DNA of 64,000 nt from Chiloscyllium plagiosum (taxonomy: Eukaryota), in NCBI RefSeq assembly GCF_004010195.1, contig NC_057718.1:87106139-87170138 (forward strand). Reading direction: 5' to 3'. A program made the translations under genes and the position numbers. The notes below the pieces were generated by a model. That model ran no database searches, was not told the DNA's origin, and saw nothing but the letters and a program-made list of their open reading frames with translations. Shown here in pieces: positions 1-64,000 of this stretch. Position 1 is the first letter of the stretch. Each line of letters starts with the position of its first letter.

Positions 1-82
1 CTACTGGACACCTTCAGCTTGGACCCTGCTGGCGTTCCTGTCGTCAATGGAAGGGCAGGCCCTTTTGCATGGGGCCGATAAT

Positions 83-377
83 GATTAGATTAGATTAGAT
101 TCCCTACAGTGTGGAAACAGGCCCTTCGGCCCAACAAGTCCACATCGACCCTCTGAAGAGCAACCCACCCAGACCCATTCCCCTACATTCACCCCTGACT
201 AATGCACCTAACACTACGGGCAATTTAACATGGCCAGTTCACTTGACCTGCACATCTTTGTACTGTGGGAGGAAACCGGAGCACTCGGAGGAAACCCACA
301 CAGACACAGGGAGAATGTGCAAACTCCACACAGGCAGTTGCCCAAGGCGGGAATTGAACCCGGGTCCCTGGCGCTGT
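83..377 (-). mobile_element. HE1-like tRNA-derived SINE, 5' end clipped
   Basis: Reverse complement of the copies at 4859, 27542 and 54021. B-box (GGGTTCAATTCC) at ~350-362, CR1-like tail and (ATTAG)n end. Confidence 0.85.
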
Positions 378-1419
378 AATGTTTTAGTATGGAATAACAG
401 CCTGTCGTCAAACAACACATGGAGTGCATCAACAGGAAGGAGACTAGAATGGAGATATAATTTTCATTACCTGAGTTTTTTGAACAAGTTGCAGACTCAC
501 ATCAGGCTGAACTAGCAATGCAGATTTACAAGATATCACACCACATTGGAGCTAACTACAACGCCCAGAAAGAAGCAGGTCATAACTTTGTTGCACACAA
601 TTAGAGGTTTTACACATCATATCCTGCTCAGACAAGTGATTTATGAGGAAATTGCACATGAGCAAGTAATTAACATATTTAATGTCTCCTTCAATCAACA
701 CTACTATTGAGTAGGCAAAATTAAATAAGCTCACCCAGTGTTTTGGAGAAAGTGGTGATTAATTGATTAATGATTTATATCAGCTGATAGGAAATTGTGA
801 ACGTATTAATTTAAAGGAAGAATTCAGCTGGGACCAAATCATTGTATGGGCTTAGAAGAAATGTTATTAGATTTTTTTTGCATTAAAGAAGTGTTGTTAA
901 AGGCATTTCATTTGACCAGACAAGCAGAAGTTAGAAAATAGAATTATACAGAAATTCAAGGTGACATGGAGACATATTGCTAATTGTTAAGTTCTGGAGT
1001 GAAAATGTGGTTACAGTGGTCGTACAAACTGGTAGCACAGTAGCCACCAGTGTATCAATGTTATAACTACAGTGTTACCCAGAGTTAATAGTGAGACAGA
1101 CAAAGGCAGCATTGGGATAAATACTGTCCCACTAATACCACAGACTTTTTTTTAAAAGACGTATCATTTTAAAGTAATATGTTGCAGCAAGAAGCTTACA
1201 TTTCAGAAGCAAACAGAAATGCACAATGATTAACAAAATTCAATGAACTGAACTTGTTAAAGAGTTAAAGATGATCTACCTGGGTGAGTTTAATGGCTGA
1301 ACTCTAAGTTGCTAGAGTGCATAAATTTTGGCAACAGACTTAGATTGTGTTCTGGAAGCTGGATTCAACCAAACATTCAACCAACATGTGTAAAATTCAT
1401 TGGATAAGGAATTTTAAAT

Positions 1420-1745
1420 CATGGAACAAGTGACTGCTACACTTCAATATAAAAAGAGAAAAATCAGAAAAACCATACGTGTAACCCAGAATCAGGATTG
1501 TCCATTTTTAAACAGAACAACATGGACAGATTTACTGCTAATTTACAAGGTTTGGCACCTTGTAAATTTTAGAGCTGAACTTCCTCAATTATTCAATGTG
1601 CTTGGAAAGCCAAAAACAACTTATCGCATCACCTTACATCCTGAATAAAAGCTTGTGTGTTTGTTTGCACTGGAGAGGTTCCTCACCCACTTTTGCAAAA
1701 GGTAAAGCAAGAAGTTGACTCAATGGATGAAATCTTCCCAATCTC
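1420..1745 (+). mobile_element. Degenerate Gypsy-type pol fragment (protease-RT linker)
   Basis: Translates as FRAELPQLFNVLGKPKTTYRITLHPE*...(frameshift)VPHPLLQKVKQEVDSM, typical of the segment preceding Gypsy RT. Contains a stop and a frameshift. Confidence 0.55.
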
Positions 1746-2479
1746 TGAATAACATGAACAATGGTGAGTCAGTTGGAACGTATAGCGAGATAAGGAGAAA
1801 TTAAATCTTCTACTGTAGGCTTGAGCAACAGATGTGTGAATGAGGGTAACAATGTGCAACCAACATGTAAAAGCATTCTACTAACTATGTCATTGCTTGT
1901 CCCAACATTTGAATTTTATCTATGTGCCACACTGCTGAATGATCACATTACTGAGGAACTGTTTTGTTTCTAATATTGCATGTAAAACTTCATTAAACCT
2001 GTCCCTAGTGGTGTCAGGCATAGAAGCTGTGATCATCCCAGTGGACTGCGTATGCTGTACTGTGTCTGCAAGCCCAGAACTAGTACTAACCTCCAACTGA
2101 CATGGAACCTACCCCTACTATAGAGCTGGCAGCCATAGGCACCCTTATGATGTGGCAAAGATGTAGAGAACCACAATCAATTATCTTCCATGGAATACTG
2201 TGCAGATAGGGGTAGTGGCACTATATTCTGCCCAGATGTGGAGGTTAGAATGCCCTTCAGTACTATACAGTATATCTGCAATGTTAAACTTCTTCACACT
2301 GGAACCAACAGGGACTTAGCACGCCCCTTCAACATCAGATTTTCATGCAAGTCGTGTCTGGACTTCATAATGGTACTGTCCAGACAAATCCTCAGAATCT
2401 CTTTTTCAAATAACTGGAGGATACATTGACACATTGCAATGGATGATGGAATTTTATGAGATCTGCAGCATTGCAAAGA

Positions 2480-3992
2480 CGGGACCTATGTTGTGGAAAG
2501 TAAGGGAGGAAATTGCAAGATTCTGTGCAGAAATATTTGCATCAACTATAACCACAGGTGAGGTGCCTGATGACTGGAAGGTGGCTAATGTTGTACCTTT
2601 GTTTAAGAAAGGCTGTGAGGAGAAACCAGAGACTTACAGACCTGTGAGTCTTACATCGGTTGTGAGTAAATTATTGGAGGTGATTATATAAGGTACGACT
2701 TATGGATATTTGGAGAGGCAAACACTGATTAGGGATAGTCAACATGGTTTTGTGTGAGGAAAATCATATCTCACAATCTTAATTGAGTTTTTTGATGAAG
2801 TTACTGAAAAGATTGATGAGGACAGAGCAGTAGACGTCGTTTACTAGGACTTTAATAAAGCCTTCGACAAGGTTCCTCATGGTAGACTAATTAGTAAAGT
2901 TAGGTCACATGGGATTCAGGATGAGCTTGCCAATTGGATACGTAATTGGCTTAATGGCAGGAGGCAGAGATTGGTGGTGGAGGGTTGTTTTTCGGACTGG
3001 AAGCCTGTCACCAACAGTGTTCTCCAGGGATCGGTTCTGGGACCTCTTTTGTTTGTCATTGATATAATTGGTTTGGATGAGAATATAGCAGGCTTGGTTA
3101 GTAAATTTGCAGACAACACCAAATTTGGTGGCATAGTAGGCAGTGAAGAAGGTTTTCTAAGGGATTTTGATCAAATGGATAAATGGGCTAAAAGATGGCA
3201 GATAGAGTTCAGTCTGGATAAATGCATTTTGGTACAACAAACTAGGGTAGGGCTTATTCAGTTAATGATGGGGCCTTGCGTAGTGTTGTAGAACAGAGGC
3301 ACCTCGGGATGCAGGTACATAATTCTTGCATCACAAAGAGACAGGGTGTTTAAAAAGGCATTCAGCACGCTTGTCTTGATTTTTTAGTCCTTTGAGTACA
3401 GGAGTTAGGAAGTCATGTTAAGGTTGTAAAGGACATTGGTGAGGCCTCTGCTGGAATACAGTGGCCAGTTCTGATCACAGTTATAGGAAGGATATTATTA
3501 AGCCAAAGACGTTCAGAAGAGATTTACCAGGATGCTGCCGGGTTTGGAACGTTTGGGTTATAAAGAAAGGCTGGATAGGCTAGGACTTTATCACTGGAGT
3601 GTAGAAGGTTGAGAAGTGACCTTATAGAAGTTTATAAAATAATGAGGGATATAGATAGAGTTAGTAGTAGTTGTCTTTTCCATAGAACGGGGATTTCGAG
3701 ACGAAGGGGAATATTTTTAAGGTGAGAGGAGAAAGATTTTAAAAAGACATGAGGGGCAAGTTATTTACACAGAGAGTGGTTTGTGTGTGGAATGACCTTC
3801 CTGAAGAATTGGTGGATGTGGGTACAATTACAACATTTAAAATACATTTGGATAGATACATGAATAGGAAAGGTTTGGAGGCTATGATCCAGGAGCCAGC
3901 AGGTGGAACTAGTTTAGTTTGGGATTATGTTCGGCATCGACTGGTTGGACTGAAAGATCTGTTTCCATGCAGTATGACTGTATGACTCTATG
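2480..3992 (+). mobile_element. CR1/HER1-type LINE, 5'-truncated, RT disrupted
   Basis: VPDDWKVANVVPLFKKG..YRPVSLTSVV, QGSVLGPLLF, KFADNTK, FTQRVVCVWNDLP. Ends in TATGACT repeats. Confidence 0.92.
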
Positions 3993-4858
3993 CGGATGTT
4001 CTTTGGACACAGCAGTAAATTCAGCATCTGACAGCTAAGCAGCATCAGTCAGAGCAGCGCAGGAAATGCTTTCATGTGAACATTGTTTAATAGAACTGAG
4101 TTATGTCAAGTCATCTTTCACTGAATGTACATCTTCAAACTGCTGAGTCCAGCATCAACTATATAATCCCAACTGCAAGTGTACCTTAAGAATTTTATAC
4201 GTGGTTCACAATGTTTCATAAAGGTTCAGATTACTAATGGTTGACAGCCTTCACAACATCTGATGTTCCCCCATGCAATACTGATAGGCTTTCATGCTAG
4301 CTTGGAAGCTATGGAAAGGAAAGCAATCTTTTAGACAGGATTAAAGTGTTGTGTAATGATTGGGATCATTAACTTCAATACCTTCATTCTTGTAGTTGTG
4401 GCTCAAATGACATTTGAGCATGCAGCTGATGATGAAAAGTGCACATTTATTGACAAATATAATGATGTATTTCCAATAATGTGTTAGCTGTGCCGCATAT
4501 GTGCCCTCAGAAGGTTGTTTTCTTCTTTCTCTTCCTCGATATCTGGGTGCAATCCCAGGGTGCATAGGTGGGATGGTGAGAGTTTGTTGGTTTTAGAGTT
4601 TTGGGCATATGTCCCTGAGTCATTGGTGCTGAGAGGGCCTAGGCATTGAGTGTGTCCTGCCTAGATGCAGTTTCACCTCATTGGGTTGAAATCACAAGGT
4701 TGAGGGTAGCAGAAAGGAATAAATGAAAGGCCTAACCACCTCTGGATTGTCCTGAGAGGAAACATCTGGAGCCTCTATATGGTTCCTACTCTAGCTGAGT
4801 GCCTCCTGGCACCACCCTATCTTCTTTTGAGCACCATTAGCTAGATGATAGAGTGTAG

Positions 4859-5208
4859 GTGGGGCAGCACGGTGGTGCAGTGATGAACACTGCTGCCTCA
4901 CAGCGCCAAGGAACCAGGTTCAATTTCAGCCTCAGGCAACTCTCTGTGTGGAGTTTGCACATTCTCCCTGTGTCTGCATGGGTTTCCTCTGGGTGCTCCG
5001 GTTTCCTCCCATAAGCCAAAGATGTGCAGGTTAGGCGAATTGGCCATGCTAAATTCCCCATAGTGTTCAGGGTTGTGCAGGTTGGGCGCATTAGTCAGAG
5101 ATAAATATAGAGTAATGGGTTCTGGGTGGGAGATTCTTTGGAGGGTTGGTGTGGATTTGTTGGGCCGAAGGACCTGTTTCCACACTATAGGGAATCTAAG
5201 ATTCTAAG
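4859..5208 (+). mobile_element. HE1-like SINE, full length
   Basis: tRNA-like head (GGTGGTGCAGTG..GGTTCAATT), central GTGGAGTTTGCACATTCTCCC block, CR1-like tail. Confidence 0.88.
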
Positions 5209-6939
5209 GTGTGTGACCTTATTCAGCAGACATTGAGTGTGCTTGGACCTGGGTCCAAAGCAGCTGCCAACATGTCCATTCAAGCAGCCAGACTATTATA
5301 TGCCCAAGCAGTAGAAACAGCCTGAGTCCAGTCCTCGTTGGGCCAGTTTATCCAACGCCTCCAACAAACCCTGCCTGCTGCTTTAGTATCTGCTTTTGCA
5401 TTTGGAAGGTGTTCTCAGTGGCTGATGGACACATACTCTCCTGCCTGTGGCTAAGAAGGTACCTTGTCCCTACCCATCTTTTGAGTGCCAATGACATGAG
5501 GCATTTTTTCCTCAACCAGCTATGGAGACATAGCAATGGGTGTGCTCACCAGTATGTTTGTTTTCGCTGATAAATCATCAACTGTACTGGGAATTCAGAG
5601 GGATGGGAGATATAGATCAGGAATCTATGCATCTCATACTTTGATTGAAATGAAACAAAGATTTACAGTTATTGAAAAAGATGCTTCAGCTGCTAACTGG
5701 GCTTGGGAAGATTTTCAGGCTATATCCTGGATGTCTAGTTCACAACTGAGACAAACCAAAAATTTTTGGTTATTTAATTGAATGATAAGAAATTAGTGTT
5801 ATGATTCCAACCAATGTTAGTACTAGACTAGTCAGATCCCAGTCTACAACTTGGCTTGATAGATCATATTTTAATGTGGTGAACTTTCATTGATGTATGA
5901 GAAGCACAAAATTCTGCAGTTTTTTTAACAATAAAACAGAAGGTTATTACATACAACAAATAAAGATAAAATAGAACAAACTAAGCTATTTGCATTTAAC
6001 ACAATTTGGAAGATTTTGAAATATAAAATCCCATATATACTTGACACCATCACTTTACAATACTGAAATAACTGAAATAAATACTGAAATGCCTATAGGT
6101 TTCACTTAACTGTTTCTTTAAATTCCCAGTCTTGACATCTTGATAGTCTTTTCCTTGATTATTCACACAACCAAAATTAAATTTTCTTGGCTTCAAATAA
6201 TTCCTTAAAGTTTCTAATCAAATAATTCAGGTCTAGAATTTTTAGACTAAAACTCTACATTGAGGTAACCTATTGCTAATCTTTATGAACTAACTCCTTT
6301 CTCTAGTAGAAACTGTTCTTACATCTGACCCCAGGCGGGTCTTCCACAAACTGCTCACAGAAACTTTCCAGTTTATGCCTTTTTCCTAAGCAATTTCTGA
6401 TTCTTCTAAACCAAGAGCAAGCTGATGTCTTTCAAGGTGTACTCTCTCCAATCTTAAAACTCTCACAGTATAAACAAGTCTTCATGATCACTCCAGAAAG
6501 ACCTCAGTCACCGGTTTTGTGAGACATACTGGTTTAAATACATGACTCCAGAAAGATTGACAAATTAATTAATACATCCCTTCATATACATCGATCAGGA
6601 TCCACATGCCACTATTAACTGGAAAAAGTATTTTTTTAATTTCACATTGTGACCCATGGAGTAAAGGAACTAGAGCAATGATGCACTCCTCCAGCCTTGA
6701 TGACAATATTAAAGTGAGAGCTCACAGCAGGATACAGAATACAGATAATTTTTTTTATTATTTACTTTTTTTCCCTAATCAACCTGTTCAGAAAGATGTT
6801 ATTATACACCTTTGGAACGGGTAAGATTTGAACCCGGGTCTCTTGGTTCAGGGATAGGGACTCCACAAGAGCCCCACAGACAGTGTTTAATTGGGAGTGG
6901 AATACTAATAATTCATTTCTTATGCATTATTATATCAAA

Positions 6940-7240
6940 AAAGGCTTTGGCAGATGCTAAGCTATATCTGGTGAAAAAAAAATGTATCCTGGATGATTTC
7001 CGAAGAATAACCAGGGTTAAGCTAATGAATTGGTTGATAAGGTTTAGAAAAAAGCATCTATGAAAGCAGTCATAATTGGGCTGATAGCACACTTTGAAGT
7101 TAAAAGAAACACAATTCAAATCCTGTGTTGAGCCAAATGAGTTAATAAAAATGCAATTGCAGATGAAGCAGCTTGAACAGGAAAGTGAAATGGAAGTTTA
7201 ACAGTGTGAACTTGAAAGAGGAGGAGAAGGGGAAAGGGAG
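6940..7240 (+). mobile_element. Degenerate LTR-retrotransposon gag N-terminus
   Basis: ALADAKLYL..RVKLMN..LIKMQLQMKQLEQE resembles the gag start at 29969 (..KHQLQMKKLRLE). Confidence 0.45.
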
Positions 7241-8269
7241 AATATTTAAGATGTTAGGGATATAGTGCACTCCTTTAACCTCGCTCCTAATACCTACAAA
7301 TTAGGTCATTCACCTAACATGGTAAACGTGGCCTCAGCTTAACATCTCACCTGAAATACGGCATCTCTTCAGAACTATACTGGAAATATCAGCCTATGTT
7401 TTGTGTTCAGGTCTCTGCAGTAAAGCTTGAACACTCAATCTTCTGATGAGATACTACCAGCTGAGCCAAGGAGGACAAATATGTCCTTCGTTTTCCGTCA
7501 TTTTGTAAAGTATTATATGCACCTACAAATGGACTGGCATAAATGCCTCTAGCTTAAGCAGAAATTTCTCTTTTTTTTCCAGTCACCAGGGAGAGGAAGG
7601 AACAGGGAACCTGTAGCAGTTTTGTTTTGTTTCCTGATAAATGTTCTCCTTCCCCCTTCTCATGCTATGAAGGAGGGGGAAATTGAGAAACTGATCTTGA
7701 ATGAAAATTTCATGGACAGAGTTTAAAAAATAATTACAGTAAAATGTTGTGTTCCTGGCTAGACCTATACGGGGTGTTGCATGAATAGATCATACTGCTA
7801 GCTTACAGGAAAGAGCCAAGGGAATGTTTGTAAACATTTATGTCTTCAGTTGCTTTCAATCGAGTTGAGTTGAGAGAATCTGCTTGGAACTTTTAACAGT
7901 TATAGTTTTCACTCTGTCTAAGAAGTAAAGAATCAGATGTTGATTCAGCAGAATAGTAATTTGGTATAAGAAGTTCATCCTTTTTTGGGAAAGCAACATC
8001 ATATAATTTGGACTTAAATATATGTGTTACACTGCTGTTAGTATTTATAGCCCTGTCCTTATTAATGTGCTTAATAATTGAAACCTAATAGGTCTGTTGT
8101 GACATACCACCACTTAGTGAAGATGAGAGAAGAATCTGATGAAGGGAGTACTTAAAATAATTAGCTGCAAGAGTTTGCTGTTCATTCTTTAAAATATTAC
8201 CAAAAGTCTGCATACATATTGATCATAGAGAGTCCTAGAAAGTTGGGATTCATGTAAAAAGATATGGTC

Positions 8270-8852
8270 TTTAAAATGTCACAAACAGGTGCAGAAAGTA
8301 ATCAGAAACAATAATGGAATGCTGGCATTTATATCTAAATGACTGGAGTGCAAGGATACAGAAGGTATGCTGTAGTTATACAATCCTGCTTAGACCCTGT
8401 TGTGAGAAGACCTGAGCACACACTTTCGGAAGGCTGTATTGACAAAAAAGAAGAATGATACATGTACTTCAGGGGTTAAGTTATGAGGAGAGGTTATGCA
8501 AATGATACCTGCTTTCCTTAGAATTTAGAAGGTCAAGGGGTGACCTGGTTAAAATCTTCAAGATATTAGCAGAAAAAGATAATGAGAATTCTAGAATTAG
8601 AGGACATAGTCTGAGAATTAGCACCAGACCATTCAAGAGATAGATTAAGAAACATTTATACACACGAAAGGATGGTAGATGTTTGGAATGCTCTTCAGCA
8701 AACAGCAGTGGTTGCTAGACGAATTGTTAATTTTAAATCCAAGATAGATAGATTTTTGTTAAGCAAAGGTATGAAAGGACATGGGACAAAGGCAAGTCAG
8801 TGAATGGTGGAACAGGATCAAGGGGCTGAATGGTCTTTTCCTGTTCCTATGA
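8270..8852 (+). mobile_element. Old CR1 LINE 3' part
   Basis: Decayed RT C-terminus (YEERL..LEFRRSRGDL) and 3' tail GGGGCTGAATGGTCTTTTCCTGTTCCTATG. Confidence 0.75.
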
Positions 8853-9797
8853 TATGAATCTAAAGAATGATTTAACAAAAATATAGAAGAAACTTTTTTA
8901 AACAACATAGTGATGATGCCTTTCACTGACAGTGAAATGTTAATCTTCCAAATGGTGATATCATGAACTTGGATTTTTAAGCTAGCAAGTACAAACTATC
9001 AAAGGTATTGGAAATCTGAAATAAAACGGAGGAAGTTGGAAGTGACCAGCAGTTCTGACAGCATCTGTGAAGAGAGAAGAAGAGTTCATGTTTCATACTA
9101 ATCACCTTGTGATGAGCCATACACATGTTTGCCTTTCAGTTTTGTGTGTACCTTTGTTAAAAATATTTAAAGAAGCCATATAGTTAAACAAATCGCCTAT
9201 GTTTGAAAAAGGAAGTGGCCAAAACATATCCCCAGCATTGTATTTTTCATATATTGTAAATAAGAAGTAGGATGTGTTGTGGTGACATCTGAACTCCTGA
9301 CTAGAAACTCTGAGTTCAAGTCCAACTTTCAGACTGATGGCGATGGCAGGTGCATTAATAGTGTGTGAAAACAGGCTAAAGATCAATTTGAAATCCATAA
9401 AGCAAGTACCACCAGCACACACTAAGAGTGGGAGAGGTTCCTGGCCAGAAATTGGTGATAGTCAGAAATTGGCACCTCCACCATCTCTATGCATAGTTAC
9501 AGGTTACAGCATGCATCTAAACTATGTTGCCACAGCAAATCAGACTCCTTAAGGGGCTATTTGGCTCAATGGCTGGGGTGGACCAAATTGATGCCAACAG
9601 GACATCATTATGGCTGGGATAGTTTCAGGGCCTGCCTCCTTGCCCTATTCATTGATGGAGGTTCTAACACTTTCGGTTGAAGGTGCTTTCAGGCACAATG
9701 CTCAAGCAGAACAAAATATGAGAAGTATGGCCCAATCCATTGGGCCTTTTGAGCTCATCTTCAACATTGATCTTATTAAATTTTCATTTGCTTCCAG

Positions 9798-9861
9798 GAA
9801 ATTGATCATTTTCCATAACCCAAGTAAATACACATATTCGTTGCAAAAATCATGCTTAAAG
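9798..9861 (+). CDS. ADGB: Androglobin internal exon (64 nt, phase 2-0): KLIIFHNPSKYTYSLQKSCLK
   Basis: ttttcatttgcttccag acceptor, AAG|gtaatc donor. Resembles recalled human NIYIFHKPSSYCLNFQKSEFK. Confidence 0.88.
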
Positions 9862-12732
9862 GTAATCTTCTTGTATTTGATATCTTTTATATATTTTAGT
9901 TGCATTCCAAATTTTATTTTACATGTTTTGCAGTAAATACTTTTCAATCTTTTATTAACTTCTATTTATTATGTTTTCCATTGGATTTCAAATAAACAGA
10001 AATCTGTAATGTGTAATAAGATGCAATAGCATTTATATTCAACATTAAACTTGTACCAAGATGAAATTGTACTATTATGAAAAGGCTCACATATGTGTCA
10101 TCTCTTCCATTTGATTACATAGCTTGAGGTACCAGGTGAATTAATTGACTACTGCAATGTACTATTTGTCCTGTTCACATTTCAGACTTGTAACAATATA
10201 AAATATAAATGCTACTGTATCTTATTAGACAGTAAAAACTGCTTTCTATAAGTCAATGTTGTCAGTATCATAACCCAAGCCAGTGAATAATCAGGAGAAG
10301 AGCACTTGGCATGATTCCTGCTACCTAGATGCAGGAATCTAGGTACCTAGAGCACTTCCTGCAACCTAGATGCCATTAGGATCTATGTTTGAAATTAGTA
10401 CAGGTTAATTGGATAATGTGATATTTCCCCAGATGACCTTGGTACCTTATGGTATATCCTATGAGTATGTAGTAGAGAAAGTCTCTGGTTGGAAATGGGT
10501 TCCATTCTGGAGTCTGTTCACAAGTCAATTTATATACACATCAGAACACAATGCAGAACAATTTAAAGCAGCCACTCGTATGTTCAGGAAATGGTTATAC
10601 ATCGTAACTTAAAATTGATACCCCCGATATGAGATCACATTTGTAAGTAAAAGCATTTATAAGTCAGACATTTGTAAATTGGGGATTGCGATAGTTCCCA
10701 TCTTTGCTTTGTTTTGGGCTATCTAGTGATTAGTAGTCAAGGATAAACCATTGTAGAGTATCTTTGTAAGAGGCACGGTTCTGAGAAATCAAAAAGTTTT
10801 AATTGAAACACAGGAGGTTAGCACCTAGTCAAAAAGCTCACCAGTCCGGTGCAGTCACAATAGGTCAAATGTCCTCATTCTGCACCGTAACAACACTGAT
10901 TATTGCATGATAGTTATAAATGCAGCTACATTTGGCCAACTATAATTACTAGGACCTCAGGAAACTGGTACAGGTACATCTCCAGTCTTCAAGAGCAAGA
11001 GTAAAATCCTTGTCTCCGCTCACTGTGTGTGACCTCAGTAGAATCAATGGAGCCAAAGTTACATGAATATTATTCTTTTCAGAACCAATACCTTATACAA
11101 AAAACAGCCCAAGTCTTTTTCACCATAATGAATCCACTAAACAGTAAAGTATATAGCTATATCAAATCTACAACTAAACCATCTCCTCCCAAGTCCCTGA
11201 CTTCACAAATGCAGGTGGTTTGGATGTTTCACACTTTTCTTAAAGTTTTGTCTTCAGACTTGACAAAATAGTAAATCTTTGTTTGAGGACTGTAAACCCT
11301 GGTTCTGATCCATGGAGTATTTCTAAGCGAGAGGACCTTTTATCTGAAGGATATTTTTCACAGAGGACACAATTCTTTGTAGACATTGGTGTTAGATCAT
11401 TACCTCACCTGAATTTCCTCTCTGAAAGACAGATGCTCTATTGAAATAAGTATTTTCATCCTTGCAGTATCCTAGATTTCTGGATAAGGCAATCACTTTC
11501 TGATTGGTAATCTCTTTCAAGTATAATGGATGTTAAAACCAGGCAATTTCTTATTTTTAACCTTGTCCTAAATTTGTGAATGCTAAACTGGCTCCCTTGG
11601 AGTCATGCAAACCTCATCTCTGATTTTTTTGATCAGGCTGGATGTCTTCAGGTCACCTTCTTTATTTGACCAATGAAGCAGATTTTCTCAGACCCTCAGT
11701 CATGTTGAAAGATTGTTGCTCACTTAATGCGATCTTTGTCATTAGCATTGACAATTCTGCTGTACTGGTTGTTCAGTAAAGTGTTCTGCTGTCTGGACAT
11801 CATTAACAATTCCTGAATGAGCTCAAGTATGTTGTACTGCTCTTTGTTGTACTCAGTATTGGCAGCTTCTTCTAAGTTCTGCTGGTGCTTGAAGCTTGTA
11901 TTCTCGTATTCACTAACACAATTATAAATGGAATGACGTAGACCTTGCTAGAATCTTTATGTTGTGGTATTTCCTTTATTTACAAATCTTTTAAACTTTG
12001 TATTTCAGAGATGTTGTGTTCATTTCTTCAATGCAGCTTAAAATAATATTACTAGCTGTTCTGGTACTAATTCACTGCTTTCAAGCTTTATAAAAACTTG
12101 CTTATTTTTATAATCAGCACTTTTGCATTGCTTATTGGGTTTTCAGGACTTTCCTGTCATTTTTAACAACCATAAATGGTGACCAACTGCTTTTTCTAGG
12201 GTTTTCCCACTTTTAACAGGCATTATGGAGTGGCCCCACTCCTTCCTGATGTAAGAGACCATATTTCTTTTTGAACCTATAGACTGAAATTTCAAAAATG
12301 AACACTTTTAAAAGGAGAGAAAATAAAAGAATTTGTTTTCAGAAAACAAGAGAAGCCAGCTAGTACATATAAAACAATGTTACTTCTGGGGACACTATGT
12401 ATGGACAAATAGGCTCCACCAAAGTGTGTTCAGGGCAATTTTACCCAGAGAGAGTCTTTTAATTGGCTTTTCTCAAAAGCTTTTCTTTACAAAATTATAA
12501 AATTACAAAATTATGAAAATATAACATTATAACAACAAAACAACAATAAACAATAAACCAACTACTATACTACTCTACAAAAAAACTCACAACTACGCTC
12601 ATTACACATCAATATATAAGTAAATAAATAACGCCGCTCAGCATAACAAGACCACACTCTCAACCTTCAAGAGTATCAATTATTAAACCACCTTTGCACG
12701 AAATTCTTCCTCTCAGGACATTAAGCTTATTA

Positions 12733-12893
12733 TGGCAAAAGTGAGGACTGCAGATGCTGGAAACCAGAGTTTAGATCAGAGTGGTGCTGGAAAAGCACAG
12801 CAGGTCTGGCAGCATCCGGGGAGCAGGAAAATTGACGTTTCGGGCAAAAGCCCTTCATCAGGAATAGAGGCAGGAAGCCTCCAGAGTGGAGAG
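12733..12893 (-). mobile_element. Short Penelope-like element terminus (family A) inside the L1 3' region
   Basis: 13-bp TSD ATTAAGCTTATTA at 12720-12732 and 12894-12906. Contains a hammerhead core. Confidence 0.7.
12834..12861 (-). ncRNA. Minimal hammerhead ribozyme core motif
   Basis: Minus strand reads CUGAUGA-A-GGGC-UUUU-GCCC-GAAA-CGUC: both core boxes, stem II and a GUC triplet. Confidence 0.65.
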
Positions 12894-14814
12894 ATTAAGC
12901 TTATTAAACCAAACCACTATGTCTAGACAAAAGCCCGAATCAAAATAGTGGACAGATGTGCTTCCAGATAATTCAAAAAGGGCTGCAATGTCTTATAAAA
13001 ATTGTCCATTTTCTGGTGCACCATGTTTGCAAGAAAATCCAAAGAAACGTAGTCCATAATTAATTTATGCCACCCCGACAGACTAGGGGGGGGGCGTTCT
13101 CAGACACCCAGCACATCAGAATGTTCTTCCTCGTGCAAAAAAGTGAGGATGCTAAAAGGCTTTATCCCATGTACATCTAAGGGAGATAAATTCAGCAAAC
13201 CCAGGAGAAGAAAAACTGGGTCCACCTTGACTTTGGTCCCCAAGGCCCTCTCTATTACTCCTGCCACAGCGCTCCAGTATGTACAGAGCCTGTGGCAGGA
13301 TTACAAACAATTAGTGAGGGTACCTGTATTTATTTTACACTTGGGGCACATTGAAGATGCACCCTGCTTAAATTTTGCAAGATGATCTGGGGCCAGATGA
13401 GCCCTACGAATATTCTTTAACTGCATAGCATGGATCCTATTACATATTGAAATCTTCCTCGCATTCTCACAAAGGTCCTCCCAAGTTTCCAGAGCGATCT
13501 CCACACTTAATTCTCTCTCCAGACCTCCCGTAATTGCTTGATGACACCCGAGGAACATGCCCCCAACAAATGATAGAGAGGACTCACTGAAAGAGTGTTC
13601 TTAGCCTGAAGCACCCTCTTTTGCCATCTCAGATCTACAACCCTCAGTCAGAAGCGTAGTCTCTTTTCAGATAAAATCTCTGACCTGAAAAAACAGAAGA
13701 GGTCCCAATTCGATACTCCATACTTACAAGTTATTTGATCAAATTACATTAATGTTTCATCTTCAAACAAATGACCCCCCTATCCGCCCAGGACTTAAAC
13801 CTGGCATCCATTATCCCTGGCTGGAAACCTGGCATACCAACTATGGGAGTATGGAAAGATGTTCGAGACATATTACCCTCCATCTGTCTCATTGCCCCCC
13901 ACACTTTGACTGTATGAGTAACTACTGGATTGCAGCAATGTTCCACAACTATCCTCATTTTGTCCAGAAACAACAGGTTAATAAGAGGACACTTTGCCTA
14001 GAAGGCCTCAATGTCCAACCTTGTCGATGTGGAGTCCTCACAGGCCCAGTCACTCTCAAAAGGTAAAAGGGAGCTCAATTGATATCTTCTGACGTCCAGG
14101 AGATCCACTCCTCCCAACCCCTGGGGCATTTGCAATTTTGTAAGCTTAATAAGGGGCTGCTTATGGCGCCAAATAAAAGAACTAGACTAACCGTTTAATT
14201 TCCGAAAAATTTGTTTGGACAAAGCAAGGGAAGCATCTGCAGGAGGTATAATAAGCGAGGAAGAACATTTATTTTAATAAGAGCAACTCGACCTAGCCAT
14301 GATATTGGAAGGGCCCCCCATCTTTGAAGGTCTTACTTAATCTTGTCAAACAAATGAACAAAATTAGCCTTCAATAACTGATCAAAACTAGGGGTAACAG
14401 AGAGGCCCAAGTAAAGAAAACCTCCCTGTGCCCATTTAAAGGGGAACCCACCTTCCACATCCACATCCCTAAGTACCCCCATAGGCATTGCCTGCAATTT
14501 TGAAAAATTGGTCTTGTAACCTGAGAAAAGGCCAAATGAATTAATACATCATATCAAACAGGGCACCAAAGCTGCCAGGTTCAAAAGAAAAATGAGAACA
14601 TCATCTGCATATAATATGATCTTATGCACCTTCGACACTACCTTTGAGGCAGCTATATTAGGGTCCCCATGAATGGCCTCTGCCAACAGCTCATTCACCA
14701 ATGTGAAGTGCAAAGGTGAGAGGTGACAGCCTTGCCGACTACCCCGACCAATGTTAAAATTATCAAACCATATACCATTAGTGAGAACCAGCCCCAGAGG
14801 ATTACTGTAAAGGA

Positions 14815-17557
14815 GGACTAGTAGCTTAATATTCCAGGATACAAATGCTACAGGAAGGAAGGAAAGGGGGCAAGAGAAGAGGGGGCGTGGCGTTTTTGAT
14901 AAAGAATAGCATTACAGCTGTACTTAGGGAGGATATTCCCTGAAATACATTCAGGGAAGTTATTTGGGTGGAACTGAGAAATAAGAAAGGAATGATCACC
15001 TTATTGGGATTGTGTTATAGACCCCCTAATAGTCAGCAAGAAATTGAGAAACAAATTTGTAAGGAAATTTCAGCTATCTGTAAGAATGATAGGGTGGTTA
15101 TGGGAGGAGATTTTAACTTTCCAAACATAGACTGGGACTGCCACAGTGTTAAGGGTTTAGATGAAGAGGAATTTGTTAAGTATGTACAAGAAAATTTTCT
15201 GATTCAGTATGTGGATGTACCTACTAGTGAAGGTGCAAAACATGACCTCCTCTTGGGAAATAAGGCAGGGCAGATGATTGAGATGTCAATGGGGGAGCAC
15301 TTTGGGGCCAGCCCCCATAATGCTTTTAGCTTTAAAATAGTGATGGAAAAGGATAGACCAGATCTAAAAGTTGAAGTTCAAAACTGGAGAAAGATCAATT
15401 TTGACGATATTAGGCAAGAACTTTCAAAAGCTGATTGGGGGCAGATATTCGCAGATAACAGGACAGCTGGAAAATGGGAAGTCTTCAGAAATGAGATAAC
15501 GAGAGTCCAAAGGCAGTATATTCCTGTAAGGGTGAAAAGAAAGGCTGGTACATGTAGGGAATACTGGATGACTTAAGAAACTGAGGGTTTGGTTAAGAAA
15601 AAGAAGGAAGCATGTGTCATGTAAAGACAGGATGGATTGAGTGAATCCTTAGAAGAGTATAAAGGCAGTAGGAGTATACTTAAGAGGGAAATCAGGAGGG
15701 CAAAAAGGGGACATGAGATAGCTTTGGAAAATAGAGTTAAGGAGAATCCAAATACATTTAAGACAAAAATGGTAACTAGGGAGAGAATAGGACCCCCTCA
15801 AAGATCAGCAAGGCGGCTTTTGTGTGGAGCCGCAGGAGATGGGGGAGATATTAAATGAGTATTTTGATCAGTGTTTACTGTGGAAAAGGACATGGAAGTT
15901 ATAGAATGTGGGGAAATAAATGGCGATATCTTGAAAAACGTCCATATTACAGAGGAAAAAGTGCTGGATCTCTTGAAACACATAAAGGTGGATAAATCTA
16001 CAGGACCTGATCAGGTGTACCATAGAACTCTGTGGGAAGCTAGGGAAGTGATTGCTGGGCCTCTTGCTGAGATATTTGTATCATCGATAGTCACAGGTGA
16101 GGTGCTGGAAAACGGGAGGTTGGCTAACGTGTTACTACTATTTAAGAAAGATGGTAACGACAAGCCAGGGAACTGTAGACCAGTGAGCTTGATGTCGTTG
16201 GTGGACAAGGGAATCCTGAAGGACAGGATTTACATGTATGTGGAAAGGCAAGGACTGTTAGGGAGAGTCAACATGGCTTTGTGCGTGGGAAATCATGTCT
16301 CACAAACTTGATTGAGTTTTTTGAAGAAGTAACAAAGAGGATTGATGAGAGCAGAGTGGTGGATGTGATCTATATCGACTTCAGTAAGTCTTTCGACAAG
16401 GTTCCCCATGGGAGACTGGTTAGCAAGGTTAGATCTCATGGAATCCAGGGAGAACTAGCCATTTCGATACAGAACCGGCTCAAAGGTAGAAGACAGAGGG
16501 TGGTGGTGGAGGGTTGTTTTTAAGACTGGAGGTTTGTGACCAGTGGAGTGCCACAAGGATCAGTGCTAGGTCCACTACTTTTCGTCATTTCTATAAATGA
16601 TTTGGATGTGAATATAGGAGGTATAGTTAGTAAGTTTGCAGATGACACCAAAATTGGAGGTGTAGTGGATAGCAAAGAAGATTACCTCAGATTACAACAG
16701 ATCTTGATCAGATGGGCCAAATGAGCTGAGGAGTGGCAGATGGAGTTTAATTTAGATAAATACAAGTTGTTGCATTTTGGGAAAGCAAACCTTAGCAGGA
16801 CTTATACACTTAATGGTAACGTTCTAGGGAGTGTTGCTGAACAAAGAGACCTTGGAGTGCAGGTTCATAGCTCCTTGAAAGTAGAGTCACAGGTAGTTAG
16901 GATAGTGAGAAAGGCATTTGGTATACTTTCCTTTATTGGTCAGAGTATTGAGTATAGGAGTTGGGAGGTCATGTTGCGGCTGAACAGGATGTTGGTCAGG
17001 CCACTTTTGGAATATTGCGTGCAATTCTGGTCTCCTTCCTGTCAGAAGGATGTTGTGAAACTTGAGAGGATTCAGGAAAGATTTACAAGGATATTGACAG
17101 GGTTGAAAGATTTGAGCTATAGGGAGAGGTTGAATAGACTGGGGCTGTTTTCCCTGGAGCGTCAGAGACTGAGGGGTGACCCTATAGAGGTTTATAAAAT
17201 CATGAAGGGCATGGATAGGGTAAATAGACAAGGTCTTTTCCCTGGGGTGGAGAGTCCAGAATTAGAGGGCATGGGTTTAAGGTGAGAGGGGAAAGATATA
17301 AAAAAGAGACTTAAGGAGCAACTTTTTCATGCAGAGGGTGGTGCATGTATGGAATGAACTGGCAGAGGAAGTGGTTGAGGCTGGTACAATTGCAACATTT
17401 AAAAGGAATCTGGATGGATATATGAATAGGAAGGGTTTGGAGGGATACGGGCCTAGTACTGGCAGGCGGGACCAGATCAGGTTGGGACATCTGGTCGGCA
17501 TAGACGAGTTGGACTGGAGGGTCTGTCTCTGTGCTGTACATCTCTATGATTCTATGA
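14815..17557 (+). mobile_element. CR1/HER1 LINE (EN+RT, frameshifted) inserted into L1 ORF2
   Basis: YRPPN, MGGDFNFPNIDW, DFSKSFDKVPH, PQGSVLGPLLF, KFADDTK, TCTATGA tail. Removing it rejoins the L1 sequence (..AAAGGA|CCCATACC..). Confidence 0.93.
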
Positions 17558-17940
17558 CCCATACCTATCTAGTATGCACTTCATCCAGTCAAAACGCTGC
17601 AGGATATAAAAAAAGATATGGCCATTCCACCTAATCTAATGCCTTCTCTAATGTACAAGGACGCCACCAACCCTTGAACTGACCATTGCTGGCACACTTG
17701 AATCACGTTATGCAGTCTCCTAACATTATTAGAAGATCTGCAACCTGTTATAAAGCCCACCTGATCCTCCTTAACAAAGAGGGCAACACCCTTTCCAACC
17801 TCAATGCCCAAAGTCTTTGATAACGTTGTAAAATTAGAGTTTAAAAGCGGGATGGGTCTGTAAGAAGCACAGTCTTCCCGGGTATACCCTTTCTCGAGAA
17901 TGGCAGGAGGCAATCCCAACTATATGGATAGTTGTACATG

Positions 17941-18077
17941 GTAAAAACAATGACTGCAGATGCTGGAAACCAGATTCTGGATTAGTGGTGCTGGAAGAGC
18001 ACAGCAGTTCAGGCAGCATCCAAGGAGCTTCGCTGAAGCTGCCTGAACTGCTGTGCTCTTCCAGCACCACTAATCCA
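17941..18077. mobile_element. Fold-back Penelope-like insert (family A variant) in L1 ORF2
   Basis: 15-bp TSD GGATAGTTGTACATG at 17926-17940 and 18078-18092. Perfect 41-bp inverted arms at 17977-18017 and 18038-18078. Confidence 0.75.
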
Positions 18078-21000
18078 GGATAGTTGTACATGTCTAGCAT
18101 CGGTCCTGACAGTATGTTTACCACTTTGAAGTTGCCTCACTGCTTTCTGTAAGTCTTGGGCTGTTAACGGAGCACTAACGAAAGACGTCTGTTCAGCAGG
18201 CATACCAGAAAGATCCAAGTTCCTAAAAAGAGACTCCATCTTATACCATCTGTCCTCACAGCAGTCAGACTGGTAAAGTTCAGAGTAAAATCTCTGACAC
18301 TCCTCATTGATTTTTTTAGCATCGGAATAAAGAGTTCTATTCCCTTCCCTACTAGAAGCAATAGACTGGGAGGCATTCTTCTTCCTGACCAAATATGCTA
18401 AGTTTTTACGCGGCCTATCACCGCGCTCAAACAGCGTCTGCTTCGCAAAGAAAAGTTCCTTCCTTGCTGTATGCATGAGCATGAAGTTTAAAGCAGATCA
18501 GAGAGCTGTGATCCACTGCAGCTTAGTCACCAATAGGTCTACTATAGTATGCCGTCTCAGCTGCCTTCACTCGTGCCTCAAGCAGACACTGCCGCTCTCC
18601 CTTCTGTCACTTCTGGCTGGCAGAGTATGAGATAATTAACCCACTAGCATAGGCCTTAGCTGTCTCCCAAAGAATGGATGGATTACTAGCTGTACCTGAG
18701 TTGGTGGCCAAACAAAGTTTCAAATTCCCTCGAAAAGTGTTCTACAAACTCGCTGTCCCTGAGGATGAAGGGATCCATTTGCCAGTACATTAGCCCATTA
18801 CATCACTCTTAATCTTAACCATTAAATACACAGCTGCATGATCACAGATGACAATATTCCCAATTCGACAGGATACCACCAAATCCTAAAAAGCCACAGG
18901 AATTAAGAAATAATCAATCCTTGTGTGGCATTTATGAGGATTGGAAAAGAATATAAAATCTCTGCCCATAGGGTGTAAACATCTCCGACCGTTTACCAAA
19001 CCCACACATAAATCACCCAACTGCTTAGATTATGAAGAAAGCTTTGGGAAGCCTTTGGGCATTCTGTCTAGCACAAGATCTATCAGGCAATGAAAAGCTG
19101 CCCCCATAATAATATGCTGTGACACCAAGGCCATCAGCTTATCTCATGCATCAGTTAGCAATTTAAGAGGGTAGGCCAGAGGACAGTAGACATTCAAAAT
19201 ACCATATTCCTCACCAAGTATAAGGGCCTTAAGAATAACAAACTGACCATACTCACCTTTAACACAACCTATTAAATTAAATGGGAGACCCTTCCGGATG
19301 AGTATGGCCACTCCTCTGCTCCTAATACTAAAAGACAAGAAAAACACCCGATCAAACCCACCCTGCTGCAACTTCAAGTGTTCCTTGTCACTAAGATGAG
19401 TCTCCTTCAACAGCCCAATGTCGACCCTCTCCTTTCTAAGGTTCAACAACACCTTTTTTCTTTTAACTGGCGAATGAATCCCTCTGATATTCCAGGTGCA
19501 CCGTTTAAGAATGCTGCTAACCACGATCCTTTACAACCCTTGACCTGCCGAGAGGAAGAATTCGTCTAGCAACATGCTGAGCACACTCAAAAGGAGACTC
19601 AGAGTCCATTTACAAAAAACCAAAAAGAAAATAAACTAACTACAAAACACAAAAAGCACTTAATGGGGGACTCTACTTTCTGCTCACAGAAGACACTCAG
19701 ATTTCCCACACACACCTCCATCCCACCCACCCCCCCCCCTTGCAGCTCAAGCCACATCCCAAACCCAAGCAATGGAAGAAACTAAACAAAAGGACATTGT
19801 AAACACAGGTGTAACTGAAACTCTGCCCATCCCCACTATATATCAATACCACTCCAGCTCAGAGAGAGAAAGAAATACCCACCAACAATAACTTCTTTGG
19901 GAAAAGAGTGAAAGTACAAGAAATAAAAGCAAGACAGAAAAAAAATACATTACTGTCCAAGTCCATAAATACATTATTTTAAAGTGTCCAAAAAGTTTTT
20001 GGCTTGCTGCAAGGAATCAAACGACCGCACAGCTTCCTGTTAACTAATATGAAGCACTGCTTCGTATGTCATTCAGTATTGAATACCAAGGTCCTTTAAC
20101 CTTCTCTTAACCTCAAACGATTTCCTCTTATGAATCATTGCCGCAGAAAAGTCCTGGAAAAACATTATCCGAGTTCCCTGACATGTCAGGGCCTATAGAT
20201 CTCTCCCCAAACTTCTAGAAGTTTCCATGACTCTCTCTGCTTGTCCCCATAGCATTGAAATCATATCAGAACCAGGCACTGATCCTGACCGGATCTGCGC
20301 ACCGCAACCTGGTGAGCTCTGTCAACCTTCACCTGGTCCACCTCGGCATCCCAGCCAAGGAATTGCGGCAACCTTTCTTCAAAAAGACCGGCTGATTGCC
20401 CACCTTCTACTCCCTCCAGCAAGCCGATGACCCAGATCTTCTTTCTCCTGCCTCTATTTTCCAGGTCATCGACTTGCTCAGTTAGGGCCCGAACCGGTTC
20501 CTCAAGGGCCTGGATCCGCCCTGCCGAGGTCTCTACATCAGTCTCTGACTGTGGTCCACCGTTCAACCTCTTCAACTTGCTTCCCGGGCCCGTCCAACCC
20601 CTTCTCATGCTTTTGTAGCATGGCCGAGATGGGCTCCAGTCGATTACGAGTCTCTTCCCTCATCTCCCGGATCAGTTGTTGGATCGCTTTGAGTTCCTCC
20701 ATGATGTTCTCCTGCACAGGCATTTCTTTCAATACTGCTGAGGGAGCTGCAGCAGTTTTCCCAGTTGCAGTTTCAGGCCTGCCTGATGTTTTCAGCTAGT
20801 GTCCTGAATGTTGAGAGTTGGCCGTTTACTTCCTCTTAGTCATTCTCACATGCTCCAGAAAGGATTTAAATGATTGTATTACCATTTAGCAATATTTTTT
20901 CCAAAACAAAACTAAGGTGGGGGGTAAAAATATATTACTACCCTGGGTCAGGGTGCAGAGCTCAGCAAGGCTGATCTATTCAGATCGCCATCATCTTGAA

Positions 21001-21288
21001 ACCCCCCTATTAATCGGCTTTTTAGTTGGCACCTATTGAGGGTTCAGCATAACAAAAAAATGGTGCATAGTCAGTTTTAGCTTAATGCTGACTCTGTGAG
21101 GGCAGTGATAAAGAAAAGCAAGGAGACTTCAAGAAGTTAACTGCATCAATCTTTCTCTCTCCCTTTTCTATGTAAACTTGTTCTCTTCTATTTTCTGCTG
21201 AATAAGCAGTGAGAAACACATTCAGAAATAATGAAATACTTCGAAAATCCAAAGACAACCAAAAAGACCCCAGGCAAACCAAACAACC

Positions 21289-21605
21289 AGTGGAGTGGCA
21301 CAGTGGTTCAGTGGTTAGCGCTGCTGCCTCAGCATCAGGGACCTGGGTTTGATGCCAGCCTCGGACAACTGTCTGTGTGGAGTTTGCACATTCTCCCCAT
21401 GTTTGTGTGGGTTTCCTCCAGGTCCTCCTGTTTCCTCCCACAGTTCGTAGATGTGCAAGTTTGGTGAATTGCCCGTAGTGTTCAGGGGTGTGTAGGTTAG
21501 GTGTATTAGTCAGGGGTAAATGTAGAGTAATAGGGGAATGGGTCTGGGTCGGACACTCTTCGGAGGGTCTGAAGGACCTCTTTCCACACTGTAGAGATTC
21601 TGTGA
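21289..21605 (+). mobile_element. HE1-like SINE
   Basis: GTGGCACAGTGGTTCAGTGGTTAGC head, conserved core and tail. Confidence 0.85.
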
Positions 21606-21657
21606 ACTAAAGACAGAACATCAAATGCAAATAACATCAAGGCATTGTTGAAGATTG

Positions 21658-21848
21658 TCAGAAGTCACACAACATCAGGTTTTAGTCCAACAGGTTTATT
21701 TGAAATCACAAGCTTCCAGAGCGCTGCTCCTTTGTCAGGTGAGCAGCGCTGTGAAAGCTTGTGATTTAAATTAAACCAGTTAAATTATAATCTGGTGTTG
21801 TGTGACTTCTGACTTTGTCCATGCCAAACCAACACCAGCATCACATCA
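21658..21848. mobile_element. Fold-back Penelope-like insert (family B)
   Basis: 10-bp TSD TTGAAGATTG at 21648-21657 and 21849-21858. Inverted arms GTCAGAAGTCACACAAC / GTTGTGTGACTTCTGAC. Hammerhead boxes decayed. Confidence 0.7.
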
Positions 21849-24800
21849 TTGAAGATTGGAAAAGGATTGTGGACCCGACTTATCAAGTTTATTTGATTTT
21901 GGACTGGTGATACAGGACTGTGATTCTCTGACTGTATGTCCCCTCCATTCATATTTGTGTTTTTTACTTTGTGTGTGTATGCCTGTCTGTGTGTGTGTGT
22001 GTCAATTTTAAAAAGGAGTAAATTTAAGACACAGAAATGAGAAATCCTGTTCTTTTGCTTTTCTTATTAGAGTTAAGATTATAAAAATAAGTGTAGTTTT
22101 TTATTGTTCGAAGAAAACCTGGTGTTGTTTGCTTTTATCCTCAATAGCAAGATAAAATCTTCACATTTGGCTCTGTGAATAATAGGGTTAATTTACAGTA
22201 TACTACACCAGTGGGTCATAACACTGAATAAAATGGATGTTCCATCAATATTCATGGTCTAAAGTGCCAAGTACTTTCTTTTACATAACGCTTTAAAGGA
22301 AATTCTCTGTCTATGATCTTTATAAAGCATTCTGCTGAAATCACAACATAGTTACTAACTCCTGGTTCTTTTAAATCTTTTCCTTCTCTTGACCTTTGTT
22401 CTTCTGCTGAATTCATTCACTAATTTATTTTAATTTCCCCAGCTCAATAAATTTGGAGCCCCAACCTAAAGTTATTTTCTGGTCCTTTCACTGTGTCTTG
22501 CAGCTGTTCCTTCTGGACCCTAAAATCGTAGCAGCAATCTTCATTATGAGATGTGAGAATTCGCTTTTACACTCACCTACCTTCCCTTTCGAGTCTTTGT
22601 GCAGTTGATCAAAGTTATTCCCTTTTCCCTTAGGAATCTATAATTTTACATCTTGATTTTTCCTTATAGAATCTCCTTCACTAAATTCTATATGCAGCTA
22701 GCTCTTTTCTTTTTTCCCTACACTCCTGCCCCATCACTACTTACCAGCATGAAGTTTTTACCTTTGGAATACTGAGCCTACTGCTGCTTTCACAATTGCT
22801 GCTGTACCTATCTGTTAACAATCATGTTTCAGCTGCTGACTGACTGTCAGTAGCTTCTTAAAGCAGCAATACTCTTAAAGTGGTAAACTCAGTTGCTGAA
22901 AACATTTTATTTTCTTCTGGGTCCGCTGTACTACTTTCCCTCATGGTGACATCAAACTGGAAATGCTTCAACCATGTGGTATTTTTCCATTATGAACTCT
23001 CCTGGTATCATGTAGTATATGATAGTAAATAAGAGTTATTTGAGATGGTTCACTGCCACCTATCCTCCTTTGTCTTTGCTTTGTCTATCCAGTGATTAGT
23101 GGTAGAGGATACAACACTGTACAATATCTTCACTGTTCTTAAACAACAAGAAGGTTACTGGCATGATGGCAATAGGTGTGACTACATTTGGTCAGAAATA
23201 ATTACGAGATCCTTAGAAAGCTGACACAGATACATCTGCTCCCTCTGAAAGCTAGAATAGAAATTATTGTTTTGTCCCACAGACTATGGTGGAGCCAATT
23301 AACATGAACATTAGCCTCTTCAGAGCTATGAACTTATACAACAGATAACATGATTCATTTTTGTTTTGGCTGTAAAATTCTTGCTCCCAATGAGTATTAG
23401 TCAAAACTCCATATACACATCTTGTTCCATATTCCTTTGTTCCATGTTTTTTGATGAGCCTACACTGCTAAATATTGATATTGTCTCAGCTTCAGTTGCT
23501 AACTCATGCATTCAGTTGCTCTACCTCCCTCTGTGAAAAAAAGTCCTGTTTTCTATCCAAAGGTTTAGAAATAAACTATACCTGTGACCCCAGTTCTCGC
23601 CCTCTCAATCCCTTCATCATTTTAATTACCTCTTTAAAAATCACCTCTTCGAATCCTGTTTCATAACAAAAAGAATACACAGTTTTCCAGAAAGGGAGGT
23701 GAATTACAAGCAAAACAAAATAGTATTCTGAAGCACGGCTGTAAGACAGGACAGACCTTTAGCACGTATGTTTTAAGGAATAGTATCAGAATCCAAGTTT
23801 TAGTGGAGTTCAACGTATGAACAGTACATTGTTGCAATTCTTATAATTACCTCCATTAATCAAAGAAAACTATAATGTTGGTCAAGCATACCCTTCCTTT
23901 TGTAAATCAAAATTTCTCTCATTATATACAACAAAAGTGGAAAAGGCATAATAGGAGAGCTTTTTAAAAGACACCCCATGCATTATCACTTATTTATACT
24001 TCCATCAAAGGTTAAAAATAACCCATGTTGACTGAGAAAACAGCCCAAACACACTGCAGCATTGTTTGCTTTCTCATTACAAATATTTCACTTCTATTGG
24101 TGTCTATTTTGGCACAATTAAAATCTCCGCCAATTAAAGCTTAATTGTGTATGGCATTCTTCTCACTGGTATACACATTATTTTATTCTCCATTTTGGTA
24201 CCACTGTTCATCCATCTGTTATATGTTCTTGCAGTATGATTGATCACAGATCACTCCCTATATAATGCGAAATTATTGTGTAAGACGGGTACTTCATTTA
24301 AATCCTGATGCTTAGGCATTTGGATCATGTCTCTAAGTAACATAAACTATTCTTTGTTCTCTCTCTATTCTTCTTGAAAGTTTTGGATCCAAATATCTTT
24401 AGCTATTAACGTGCACACTTTTCAACTTGATTTTCTTGGTTTTCTATTTTTTTCCTTTTCACATCGCTCAATGTTTTACCCCTTTACTTATTCCAAATTA
24501 AGCCTCAAGATTGTTTTCCTTTCTCAGCTGCCAACCCCTTACTTTTCCCCCCATCCTTTGTGTTGATGACTTATCTTGGAGCTCTAGTTAACCTTATCAC
24601 AACATATTGGTTGCAGAAAGCAGTTGTTCCATCACTACAGCTTACTTCTGCTTAAAAGAAAAGTGTCCCAATATCGCAGGAATCTGAACCTTTTCTACTA
24701 GCACAATGTCTGTAGCCACACCATCATCTCCTTAGTTTGGCTGTTCCTGTAGTGACTGGTTTGTGTCACTACTAGCGATTCAAAGATGACAACTGTTGAA

Positions 24801-25273
24801 ATGCTGATTTTCACTCTCATCACTAATAACTCCTGGAACTGCAATAATAGTAGACCCATACAAATCTTCACTACTTCACCAGTTTTGTTTATAAGACACA
24901 AGTTATGGCTGACTTTTAACCCCCATTCTGTTATTTTTCCAGTGCTTAAGAGGCAAAATGTTTTGCATTCACAGTTGGATTACAGAAATAGTTATATACT
25001 CAATTGAACCTTACTTAACCACCGTGTTTCTCCACTTAGTTCCTGGCTTTGCATAACCAAGGAATTAACAGACTAATGATAGGTTAATATGATGTCCAAA
25101 TCCTTCAAAGGGCTGACCATTAGTTCTGTCTGATTAGTAGAATAGCAGTAAATCCAACGCTGAAGTAACAAAGACTAATTTTAGCAAGCATAGATTAGAG
25201 GTGATACAGACAAGATTGTTTAACAGGAAATTGAAACATTTTAACCAATGTGATTAATAATGACATAATTTAG

Positions 25274-25484
25274 TCAGAGTTAAAAATAACAACACCAGGT
25301 TATAGTTCAACAGGTTTATTTGGAAGCACTAACTTTCGGAGCGCTGCTCCTTCATCAGGTAGTAGTGGTAGGGTTAGCGGCACTCTGAACGCTAATGCTT
25401 CCAAATAAACCTGTTGGACTATAACCTGGAATTGTATTATTTTTAACTTTGTCCACCCCAGTCCAACACTGGAACTTCCAAATT
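25274..25484. mobile_element. Fold-back Penelope-like insert (family B) with hammerhead core
   Basis: 9-bp TSD ATAATTTAG at 25265-25273 and 25485-25493, inverted arms. Minus strand 25330-25358 reads CUGAUGA-A-GGAGC-AGC-GCUCC-GAAA-GUUA. Confidence 0.72.
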
Positions 25485-25879
25485 ATAATTTAGGAAGATA
25501 TAGATTAAAATCATATTCAAGTCAGCTAGGCAAGCAGTAGGAATGCCAGATTGAATGCATTTACAGTGTATCAAAAGATGGGTTCAAAAAAGTAACAGAA
25601 AAGTTCATTGGAAATAGAAGGAGAGGAGCATATTTCAACCATGAGTCATGAACAGGAAACCAAATGATCTAGTTTTAAAAGAACTGCAATTCAAGCACAT
25701 TTGGGGAAAAATGTTCTAAAAGTTGCAATCTGAAGACACTGATGTAATGATTATTACTTATTCATTCATGGAATGTGGCAAGGTAAATGGTTCTTGTTCA
25801 TCCTTAATTGTCCTTGAGTACATTTAAATTTGAGATGTTAGATTTGCATTTCCCTTTGCACATCAAGACATCAAAAAAA

Positions 25880-26370
25880 ATTTATTAGTTCCACTCATTC
25901 AAACTCTGTTTACCACAGGCATACTCTCACCACATCCTGTTCACTGATCATACCTCTGCTGACTGACCCTACACTGTATTTGGTTCATAGTCTCAGTTTT
26001 AAAATACTGATTCTTTTTTTAAATCTCTTAATGGCCTCATCCTTCCTTATTTCTATAATTGCCTCCAACTTTACAAACCTCCCCGATTCTGTCCTCTTAT
26101 ACATCCAAATAATTGACAGTCACCCTTCAGCTGCCTAGACACTCAGCCCTGAAAATCAGTCCCTACATCTCTCCCATCCCTCTGGCCAAATCTCTCAATT
26201 TCCTTTATGACACACCTTAAAACCTATTTCTTTGACTAAGCTTTGATTCACTTGAATTAGTGTCTCCTAATGTAGTTTTGTGTCCAATAGTGAGTAATAA
26301 TGCTTATGTGAAGCACCTCAGAATCCTTCACTACATTAAAGTCATTCTGTAAATTGAAGTTATTGTTGTT
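25880..26370 (+). mobile_element. Old L2-like LINE 3' end
   Basis: CCTTCAGCTGCC..CTTAAAACCTATTTCTTTGAC..TGTGAAGCAC..TACATTAAAG..(GTT)n tail. Confidence 0.55.
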
Positions 26371-26557
26371 TACCTGTCTCTTGCACTCAGTAAAGTTTCA
26401 GGGTCTAATGAGCTGCAATGCATCCAGAACCAGGAATTAGTAAATTTTTAGCTTCATCAAAAGTGTAGTTTGTTATCTTAAATCCTAAGTATCTGTTTAC
26501 TTCCTACTGGTTCTGGCTCAGTATTATACTAAAATTGACTTCATGACATTGGACTAG

Positions 26558-26660
26558 TCCACAGATGATCGAGGACCATACTATCTACATGTGGACCACA
26601 TGAAGCCAGTAGAAATGTTGGTTACTTTCTCTGCATTGGTACGCTGGGATAATATCAGCT
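26558..26660 (+). CDS. ADGB: Androglobin exon (103 nt, phase 0-1; in-frame alternative end at 26696): STDDRGPYYLHVDHMKPVEMLVTFSALVRWDNIS
   Basis: ctag| acceptor. Donor T|gtgaga or AAG|gttagt. Resembles recalled human FSEERVSYYLFVDSLKPIELLVCFSALVRW. Absent from the ORF track. Confidence 0.88.
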
Positions 26661-26859
26661 GTGAGAAGAACCTTAACAAAGGAAACAATGACAAAGGTTA
26701 GTGCTTCATGCATTTTATTTACTGTTATAGAGTTATCAGGGATAAAAGAAAAGTATGCCTACTCTGCTAAACAATTAGATTATGGCCAACCTGCACTTGC
26801 AATTCATTTTTATTGAAAATGAATCAATCACCATTGTGAAATATTTTTAATTGACATAG

Positions 26860-27350
26860 ATTCAATCACTTTCTAACCAACAGTGCCAGATTTTCACTAT
26901 CCTTTGTGCGGACATCACCCAGCTCTAAAGCATGATGTGTCTTTGTTTTGAACTTTTGATGAAGAACTTTTTCTCTATCCCTGCAATCAAAGCCTTCAAT
27001 AATTTTAAACAGCTCAATTAAATGATGCCTGAATATCATATAATCAAGGCAATGCAAACTTAATCTCCACAAACTTTCTTCATAATTAAATCCTCCAGTC
27101 CTGGCATCATTCTGTCACATCAGAATTGCAACTCTTCCAAGGCCACTATGTCCGTTCAGAAGTGTGATCCAAGATTTAAAGTTAGTACTCCAAGTGGTCC
27201 ACTCATAACTCAGCAATGTAACTAACATATCTTTATTTCTAATCCTCTTGAGAGAAAGACCAATATTCCATTGGCCTTTCCATTTTGTTTTTGCAATTCT
27301 TGGGGGTTTAGACCTGTTTAGCCTTATTGCATGGTGCCTCCAACTTTCCT
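26860..27350 (-). mobile_element. Old CR1 fragment
   Basis: Minus-strand LIELFKIIEGFDCRDREK, matching the CR1 RT C-terminal region. Confidence 0.6.
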
Positions 27351-27541
27351 GAATGCAAGAGGCAGGCAAACAACAATAACTTCAACTTAGAGAATGACTT
27401 TAATGTAGTGAATGATTTTGAGGTGCTTCACACCAGCTCTCCTTTATGTTGACAAAGGACATAACTTTCACGTGGCAGTTTCCTTTCATTGGCACCACTT
27501 CCAGACATATAATCCATGTTTCAAGTATTTCTTATTATCCG

Positions 27542-27876
27542 TGGGCGGCACAGTGGCACAGTGGCAGCACGGTGGCACAGTGGTTAGCACTGCTGCCTCA
27601 CAGCGCCAGAGACCCAAGTTCAATTCCCACCTCAGGTGACTGCCTGCGTGGAGTTTGCACATTCTCCCCGCGTCTGCGTGTGTTTCCTCCGGGTGCTCCG
27701 GTTTCCTCCCACAGTCCAAAAATGTGCAGGTTAGATGAATTGGCCATGCTAATTTGCCCGTAGTGTTAGGTGAAGGGATAAATGTAGGGGAATGGGTCTG
27801 GGTGGGTTACGCTTCGGCGGGTCAATGTGGACTTGTTGGGCCGAAGGTCCTGTTTCCACACTGTAAGTAATCTAAA
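27542..27876 (+). mobile_element. HE1-like SINE with duplicated 5' head segment
   Basis: GGGCGGCACAGTGGCACAGTGGCAGCACGGTGGCACAGTGGTTAGC, near-identical body to the 54021 copy. Confidence 0.9.
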
Positions 27877-29233
27877 TTGCATTGAATCCCTTTACAGTAG
27901 ATGCAAACTGCTAAACCCCTTTTCAAACATTTTTAAAAAACAATTGCAAATTCCACAAATTACAAATTTTCACAACTGTACTATTTCCAGGTCAATGGAC
28001 ATATTTACTTAGTTGAAAACCTTTGATTTGTGACTTGCCTTCTCTCTGTAAAATTTAAGATTGAGTTCTATCGTATTCTGGTCTCTGTTAGCTAGGTGTT
28101 CTTTTACCATTACATGGCTGACTAATCCATGCTTTTTATTCATTACCAAATCTAAGATGATTCATTCACTTGTTGTTACAAAAATACATCACTTCAGAAA
28201 ACTGTGAATCAACTCAAGAAATTTGCTCTTTTTGGGAGATAAGCTGTTCTGCTTTCCCCAGTTTATCTGAAAAATTAAAGTTTCACATTTTAAGTACTCT
28301 GACTTTGGGCTAGTTTGATCTCCACATTTATATTTTCAGTATTTTATAATTGAAACCAAAAATTCTGTGAACAACTCCCACCAAAGTTTTATAACGATTT
28401 TTATTTCTTAATTCTACCTATACTATTTTTGCTACCTGCTCAATATATTGATGTATTCATTTTCCAAATCTATAATAGTGTCTTTTATCAGTGTCCCCCT
28501 TTTCCTTTCCATGATCAAGGTCTGGGATATTTATCACCCAGTCATCCCCAGCTGGCTATTATGTCCCACCCTTTAAGCTGTGCTTGCACTTCTAACTAAT
28601 TTAGTTTATTTCATTTGCTTTATGCATAAGCGTATCCTACTTTCGATCAGGGAATACTTACAATCCTGCCTTTATATCATGATGCTGCTTTGAACACACA
28701 TTTCAACATGCTAAATTCCTTTTTTTAATCACTTCTGACATTTTTAAAATCAGTTGTTCTGTTGTTATTTATTGATATAGTGGTACAGTAGGAAAGTGGA
28801 TCCAAGGTTGAAGGTTAGCCATTACTTCATTGAATGGTGGAACAGGCGCGATGGCCGTATGACTTCCTGCTTCTCTGTCTTATGTTCCTGCATTATAATT
28901 ACCTGTACTTCTTCCTTAACCTGAACTGTTTATATTGACACAATTGATGACCTGGGATTTACTCTTATCTTACTTTTAATCTCCTTGGCTATTTCAATTT
29001 TCACTTGGGTTTCCTAAACAACTCCCTGCATTAATTCCCTTTCCCTTGCAATAGTTTAAATACCGTTTTTTTAAACTCTTATTTTTTTTTTGCTTAGTAC
29101 TTTGGTCTAGCCCTATTCAGGTGAGGTTAGCAGTACTTTACCTTCCTGTTCAGAGATCAACATACCATAGCACTGCTTTTTGTGGCAGTAGCAGCAACTG
29201 CTGATCATAAACATCTAGCAAATGTCCATATTG

Positions 29234-30285
29234 TGTCACAGTGCTGGTCTTTTTAAAAGGTTACTATGCCCTTGAGTTTTCTCGAGAGAGAGGGGGTAAT
29301 CGGCCAGGCTCCAACTAGGCTGGGTTTGAAAGGTCCTTTTTCTTTACCCCTAACAAATAATGCCTCTGGCATAAGGCTTTCATGTCTTAAAAAGCAGTAT
29401 AATCAAAGAGGAGTGCCCAACAAGCTGTGTAGCTAGCCTCTAATTTAGATTAGAGTTTTTGATTCAGTTCAGCAGCAGTGTGTGTGAAGAAAATCTGCTG
29501 GGACAAGTCAAACAGGGTATTCTATCTCTCCAACTTCAAACCTGTGAGCCTTGGTTTGTTTCATTTTTACTCTTTGTGCTAAGGGATGTGTTTATTGGGA
29601 CTGTTGCAAGTATTTTCAGAACAGTATTATTAAGTTGGGATAGTCTGTCGGGTTTTTGGATAGGATAAGTTATCAGTGTTCTATTTTCTGTTCTGTGTGT
29701 TTCATTCCATAAGTTTGTAAATAAATTCTGTTTGTTTAAAACTTGGCAGTCGGACCAGCTAGTTCACTTTGTGAATATCCACTGTACACTCAGCTAAACA
29801 AATAGCAAAGTTACAATATGGGCTACCTGCTTAAAATTGTTTTGAGGGGTTGGGCCTGGTCCATAACAGATTGGGATCTCTTTGCGGGATTTAAACAGCA
29901 AGTGGTAGGTGTTAGTCTCTTTTATTTTGGGTATTGATTTGGTTAATTTAAACAGTGCTCGGATAGCAATGGCTCTTTCGGTCACCAAGGAGGTTCTGGA
30001 GATGGAAGAAGTGACCTTGGGGGGTTTTACAAAAGGCAATTAAGATCAAGCTGTGGGAATTAGTAGACATACTGGAGTTGAAGTTACCTCCTAATGTGAT
30101 AAAAGATGAGATGTTTGCAGCAGTAGCTCAGCATTTAAATTTGCTGGAGACTCCATCAGGATCTGTAGACATAGCTAAACATCAATTGCAAATGAAGAAG
30201 CTTCGGTTAGAAACAGAAACGAAACAGTTTGAGTTACAATTAAAATCAGAAGAGAAAGAAAAAGAATGAAGGGCTTTAGTAGACG
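29234..30285 (+). mobile_element. Gypsy-like 5' LTR (29234-29868), PBS-like site and truncated gag
   Basis: TGTCACA...CATAACA termini, AATAAA near 29720. TGGGATCTCTTTGCGGGATT at ~29872 resembles a tRNA-Pro PBS. ATG at 29969 starts MALSVTKEVLEMEEVTLG. Confidence 0.75.
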
Positions 30286-30451
30286 AGAATGAAACAAATC
30301 AGGGCTCACAGGCTTGAAGTTAGAGAGAGAGAGTATCCAGCTGGACTTACCCCAGCTGCCTTTCCTCACACATACAGCTGCTGAACTGAATCAAAAACTC
30401 TAACCTAACGAAGGCTAGTTACACAGCTAACTGGCCACATCCCTTTGATTA

Positions 30452-31801
30452 TAGAGCAGCCTTGATTATCCGAACAAGATGGGCGAGCACTATTTCGTTC
30501 AGAAAATTGATTATTCGGTTAATTGATTCAATGCTTCTCTCCTCTGGGGTTCAGAGTTTTCTGAAGTTTCCTTTCTCCTTGTTCTGCCTGCCTTGCTCCC
30601 TCTCTCTGTCTCAGGGTTTGTTTCTGAGCAGGCAAACACCAATGTGTAAAGGACCTGCAGCATTGCTGAAGCCTCCTGCCTCTGCTCCCCCTCCCCCCAC
30701 ATCAGTTCAATGGGATCAACACAAGCACTTGCTAAATCTGCTCCCCGTTCAGGAGACTAGGCAGCAGCATGCTGCGCGCGAGCCCCCGCCCCCCCACCGT
30801 CTGCCTCCAACCTGGCTCCCATCTGCACCCCCAACCCCACCACCCATCTNNNNNNNNNNNNNNNNNNNNNNNNNNNNNNNNNNNNNNNNNNNNNNNNNNN
30901 NNNNNNNNNNNNNNNNNNNNNNNNNNNNNNNNNNNNNNNNNNNNNNNNNNNNNNNNNNNNNNNNNNNNNNNNNNNNNNNNNNNNNNNNNNNNNNNNNNNN
31001 NNNNNNNNNNNNNNNNNNNNNNNNNNNNNNNNNNNNNNNNNNNNNNNNNNNNNNNNNNNNNNNNNNNNNNNNNNNNNNNNNNNNNNNNNNNNNNNNNNNN
31101 NNNNNNNNNNNNNNNNNNNNNNNNNNNNNNNNNNNNNNNNNNNNNNNNNNNNNNNNNNNNNNNNNNNNNNNNNNNNNNNNNNNNNNNNNNNNNNNNNNNN
31201 NNNNNNNNNNNNNNNNNNNNNNNNCACCCAGTCTGCCCCCACTCCCACATCCCCGCCCCACCAACCCCAATCAACCCTGTCCCTATCCGCCCCCACCCAC
31301 TGTCCGGCCCCACAATTCCCCCCCGCGCCCCCTGCCCCCCAAGGGGCAGCTGGACTGGACATCAACAGCAAGACTGCTGCTACCTTTGGGGGGGAGGGGG
31401 TGGGAGTGTCAAAATAGCGCACAGACACGCACACACATGCAGCCACACACACAACGTTTTACTGCAACTTTTTGACAAGTTTCACCTTTGCTCTATACAG
31501 GACAATGTTGGAGAGATTATCTGGGGAAGGGAGGTTTAGGGTACACTCCATGGAAAGTGTGGGGAGAGAGATAGGGCGGGTGGTCAGTCATTTGGAGACG
31601 GCGCCTGGGCTCCCATCGGTGTCCAGGACTGTTCTCAGCAGCATTTCAGTAAGCCAAATTCATTTTTAATCGTTGTAAACAAAAGACACAATCAGTATTG
31701 GAAACACCTCTTTGACGTAATGTTTCTATCCGGACCTTGAGATCTTCTTCAGATAATCCGAAATTCGGATAATTGATATTCGGATAATCAAGGTTCCTCT
31801 G
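30452..31801 (-). mobile_element. Tc1/mariner-pogo (Tigger-like) non-autonomous element containing an assembly gap
   Basis: TIRs ..CCTTGATTATCCGAA / TTCGGATAATCAAGGTTCCTCTG, TA on both flanks. Same family as 44254-44836 in opposite orientation. Confidence 0.8.
30850..31224. other. Assembly gap (N run)
   Basis: Run of N bases flanked by C-rich low-complexity sequence. Confidence 0.99.
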
Positions 31802-32674
31802 TACATCGTAATTTTTTAAGACATGAAAGCTTTAGGCCAGAGGCATTATCTGTTAGGGGTATCAAAAAGGACCCCAATAAACCTTTCAAACCCAGCCTCG
31901 TTGGAGCCTGGCCAATTGCCCCCCTCTCTGGAAAGAATCTAAAAGGGCATAATAACCTTGTAAAAAGACCAGCATTGAGTCAAGTGTTACGTATTGAAAT
32001 CACAGCCTTAAGATAACAGATATGCATGACATCTTTTGAGCTCTTACATTGTTTCCAGGTATATTGAAGCTAAGACCTGCATTTGTATTGTGCTTTTTAC
32101 AATCTCAGCACATCCCAAGGCACCCTACAGCCAGTGAAGTACATTTGAAATGCTGTAACATCAGAAACACATTATTCAATTTGCTCCGAACAAAGTCCCA
32201 TAAACAGCAATGCGATAAATGTTGGTCAGGATTCCAGGGCTAACTCCTCATTCTTCTTTAAAGCAGTGCCATGGAATATTGTATGGTCACCTGAGAGGGC
32301 AGATGTATTCCCAATTTAGCAACCCTTTCAGTAAAAGATACCTGACAATCCCCTGAGTAGAACTTGAGTCAATAACCTTCTAACTTGAAGGTGAAGATGT
32401 TATACAATGAATTATAACAAATGCACATGAAAATGGCAAAGAAGTTGATGTCAATGCCAAATGAACAGTCAATAGTTACGCAAGAAAAGCTTGGAAATGC
32501 TGACAAAAATAAAAACTAAAAAAAGTTGCAAGTACACAGAAGTTCAGCATTTGTTAAGCATTCACCTGGCTGATCACTTGAGATCTAGCAATGATTCTCC
32601 AATACATTCCTTTGGTATAATTACGATATGCTGTAATATTAATGAGGCCATTAGTATTACAATAATTTTAAAAT

Positions 32675-33120
32675 ACCATAAGAAACAGGATCTGGAAGAG
32701 GCCATTTGGCCCCTTGAACTTGCTTTGCTATTCAGTAAATTATAAATGATTGTGGCCTTAGCTCCACTTTGTCTGCCCTCCATACCCCTTGACTCCCTTA
32801 AATCAAATATCTGTCTAACTCAGGCTTGAATATATTCAATTGCACAGACTTAAATGGTAGAGAATTTCAGACATTGACAAATCACCGTGAGAAGGAAATC
32901 CTCCTCATCTCTGTCTAAAATGGGAGACTCTTTATTTTGAAACAATACTCCAAGTTCTAGATTACCCCAGAAGGAGAAACACCGCCTCAGTGTCTAGCCT
33001 GGCAAACTCCTTCATAATCTTATATGTTTCAAAAGGTCACTTCTCACTCCTCCAAATTCCAATAAGTATCAGCCCAACTAGTTCACTCATTCTTCAATAG
33101 ACAGTCCCTCCTCATCCAAA
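32675..33120 (-). mobile_element. Old CR1 3' end
   Basis: CCATAAGAAACAGGA..GGCCATTTGGCCCCTTG tail in reverse, followed by decayed RT C-terminus. Confidence 0.65.
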
Positions 33121-34056
33121 GCCTGTTTTGAATGTTTTTAAAAAAAAGCAAAAGTCATGTTCTTGTTTCTGCAGCAAGTTTTGGCATTTTCCATGATGTT
33201 ACCCTCAGTGAACTCTACAAACTTTTTTGCTTACTGCTGTTCTAAATACTGGGCACTGACATGTAATTATTGTTTGGCAATAGTGTCATAGATTTCCCAG
33301 TTTATTGTGCTGGAAGATGTGAGGTGAATGGAGAAATTCTGCACATTTGTGAGACGGTATTTTATGATCCTTTGATTGCCTGCTGTATTTCCTACCAGAG
33401 CTAGCCAAGCTCTGCTGGAGTGTGATGCCAGTCTGAAAAGAGAGAATTACAGCATACCTGATCTCCTTGACTGTGGCAGAATTGATAGTCTGTAATCTCT
33501 CCCACATTCTACAAAACCTGGAAACTGCTGTAATTTCCACAAGCAATGGTGGCAGCGCAGGCTAGAATAACCAATTGTATGATAGAGACTTTTAAGTTTT
33601 ATTCACAACAGATACATTTATGATGTGAAAAAGATATAAAATTGCATGGCTCTGAACATGGGAATAGGACTAATTTGAATTACTGTTACAAAGGCCATCA
33701 CAAACATATGGAATCATAGCCATGTCCTTTAATGTAAAATAATATGTTTACATGAAGTAGTACCTTTCATTTTGTGCATGTCTTTGCAGAATGTATTTGT
33801 CTACTTTTTCACTTAAAACTTACAGAAATGATTCTGCACTCCCACTAGGAAGCCATATTTAAAGCAGATGGTGCTCTTGCACATCCTGTGAGAGTGCAAC
33901 CTCCTGCTGGCAGAATAAAATGAAGAACTCACCTTGTTGTGTGTTTCCCTTTTATGACAAGAATAATGTCTAAAAAAAATAAGCAATATATATTGATAGG
34001 TGTACATGATTTATGACAATACCCATTCATCATTTTACCTTTATCATTATTATCAG

Positions 34057-34198
34057 ATAACGTGAAGGAATTCTCAGGCCTTCCGTCAGGCATGCTCATC
34101 GCTGAGTCATACTCTTGGAAGAGTCTTGCTTTGAACCCCCCAATTCTATACATCAGAACTGTGGCTACAAAATCAACCATCTTGGAGCTACCTTGTGG
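34057..34198 (+). CDS. ADGB: Androglobin exon (142 nt, phase 1-2): NVKEFSGLPSGMLIAESYSWKSLALNPPILYIRTVATKSTILELPC
   Basis: ttattatcag| acceptor, GG|gtatgt donor. Resembles recalled human PGLLTAETFSWKSL..IHTYATKATVVRLPVG. Confidence 0.92.
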
Positions 34199-34580
34199 GT
34201 ATGTAGTCATTTTCTATATCAACCAAGGAGACTTTCAAACCAATTCTTGTCCACACATATAAATTGGTTTTAAATAGTTAAAAACCAAATCAAAATCCCA
34301 CCAGAGTGGGGAATGTGCTAAAACCACTCAATCTTCTTGCAAGGATACATACAGAGAGCACACAATCGTGGCAAGAAAGGAACATTGCATTGATTCCAAA
34401 TGCAAAGGTTTGGACCAATTATCGAGTCATAGAGTCAGAGAGATGTACAGCACGTAAACAGACCCTTCGGTCCAACCCGTCCATGCCGACCAGATATCCC
34501 AACCCAATCTAGTCCCACCTGCCAGCACCCGGCCCATATCCCTCCAAACCCTTCCTATTCATATACCCATCCAAATGCCT

Positions 34581-35310
34581 NNNNNNNNNNNNNNNNNNNN
34601 NNNNNNNNNNNNNNNNNNNNNNNNNNNNNNNNNNNNNNNNNNNNNNNNNNNNNNNNNNNNNNNNNNNNNNNNNNNNNNNNNNNNNNNNNNNNNNNNNNNN
34701 NNNNNNNNNNNNNNNNNNNNNNNNNNNNNNNNNNNNNNNNNNNNNNNNNNNNNNNNNNNNNNNNNNNNNNNNNNNNNNNNNNNNNNNNNNNNNNNNNNNN
34801 NNNNNNNNNNNNNNNNNNNNNNNNNNNNNNNNNNNNNNNNNNNNNNNNNNNNNNNNNNNNNNNNNNNNNNNNNNNNNNNNNNNNNNNNNNNNNNNNNNNN
34901 NNNNNNNNNNNNNNNNNNNNNNNNNNNNNNNNNNNNNNNNNNNNNNNNNNNNNNNNNNNNNNNNNNNNNNNNNNNNNNNNNNNNNNNNNNNNNNNNNNNN
35001 NNNNNNNNNNNNNNNNNNNNNNNNNNNNNNNNNNNNNNNNNNNNNNNNNNNNNNNNNNNNNNNNNNNNNNNNNNNNNNNNNNNNNNNNNNNNNNNNNNNN
35101 NNNNNNNNNNNNNNNNNNNNNNNNNNNNNNNNNNNNNNNNNNNNNNNNNNNNNNNNNNNNNNNNNNNNNNNNNNNNNNNNNNNNNNNNNNNNNNNNNNNN
35201 NNNNNNNNNNNNNNNNNNNNNNNNNNNNNNNNNNNNNNNNNNNNNNNNNNNNNNNNNNNNNNNNNNNNNNNNNNNNNNNNNNNNNNNNNNNNNNNNNNNN
35301 NNNNNNNNNN
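34581..35310. other. Assembly gap (N run)
   Basis: Run of N bases within the CR1. Confidence 0.99.
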
Positions 35311-35549
35311 ACCCCAACCTATTCAGCCTCTCCCTATAGCTCAAATCCTCCAACCCTGGCAACATCCTTGTAAATCTTTTCTGAATCCTTTCAAGTTTCA
35401 CAGCATCCTTCCTGTAGACGGGAGAACAGAACTGCACACAATATTCCAAACGTGGCCTAACCAATGTCCTGTACAGCCACAACATGACCTCCCAACTCCT
35501 ATACGCTCTGACCAATAAAGGCAAGCATTTCAAACACCTTCTTTGCTAT

Positions 35550-36346
35550 TGTTATGACACGGAGGCTAACCCCTCTGTTAATTAAACCAAACACCCAGAA
35601 AAGCTCACCTCACCTCATAATCTGTTAAAATATGGGTGACAGAGAACTCCCAAATTCCACTATTTAAAGAAAATAACATCAATTTATTTTCCTAACTCTA
35701 AAAGCGAACATTAAACAACAACTATTCACAACTCTAATCCCCCTTTCTTTTTATTGCTTCCAATCTACCCTAACTCTACAATAATATGCTGTTCCAATAT
35801 GACACTTACTAAAACTACATCCATTTAATTTCAAAGTCATAAGACCGCTGACTTCTCCCGTATCTTCACACTTCCAGATGAGGATCTCCCTGGATCGTCT
35901 TCTTTTTACTGAGAATGTTTCACATGAAAAGATATCTTTAAAAGAGGGTGTTTTCTAATCTCTTTGAGAGCAAGATATTCACTCTCCATGAGTTTTTCTC
36001 TCTCTACGATAGCTGCTCTCTGACTATTTTTCAAAATGTCTACATTTTACACTCCCTCATCATCAGATCCATTCATTGCTTTGATGTTGGCAAAACAATA
36101 AATTCAAACATAATTGGGTTTTAGTATCCTGGGGCATAATTTAAACTGATGGGTTAAATTTGAATTGTTTTCAAAACAGCAACCAAAATTCAAGTATCAT
36201 TTCACAGCCAAATGTTATATATTTTCAATTTTCCAGTACACTCTGGGACTGCCATCTTGTCATACATACAGGTACTTGTAATCTCTCAGCTCATAACGCA
36301 TTCTCTCTCACTTAAAGGTATAGTGCATACTTTCAACTTCATATCA
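35550..36346. mobile_element. Solo-LTR-like insertion (797 bp) in the CR1
   Basis: TGTTATGA...TCATATCA termini (7/8 inverted match). CR1 sequence resumes directly on both sides. Confidence 0.7.
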
Positions 36347-38824
36347 CTTCCTATTTACCTGTGACTCCACTTTCAAGGATCTATGAACCTGCACTCCAAG
36401 GTTTCTTTGTTCAGTACCACTCCCCAGGACCTTGCCACTAAATGTATAAGTCCTGCCCTGATTTGCCTTTCCAAAATGCAGCACCTCACATTTATCTAAA
36501 TTAAACTCCATCTGCCACACCTCGGCCCATTGGCCCATTTGATCAAGATCCCGTTGTATTCGGAGGTAATCTTCTTTGCTGTCCACTACACCTCCAATTT
36601 TGGTGTCACCTTCAAACTTACTAACTATACCTCCTATGTTCACATCCAAATAATTTATATAAATGACAAAAATCAGTGGACCCAGCACCGATCCTTGTAG
36701 CACACCACTGATCACAGACCTCCAGTCTGAAAGGCAACCTTCCACCACCCTCTGTCTCCTACCTTCAAGCCAGGTCTGTATCCAGATGGCTCGGTCTCCC
36801 AGTATTCCATGAGATCTAATCTTGCTAACTAGTCTCCCATGAGGAACTTTGTCGGACATGCTATATCATCCAGGTCCTGCTGCAAAATACTTGTTTAGTA
36901 TCTCCCCCATCTCCTGTGGTTCAACATGTAGGCTGCCCTGCTGAGCTTTGAGGGACCCTATTCTCTTCTTCATTCCCCTTTTTTTCCCTTAACATACTTC
37001 TAAAATCCCTTTGGATTCTCCTTAACCCTGTTTGCCAAACTATGTCCCCTTTTTGCCCTCCTGATTTCCCTCTTAAGTATACTTCTACTGCATTTATACT
37101 TTTTTAAGGATTGACTTGATCTCTGCTATATATAGCTTACATATGCTTCCTTCTTATTCTTGACCGAAACCTCAACTTCTCTAGTCATCCATCATTCCCG
37201 ACAACTACCAGCATTGCCTTTCACCCTAACAGAAACGTACTGTCTCTGGACTCTCCTGATCTCATTTTTGAAGGCTTCCCATTTTCCAGCTGTCCCTTTA
37301 CCTGTGGACATCCATCCCCAATCAACTTTTGAAAGTTCTTGTATAATACCATCAAAATTGGCCTTTCTCCAATTTAGAACTTCAACTTTTAGATCCAGTC
37401 TATCTATCCTTTTCCATCACAGTTTTAAAACTAATAGAATTATGGTTGCTGGCCTCAAAGTGCTCCCCTACTGACAAACCTCACCAAATTATCTATTATT
37501 GGATACTCACCTCAGGACGTTGAAACTTGAATAATTTTTTTATATATCAATGCATTAAAAACCCTTGTAATTTGTAACTTATTTCCTCCCCTAGCCAGTC
37601 CTCATTAATTTCATAAATGTTTAGGTATGTTAATGCAGTAGGGATGCATTTCACCCTCATTTTCAATATTTTATCAATATTTCTTATCTTTGATTTCATC
37701 GTAAAAGTTTCTGCTTTCAGAAATTGAATCTGAAAACCAGGGTTTGAGGAATGCTCTTTGGTCTACTTCAGTAAGGGATAAGAATAAAAATGAAAAAGAG
37801 AGAGAGATAAATCAAACAATACCGAAGGCATCATAATGTCATTTCAACCCATACCAGCCTGTCTCTTCATGAAAGTGTGTTGACCTCAGGAGTGCTACAC
37901 AGGATAACATTATAGGCAGGTCAGAGTGTGGGGTTTGTCATCTGAAAATGCTCTGTCACTCGCCAGTCATGCCTTCCTAAGATCGTCTTGTTTCCAGGTT
38001 TGAGAGACAGTATTTCTGCACCTACTTCCATGACTTTTTCCGTCCAACTTGTTTGATTGGAGAAGTGTCCTCTTCCACACTTATCGAGAAAACGAATCTC
38101 AGTGCAGCCCCTCAGATTTCACAGAAGGTCCAGCAGGTAAAAGTGGGGAACTGAAAGAGCAGCCTTCCATATATGTCCTTTCTCTTCCTACAATTCATCA
38201 GCCTCAAACCTCTAAATGGCTTGAAAGTCTCTTAACCTAGCAATCCTTCATTTGACAATGGATATGTCATTCAGTGTGCCCTACTAATTGTCAGGGAAAT
38301 TGGATATTGGTATTAACACCATTGCTCCAGGAAAAGACTTCAGCAAAACATGCCTTCCAGGGAATTGGTTGCACAGCCTGAAAATGGTTCTTTCATTCCA
38401 GAAGGGAGTAAATCCATACAATTTCAGTTAAAGGCTTTCTATAGGTCATTCCTTAGAAATCATCACATAGTTGCCCAGAGAGGAAAACATTTGCTCCTGT
38501 ATTTGTACAGTACTGAAGAAGTGACCGGGGAAGACTTACAGGAAGCTTAACACACCAGAAGAACTTTATTATCTAAAAAAAATTCAAAGTAGTCCAGAAA
38601 TTATTTAACTGAGCTCAACTTTGCATTTTTGTTCTTTCTTCAAATTGCTGCTTGAGTCCTGCAAGACTCCAGCAATCCTAAGCACCTAGTTATTCAGGCA
38701 AAATTACACTTTTTAACTGCATGCCATTACATATTAAATAAGTGCAGGATATTCTGCCCTCATTTACTTATTATTCTTTAATGCATCTCAACCCATTTTC
38801 AAAGGAGTTCTCTTGCCTTTTGTC

Positions 38825-40263
38825 TCCTCAATAGCCACTGGAGGGGTCCTGGAGGACTCACAAGTGGCTAATGTTGTTCCTCTGTTCAAGAAGGGAAATA
38901 GGAATAATCTAGGAAACTATAGCCAGTGAGTCTCACATCAGTGGAGGGAACCTATTGGAGAAGATTCTTAGGCACAGGATTTACAGACATTTGGAAAAGC
39001 ATGGACTAATTAGGGACCATCAGCATAGCTTTGTGTGGGGCAGGTCATGTCCTACTAACATGATTGAATTTTTCAAGGAGGTGATGAAAATGATCGATGA
39101 GATTAAAGCAGTGGATGTTGTCTACTTGGATTGTAGTAAGGCTTTCAACAAGGTCCCTCATCGAGAAGATTAAAGTGCATGGGATCATGATGACTTGGCC
39201 ACCCTGGATTCAGAATTGGCTTGCCCAGAGAAGGTAGTGGTGGAAGGGTGTTTTTCTGGCTGGAGGTCCGTGACTGGAGGCATTCCACAGGGATCCGTAC
39301 TGGGACTTCTGTTGTTTGTGATATATATAAATGATTTGGATGAAAATATAGATGGATGAGTTTGTAAGTTTGCAGTCGATACAAAGACGGTGAAGTTGTT
39401 GAAAGTGTAGGAGCTTGTCAAAAGATACAGTGGGATATAGATTAGTTGCAAAATGGGCGGAGAAATGGCAGATGGAGTTTAATCCAGGTAAGTGCTACAC
39501 TTTCGGAGATCAGATGTTCAGGAAAAGTATACAGTTAATGGCAGGACCCTGAATAGCATTGACGTACAAAGGAATTTTGGGGTACAAGTCATTAGTTCCC
39601 TGATTGTGGCCATGCAAGTAAATAGGCTGGTAAAGAAGGCATCTGGCATGCTTGCCTTTATTGGTTGAGGAACTTAGTGCAAGAGCCAGGAGGTCAAGTT
39701 GCAGCTTTATAAGGTCTTGATTAGGCCACCCTTAGAGTATTGTGTTCAATTCTGGTTGCCATATTACAGGAAGGATGTGAAGACTTTGGACAGGGTCCAG
39801 AAGAGGTTTACCAGGATGCTTCCTGGATTAGAGAGTATGAGCTGTAAGGAGAGGATAGAAAAACTCAGGTTGTTTTTTCCTGAAGCGGCGGATGCTGAGG
39901 GAAGACTTGGTAGAAGTCTATAAAATCATGAGATGAATAGATAGGTTTGAAAGTCGGAATCTTTTTCCCAGAGTTGAAATATCTAATACTAGGGAGTATG
40001 CATTTCAGGTAAGAGGGGGAAAGTTCAAAGGAGTTGTGAGAGGCATGTTTTTTTACACAGAGAGTGGTAGGAGTCTGGAACTTGCTGCCAGGGGTGGGGT
40101 TGGAAGCAGATACAATAGGGCATTTAAGAGACTTTTGGTAAGCACATGAATACGCAAGGATATGGACCAAGGGCAGGCAGAAAGGATTAGTTTAATTTGG
40201 TGTTATGTTTGGCACAACATCGTGCGCTGAAGAGCCTGTTCCTGTGCTATACTTTGTATGTTC
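38825..40263 (+). mobile_element. CR1 LINE, 5'-truncated
   Basis: VANVVPLFKKG, DCSKAFNKVPH, LEYCVQFWLPYYRKD, 3' tail. Confidence 0.9.
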
Positions 40264-40359
40264 CCCTCTCCAACATACTAGTCCATAAGTAGTCCAAATT
40301 TAAGTCTTTTGAGTTGAACTAACATAATTTGGACAGAATAACATTACATTGCTCCCTGT

Positions 40360-40486
40360 TCTGAAGAGAGACCCCAAACGTTAGCTCTGATTTCTCTCCA
40401 CAGATACTGCCAGATTTGCTCTGTTTTTCCAACAATTTCGGTTTTTGTTTCAGATTACCAGCATCCACAGTTCTTTCGGTTTTTTA
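40360..40486 (+). mobile_element. Decayed Penelope-like terminus (related copies at ~9005-9095 and ~57112-57250)
   Basis: CTGAAGA..AAACGTTAGCTCTGATTTCTCTCCACAGATACTGCCAGA..CCAGCATC, similar to family A. Confidence 0.5.
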
Positions 40487-41173
40487 ATCACATTTCTCAT
40501 TCTGTTTATGTACCAGATGTGCCTGTGGTCAGGCTCAGCAGAGATCTAAATTGTCCTACTTCGTCTGTTGTTCAAAGGACTGATGTCAAAATTCCAGTTC
40601 CCAGGATGATCTAAACTCTCAGAAAATCAGAGCTACAATGTTTTAGCTTCATTAACAAAACTTTAAGCTGGGAGTGCAACTACACTAATGCAGCTCAGTT
40701 TTGTAAAATTGATTTTAGCTGGAAGAAAAACAATAGTAGCACCCAGCCTGTCTTTTTGTTTGTGATAAATGCTGAGATTTCATGGTTTATATATTCAAAG
40801 AGGATACTGTTACAGTAATTTCTCCACTAATATGGCAGTGTGATTTCAAAGCATGAGCCACCTTGGGCTGAATCATACCTTATTCTGGCAAAGTATCATT
40901 TTTGTTGAACTTCATGTAAGGTTTCACTGGAAGACTTAGTATGTTTTCTCACACTGTCATCCAAACTGTCCTCAAATTATTACCTGCTCACCCCTATGGT
41001 GCCCCATCACACCCAATACTAATTGATTCTCCCACAATAACCCAAGGTGCTCCTCACTGCCAGGATAGCCCGGGATATCTGATGCTGACAGCATCTTTAA
41101 AAGGCTATTGTGTTTCTGATCAAGCTCTGTTAATGGGAGCTGCCCTGCACAGTTTGTGATATTTCCCCCAGAC

Positions 41174-41700
41174 ATGCCAGATAAGGTGAAATTGACACCC
41201 TGGTTTGTGGAAAGGGGCCTTGAAATCCTGGTGGATGGACTGATGCAGTGCAGTCTCAGATGTCTGGAGAAACACCCAATGGTGGAGATTGAAGGTCAGT
41301 GACTTTTTCTATTCCATCAGGGTAAATGCCACCACCCCTTACTGCAACCTCACACATACTGTATTTCTGGTACAGCACATCTCACATCAAGGACTCGTGC
41401 TCTACTACTCTTGTTGTTACATGCAACATCTTCCTTTACTTGCACTTATCTACCCAATTCCCCTGCATAACCTCCACACTACCTATTCACTTACTTAGGA
41501 CACCAGACCACATTTTCTCCCATCTGCACCCACACTAACAGCAATGCCACCCATTTTTATCTCATTCAGATCCTCCCTTTCTCTCATTCCAGGAAAAAAC
41601 AGCTCACAATACAGCAGAAAGAATCAAGATGGGTGGTGAGGTGCCAAGCATTCGACTCCTCGTCACCTTCAAAGAGAGGAGCCTGACCCTGACTGGCCTG
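41174..41700 (+). pseudogene. PIF/Harbinger Myb/SANT (NAIF1-like) gene relic with intron 41322-41592
   Basis: MPDKVKLTPWFVERGLEILVDGL.., ..KVSDFFYSIR|gtaaat...ttccag|EKTAHNTAERIKMGGEVPSIRLLVTFKERSLTLTG. Frame disrupted. Confidence 0.55.
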
Positions 41701-41974
41701 AGTGGCCAAATGATTGTGCTCAAACCCCTGGACTGTTACCAGAGGCAGCCGGAATCCCCTAACTGAAAATTGTCTCTCTTGGTTTGACTGAATAACTCCT
41801 TAGTCTTGGAGCCATAGCATTTGCTTGGAGCATATACCATGTGTTTGCCCTGACACTGATGGCACAAGGTGCAGGAATGAGATTGAATAGCATGGTGCTG
41901 TTCAGCATCTTGTCCATCAATTTGGTGGATAACCAATAAGCACATAACAAACTTCCTGGCTTTGCTGAAAGTAC

Positions 41975-42057
41975 TGTGGGCGGCACGGTGGCACAGTGGT
42001 TAGCACTGCTGCCTCACAGCGCCAGAGACCCGGGTTCAATTCCCGCCTCAGGCGACT
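41975..42057 (+). mobile_element. Isolated 5' tRNA-like head of an HE1 SINE
   Basis: 83 bp with A and B boxes, flanked by a perfect 42-bp direct repeat. Confidence 0.88.
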
Positions 42058-43521
42058 CCAATAAGCACATAACAAACTTCCTGGCTTTGCTGAAAGTACC
42101 TTATGCCTGTTGGCTCTAGCTGAGGGGGCAAAGCAAAGCAGGCATCCTGTTAGAATCCAAGTAGGCAGTTAGTGATTGAGCACTGGGAAAGCACATGGAC
42201 AGGCTTGAAATGCAGCATAATCCAGTCCATGAGCTGGGTGCTCACGGAGTATGCCCTTAAACATCAATGCCATGTATCTAGGATGGTAGTCCAGAGGAAT
42301 AAGTGACAAGCTGGAGTCGCCAGATATTCACTCAGCCCTTCATGTCAGGAATTTTCAGTCTCTAGTTTTTATCTGGTGGATAGTCAAACATGCATATTAA
42401 TGAGGTGATATTAATTAATAATGAGGATGGTAATGAGCAATCATAACAGTTGACAGGCCTCTTCTGCTCTCTAGAGAGAATCTTATTTCGATGTCCAGAA
42501 CTTAGTTGGAAAATGCAACATGTTGCTCAAGAAAGGCCCCACTCAATTTCTCATGCAATTTTCCTAAATTTCCCTCTGAAGTCCATGTCATTCAAAGCCG
42601 GAGAAGATTCTGTTCATTGTCTGTTGACTTCTACATGTGGACATCTACATGTTTAGGTTTCTTTTCATCTGTGCAAATCCTTATTCAGCCCATTGACAAT
42701 GTGCTATGTCAAATCTATTCCTGATTGTTATAACAGTAGATACCTTCTCCTCATCCACTGATTCCCAATTTGGAGTAACACTAAGTTCCTTAAAAACATG
42801 AAAAGATATAGGATAATATGATACCTGTTGTCTATTTTGGTATCAGAAAGCATTTGACATTGTTTCCCTTGTGAGGTTGACTGAGACATTTACGACTCAT
42901 CGGGCTTATTTTAAATCCTGTTGGGTGTGGAATGCATTCATACATTGTATTCTTCAACAGAGGCTTGACACAATACAACTATTGATTTGGATTTGAATGC
43001 CACCATTTAGTTGTTCACCTGATTCCAGAGAATAGCAGCGGCTCACTGGCAGCAGGGGATGGATCCTTGTGCAAACCACTATTGACTTTTCTTATGGACT
43101 TTCCACACTCGTCTTACTGATTCTCAATGCTTCCAATTCATAAATTGCTCCATGAGCTTTAAACTTATCCTCAAACCTTGCATTAGAATCTTATTGAAAC
43201 AACTCTGAGCATCAATGTCAAGCACATCTCCTCCATATCTCTCACCCACAAGCATAGCTCGTCCCACAAAGCAATCCAGTATGTCGGTAAAGCATCATCT
43301 AGTTATTTTTGTTTGTTCACTGTAATAGTTTAATATGTTTATCTGCTATTAAATGTTGAATATGTTTATTAATTAATCAAGTTTGTATTTGGCTTACTTT
43401 CACCAAGCCAAGAATTAGGCTGAAGGATACTAGTTTTTCTGCCAAGTCATAATATTTTAACATCCTTATTTGTACATGGAGGTTAAGTAAATGGGGATAG
43501 TGGTTTATTATCAGCAAAGGA

Positions 43522-44152
43522 GTGAATGTAGGAGGAGGTATAGTTAGTAAGTTTGCAGATGACACCAAAATTGGTGGTGTAGTGGACGGTGAAGAAAGTT
43601 ACCTCAGATTACAATGGGATCTTGATCAGATGGGCCAATGAGCTGAGAGTGGCAGATGGAGTTTAATTTAGGTAAATGCGAAATGTTGCATTTTGGGAAA
43701 GCAAATCTTATCAGGACTTAAACGCTTAATGGTGAGGTCCTAGGGAGTTTTGCTGAACAAAGAGACCTTGGAGTGCAGTTTCACAGCTCCTTGAAAGTAG
43801 AACCGCAGGTAGATAGGATAGTGGAGAAAGCGTTTGGTATGCTTTCCTTTATAGGTGTGAGTATTGAGTATAGGAATTGGGAGGAGAGAGGGGAAGGTTA
43901 TAAAAGAGACCTAAGGGGCAACTTTTCATACAGAAGCTGGTGTGTGTATGGAATGAGCTGCCAGAAGGCTGGTACAATTGCAACATTTAAAAGGCATCTA
44001 GATTGGTATATGAATAGGAAGGGTTTGGAGGGATATGGGATGGGTGCTGGCAAGTGGGACTAGGTTGAGTTGGGATATCTGGTCAGCATGGATGAGTTGG
44101 AGTGAAGGATCTGTTTCTGTGCTGTACATCTCTATGATTCTATGACTCTATA
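43522..44152 (+). mobile_element. CR1/HER1 3' fragment with internal deletion (~43881)
   Basis: VSKFADDTKIGG..; tail TCTATGATTCTATGACTCTAT. Confidence 0.88.
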
Positions 44153-44253
44153 ACTGGGGGTGATCCTAAAATTAAACCTTACGTACGTTTGACTTGGTGA
44201 AATTATCACATTACCTGGAATAAACATTTCTTAGAGCAACATTATCCAAAATA

Positions 44254-44836
44254 CAGAGGAATCTCAGTTATCCGAATACCAATTATCCGAAAATTGGATT
44301 ATCCGAAGAAGATCTCAAGGTCCTGATAGAAACATTACATCAAAGACGTGTTTCCAACAGCGATCACGTCTTTTGTTTACAGTGATTAAACAGGCACTGT
44401 CTCGAAATGACTAACCCCCCTCCCTCCCTCTCTCCCCACACTTTCCCTGGAGTCCTACAGAGGGATGTACCCTAAACCCCCCTTCACTAGATAATCTCCC
44501 CAACATTGTCCTGCACAGGGCAGAGGTGGAACCTGTCAAAACATGTGTGTGGCTGTGTGTGTGTGCGTGTGTGTGTGCGCGCACGTGTTGTGTATGTGTG
44601 GCTCTGTGTGTGTGTATAAGAGTGTGTGGTTATTGGACAGGGGCGGGGGGGGGGGGGCGGTGTTGAACGGTTGGGGGCTCGCATGCAGCGTGCTGCTGCC
44701 TTGTCTCCTGAATGGGGAGCAGACTTTAAAAACTCCAAACCCCAGAGGAAAGGCATTTAAATCGATTAACCGAATAATCGATTATCCAAACAAAATAGTG
44801 CCCGCCCATCTCGTTCGGATAATCGAGGTTCCCCTG
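44254..44836 (+). mobile_element. Tigger/pogo-like MITE (583 bp)
   Basis: TA|CAGAGGAATCTCAGTTATCCGAA ... TTCGGATAATCGAGGTTCCCCTG|TA. Subterminal TTATCCGAA repeats, internal (GT)n and G-run. Confidence 0.85.
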
Positions 44837-45503
44837 TATTGCTTAATTTGGAAAATAGCAATTCCCAAAGTTATCAATTTTCCTTCAATTGTTCCTTTAA
44901 GAAAAGTAAAGAATGACTGGTGATGCAAAACTGGGCCGTGTGACAGTGGAATCAAAAATATTATACAGCTGCTGGGCCTAATTATCTCTTCAAAAGGGCA
45001 TCCCAGATAGTTCCACTCTCCTGCTCATTTCCCAAAGCCCTATAAATTACTTTCCCCTTTTGATTATCAACTCAGTTCCCTTTTGAAAGTTACGGTTGAA
45101 TTTGCTTCCACCATCCTCTTCAGGTAATGCATTCCAGATATAATAATAACCCACCACATAAAAATGATTAACAAATTCTCTCCTCAAATTATTTCATGAA
45201 TTTCCTGAAACTCATGTCCTCTGGTTCCAGACTCTCTTTTAGTAAAAACTGTTGCTCCCAATTTTGTCTCTCAAAATCTCTCATTATTTTAGACGCTACT
45301 ATTAAATCTTCACTGACCCTTCTCTGCTGTAAGGAGAACAATCTCAAATTCTCCATTCTATGCAAATAACTAATTTTCCCTAAACATCTGCTTGCAGTAC
45401 AGTTTCATCATATCTATTGAAATATGGACAGCAGACGTATACTAGATTGGTTACATGGTACTGCTGTTTTGCATTTTTGTAATGTGTTTAATTTCCCTTC
45501 CAG

Positions 45504-45618
45504 GCGCCATGTGATTCGGTTTACTGCCACTTCTCCTCTTGGACACAATATCAACATAAGTAGTACAGTGCCATTTATCTTTGGTGATGAAGATACGGTT
45601 TTAGTACACCTTAGCAAG
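45504..45618 (+). CDS. ADGB: Androglobin exon (115 nt, phase 2-0): RHVIRFTATSPLGHNINISSTVPFIFGDEDTVLVHLSK
   Basis: tttcccttccag| acceptor, AAG|gtatgt donor. Resembles recalled human RHMLLFNAYSPVGHSIHICSMVSFVIGDE. Confidence 0.93.
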
Positions 45619-46202
45619 GTATGTAGCACAATACTAATCACAGAGCCTATTCATCTGAAACTTGCTACTAATTGAAAGATTACTGGGCACTCAGCAGTTG
45701 GGAATTCATTAAGGCCTTACATTCACAAGATCCCTCACCTGACATCCAACTCGGACTTTGCGGGGTCTTTCAGCCAACTCTCTGGACCAACCTGAAGTTC
45801 CTGCAAACGTTCAAGAGCTTAAATCTGTGTCATTTGTTCTTGAATCATTTATGACCAGGAGCAGTTTCTCTCAATGTACTCTCTCCAGCCGGTTCATGTT
45901 TTTGAAAACTTCCATCAGCTCTCTTTTTTGCTGCCTTCTCTCCAGGTTGAACAGTTGCAACATCAGTCCTCATAACTGAAGTTTCTCACCCCCGGTACCT
46001 TCCTTGTACGCTTCTTCTGCACTCTGTCCACACTGAACTTCATCTGCTACCTATCTGCCTATTCCACAAACTTGTTTTTGTCTTTTAGGATTTCTGCGCT
46101 GCCCTCCTCACAAGTTTCCAAGTTTCATCCATATCAGAAAAAGCCTGTGCTGACCCCTGTTGACCCACTACAAACATTCCACCAGTGGGGTTTTTTTGTC
46201 TC

Positions 46203-46497
46203 AGATTAGATTAGATTCCCTACAGTGTGGAAACAGGCCCTTCGGCCCAACAAGTCCACACCGACCCTCCGAAGAATAACCCACCCAGTCCCATTTCCTT
46301 CTGACTAATGCTCCGAATACTATGGCAATTTAGCATGGCCAATTCATCTGGCCTGCACATCTTTGGACTGTGGGAGGAAACCGGAGCATCCGGAAGAAAC
46401 CCTCGCAGACACGGGGAGAACGTGCAAACTCCACACAGTCAGTCGCCCGAGGCTGGAATTGAACCTGGGACCCTGGTGCTGTGAGGCAGCAGTGCTA
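46203..46497 (-). mobile_element. HE1-like SINE
   Basis: (AGATT)n tail followed by the reverse-complement SINE body. Confidence 0.88.
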
Positions 46498-46740
46498 TTG
46501 GACTTTATTTTCCTCAGGACTGGAAAAATAAATGACTTGTTTGCCAGTGATCACTAAACGCCACGCAATCACTGTACTGGAAGTCCTTGATCCAAAACGC
46601 TCAGCAGGAGTTGTCAGGTGTAGACATTTGGTTTTTGAAAATAGTGGATTTAAAAAATGAGACACAAACAGGCATTTAAAGAAAATATCTTCTGCCAGGC
46701 TCAGAAGTCTAAATGGACTTATTAGAAGTTATTGAGTGTA

Positions 46741-46955
46741 TAGTCAGTTCTGCTATAACACGTGTTTCTTCCGTGCGAATTAGCTTAACGCGATTGAAGA
46801 ATTTAAACAGTTATTTGTAGAACACAAACTTTCTTTACCTGTATTGGCTATAATGCAATTCCAGCCCCCTTAATTTAAATGGCATGTTTTTTGCACTTTT
46901 TTTTATAACTCAAGATCACACAGGAACTGAGCTATCACGTTATAGCAGAACTGTG
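46741..46955. mobile_element. Small MITE with TIRs
   Basis: CAGTTCTGCTATAAC (46745) and GTTATAGCAGAACTG (ends 46953) form a perfect 15-bp inverted pair. TA on the left flank. Confidence 0.65.
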
Positions 46956-47118
46956 GTTTTAACTTGTCCTTTGTAGAATTTGCCCAATTTTTAGTTATAT
47001 AATTGGCAGACAATTCACTATCATGCATTATGGAGTAGTGATCTCACACCAGGCTTAAAAGTCGCGGATGGAACAGATTTCACAGGCCTTCTTCTGTTCC
47101 TTTCTCTTATGGTCTTAT

Positions 47119-47532
47119 TGGTGTTAAAAATCACACAACACCAGGTTATAGTCCAACAGATTTATTTGGAAGTACTAGCTTTCGGAGCGCTGCTCCTTTA
47201 TCGGATAGCTGTGGAGCACGATCATAAGACACAGAATCTTTAGCAAAAGATCTGTGTCATGTAACTGAAACAATATATTGAACAAATCTAGATTCCTATT
47301 TTAATAGCAATCTAGGTTTGTTCAACATATTGCTTCAGTTGCATGACATTGAGATCTTTTGCTGAAGATCTGATTTCATTGAATCTATAAATTCCGTGTC
47401 TTATGATCCCGCTCCGCAGCGACCTAAAAAAGGAGCAGTGCTCAGAAAACTAGTACTTCCAAATAAATCTGTTGGATTACAACCTGGTGTTGTGTGTCCA
47501 CCCAGTCCAACACTGGCACCTAACTCTACATC
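47119..47532. mobile_element. Long fold-back Penelope-like insert (family B)
   Basis: 10-bp TSD ATGGTCTTAT at 47109-47118 and 47533-47542. Imperfect inverted arms of ~165 bp centred near 47300. Both hammerhead copies decayed. Confidence 0.75.
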
Positions 47533-47875
47533 ATGGTCTTATCAGCAACCAGTCACAAAAGTACCTAGACAATTGGCAGCCAGTCAGACAAGTAGTTAGA
47601 CTACTTGCAGACAATCGACCAAATACTGAGGCAGCCAGTTGTACAAGAATGAGTATGTGTACCAGATCATTTTATCCTGGATATTTCTTGAGTGGTTAAA
47701 TGTAGACTGCAATTTCTTAGGCTGTCTATATTCACCTTCTGTACATATTTTGAGAGTATATAGATCTGGCCTTCATGTAAACTATTATGAAGGCAAATCA
47801 AAATATATTATAAAATCTTAGATATGAAATATTGCAGCACAAAGCTTGATTCTCCTGTCTTTCATACATCTACAG

Positions 47876-48043
47876 GATAGCCTGCGATTTATGCAGCATG
47901 CTACCCGCATTATTAAAGCAATTGAAAATGCCATATGTAACTTCAATGATGAGCAAGAGCATCGCAAAACTTCACTGGAACTTCAACATTGTCATTTTCC
48001 ATTCCCATTTGACGATGCTAGTCTGGCTGAGGAGCAAACTAAG
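47876..48043 (+). CDS. ADGB: Androglobin exon (168 nt, phase 0-0), globin E-F helices: DSLRFMQHATRIIKAIENAICNFNDEQEHRKTSLELQHCHFPFPFDDASLAEEQTK
   Basis: ctacag| acceptor, AAG|gtgaat donor. Gap-free 56-aa match to recalled human ESCRFTEQSLLIMKAIGNVIANF..LQTAHYPVPF. Confidence 0.93.
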
Positions 48044-48582
48044 GTGAATTTATTGAAGGTTCAAGATTAGAATTTCTGAAAAAACTAGAAAACGCTTTTG
48101 TAACTGCATCTACACTTAAGTGTTTGCTTTCTTCTGATCAATTTAAAACATTATTTTCTTCCTATTTTAAAATGTTTCTGAGCAAGGTTTTCCCACTTTA
48201 AATGGATAACCACAATTGTTAAATTAATGCCATTAAATCTAGTTTTACCCATTTTTGCTGTTCTGTACTTTAAATAAGAAGTGTTATAAATCACATGCAT
48301 GCATCAAATGCAACAAATGCAGTATTCACTGAGGTTCATTCTCAAAACTATTTGAAAATTTCCTTTTGCTATTATTTTGCACCTCTTTTTAAAATCTTTT
48401 GTGGATTCCATCACTGTCCAGTATGACATATTCTTATCTCTCCCTTTCTTCTTTTAAAAGGAGTTCTTCTGGTTACCAGTTCAGGACTTACAGAAATAGT
48501 TTTTCTTCATTCATATGCAGACGTGCTGGTGTAGTAGTCAGGTCACTACACTAGTAATACAAAGCCCCAAGCTGATAGTGAA

Positions 48583-49037
48583 TCATAGAGATGTACAGCA
48601 TGGAAACAGACCCTTCAGTTCAACCCGTTCATGCTGACCAGATATCCCAACCCAATCTCGTCCCACCTGCCCAGCATCTGGCCCATTTCCCTCCAAACCC
48701 TTCCTATTCATATATCCATCCAAATGCCTCTTAAATATTGCAATTGTACCAGCCTCCACCACATCATCTGGCAGCTCCTTCCATACACACACCACCCTCT
48801 GTGTGAAAAAGTTGCCTCCTAGGTCTCTTTTCTATCTTTCCCCTCTCACCCGAAACCCATGCCTTCTAGTTCTGGACTCCCTGACCCCAGGGAAAAGACT
48901 TTGTCTATTTACCCTATCCATGCCCCTCATAATTTTGTAAACCTCTATAAGGTCACCCCCTCAGCCTCCAGGGAAAACAGCCCCAGCCTGTTCAGCCTCT
49001 CCCTATAGCTCAAACCCTGCATCCCTGGCAACATCCA
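48583..49037 (-). mobile_element. HER1/CR1 3' end
   Basis: Reverse tail plus VCVWKELP..FKRHLDGYMNRKG. Confidence 0.88.
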
Positions 49038-49269
49038 TTCTTAGAGCATGTGTTCAAATCCCACAATGGTGAAGTTTGAATTCAGTAATGACCTTTATTG
49101 AATGAAATCTGTCATTCTTAACTGGTCTGCACCAGAACCTTAGCAATATGAGTAACTTTGAAATACTGCTACAAACCCTGAAAGAAGTAATGAATCTGGG
49201 TGGGGCACCTGGCATCAATCAAGACATCAGAAATTATACTACAATCCTAGCTTTGTTGATCCTACAAAG

Positions 49270-52200
49270 CTTTCCTTCCTAACTTCAGGGTGCTTGAGTC
49301 AAAATTAGGAGAGATTTGTCCCACCCGCTAATCATGAAACAGCCATACATAGTCATCCTCTCGGAATTATACCTTACAGACAATGTCCCAGATGCTACCA
49401 TCACTATCCTGTGTCTGTATGTCCTGTTCAGCAGGAAGACTACCCACCAAGGGTGTCAGTGTAGTGATATACAGTTGGGACTTAGTTGCCCACGAAGTGC
49501 TCAACGTTGAATTAGGAGCATAGGAATGCATCTTGTGCTGTCAACTCAAACATGGGCAAGGCAACATTCTGCTTATTACTATTGTAAGAAACAATAGTTG
49601 AGATCCTTGTATATCTATGGTTATTATATACAGTAGTATTTAGAATTAATGTATATAAATACCGTCACTTTAAAGTATAAGCCTGAGAATAGTCCTTGAC
49701 TTCATTTCAGAATAGAAAATAGAGTGTAGGATCAGATGTAGCTATTTAGCCCTTTGAGCGTGCTCACCATTCAATATGATCATGGTTGATCATCCAACTC
49801 AGTACCCTTTTTCCATTTTCTCCCATATCCTTTGATTCCTTTAGCCAAAAGAAATTTATCTATCTCCTTCTTGAATACACTTTCTGTGACAAAGAATCCA
49901 CAGACTCAGCCCTTTCTGAGTGAAGACATTTCTCCCCATCTCTGTCCTAAAAGGCCAACCCCTAATCTCTCCCCAGAATTCAGTCACACTACCCAATAAT
50001 CAGTCTGGTAAACCTCCTTTGCAGACCCTCAATAGCCTTCCTCAGACAAGGAGTCCAATACTCCAGGTATTGTCTTACCCATGCCCTGTAAAATTGCAAC
50101 AAGACATTCCTGCTTCTGTATTCAAATCCTCTCACTATGAGGATTGACACAGTATTTGCCACCTACTGCACCTGCATGCTCACTCTCAACATCTGGTATA
50201 AGAGGACACCCAGGTCTTGTTGCATTTCTCCCTTTCCCAATCTATTATCCTTCAGACAATCTGCCTGCCTGTTTTTGCTACCAAAATAGATAACCTTACA
50301 TTTATCCACAACTGTATGAATCTGCCATTTATTTGCCCACTTTCTTAACTTGTCCAAATCACAGTGATGCTGCTTGGCATCCTCCTCACAGCATACCCTC
50401 CCACTCAGCTCCGTGTCATCTGCAGACTGGAAGATATGACATAGATTTTCTCAAAGGTCATTCATTTATATTGTGAATAGCTGGGGTCCAAGCACTGATC
50501 CTGACAGTACCTCACTAGTCTTTGCCTGCCTCTCAGAAAAAGTCCCTTTTATCCCTACTCTTTGTTTCCAGTCTGCCACCCAGTTCTCAATTCAACTCCG
50601 CACATGGCCTCCAATCTTATGTACTTTAATTTTGCATTCTGATCTGTTATATGGGACCTTATTGAAAGCCTTCTGAAAATCCAAGTAAGCCTTTCTCTAT
50701 GACCAGTCTGTAAAGGACCCTAACTCCAAGATGGTAGCAGCAAAGGCGTTTACTGACTAGAAAATGATGGCAACAGTAAAGATCAAGAAACAGACCTGAG
50801 ATCATCTACAGAAGTTAAGAAGTCAAAATTATTTTTTCCAAAAAATAATTATTACAGCTTTAACAACAGCCAGAGAAAAGCCACAAGACCTGAACATCCA
50901 CTGTAAAGGAAACATCTTCAAACAGAAACTCTTCTAGAGAAACACCAAAACTCTATTAGTCTCAGACTTTTACAGGAGCAAGAAGCCTTTAAAAACCACA
51001 GCGACAGCAGTAAAGGCCCACTGGCAACCGGGGGAAGATTTGAATTGAAAGAACAGAGGTGGTGAGGGAACCAACAAGAGAGAAGCACATGCTTGAACTC
51101 ATCCTCACCAATCTGCTTGGCACAGATGCATCTGTTTTTGACAATATCAATAAGAGTGACCACTGCACAGTCCTTGACAAGATGAAATCCTGACTGTCCA
51201 AACTAATAATACCTTATATCATGTTGTGTGGCACTATCACTGTGCTAAATGGGACACACTTCAAACAGATCTAGCAACTCAAGACAGGGTATCCATGAGA
51301 TGCTTGGACCAACAGCAACAGAAGACTTGTACTCCAACATAATCTGTAACCTCATGTCCCGGCATATCTCCCATTCTATCATAAAACCATGGGATCAACG
51401 CAGGTTCAATGGAGAGTACAGGAGGCCATGCCAAGAGAAGGAGTAACTAAAGCATAACTAAAAATGAATTATCAACCTAATGAAGCTACAAAACAGGGAT
51501 ATTTGTGTGCCAAACAGCACTGGCAGCAAGTGAGAGACAGAGACAAGTGATCCCACAACCAATGAATCAGATCTAAGCTCTGGCTCCACAAACATCCCCA
51601 ACCTGAATAATTTGGGAACCCAGGACAAGTGCAAAAGATAAGGCTGAAGCATTCGGAACTAACTTCAGTCAGAAATTCCAAATGGATGATCCATCTTGGC
51701 CTCCTCCAGAGGTCCCCAGCATCACACATGCCAGTGATTAGCCAATTTAGTTTGCTCCATGTGATATCAAGAAACATTTGGAGGCACTTGATACTGGAAA
51801 AGATATGTATAGACCCTGACAACATCATGGCAATACACTGAAGACTTGTGCTCCAGAATATGCTGCACCCTGGCCAAACTGTTTCAGTACAGCTGCAAAA
51901 CGGGCATCTACTCAACCATGTGGAAAATTCTCATGCATGTCTCATGGACAAAAAAGGAGGATAAATATAACCACTACCATCTAGAAAGATAGAGACAGCA
52001 GATACATGGGAATATAAACACCTGCAAGTTTCCCTCCAAGCTGCTCACCATCCAAACTTGGAAATACATTACTGTTCCTTCAGTGTTGTTGACTCCCTAT
52101 CTAATGGCTTTGTGAGTATACCACACAAATCGCAGCAGATTAAGGATGCAGCTCATTATCATTTTCTCAAAGACAACTAGCATGGGTAATAAATGCTGGT

Positions 52201-53015
52201 CCAGCCAGTGACACCCACATCCTAGCACAAATGATTAAAAAAAAAGGTATAAATTTCAGCATCATTCACATCTTGGATACTGAAACAGTCAAAGTCTATT
52301 TGCAGCAATACCTGGGCAATATTTGGATTTGGGCTGATAAGTAGTAAACACAATCATGTCACACAAATGACAGATAATAACAATCTCCAACAAGTGAGAC
52401 TTGAACCATCACTTCTTGAAATTCTATGGCATAACCAAATCCCTAATTATCAACATCGTGTAGGTTACAATTGACCAGAACCTGAACTGGATCCATGTAA
52501 AAACTATGATTAGAAGAGCAGGTCTGGGAGAGGCTAGAAATTGTGTGGTAAGTAACTCAGCTCTTTTCTCCCTCATCATTGTCCATCCTTTACAAGACAC
52601 GTGTCAGGAGGTGATGAAATGCTCTTCATTTGCCTGGATGACTGTAGCTCCAACAGCACTCAAGACGTTCAACACCATCCAAAACAAAGCATCTTGCTTG
52701 ATTGCCACCATACACACTATTTTTGCCACTCTTCCAAAGTACCAGCTACAAGTTGCGTAACAGTGACTCAGCAAGCCTCCTTCAGTTGCAACTTCCAAAC
52801 TCATGATTTCCCAGGACAAGAGGAATACCATCACACATAAGTTCCCCTGAAAGCTACACACCATTCTAACTTGGAATTATATTTGTGTTCCTTCACTGTC
52901 ATTAGGTGAAATCCTGGAACTCCCTTCATAACATCACTGTGGGTGTCCATAAACTTCAAAGACTGCAGCAGTTCAAGAAGATAGTTCACCACCACCTTCT
53001 CCATTGCAATTAGGG
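49270..53015 (+). mobile_element. Fragmented APE-RT LINE of a second family, interrupted by a CR1 and with a duplicated 3' end
   Basis: EN-like IVILSELYLTDNVPDATITI (49340); RT-like DPDNI..LKTCAPEYAAPLAKLFQYS (51810-51900). 3' ends at ~51970-52245 (AATAAA, poly-A) and ~52810-53015; another fragment at 61020-61145. Clade not determined. Confidence 0.65.
49725..50690 (-). mobile_element. Old CR1 fragment
   Basis: Minus-strand DFQKAFNKVP, SVLGPQLFTI, WANKWQ..KCKVIYFG. Confidence 0.8.
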
Positions 53016-54020
53016 CAGCCACCCAGTAGGTCATCCAATGCAACAGACCATGATGCTGAATAGACTATCTCTACCTCTACATTGGGATTTCCCAAACATA
53101 GTGATGAAAAAGGAAAATTGAAACAAATGTGAACAAAGGTGATATGAGTGATATTTTCCCTGAATCTCTTACTTGTTAAAATACACACAACATAATTTGT
53201 TTTCTTCATTATTTATTTAATATTAAGACTTGTTGGAGCCTGTCATAGTATCTGATGTAACAGTAATGGCCTAGCCCATGTTTCTCCGTGTGTAAGCTGG
53301 AGACGACATAGAGACACAGAGATTATTTCTGAATAACGTTGACATTTTGTCCATTCTTTATTCAATGTTCACATGAATTGTTACTTTGGGGATGATCATT
53401 ATGGGAAACATGGCTTACAAAGCAGGCATAGCTGTTCTCCCTTCTTGGCACTCTGGAGAATATTGGCCCTCTTCATTCTCAGTGGATATAAATTAGTCTG
53501 AAGCAGTACATTCAAAGTACTTGAAAGATTTTGGTGGATTGGAATAATTGAGCAAGTGAAACTATTATATGAATGTTCACATATCAAAGAATTTTCTTGG
53601 TACCAGCACTCACTGGCGAATGTATAGAACAAAACTGTGTTCACTCATATATTCTTGCTAGTAGAGGACATAAGTCTATAGTTTACTCAGCAAGGGAGGT
53701 TGGAAGGGTCAAGTCTACACCTCAGAAAGACAAATGGAAGTCTGGCAATGGATTGATAATAATGCAGATGAATTATTGTTGTGTGAATCAATTAATTGTC
53801 CCGAGAATGCCTTACAAATCTCTTCATGACCCTGGCATCCATAAAAGACTCATTTGGATTTAAGACATCCTCCTCATGCTCTGACAAATCCCCATTATCT
53901 AAGGAGAGCTGACTTTCCTTCTGAATTTTCATTGCAATATCTATCTACGCTGCAACTGCCATGTTATGCTGTGCAGAACGAACCACAATTATTCATGATA
54001 TATTCATGATATATGATGTT

Positions 54021-54350
54021 TGTGGGCGGCACGGTGGCCAAGTGAGTAGCACTGCTGCCTCACAGCGCCAGAGACCCGGGTTCAATTCCCGCCTCAGGCG
54101 ACTCTCTGTGTGGAGTTTGCACATTCTCCCCGTGTCTGCGTGGGTTTCCTCCGGGTGCTCCGGTTTCCTCCCACAATCCAAAAATGTGCAGGTTAGGTGA
54201 ATTGGCCATGCTAAATTGCCCGTAGTGTTAGGTGAAGGGGTAAATGTAGGAGAATGGGTCTGGGTGGGTTACGCTTCAGCGGGTCGGTGTGGACTTGTTG
54301 GGCCGAAGGGCCTGTTTCCACACTGTAAGTAATCTAAATCTAAGTAAATC
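54021..54350 (+). mobile_element. HE1-like SINE, young full-length copy
   Basis: CpG-rich, intact B box GGGTTCAATTCC, AATCTA tail. Confidence 0.92.
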
Positions 54351-55360
54351 TCGGGTATGTATTTCAGAGTGCTGCCAGACCAGAACAGGCAGCATTTTAC
54401 AAAGGCCAGTTATGTAGTGGATGACAACTCTGATGGATACATGAATTTGATTACTATGTTCTTCTGCCTTGCTCTGGGATGCCTTGCAGGCGTCATTAAT
54501 TTTTTATGTAGATGATAACCCTGACTACTGAAGACCATCCATCAACCTGAGCTGAGATTTCAACCTCTAGAGTCTTTTGTTGCGTGAAATGTAGGCATTA
54601 TGACAGCTGTCTGGGAAATGAGTACAGATATATCTTATTCTTCTCCTGTAGTAACACACCGGTAGTGTGTTCATGGACTGAAATTCTATGATTTATAAAT
54701 GCCTCTGGCTGTTTGAAAGAGAGATTTTATGGTCACATTAGTGCACTGAAGAAACCCATGATAATAGCATACATGGCTGATCTTGCTGCCTGGCTATCTT
54801 TATAAGTGGCGAAATGGATAAAATAGTTGACATGACTAAATGAGATGTTGGTCATCTCATTTATGCACCCATGAGTTGTAGTCTGTGATGAAATGTTGCC
54901 TGTTGCACCCTAGAAGGTACTGCTGGATAAAAAATGAGTTCTGCTGCAACCTTGAGGGCAACTGGAATGGGTTTCCCATCAATCCACATGTCTGTGGATA
55001 TTAATAAACACTTCCTGTCTACCAACAGTCTCTTATTTTAATCCTATAAATCCACATATAATTCTAGTCAATCTGTGCTGCACACCACCTCCCCAGATCT
55101 GCTCTAATTGGAGCTTTATTTAATTCTAAGGTAACTTCAATAGTTCTCTATTCCAGAACTCTTGAAAAAAAGCACTAACATTGCAGCAACCTTTATAATG
55201 TTTTAAAATATCTGTTTATAATAGGTGCCTTGGTTTAAGGTGGTATTGAAGAAAAGCAAATTCTTCTTGTTTTTTCAAATAAACTGAAATCACACAATTT
55301 AATTTGAAAAAGACTATTTGGTATTTCATTGTCAGTTTCCTTTTATTATTTCTCTGCTAG

Positions 55361-55499
55361 GTCTTCAACACTGCTGTTTACGCCACCGTTGCACACGCCC
55401 TTGATGCTTGCCCAAGTACTGAAGACTATTTTGCTCTTAGAACACTCTTAGTTGATAGCTCTCCAAAGCAGCTTAGGATCGAAGAGAGATCTTGCATAA
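55361..55499 (+). CDS. ADGB: Androglobin exon (139 nt, phase 0-1), globin G-H region: VFNTAVYATVAHALDACPSTEDYFALRTLLVDSSPKQLRIEERSCI
   Basis: Long pyrimidine tract..ctag| acceptor, A|gtgagt donor. VF...FALRTLLVD resembles recalled human VF...FAFRAMVLD. Phase is consistent with both neighbours. Confidence 0.87.
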
Positions 55500-55849
55500 G
55501 TGAGTGTAATGATACCACTTGATACGTAACTTGAGGAGATGGGACAATGGATTTCAAATCAATATGTATGAAGGAAATATTTATTGAATACTTTGAAAGC
55601 ACTTGGAAAGAAAGTTGAGAAACTTTGTTTCACTATTTTTCTGAGCAGCCAGTAGCCAGTGCACTTTCTAATTCCTGAAATACAGCTACTATATTTTTAT
55701 TGAAATACTTACTGCATTTATAATTAACATATTTAATTTAACTAATGATCCTGTACAAGTAGATCCCTCATAATAAAATATTAGCATGAAACTACAAATT
55801 GAAAACAGTTTCATAAAAGATATTGATAATTCTGAACAGCATCTTCTTG

Positions 55850-56030
55850 CCTTGCATCTAACCTTTAAATCTTTGGACTGTGGAGGAAACTGGACCAGCC
55901 AGGAGAAATCCACGCAGACACGGGGAGAGCATACAAATTCCACATAGACAGTCACCCAAGATTGGAATTGAACCCAGGTCCCTTGCACAGTGTGGCAGCA
56001 GTGCTAACCACTGAGCCACTGTGCTGCCCT
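55850..56030 (-). mobile_element. HE1-like SINE 5' half
   Basis: GGAATTGAACCC..GCAGTGCTAACCACTGAGCCAC (reverse head). Confidence 0.8.
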
Positions 56031-56104
56031 ATCCAAAAATGCTAATTAGCTAATAACAAATTAAATACTTTGAAAGTTTAATCACTATGTTCCAAAGCAT
56101 AGGG

Positions 56105-56450
56105 AAGCTTGCCAGACAGTTTGAACACAACAAGGTGCCAGAAACATCAATGCCGTAATGACCAGACCGTCTGCTTTTGGGGTTGAGGAATAAATATTAA
56201 CCTGGACACTAGGGAAAACACCTTTCCACTTTCATAAAATAATTTCATGTAATCATTTAAGTCCACCTGAAGAAGTAGACGTCACAGTTTAATATTGTAT
56301 TTGAAATGTGACAGCTCCAACAATGCAGCACTTTCTTAACAGTAATGCATTGGATTGTCATCCTAGACCTTTTATCGTTAAGCCTGTAAAGTGGGATTGA
56401 TCCCAGGATCCTCTAATTCAGGTCACAATGCAACCACTGAGCCATAGCTG
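56105..56450 (-). mobile_element. Ancient DeuSINE-like element (related relics at ~7250-7470 and ~32090-32400)
   Basis: CCACCTGAG..GTTTAA..GACAGC..CAATGCAGCACT..GCATTGGA.TGTCA.CCTAGA, then a reverse tRNA-like head. Confidence 0.5.
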
Positions 56451-57991
56451 TAATATGGATGGTGTTTTAAAACACCTCAGAAATCATCACTGGAAACGAC
56501 TAATAAAGACAAACTGTTTCTCCAATGCCATTTTTGTTTTTAAATAACAAGTGGTTTCCAAGCTAGAAATGATGTGTCCTACTTCACATGAAAGAAAGTA
56601 CAGATACATTTCACTTAGCAGTAAAGAACAGACAAGAAAGAGAGGAACAAAATTGGGACGGTGTCGCTAAAATGCTAAAAACAATTAATAAGGCTAAAAT
56701 CAGCAAGTCATTTAACTGTAACATAGGAACAAAAAAGAACTTGATTCAGAGACTACTTCCATACATAAAAGATCAATAAATGCTGGACCAGCCAGCAATG
56801 TCCATGTTCCACAAGAGAATTAAAAAAAAGAGTCAAATCATCTGAATCATGAGCTACGTGATTTGAAATAAAATTGAACTCCTTTCACAAACTATCTGTT
56901 ATCTTGGAGTTGACATGTAGGTTTGAAGCCTTCCTTTCTGTAAGACCTCCTTCTCCACCTGACTATATTGATAGTAGACGCTGGCTTTCTGCTCCTTACC
57001 TATGAGATCATCATACATCAGAATTTAGCAGGGCCACAAGTCGGATTTGGATTCGTGAGACCTTCTCTTTTAGCCTATGAATCATTGAAGACCAGGTGTC
57101 CAATTCAAGATCCTGAAGAGGGGTCAAGACGTTAACTCAAAACATTACATCTGCTTTCTCTGCACAGATGCTGCCGGACCTGCTGAGTTTCTCCAGCAAT
57201 TTCTGATTTTGTTTCAGAATTTTCATTACCCACTGTTCTTTGTTTTATTCAAGATCCTTGTCAGGATTCTGTGGATGTACCAATGTGTGCTCCATGGGAA
57301 GTTTGAAGATACATTAGGCAATTCCTGAGCACCTCAGGACCCTCCACAAAAGCCTCCAACTTTTGTTTCAAGTCAAAAGTTTCAGGACAATTCAGACTTA
57401 CTTAGCTGGATATTCTGGCAGTAAATGTTAGACAGATACATCCTAGTCTAACTGCTGGGTAGCAACAAAACTAAACTCCCTACCCAAGTCATTCACACTA
57501 ATCCCCAAGTCCAACTGTCCCACTAACTTCCCAAGAAGTTCCTGACACAACCGGATTACTTCCAATATATTATATCCCTGAAATTAGGCCTTGTTGAGCC
57601 CAATTAAAGCAGAAGTATCGTTTTCTAATGATCACTTAGAGGTTAGATGAGCTGTTAACGAGCTTTATAAACCAACCGTCAACTTACTTATTGGTTTGAA
57701 GATCATAATGTTTATAATGAATCCCAAGAGTTTGTCTCCTAATTTATGAGATGGATATGTTTGGCATTACTCAAAGGGAGCTGTTGATACAGTTAATTGA
57801 ATGCAATAGTGCTGCTATAAATTTTTCAAGTATAAGTGGTGGAGAGATTTAGAGAGCCACAGGTAATGACCAATGGTGTATTGATCAACGGCTAATTTCA
57901 TTGCAATATTGCATGTACTTGCAGCCTATCACAGTTGTCAAGAAATGTCATTATATCCTTAAACATCCAGTGTGAAGAAACTTACCACTGC

Positions 57992-58082
57992 TTATTATAG
58001 ACTGACATATTATACACAGTTACACAGGGCAGTGTTATTTATTATAGACTGACATATTATACACAGTTACACAGGACAGTGT
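57992..58082. repeat. Tandem duplication, 47-bp period, ~2 copies
   Basis: TTATTATAGACTGACATATTATACACAGTTACACAGG(G/A)CAGTGT at 57992 and 58039. Confidence 0.95.
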
Positions 58083-58091
58083 AACCTGTCA

Positions 58092-58224
58092 TTCTCTCTT
58101 TCTCCCTCTCTCCTTCCCCCCTCCTTTCCCCCTCTCCCCTCTCTCCTTCCCCCTCTCCTTCTCCCTCTCTCCTTCCCCCCTCCTTTCCTTCTCTCCGTTT
58201 CCCCTCTCTCCTTTCCCCTTCCTT
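58092..58224. repeat. Polypyrimidine (CT-rich) tract
   Basis: ~130 nt of C/T with a single G. Confidence 0.95.
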
Positions 58225-58845
58225 ACCCTGCTAAATGAAACCAGGTAGGACTGCACACAGTTGGAGCCAAATATGAAGCACAGCAATCCCAGTTCAAAAC
58301 GTTGTACAATCACTATCAAGGTTCTGGCTCAAATAAATGTTCTGCATAGTTTTCTTCCAGGTACACCTCCCTATCTTCAGTTTCTAACAATATTCAACAG
58401 ATAGTTGAAGAATAAAAATGATTGATGCCATGTGCATAAAAGAAGCTGTCAATGACTGAACATTTTGCAACACGCCTATTTTGATTTCAGCAGCGTGAAC
58501 CAGCTGTTGAGTCTTGTTAACCCGCTTCTGCCCTCATGGCATAGATCAATTTTAACCTTGTTGCCTGGGACGTGGAACCCACACACATTTCCTCTGCAAA
58601 GCCTTCTCCTGCCATCTCCTGACATTCACATCATGGGCCAATCTCTCCACCAAGATCTCAGCTTTGAAAAATAGTCTCATTTGTCAAAACTCTATACTTG
58701 AGGTGAATGATAGTATTCCCCAGCAAATAGAAATTTGTTAACAACTGTGATAAGGTTAAAAGTAGTCATTGCTTTGTTATGTTGAGATTCTAGCATAATG
58801 CTTTACCTTTTCATAATTTCATGAAACACTTACTGTTTTAATAAG

Positions 58846-58977
58846 GTTCTGTTTCTGAAGTGCCTGAATCATGGAAAGAGAGGACCCCAACTAAACAGGA
58901 AGATGTAGCTGCCAGCAGAATACAGACTTGGTGGAGAGGTCTGGTCATTGGTGAACTCAGGTTTGCAAGCAAGATAG
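58846..58977 (+). CDS. ADGB: Androglobin IQ-motif exon (132 nt, phase 1-1): SVSEVPESWKERTPTKQEDVAASRIQTWWRGLVIGELRFASKI
   Basis: ttttaataag| acceptor (in-frame alternative at 58861), G|gtatgg donor. AASRIQTWWRG resembles recalled human AAAIKIQAMWRG. Confidence 0.9.
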
Positions 58978-59210
58978 GTATGGTTTACAACTCTTTGCTT
59001 CAGAAACTGAGAGATATAAAGATACCAGAAGTCTGAGTTGGGAAAGTTCCTGACTCTGGAAATCATTGAATGTTAAGAATGCCCCTCTATGCACTTAATT
59101 TCATTTTGATGAGTTGGCAGAAGGTTGGAATCAAGCCTGCTGCCTTCATAGGCAAAGCTAAGTGAGCAATAGAGACAGATAGATGGTGGCATGGCCAGCA
59201 AATTGGAGGA

Positions 59211-59408
59211 GTGGTACTGGAAAGGCACAGCATGTCAGGCAGCATCCGAGGAGCAGGAAAATTGATGTTTCTGGCAGGAGCCTGATGAAGGGCTCCTGCC
59301 CGAAATGTTGATTTTCCTGCTCCTCGGATGCTGCCTGACCTGCTGTGCTTTTCCAACACAACTCTAATCTTGACTCTAATCTCCAGCATCTGCAGTCCTC
59401 ACTTTCAC
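59211..59408 (+). mobile_element. Fold-back Penelope-like insert (family A) with hammerhead core at 59282-59309
   Basis: 16-bp TSD CCAGCAAATTGGAGGA at 59195-59210 and 59409-59424. CTGATGA-A-GGGC-TCCT-GCCC-GAAA-TGTT. Inverted arms of ~70 bp. Confidence 0.78.
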
Positions 59409-60249
59409 CCAGCAAATTGGAGGACTCAAGTCCATTTACAGGGACATTAGTGCATGACTGTTAGGCACTAAAGCCTACTTTCATCGATACAATTTCCAAA
59501 TGATCTCAATATAAATGTTTGGTTGAGCTCCAAGAATGGATTAAACAACCTAGCTCAACGAGCAATGTTTACAAAACTACAGAGGAGAATGAAATCTTTG
59601 CTTCGTTGACATTTCTAGTGTCTAATAATAACCTGCTCTTAGAAGAGTTTTTCTCAATGTCTGTATGTTTATTAACACAAGATCAAGAGGTGTGAAATCG
59701 ATAGTAACTTTTGTCATTGATAATATGAATGACTGTAATTACTTGACACCATTATATGAAGATAAGGTGAGTAATGCCTTTCAATGGTTTTCAAACATTT
59801 TCAAATTTCAAAGATTGGGTGGCTGATTTTTGCTTCCAAATTCCCCCTCGACTTCCAATGCCTCTGTGGTGCCATGAACCGCATCACCCAACAAATTGGG
59901 CCAGGTTCCATTATAATTGAAGAGAGGGGATGTTGCTTGAAGTCAAAGTCGATAAATAGAACTAGTAATTGGGGTAGCGCTGTTTGCTAACTACTGCCTG
60001 CACACTTATCCTGTGCTCGAATCAGGAATGGGGCCAGAAAAACCAAACTCAGGTCACACTATCTTTAAAGTCCTTCCAAATCAGCCCCAACTCTAGAAGA
60101 TATCGGGACGTGAGTAACAGTATATGACATGTCATTTTGCAGCAAACAATAAAACATCTTTTCCCAATGTGTATTGCATGATTGAACCACCCAACAAGAT
60201 TGGACAGAATATGTAAAACAGTAAAGAATGACTCAATGGTTAATAAGGA

Positions 60250-61020
60250 GGAAAAAATATAAAATACAAGAGAAAGCTACCTAGAGATACAGATAATAAG
60301 AGTTTCTATAGACTCTTAACAAAGAGTTACCAAAGTGAATATTGGTCCCAGAGAAATTGAGTATGAAGAATTAATAATAGAAAATCAGGAGATGTCAGAT
60401 GAATTGAACAAGTATTTTGCATGACTTCATTATGTAGGATGCAAGGAACATCCTAAAAATAGCTGTAAATCAGCAAGTGGAAGGGAGAAAGAAACTGGAG
60501 AAAATCACAGTCACCAAGGAAGTGGTACTGAGCAAATCATTAGAGCTGCAGGCTGACAAATCCCTGGGTTCTGATAGAATTTAGGCTCAGGTCTTAAAAG
60601 AAGTGGCTAGTTAATTGATTAAATTTAATTTTCCAAAATTCTTTCGATTTATGGAAGGTTCCATTAGTTTGGAAAATAGCAAAAGTAACTCTTCCATTCA
60701 AAAAGGAAAGGAAATATAAATCAGGGCACTATAGACCAATTAGCTTAACATCTAACATTGGAAAAATGTTAAAGCTATTATTAAAGACATTATTGCTGAG
60801 CACTTAGTTAACTTCAGGATGTTCAGACAAGTCAACATGGTTTTGAGAAAGGAAAATCATTTTAAGTGCTGTGGAGAAAGGGTAATTAGTGGGTCTAATG
60901 TACTTAGATTTCCAGAAAGCATTTAGTATAATGGCTCATCAAAGATTATTGCAGATATTTAACCATAGTGTAAGAGGGAACATAATTGTAGAGATAGAAG
61001 GTTACTAGCTAACAGAAAAT
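60250..61020 (+). mobile_element. Old CR1 RT fragment
   Basis: WKIAKVT..FKK..HYRPISLTSNIGKML, MYLDFQKAF. Confidence 0.75.
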
Positions 61021-62389
61021 AAAGAGTGGTCATAAGATCCTCAGACAGCACCTTCTAAAGCCACAATCACTTCAATTTGGAAGGACAAGGGCAGTGGATA
61101 TATGGGAGCACCACAACCTGCAAGTTTCCCTCCAAGCCATTCACAAAAACAGATCAAACCTGTGAAAGAAAATTGGTGCTTTGTGAAGTGGGGACTTGAA
61201 ACATAGCTGATTTTTGGTCAGTAGAGGAAGGGCCAACCAGAGTGAAGGCAGAGGACAGTTGTGAATGAGACTATTGCTAAAGCAACATTGCCCAGCATTT
61301 GTGGAAGTAATGAGAGACAAGCATTCTGATCTCCCCCATACTGAAAACCACAGTAACCAAATGAGAAGTTTACACAGAGAAATTACATTATAAATTTGGA
61401 ATCTTCACAATAACATGGAGAACTGGACTCTAATCTTCTGTTTTCTGGATAGTTGGAGAATGGATACAGCCTATAAGATGGATGCAGGGACTGCTGGGAA
61501 GTTCTGATACACTGATTACCCAGTAATTGCCCAGGTAGTTGAAAATTCCAATGGGAAACCCTCTCAAAAAACCTTGCACCTGAGTCTTTGGATGATCTTG
61601 ATTTATGTACCTTAATAAAAGATGGAGGATTGATACCTGCTGTAACTTCTGATTGATAATAAAAATTGGAACAGCACCCAACCACCCCACCCCCCACCGC
61701 ATTCCTCCAGTTATCCAAGGACACATCCTTGACTGCCTCCTACTCTTTAAAGGACCATTATATCTACACCCTCCAATCCAACCAGAAGCATCTGGATCCA
61801 GCTTCCCCACATCAACTAACTTGATGCCCAACTTGGATCCAGCCCAGATTGAACCGCACCACCCATGTTTTGCTTCCACCCCACCAATCTCTGGAACCAA
61901 CCTATGAACGTCCCCAACCCACCTCTGAAATAACCCTATCCTTACTATAGACCTGACTACCTCCGCAACTCAACTTGAATCAGCACACCCAACCTCCCTG
62001 TCTCCTCCAGATCCGAACTCCAACCCACCAGACCTGACCCAAACTGACTCCACCCAAACCCCTAACACCCATTCCCAACCTTGCCTAATTAGCCCCCTGC
62101 CCACTTATGTACCTGCTGCCCTAACTCTCCTGTTACTTTGTCCCCCTACTCACCCTTGCCACCTTAACAGCCTTGCCACCCTGCCATCCAGCCCAATCTT
62201 CCATCCTATTCGCCTTGCTACCCTAACTTAACCTGCCATTATGTGTTGATGGTTGCTCTGCTTCGAAGTATTGTAAGAGTGGTATAATGAAGGCTCCAAC
62301 CATAACTTCACTGCTTTTCAATCCTATACCTCTAGAAAGTATCACAGCATTTCATTTGTTATTTTACACTGTATTTGCAAGCGAAATAA

Positions 62390-62995
62390 ATATAGAAGTC
62401 AGAAAGTCATTATTGTTAAATAATTGAAATGTGGAATTGATGAGGTCAGATCTGGAATACTCAGAACAAGTAGGCATCATTAGGTATTTTTTAATAAATG
62501 TCATAAATATGATAGAGGCAGTTAAGAGTATTATTGCTCAACATGAGATGATCTTATGAGGATAAAGTAGACATGCTGGGGCTCTTTCCATTGGAGTTTA
62601 GTAGAATGAGATATGCTATTATTGAGTCACACAAGATCCTGAGAAGAGTAGACAGAATTGATTCTGAAAAGATGCTTTCCCTCATGAAAGAGATTAGAAC
62701 TAGGGATACCATTTAAAAATAAGTGCATTCCCATTAAGATGGAGATGACGAAGATTTTATTTTTATTGGGGGTTGAGAGTCTTTGGAACTCTCTATCCCA
62801 AAGATTGATGTGGACAGAATCATCGAATATTTTTAGGACAGAGGTAAGTAGATTCTTGACTTACAAGGGAGTATTATGGATAGGTGAGAATGTGAAGTTG
62901 AGACTGTAATCAGATCAGCCATGATCGTATTGAATAGTGGAGTAGGCTAGAGGGGCTGAATGGCCTGCTCCTGATTCTAATTTATATGTTCATAT
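62390..62995 (+). mobile_element. Old CR1 3' part
   Basis: LEFSRMR..IESHKIL; tail GGGGCTGAATGGCCTGCTCCTG. Confidence 0.7.
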
Positions 62996-63277
62996 ATTTA
63001 CAGCACAGACACTGGGTATTCAGTTCAACAAGTGCATGCTAGTGTTTTTACTTTATAATTCAGTATTGCTATTTTCGTGATTTGTATGTGAACCTCTCAA
63101 TTCATTTGCTCTTATTGCTCTTACTGTTGTTTTCCAAGTAGCTATATGGCTTTTTTACATTGCCTCACAAATGGCTGCACCTCATACACTAATATTAAAA
63201 TTAACTTTCCAATTATGCACCCATTTTGCAAGTCTATTAATGTCTCCTGTAACACATATTCTTCTGTACCAATACAG

Positions 63278-63371
63278 GGTCAAAACAACACAATTATGTC
63301 AAAACTATCCTGCAGGAAATTTGGAATTTACTGGAATCAGACGTAGAGAATAATGCCTCGTACTTACTTAG
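63278..63371 (+). CDS. ADGB: Androglobin exon (94 nt, phase 1-2), globin A-B helices: SKQHNYVKTILQEIWNLLESDVENNASYLLR
   Basis: atacag| acceptor, AG|gtatga donor. Resembles recalled human TKENISVADTLQKVWAVLEMNLEQYAVSLLR. Confidence 0.9.
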
Positions 63372-64000
63372 GTATGATCCACTGAACACAACTGTGACGT
63401 TCAGATCTCCAAAGATGTTTCTTGAAATCTTGCTCATAATTATTATTTACTATGAAATGTACTTAGAAATGTAAATTGTCTAATCAAAGGTGCTATGGAT
63501 CCACATGGATAGGAGAGGATGTGATTGATGGTGATTAAAATAGAAGCCCAGATTTTAATTCAGGAGCAGTTTCGTGGTTAGGTAATCAGAAACTGGGTTT
63601 ATGTTAGTCCCCCAAAGCATTTAATTGATTTACAGAGGTTTTTCAATTTTTTGGCTGCGGCCTTCTAGATTGAGAGGCTTAACTGATTTCGAAGCACCAA
63701 GATTTAGCCAGAGAGTAGGCAGGGTGAAGGGAGAGCCGATGAATTAGGAACTTTGCATCAATAGGGAATATCAATGCTTTGGAGACACACACTGGAGTGC
63801 GCGGAATGAGGCTTAACAAAGATGACATCAGGTGGGGTGGCTGGATATTACAGTTGGGGGTGAATGGCATGAAACCAGATTGTTGATGAGCCAGAGACAG
63901 TGATGAATCTAGATGGAAAATATACAAAGAATGAGGAAGATTTAGAGACACAGATGTGAGAGCAAATAAGCTAGATTTAGCAGAGGGGCTGGAAGGCATT

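Follow-up and report, generated by a model that had tools for sequence, protein, structure and literature searches.

The question raised by this locus is whether the androglobin (ADGB) of the bamboo shark Chiloscyllium plagiosum carries a histidine at the distal E7 position of its globin domain and, if so, what this residue may mean for heme chemistry. Androglobin is a sperm-and-cilia globin. The window analysed here is the whole stretch of 64,000 nucleotides, and all positions below are numbered within it. A phase-0 exon of 168 bases was found at 47876-48043 of the plus strand, flanked by AG (47874-75) and GT (48044-45), and encodes a stop-free peptide of 56 amino acids that begins DSLRFMQHATRI and includes LQHCHFP. 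By database search, this peptide was identical (100%, E 1.2e-28) to residues 951-1006 of P0002, a Chiloscyllium plagiosum protein named androglobin. The codons CAG (47894-96), CAT (47897-99) and CAT (47993-95) were read in this exon. Thus, translation and coordinates agreed with the initial annotation on the exon and both of its CAT codons, and the androglobin identity it proposed was confirmed by the match to P0002 and by the Androglobin Pfam domains of that protein. PF22068, PF22069 and PF22070 (Androglobin domains II, IV and V) were all above cut-off on P0002, with domain II encoded within the window, as was the calpain-like domain PF00648 at residues 288-391, which falls outside the window and was taken from the identical database protein.

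Eight exons with AG/GT borders, all on the plus strand and extending from 9798 to 63371, reproduced residues 798-1128 of P0002 without mismatch (330 amino acids). The exon at 9798..9861 encodes residues ~798-818, those at 26558..26696 (residues ~819-865) and 34057..34198 (residues ~865-912) encode parts of domain II, and that at 45504..45618 (residues ~912-950) encodes the end of domain II together with a short helix that precedes helix E. The exon at 47876..48043 covers the E and F helices of the globin together with the FG region, and is followed by exons for helices G and H (55361..55499, residues 1007-1053), the IQ motif (58846..58977, residues ~1053-1097) and the predicted permuted helices A and B (63278..63371, residues ~1097-1128). 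We take Leu1127 (CTT, 63367-69) to be B10, a label that follows general globin numbering; helix C and CD1 (Tyr1141) fall past the window end. The motif IQxxWRG in exon 58846-58977 is a predicted calmodulin-binding IQ motif, with weak profile matches to IQ proteins (E 0.3 and 0.57). Taken together, the eight-exon match and the Pfam domains of P0002 revealed that the window carries the middle of an intact androglobin gene, the only one of the bamboo shark. This middle part includes domain II and helices E-H, followed by the IQ motif and the predicted permuted helices A-B. Its introns hold two assembly gaps (N runs at 30850-31224 and 34581-35310) across which no exon was lost compared to P0002, decayed fragments of LINE-type endonuclease and reverse transcriptase (2371-3982, 14944-17631 (+), 34512-37416 (-) and 17837-20795 (-)), and a short interspersed repeat in numerous copies.

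The register of the heme pocket was assigned by reference to human ADGB, for which the available part of PMC11077535 numbers Glu785, Cys787, Gln792 (E7) and His824 (F8). These residues were found to map at the same offsets to Asp951, Leu953, His958 and His990 of the shark protein, and bat and elephant ADGB aligned gaplessly to the shark exon from its start through F8. Template positions of the myoglobin fold (E4, E8, E11, E12, E15, E18 and E19, as given in the accessible text of PMC4527676) were compared at 11 offsets in 119 sequences, the Mustelus row being left out. By this approach, setting E7 at residue 958 gave a mean hydropathy of 3.53, whereas residue 957 gave 0.08 and none of the remaining 9 offsets exceeded 2.09. 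The residue pair 957-958 was Gln-Gln in rays and Callorhinchus, mostly Glu-Gln in bony vertebrates and Arg-His in Mustelus, column patterns that make the preceding glutamine E6. In addition, a profile of 10 ADGB fragments could be aligned to PDB 4u8u chain C along 61 columns with no gap. In this match, which is weak (E 0.53) but independent, His68 of the chain falls in the Gln/His column and His100 in that of F8. His68 is presumably E7 of this chain, as read from the globin motif.

Structural modelling was consistent with this register. The AlphaFold2 model used here represents the tunicate homolog P0139 rather than the shark protein; its mean pLDDT was 84.6, mostly above 90 in the globin helices. 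It displayed the expected helix order: helix E (114-132) starts right after residue 113, the near-invariant serine that precedes the E7 site by six residues, and helix F ends with the F8 histidine. Matches to globins by sequence were weak (Pfam Globin at E 0.016, below cut-off; PDB at E 0.53 and 1.0), the exon alone gave five weak matches to PDB sequences, all non-globin, and fold searches with the P0139 model gave no globin among the matches listed, which were filled by the beta-sandwich part. No ADGB globin domain was detected in the PDB by sequence search; thus, the E7 assignment rests on alignment and models, for the human protein as well. On these grounds, His958 is read as E7 and His990 as F8. 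The placement of the shark histidine on human Gln792, with His990 as F8, which had been proposed from the sequence at the outset, is upheld by the equal offsets, gapless alignment and template fit, while the alternative that the glutamine at 47894-47896 is E7 fails by column comparison and template fit.

The surrounding positions were tallied in a vertebrate set of 120 of the 176 homologs found (all jawed vertebrates, bird-heavy and unselected). Helix E starts at Ser952 (E1, 47879..47881; Ser in 119/120) and continues through Phe955 (E4, 47888..47890; Phe in 119/120), Gln957 (E6, 47894..47896; Glu in 89/120), His958 (E7, 47897..47899), Arg961 (E10, 47906..47908) and Ile962 (E11, 47909..47911; Ile in 117/120), and the proximal His990 (47993..47995; His in 109/120) is placed 32 residues past E7. 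A basic residue (Arg or His) was found at E10 in all 8 galeomorph sharks compared to none of the 10 other chondrichthyans.

The CAT codon of His958 was also examined in sequencing data. The exon stretch was contained, wholly or partly, in 20 of the 24 sequencing runs listed, and contigs from the four runs compared had no listed difference at 47897-99. The contig from run X3 (same organism, from a sample not flagged as a possible source) spans 47805-48250 with no differences, and that from X14 (another organism) has 13 differences, none of which is at the codon. A contig of 4660 letters from X12 (a third organism) fits 47874 to 48045, and none of the four listed of its six differences is at the codon. 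Its loose ends match the 3' end of 45504..45618 upstream and the 5' end of 55361..55499 downstream; since it runs on into the letters of the neighbouring exons, X12 is read as having a spliced form of the gene. The contig from X11, which begins a single base ahead of the codon, counts for little. An RNA origin of X11 and X12 is a guess, and no run recorded as RNA contains the exon. With the codon unchanged in 4/4 runs and the same histidine in six other shark species, an assembly error at His958 is excluded in practice. An artefact in the wider sense, whether an erroneous CAT codon or a true E7 at Gln957, is highly improbable: it draws on a PDB sequence search that gave no solved ADGB globin structure and on the glutamine at the adjoining position 957 in sharks and rays, but it is opposed by the histidine in seven shark species, by the unchanged codon, by the hydrophobic template fit that favours 958, and by the Gln-Gln of rays and Callorhinchus, the Glu-Gln of bony vertebrates and the Arg of Mustelus at 957, which identify the second position as the variable one.

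Among the 120 vertebrate ADGBs, E7 was found to be Gln in 105, His in 8, Lys in 4, and Arg, Thr and Leu in one each, while F8 was His in 109, Tyr in 4, Leu in 4, and Val, Ile and a gap in one each. The eight sequences with His at E7, all of which retain His at F8, were from two Chiloscyllium, Rhincodon, Stegostoma, two Scyliorhinus, Mustelus and the cuckoo Phaenicophaeus; Gln is found in Ceuthmochares and Crotophaga, which are related to this cuckoo. Histidine was thus fixed at E7 in 7/7 sampled orectolobiform and carcharhiniform sharks (carpet, cat and hound sharks). A search for shorter homologs, aimed at lamniform and other sharks, yielded no passing sequence among 187 candidates, such that the sampled sharks include no Lamniformes. 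A 59-row tree, from which the globin columns had been left out, placed these seven His/His sharks in one clade (support 97) with Heterodontus (Arg E7/Tyr F8) as sister, and Callorhinchus and all seven batoids in the tree were Gln/His. Heptranchias was Gln/Tyr, and Pristiophorus had Lys at E7 and a deletion at F8. Based on this tree, the E7 histidine would have arisen once from glutamine, by a single-base change (CAR to CAY) placed either on the stem shared by Orectolobiformes and Carcharhiniformes or just below it. Both trees of this work were made with FastTree; the 59-row tree was hand-picked and enriched for variant sequences, such that conservation ranks were taken from the 120 set instead, and its deep branches, on which the ancestral metazoan state of E7 depends, carry long-branch warnings. 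The proximal histidine is absent from three shark ADGBs (P0008 of Heterodontus, P0010 of Heptranchias and P0011 of Pristiophorus) and is also missing in several frogs, birds, gar, teleosts and lamprey. The database model of the Mustelus protein P0009 has a long insertion after residue 822, past the E-F exon, possibly a mis-annotated extra exon.

More distant homologs were drawn from 393 representatives at 50% identity, of which 150 were listed, 148 were new, 91 were aligned and 73 had a filled E-F region, with 18 dropped as fragments or poorly filled rows. Among the 73, E7 was Gln in 30, His in 9, Asn in 5 and one of twelve other residues in the remainder, with Asn in molluscs and Thr or Val in tunicates; F8 was His in 35 and Tyr in 17 (non-His in 38/73), and seven sequences were His/His. 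Those named with His at E7 were the acorn worm Glandiceps, two proteins labelled Mylnosiga fluctuans (a choanoflagellate) and lamprey (F8 Gly), as well as Nezara (F8 Leu), whose alignment is less certain. Changes between His and non-His at E7 numbered six among the 59 tree rows. Histidine at E7, as read from these alignments, is a recurrent minority state across androglobins. The possibility that it was already common and documented proved partly right: it is a minority state (8/120 and 9/73) yet not exceptional, with Gln attributed to 'most' metazoan Adgbs in the accessible portion of PMC7457136. Likewise, the description of androglobins by Gln-E7 and His-F8 holds in that glutamine is typical but not as a universal rule, since E7 and F8 are both variable. 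Four environmental ADGB homologs (P0181, P0185, P0200 and P0204) were His/His, with an E7-F8 spacing of 29 in the three measured (P0185, P0200 and P0204). Three divergent ADGB-like proteins labelled Mylnosiga fluctuans, P0196, P0203 and P0251, were His/His, His/His and Gln/His, respectively, and may be paralogs or come from a mixed transcriptome; ADGB is described as mostly single-copy.

The heme ligands were compared to the rest of the fold. On the 120-sequence tree, E7 changed 8 times and F8 10 times, compared to 0-2 changes at B10, E4, F4, E11 and the FG proline, and 36 and 46 of the 140 globin columns changed less than E7 and F8, respectively. Pocket positions E4, E11 and B10 and an aromatic CD1 (Tyr1141 in P0002; Phe in 71 and Tyr in 49 of the 120) were nearly invariant. 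Because E7 varied and F8 histidine was absent in 11/120 (including Heterodontus, Heptranchias, gar, Xenopus and several birds), the heme ligands appear from these alignments to be less constrained than the globin fold. In the seven His/His sharks, 29/56 exon positions were invariant, and His958 was one of eight clade-fixed derived residues among the 140 globin columns; fixation of His958 alone thus shows no special selection. The cysteines of the disulfide proposed for human ADGB are replaced in the bamboo shark by Leu953 (47882-47884) and Phe1143 (past the window). Both were missing without exception in 18/18 elasmobranchs, and both were present in only 11/120 sequences. Bat, elephant and platypus are without the first cysteine of the human Cys787-Cys978 pair. 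Features described for human ADGB (Gln E7, the CD disulfide and even His F8) are thus not general to the androglobin family.

As to heme chemistry, the most likely state of the shark domain is a reversible bis-His heme of the kind known from neuroglobin and cytoglobin, as a tolerated variant, a reading that we hold with moderate confidence by analogy and from the sequence. According to the available text of the human studies, the recombinant human domain binds heme and gives six-coordinate ferrous spectra (PMC11077535; PMC11665612). Its complexes with NO are five-coordinate, its rate of nitrite reduction is 25 per molar per second, and its autoxidation proceeds at no less than 2.6 per second (PMC11077535). 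The protein used was His-tagged and re-solubilised with SDS, and its sixth ligand was assumed to be Gln but never directly identified ('the other not identified', PMC11077535). Such low-spin, six-coordinate-type spectra with Gln at E7 would suggest that the distal side closes on the iron. The HisE7Gln variant of neuroglobin is five-coordinate (PMC8699588, in the part seen), which makes His the stronger sixth ligand. In the shark, the heme would be held between His990 and His958 in a reversible bis-His pocket, such that NO, CO, O2 and nitrite would first have to displace His958, ligand entry would be slower, and nitrite reductase activity would probably be below that of human ADGB. A redox switch via the human-type CD disulfide would be absent because both cysteines are missing. 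His958 would be a tolerated variant at a loosely constrained site and not a new function, and ciliary and calmodulin roles would probably be independent of it; in the accessible text of PMC9249397 and PMC13696810, E7 and F8 mutants were unaltered in calmodulin binding and in their localisation to the centrosome. For shark ADGBs, neither a spectrum nor a structure with bound heme was found. His-E7 with Leu-B10 occurs in five- and six-coordinate globins alike, so the sequence cannot decide coordination.

A possible but rather unlikely alternative is that the globin domain is a structural or calmodulin-presenting module with little or no heme in cilia, to which His958 would be neutral. The frequent non-histidine residues at F8 (11/120 vertebrate and 38/73 distant sequences) suggest this, as does His958 being only one of eight clade-fixed derived residues; the partial texts available further describe degenerate globin domains in insect ADGBs (PMC7457136), late acquisition of the domain by an ancestral ADGB that was without it (PMC13331133) and tested cell functions that are heme-independent (PMC9249397; PMC13696810). 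By contrast, F8 is His in 109/120 and in all eight vertebrate His-E7 sequences, the pocket residues E4, E11, B10 and aromatic CD1 are nearly invariant, and the recombinant human domain takes up heme and gases (PMC11077535, as far as accessible). We likewise consider unlikely a five-coordinate, myoglobin-like site in which His958 would hydrogen-bond O2, making the oxy form more stable and allowing the domain to act as an NO dioxygenase. Although His-E7, Arg-E10, Ile-E11, Leu-B10 and Pro C2 (B10 and C2 by general globin numbering) make a more classical pocket than that of human ADGB, and the best sequence match among globins is an extracellular haemoglobin chain (4u8u chain C), the E7-F8 spacing of 32 is that of neuroglobin and not the 29 of myoglobin, and six-coordination is already seen in the human domain, whose autoxidation rate is at least 2.6 per second (PMC11077535, available part).

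An improbable extension of the bis-His reading is that galeoid sharks regained a true bis-His globin in their ciliary androglobin, with His-E7/Arg-E10 as a selected return to the His/His state of choanoflagellate-labelled and hemichordate ADGBs that would alter NO or redox signalling in sperm and cilia. The shark lineage is reported in the accessible main text of PMC13023373 to have lost neuroglobin and, mostly, cytoglobin. Rays are also without neuroglobin and cytoglobin yet keep Gln, and globin X is retained in sharks, both of which speak against a selected return; compensation for the lost globins was rejected as the main explanation, as rays lost them too and keep Gln. A different O2/NO chemistry in shark ADGB, as proposed by the initial annotation, is plausible from the sequence but is weakened because both heme ligands have been repeatedly lost, neighbouring shark lineages included.

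Among the titles, abstract openings and passages covered in the androglobin literature, no report of His-E7 in shark ADGB was found; the 2012 discovery paper and published alignments may nevertheless include androglobins with His at E7. The main text of a 2026 shark globin survey (PMC13023373), in the part available, had no 'distal' or 'histidine', a motif search of the accessible supplements of PMC13023373 and PMC13331133 gave no ADGB sequence, and the portions seen of PMC7475203, PMC7549130, PMC10650076 and PMC4524481 had nothing on the E7 site. The word 'most' applied to metazoan Adgbs with Gln (PMC7457136, partial text) implies that exceptions were already known. Overall, the gene identity, register and codon of the earlier interpretation stood. 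Because the site varies in many other animals, the shark E7 histidine is a modest point variant of a known gene and not a new system, and as such is given moderate weight. The variant bears on what androglobin's sixth heme ligand is and on whether heme matters to its ciliary role. Sharks and their relatives provide a series on one background, i.e., His/His (bamboo, cat and hound sharks), Gln/His (rays and chimaera), Gln/Tyr (sevengill) and Arg/Tyr (horn shark), and a comparison of its members would show directly whether E7 is rightly assigned and whether heme is required.

Compared to known systems, the shark protein is closest in layout to human ADGB, with which it shares the calpain-like and Androglobin II, IV and V domains, a probable permuted helix order with its IQ insert, His at F8, an E7-F8 spacing of 32 and Tyr at the revised CD1 (human Tyr976 by the alignment of Reeder et al. 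2024, PMC11077535, as available). It differs in that E7 is His and not Gln, E10 is Arg, the position equivalent to C2 is Pro, and Cys787 and Cys978 are replaced by Leu and Phe, respectively, which leaves no CD disulfide. With neuroglobin and cytoglobin it shares His at E7 and F8, 32 apart as in neuroglobin (His64/His96; PMC7034838, part seen), and its pocket, if loaded with heme, probably works alike. By contrast, neuroglobin and cytoglobin are single-domain and unpermuted, have Phe at CD1 and their own regulatory cysteines, and have bis-His ligation as a measured property that is a prediction for the shark protein, which belongs to neither family. Other androglobins with His at E7 (Phaenicophaeus, Glandiceps, lamprey and the Mylnosiga fluctuans-labelled proteins) have it in the same column; the cuckoo, acorn worm and choanoflagellate-labelled pair keep His at F8, and lamprey is without it. 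These androglobins occupy separate places in the tree, and the deep homologs have a spacing of 29-30. Chlamydomonas FAP42 of the central apparatus C1 (PDB 7n6g) was the only PDB sequence match to the full protein at E up to 0.001. Among the structural matches listed, it also ranked first against the ADGB segment that had been folded (Z 14.5, rmsd 3.5, 233 aligned), with its sequence matches on the calpain and beta-sandwich parts and not on the heme helices.
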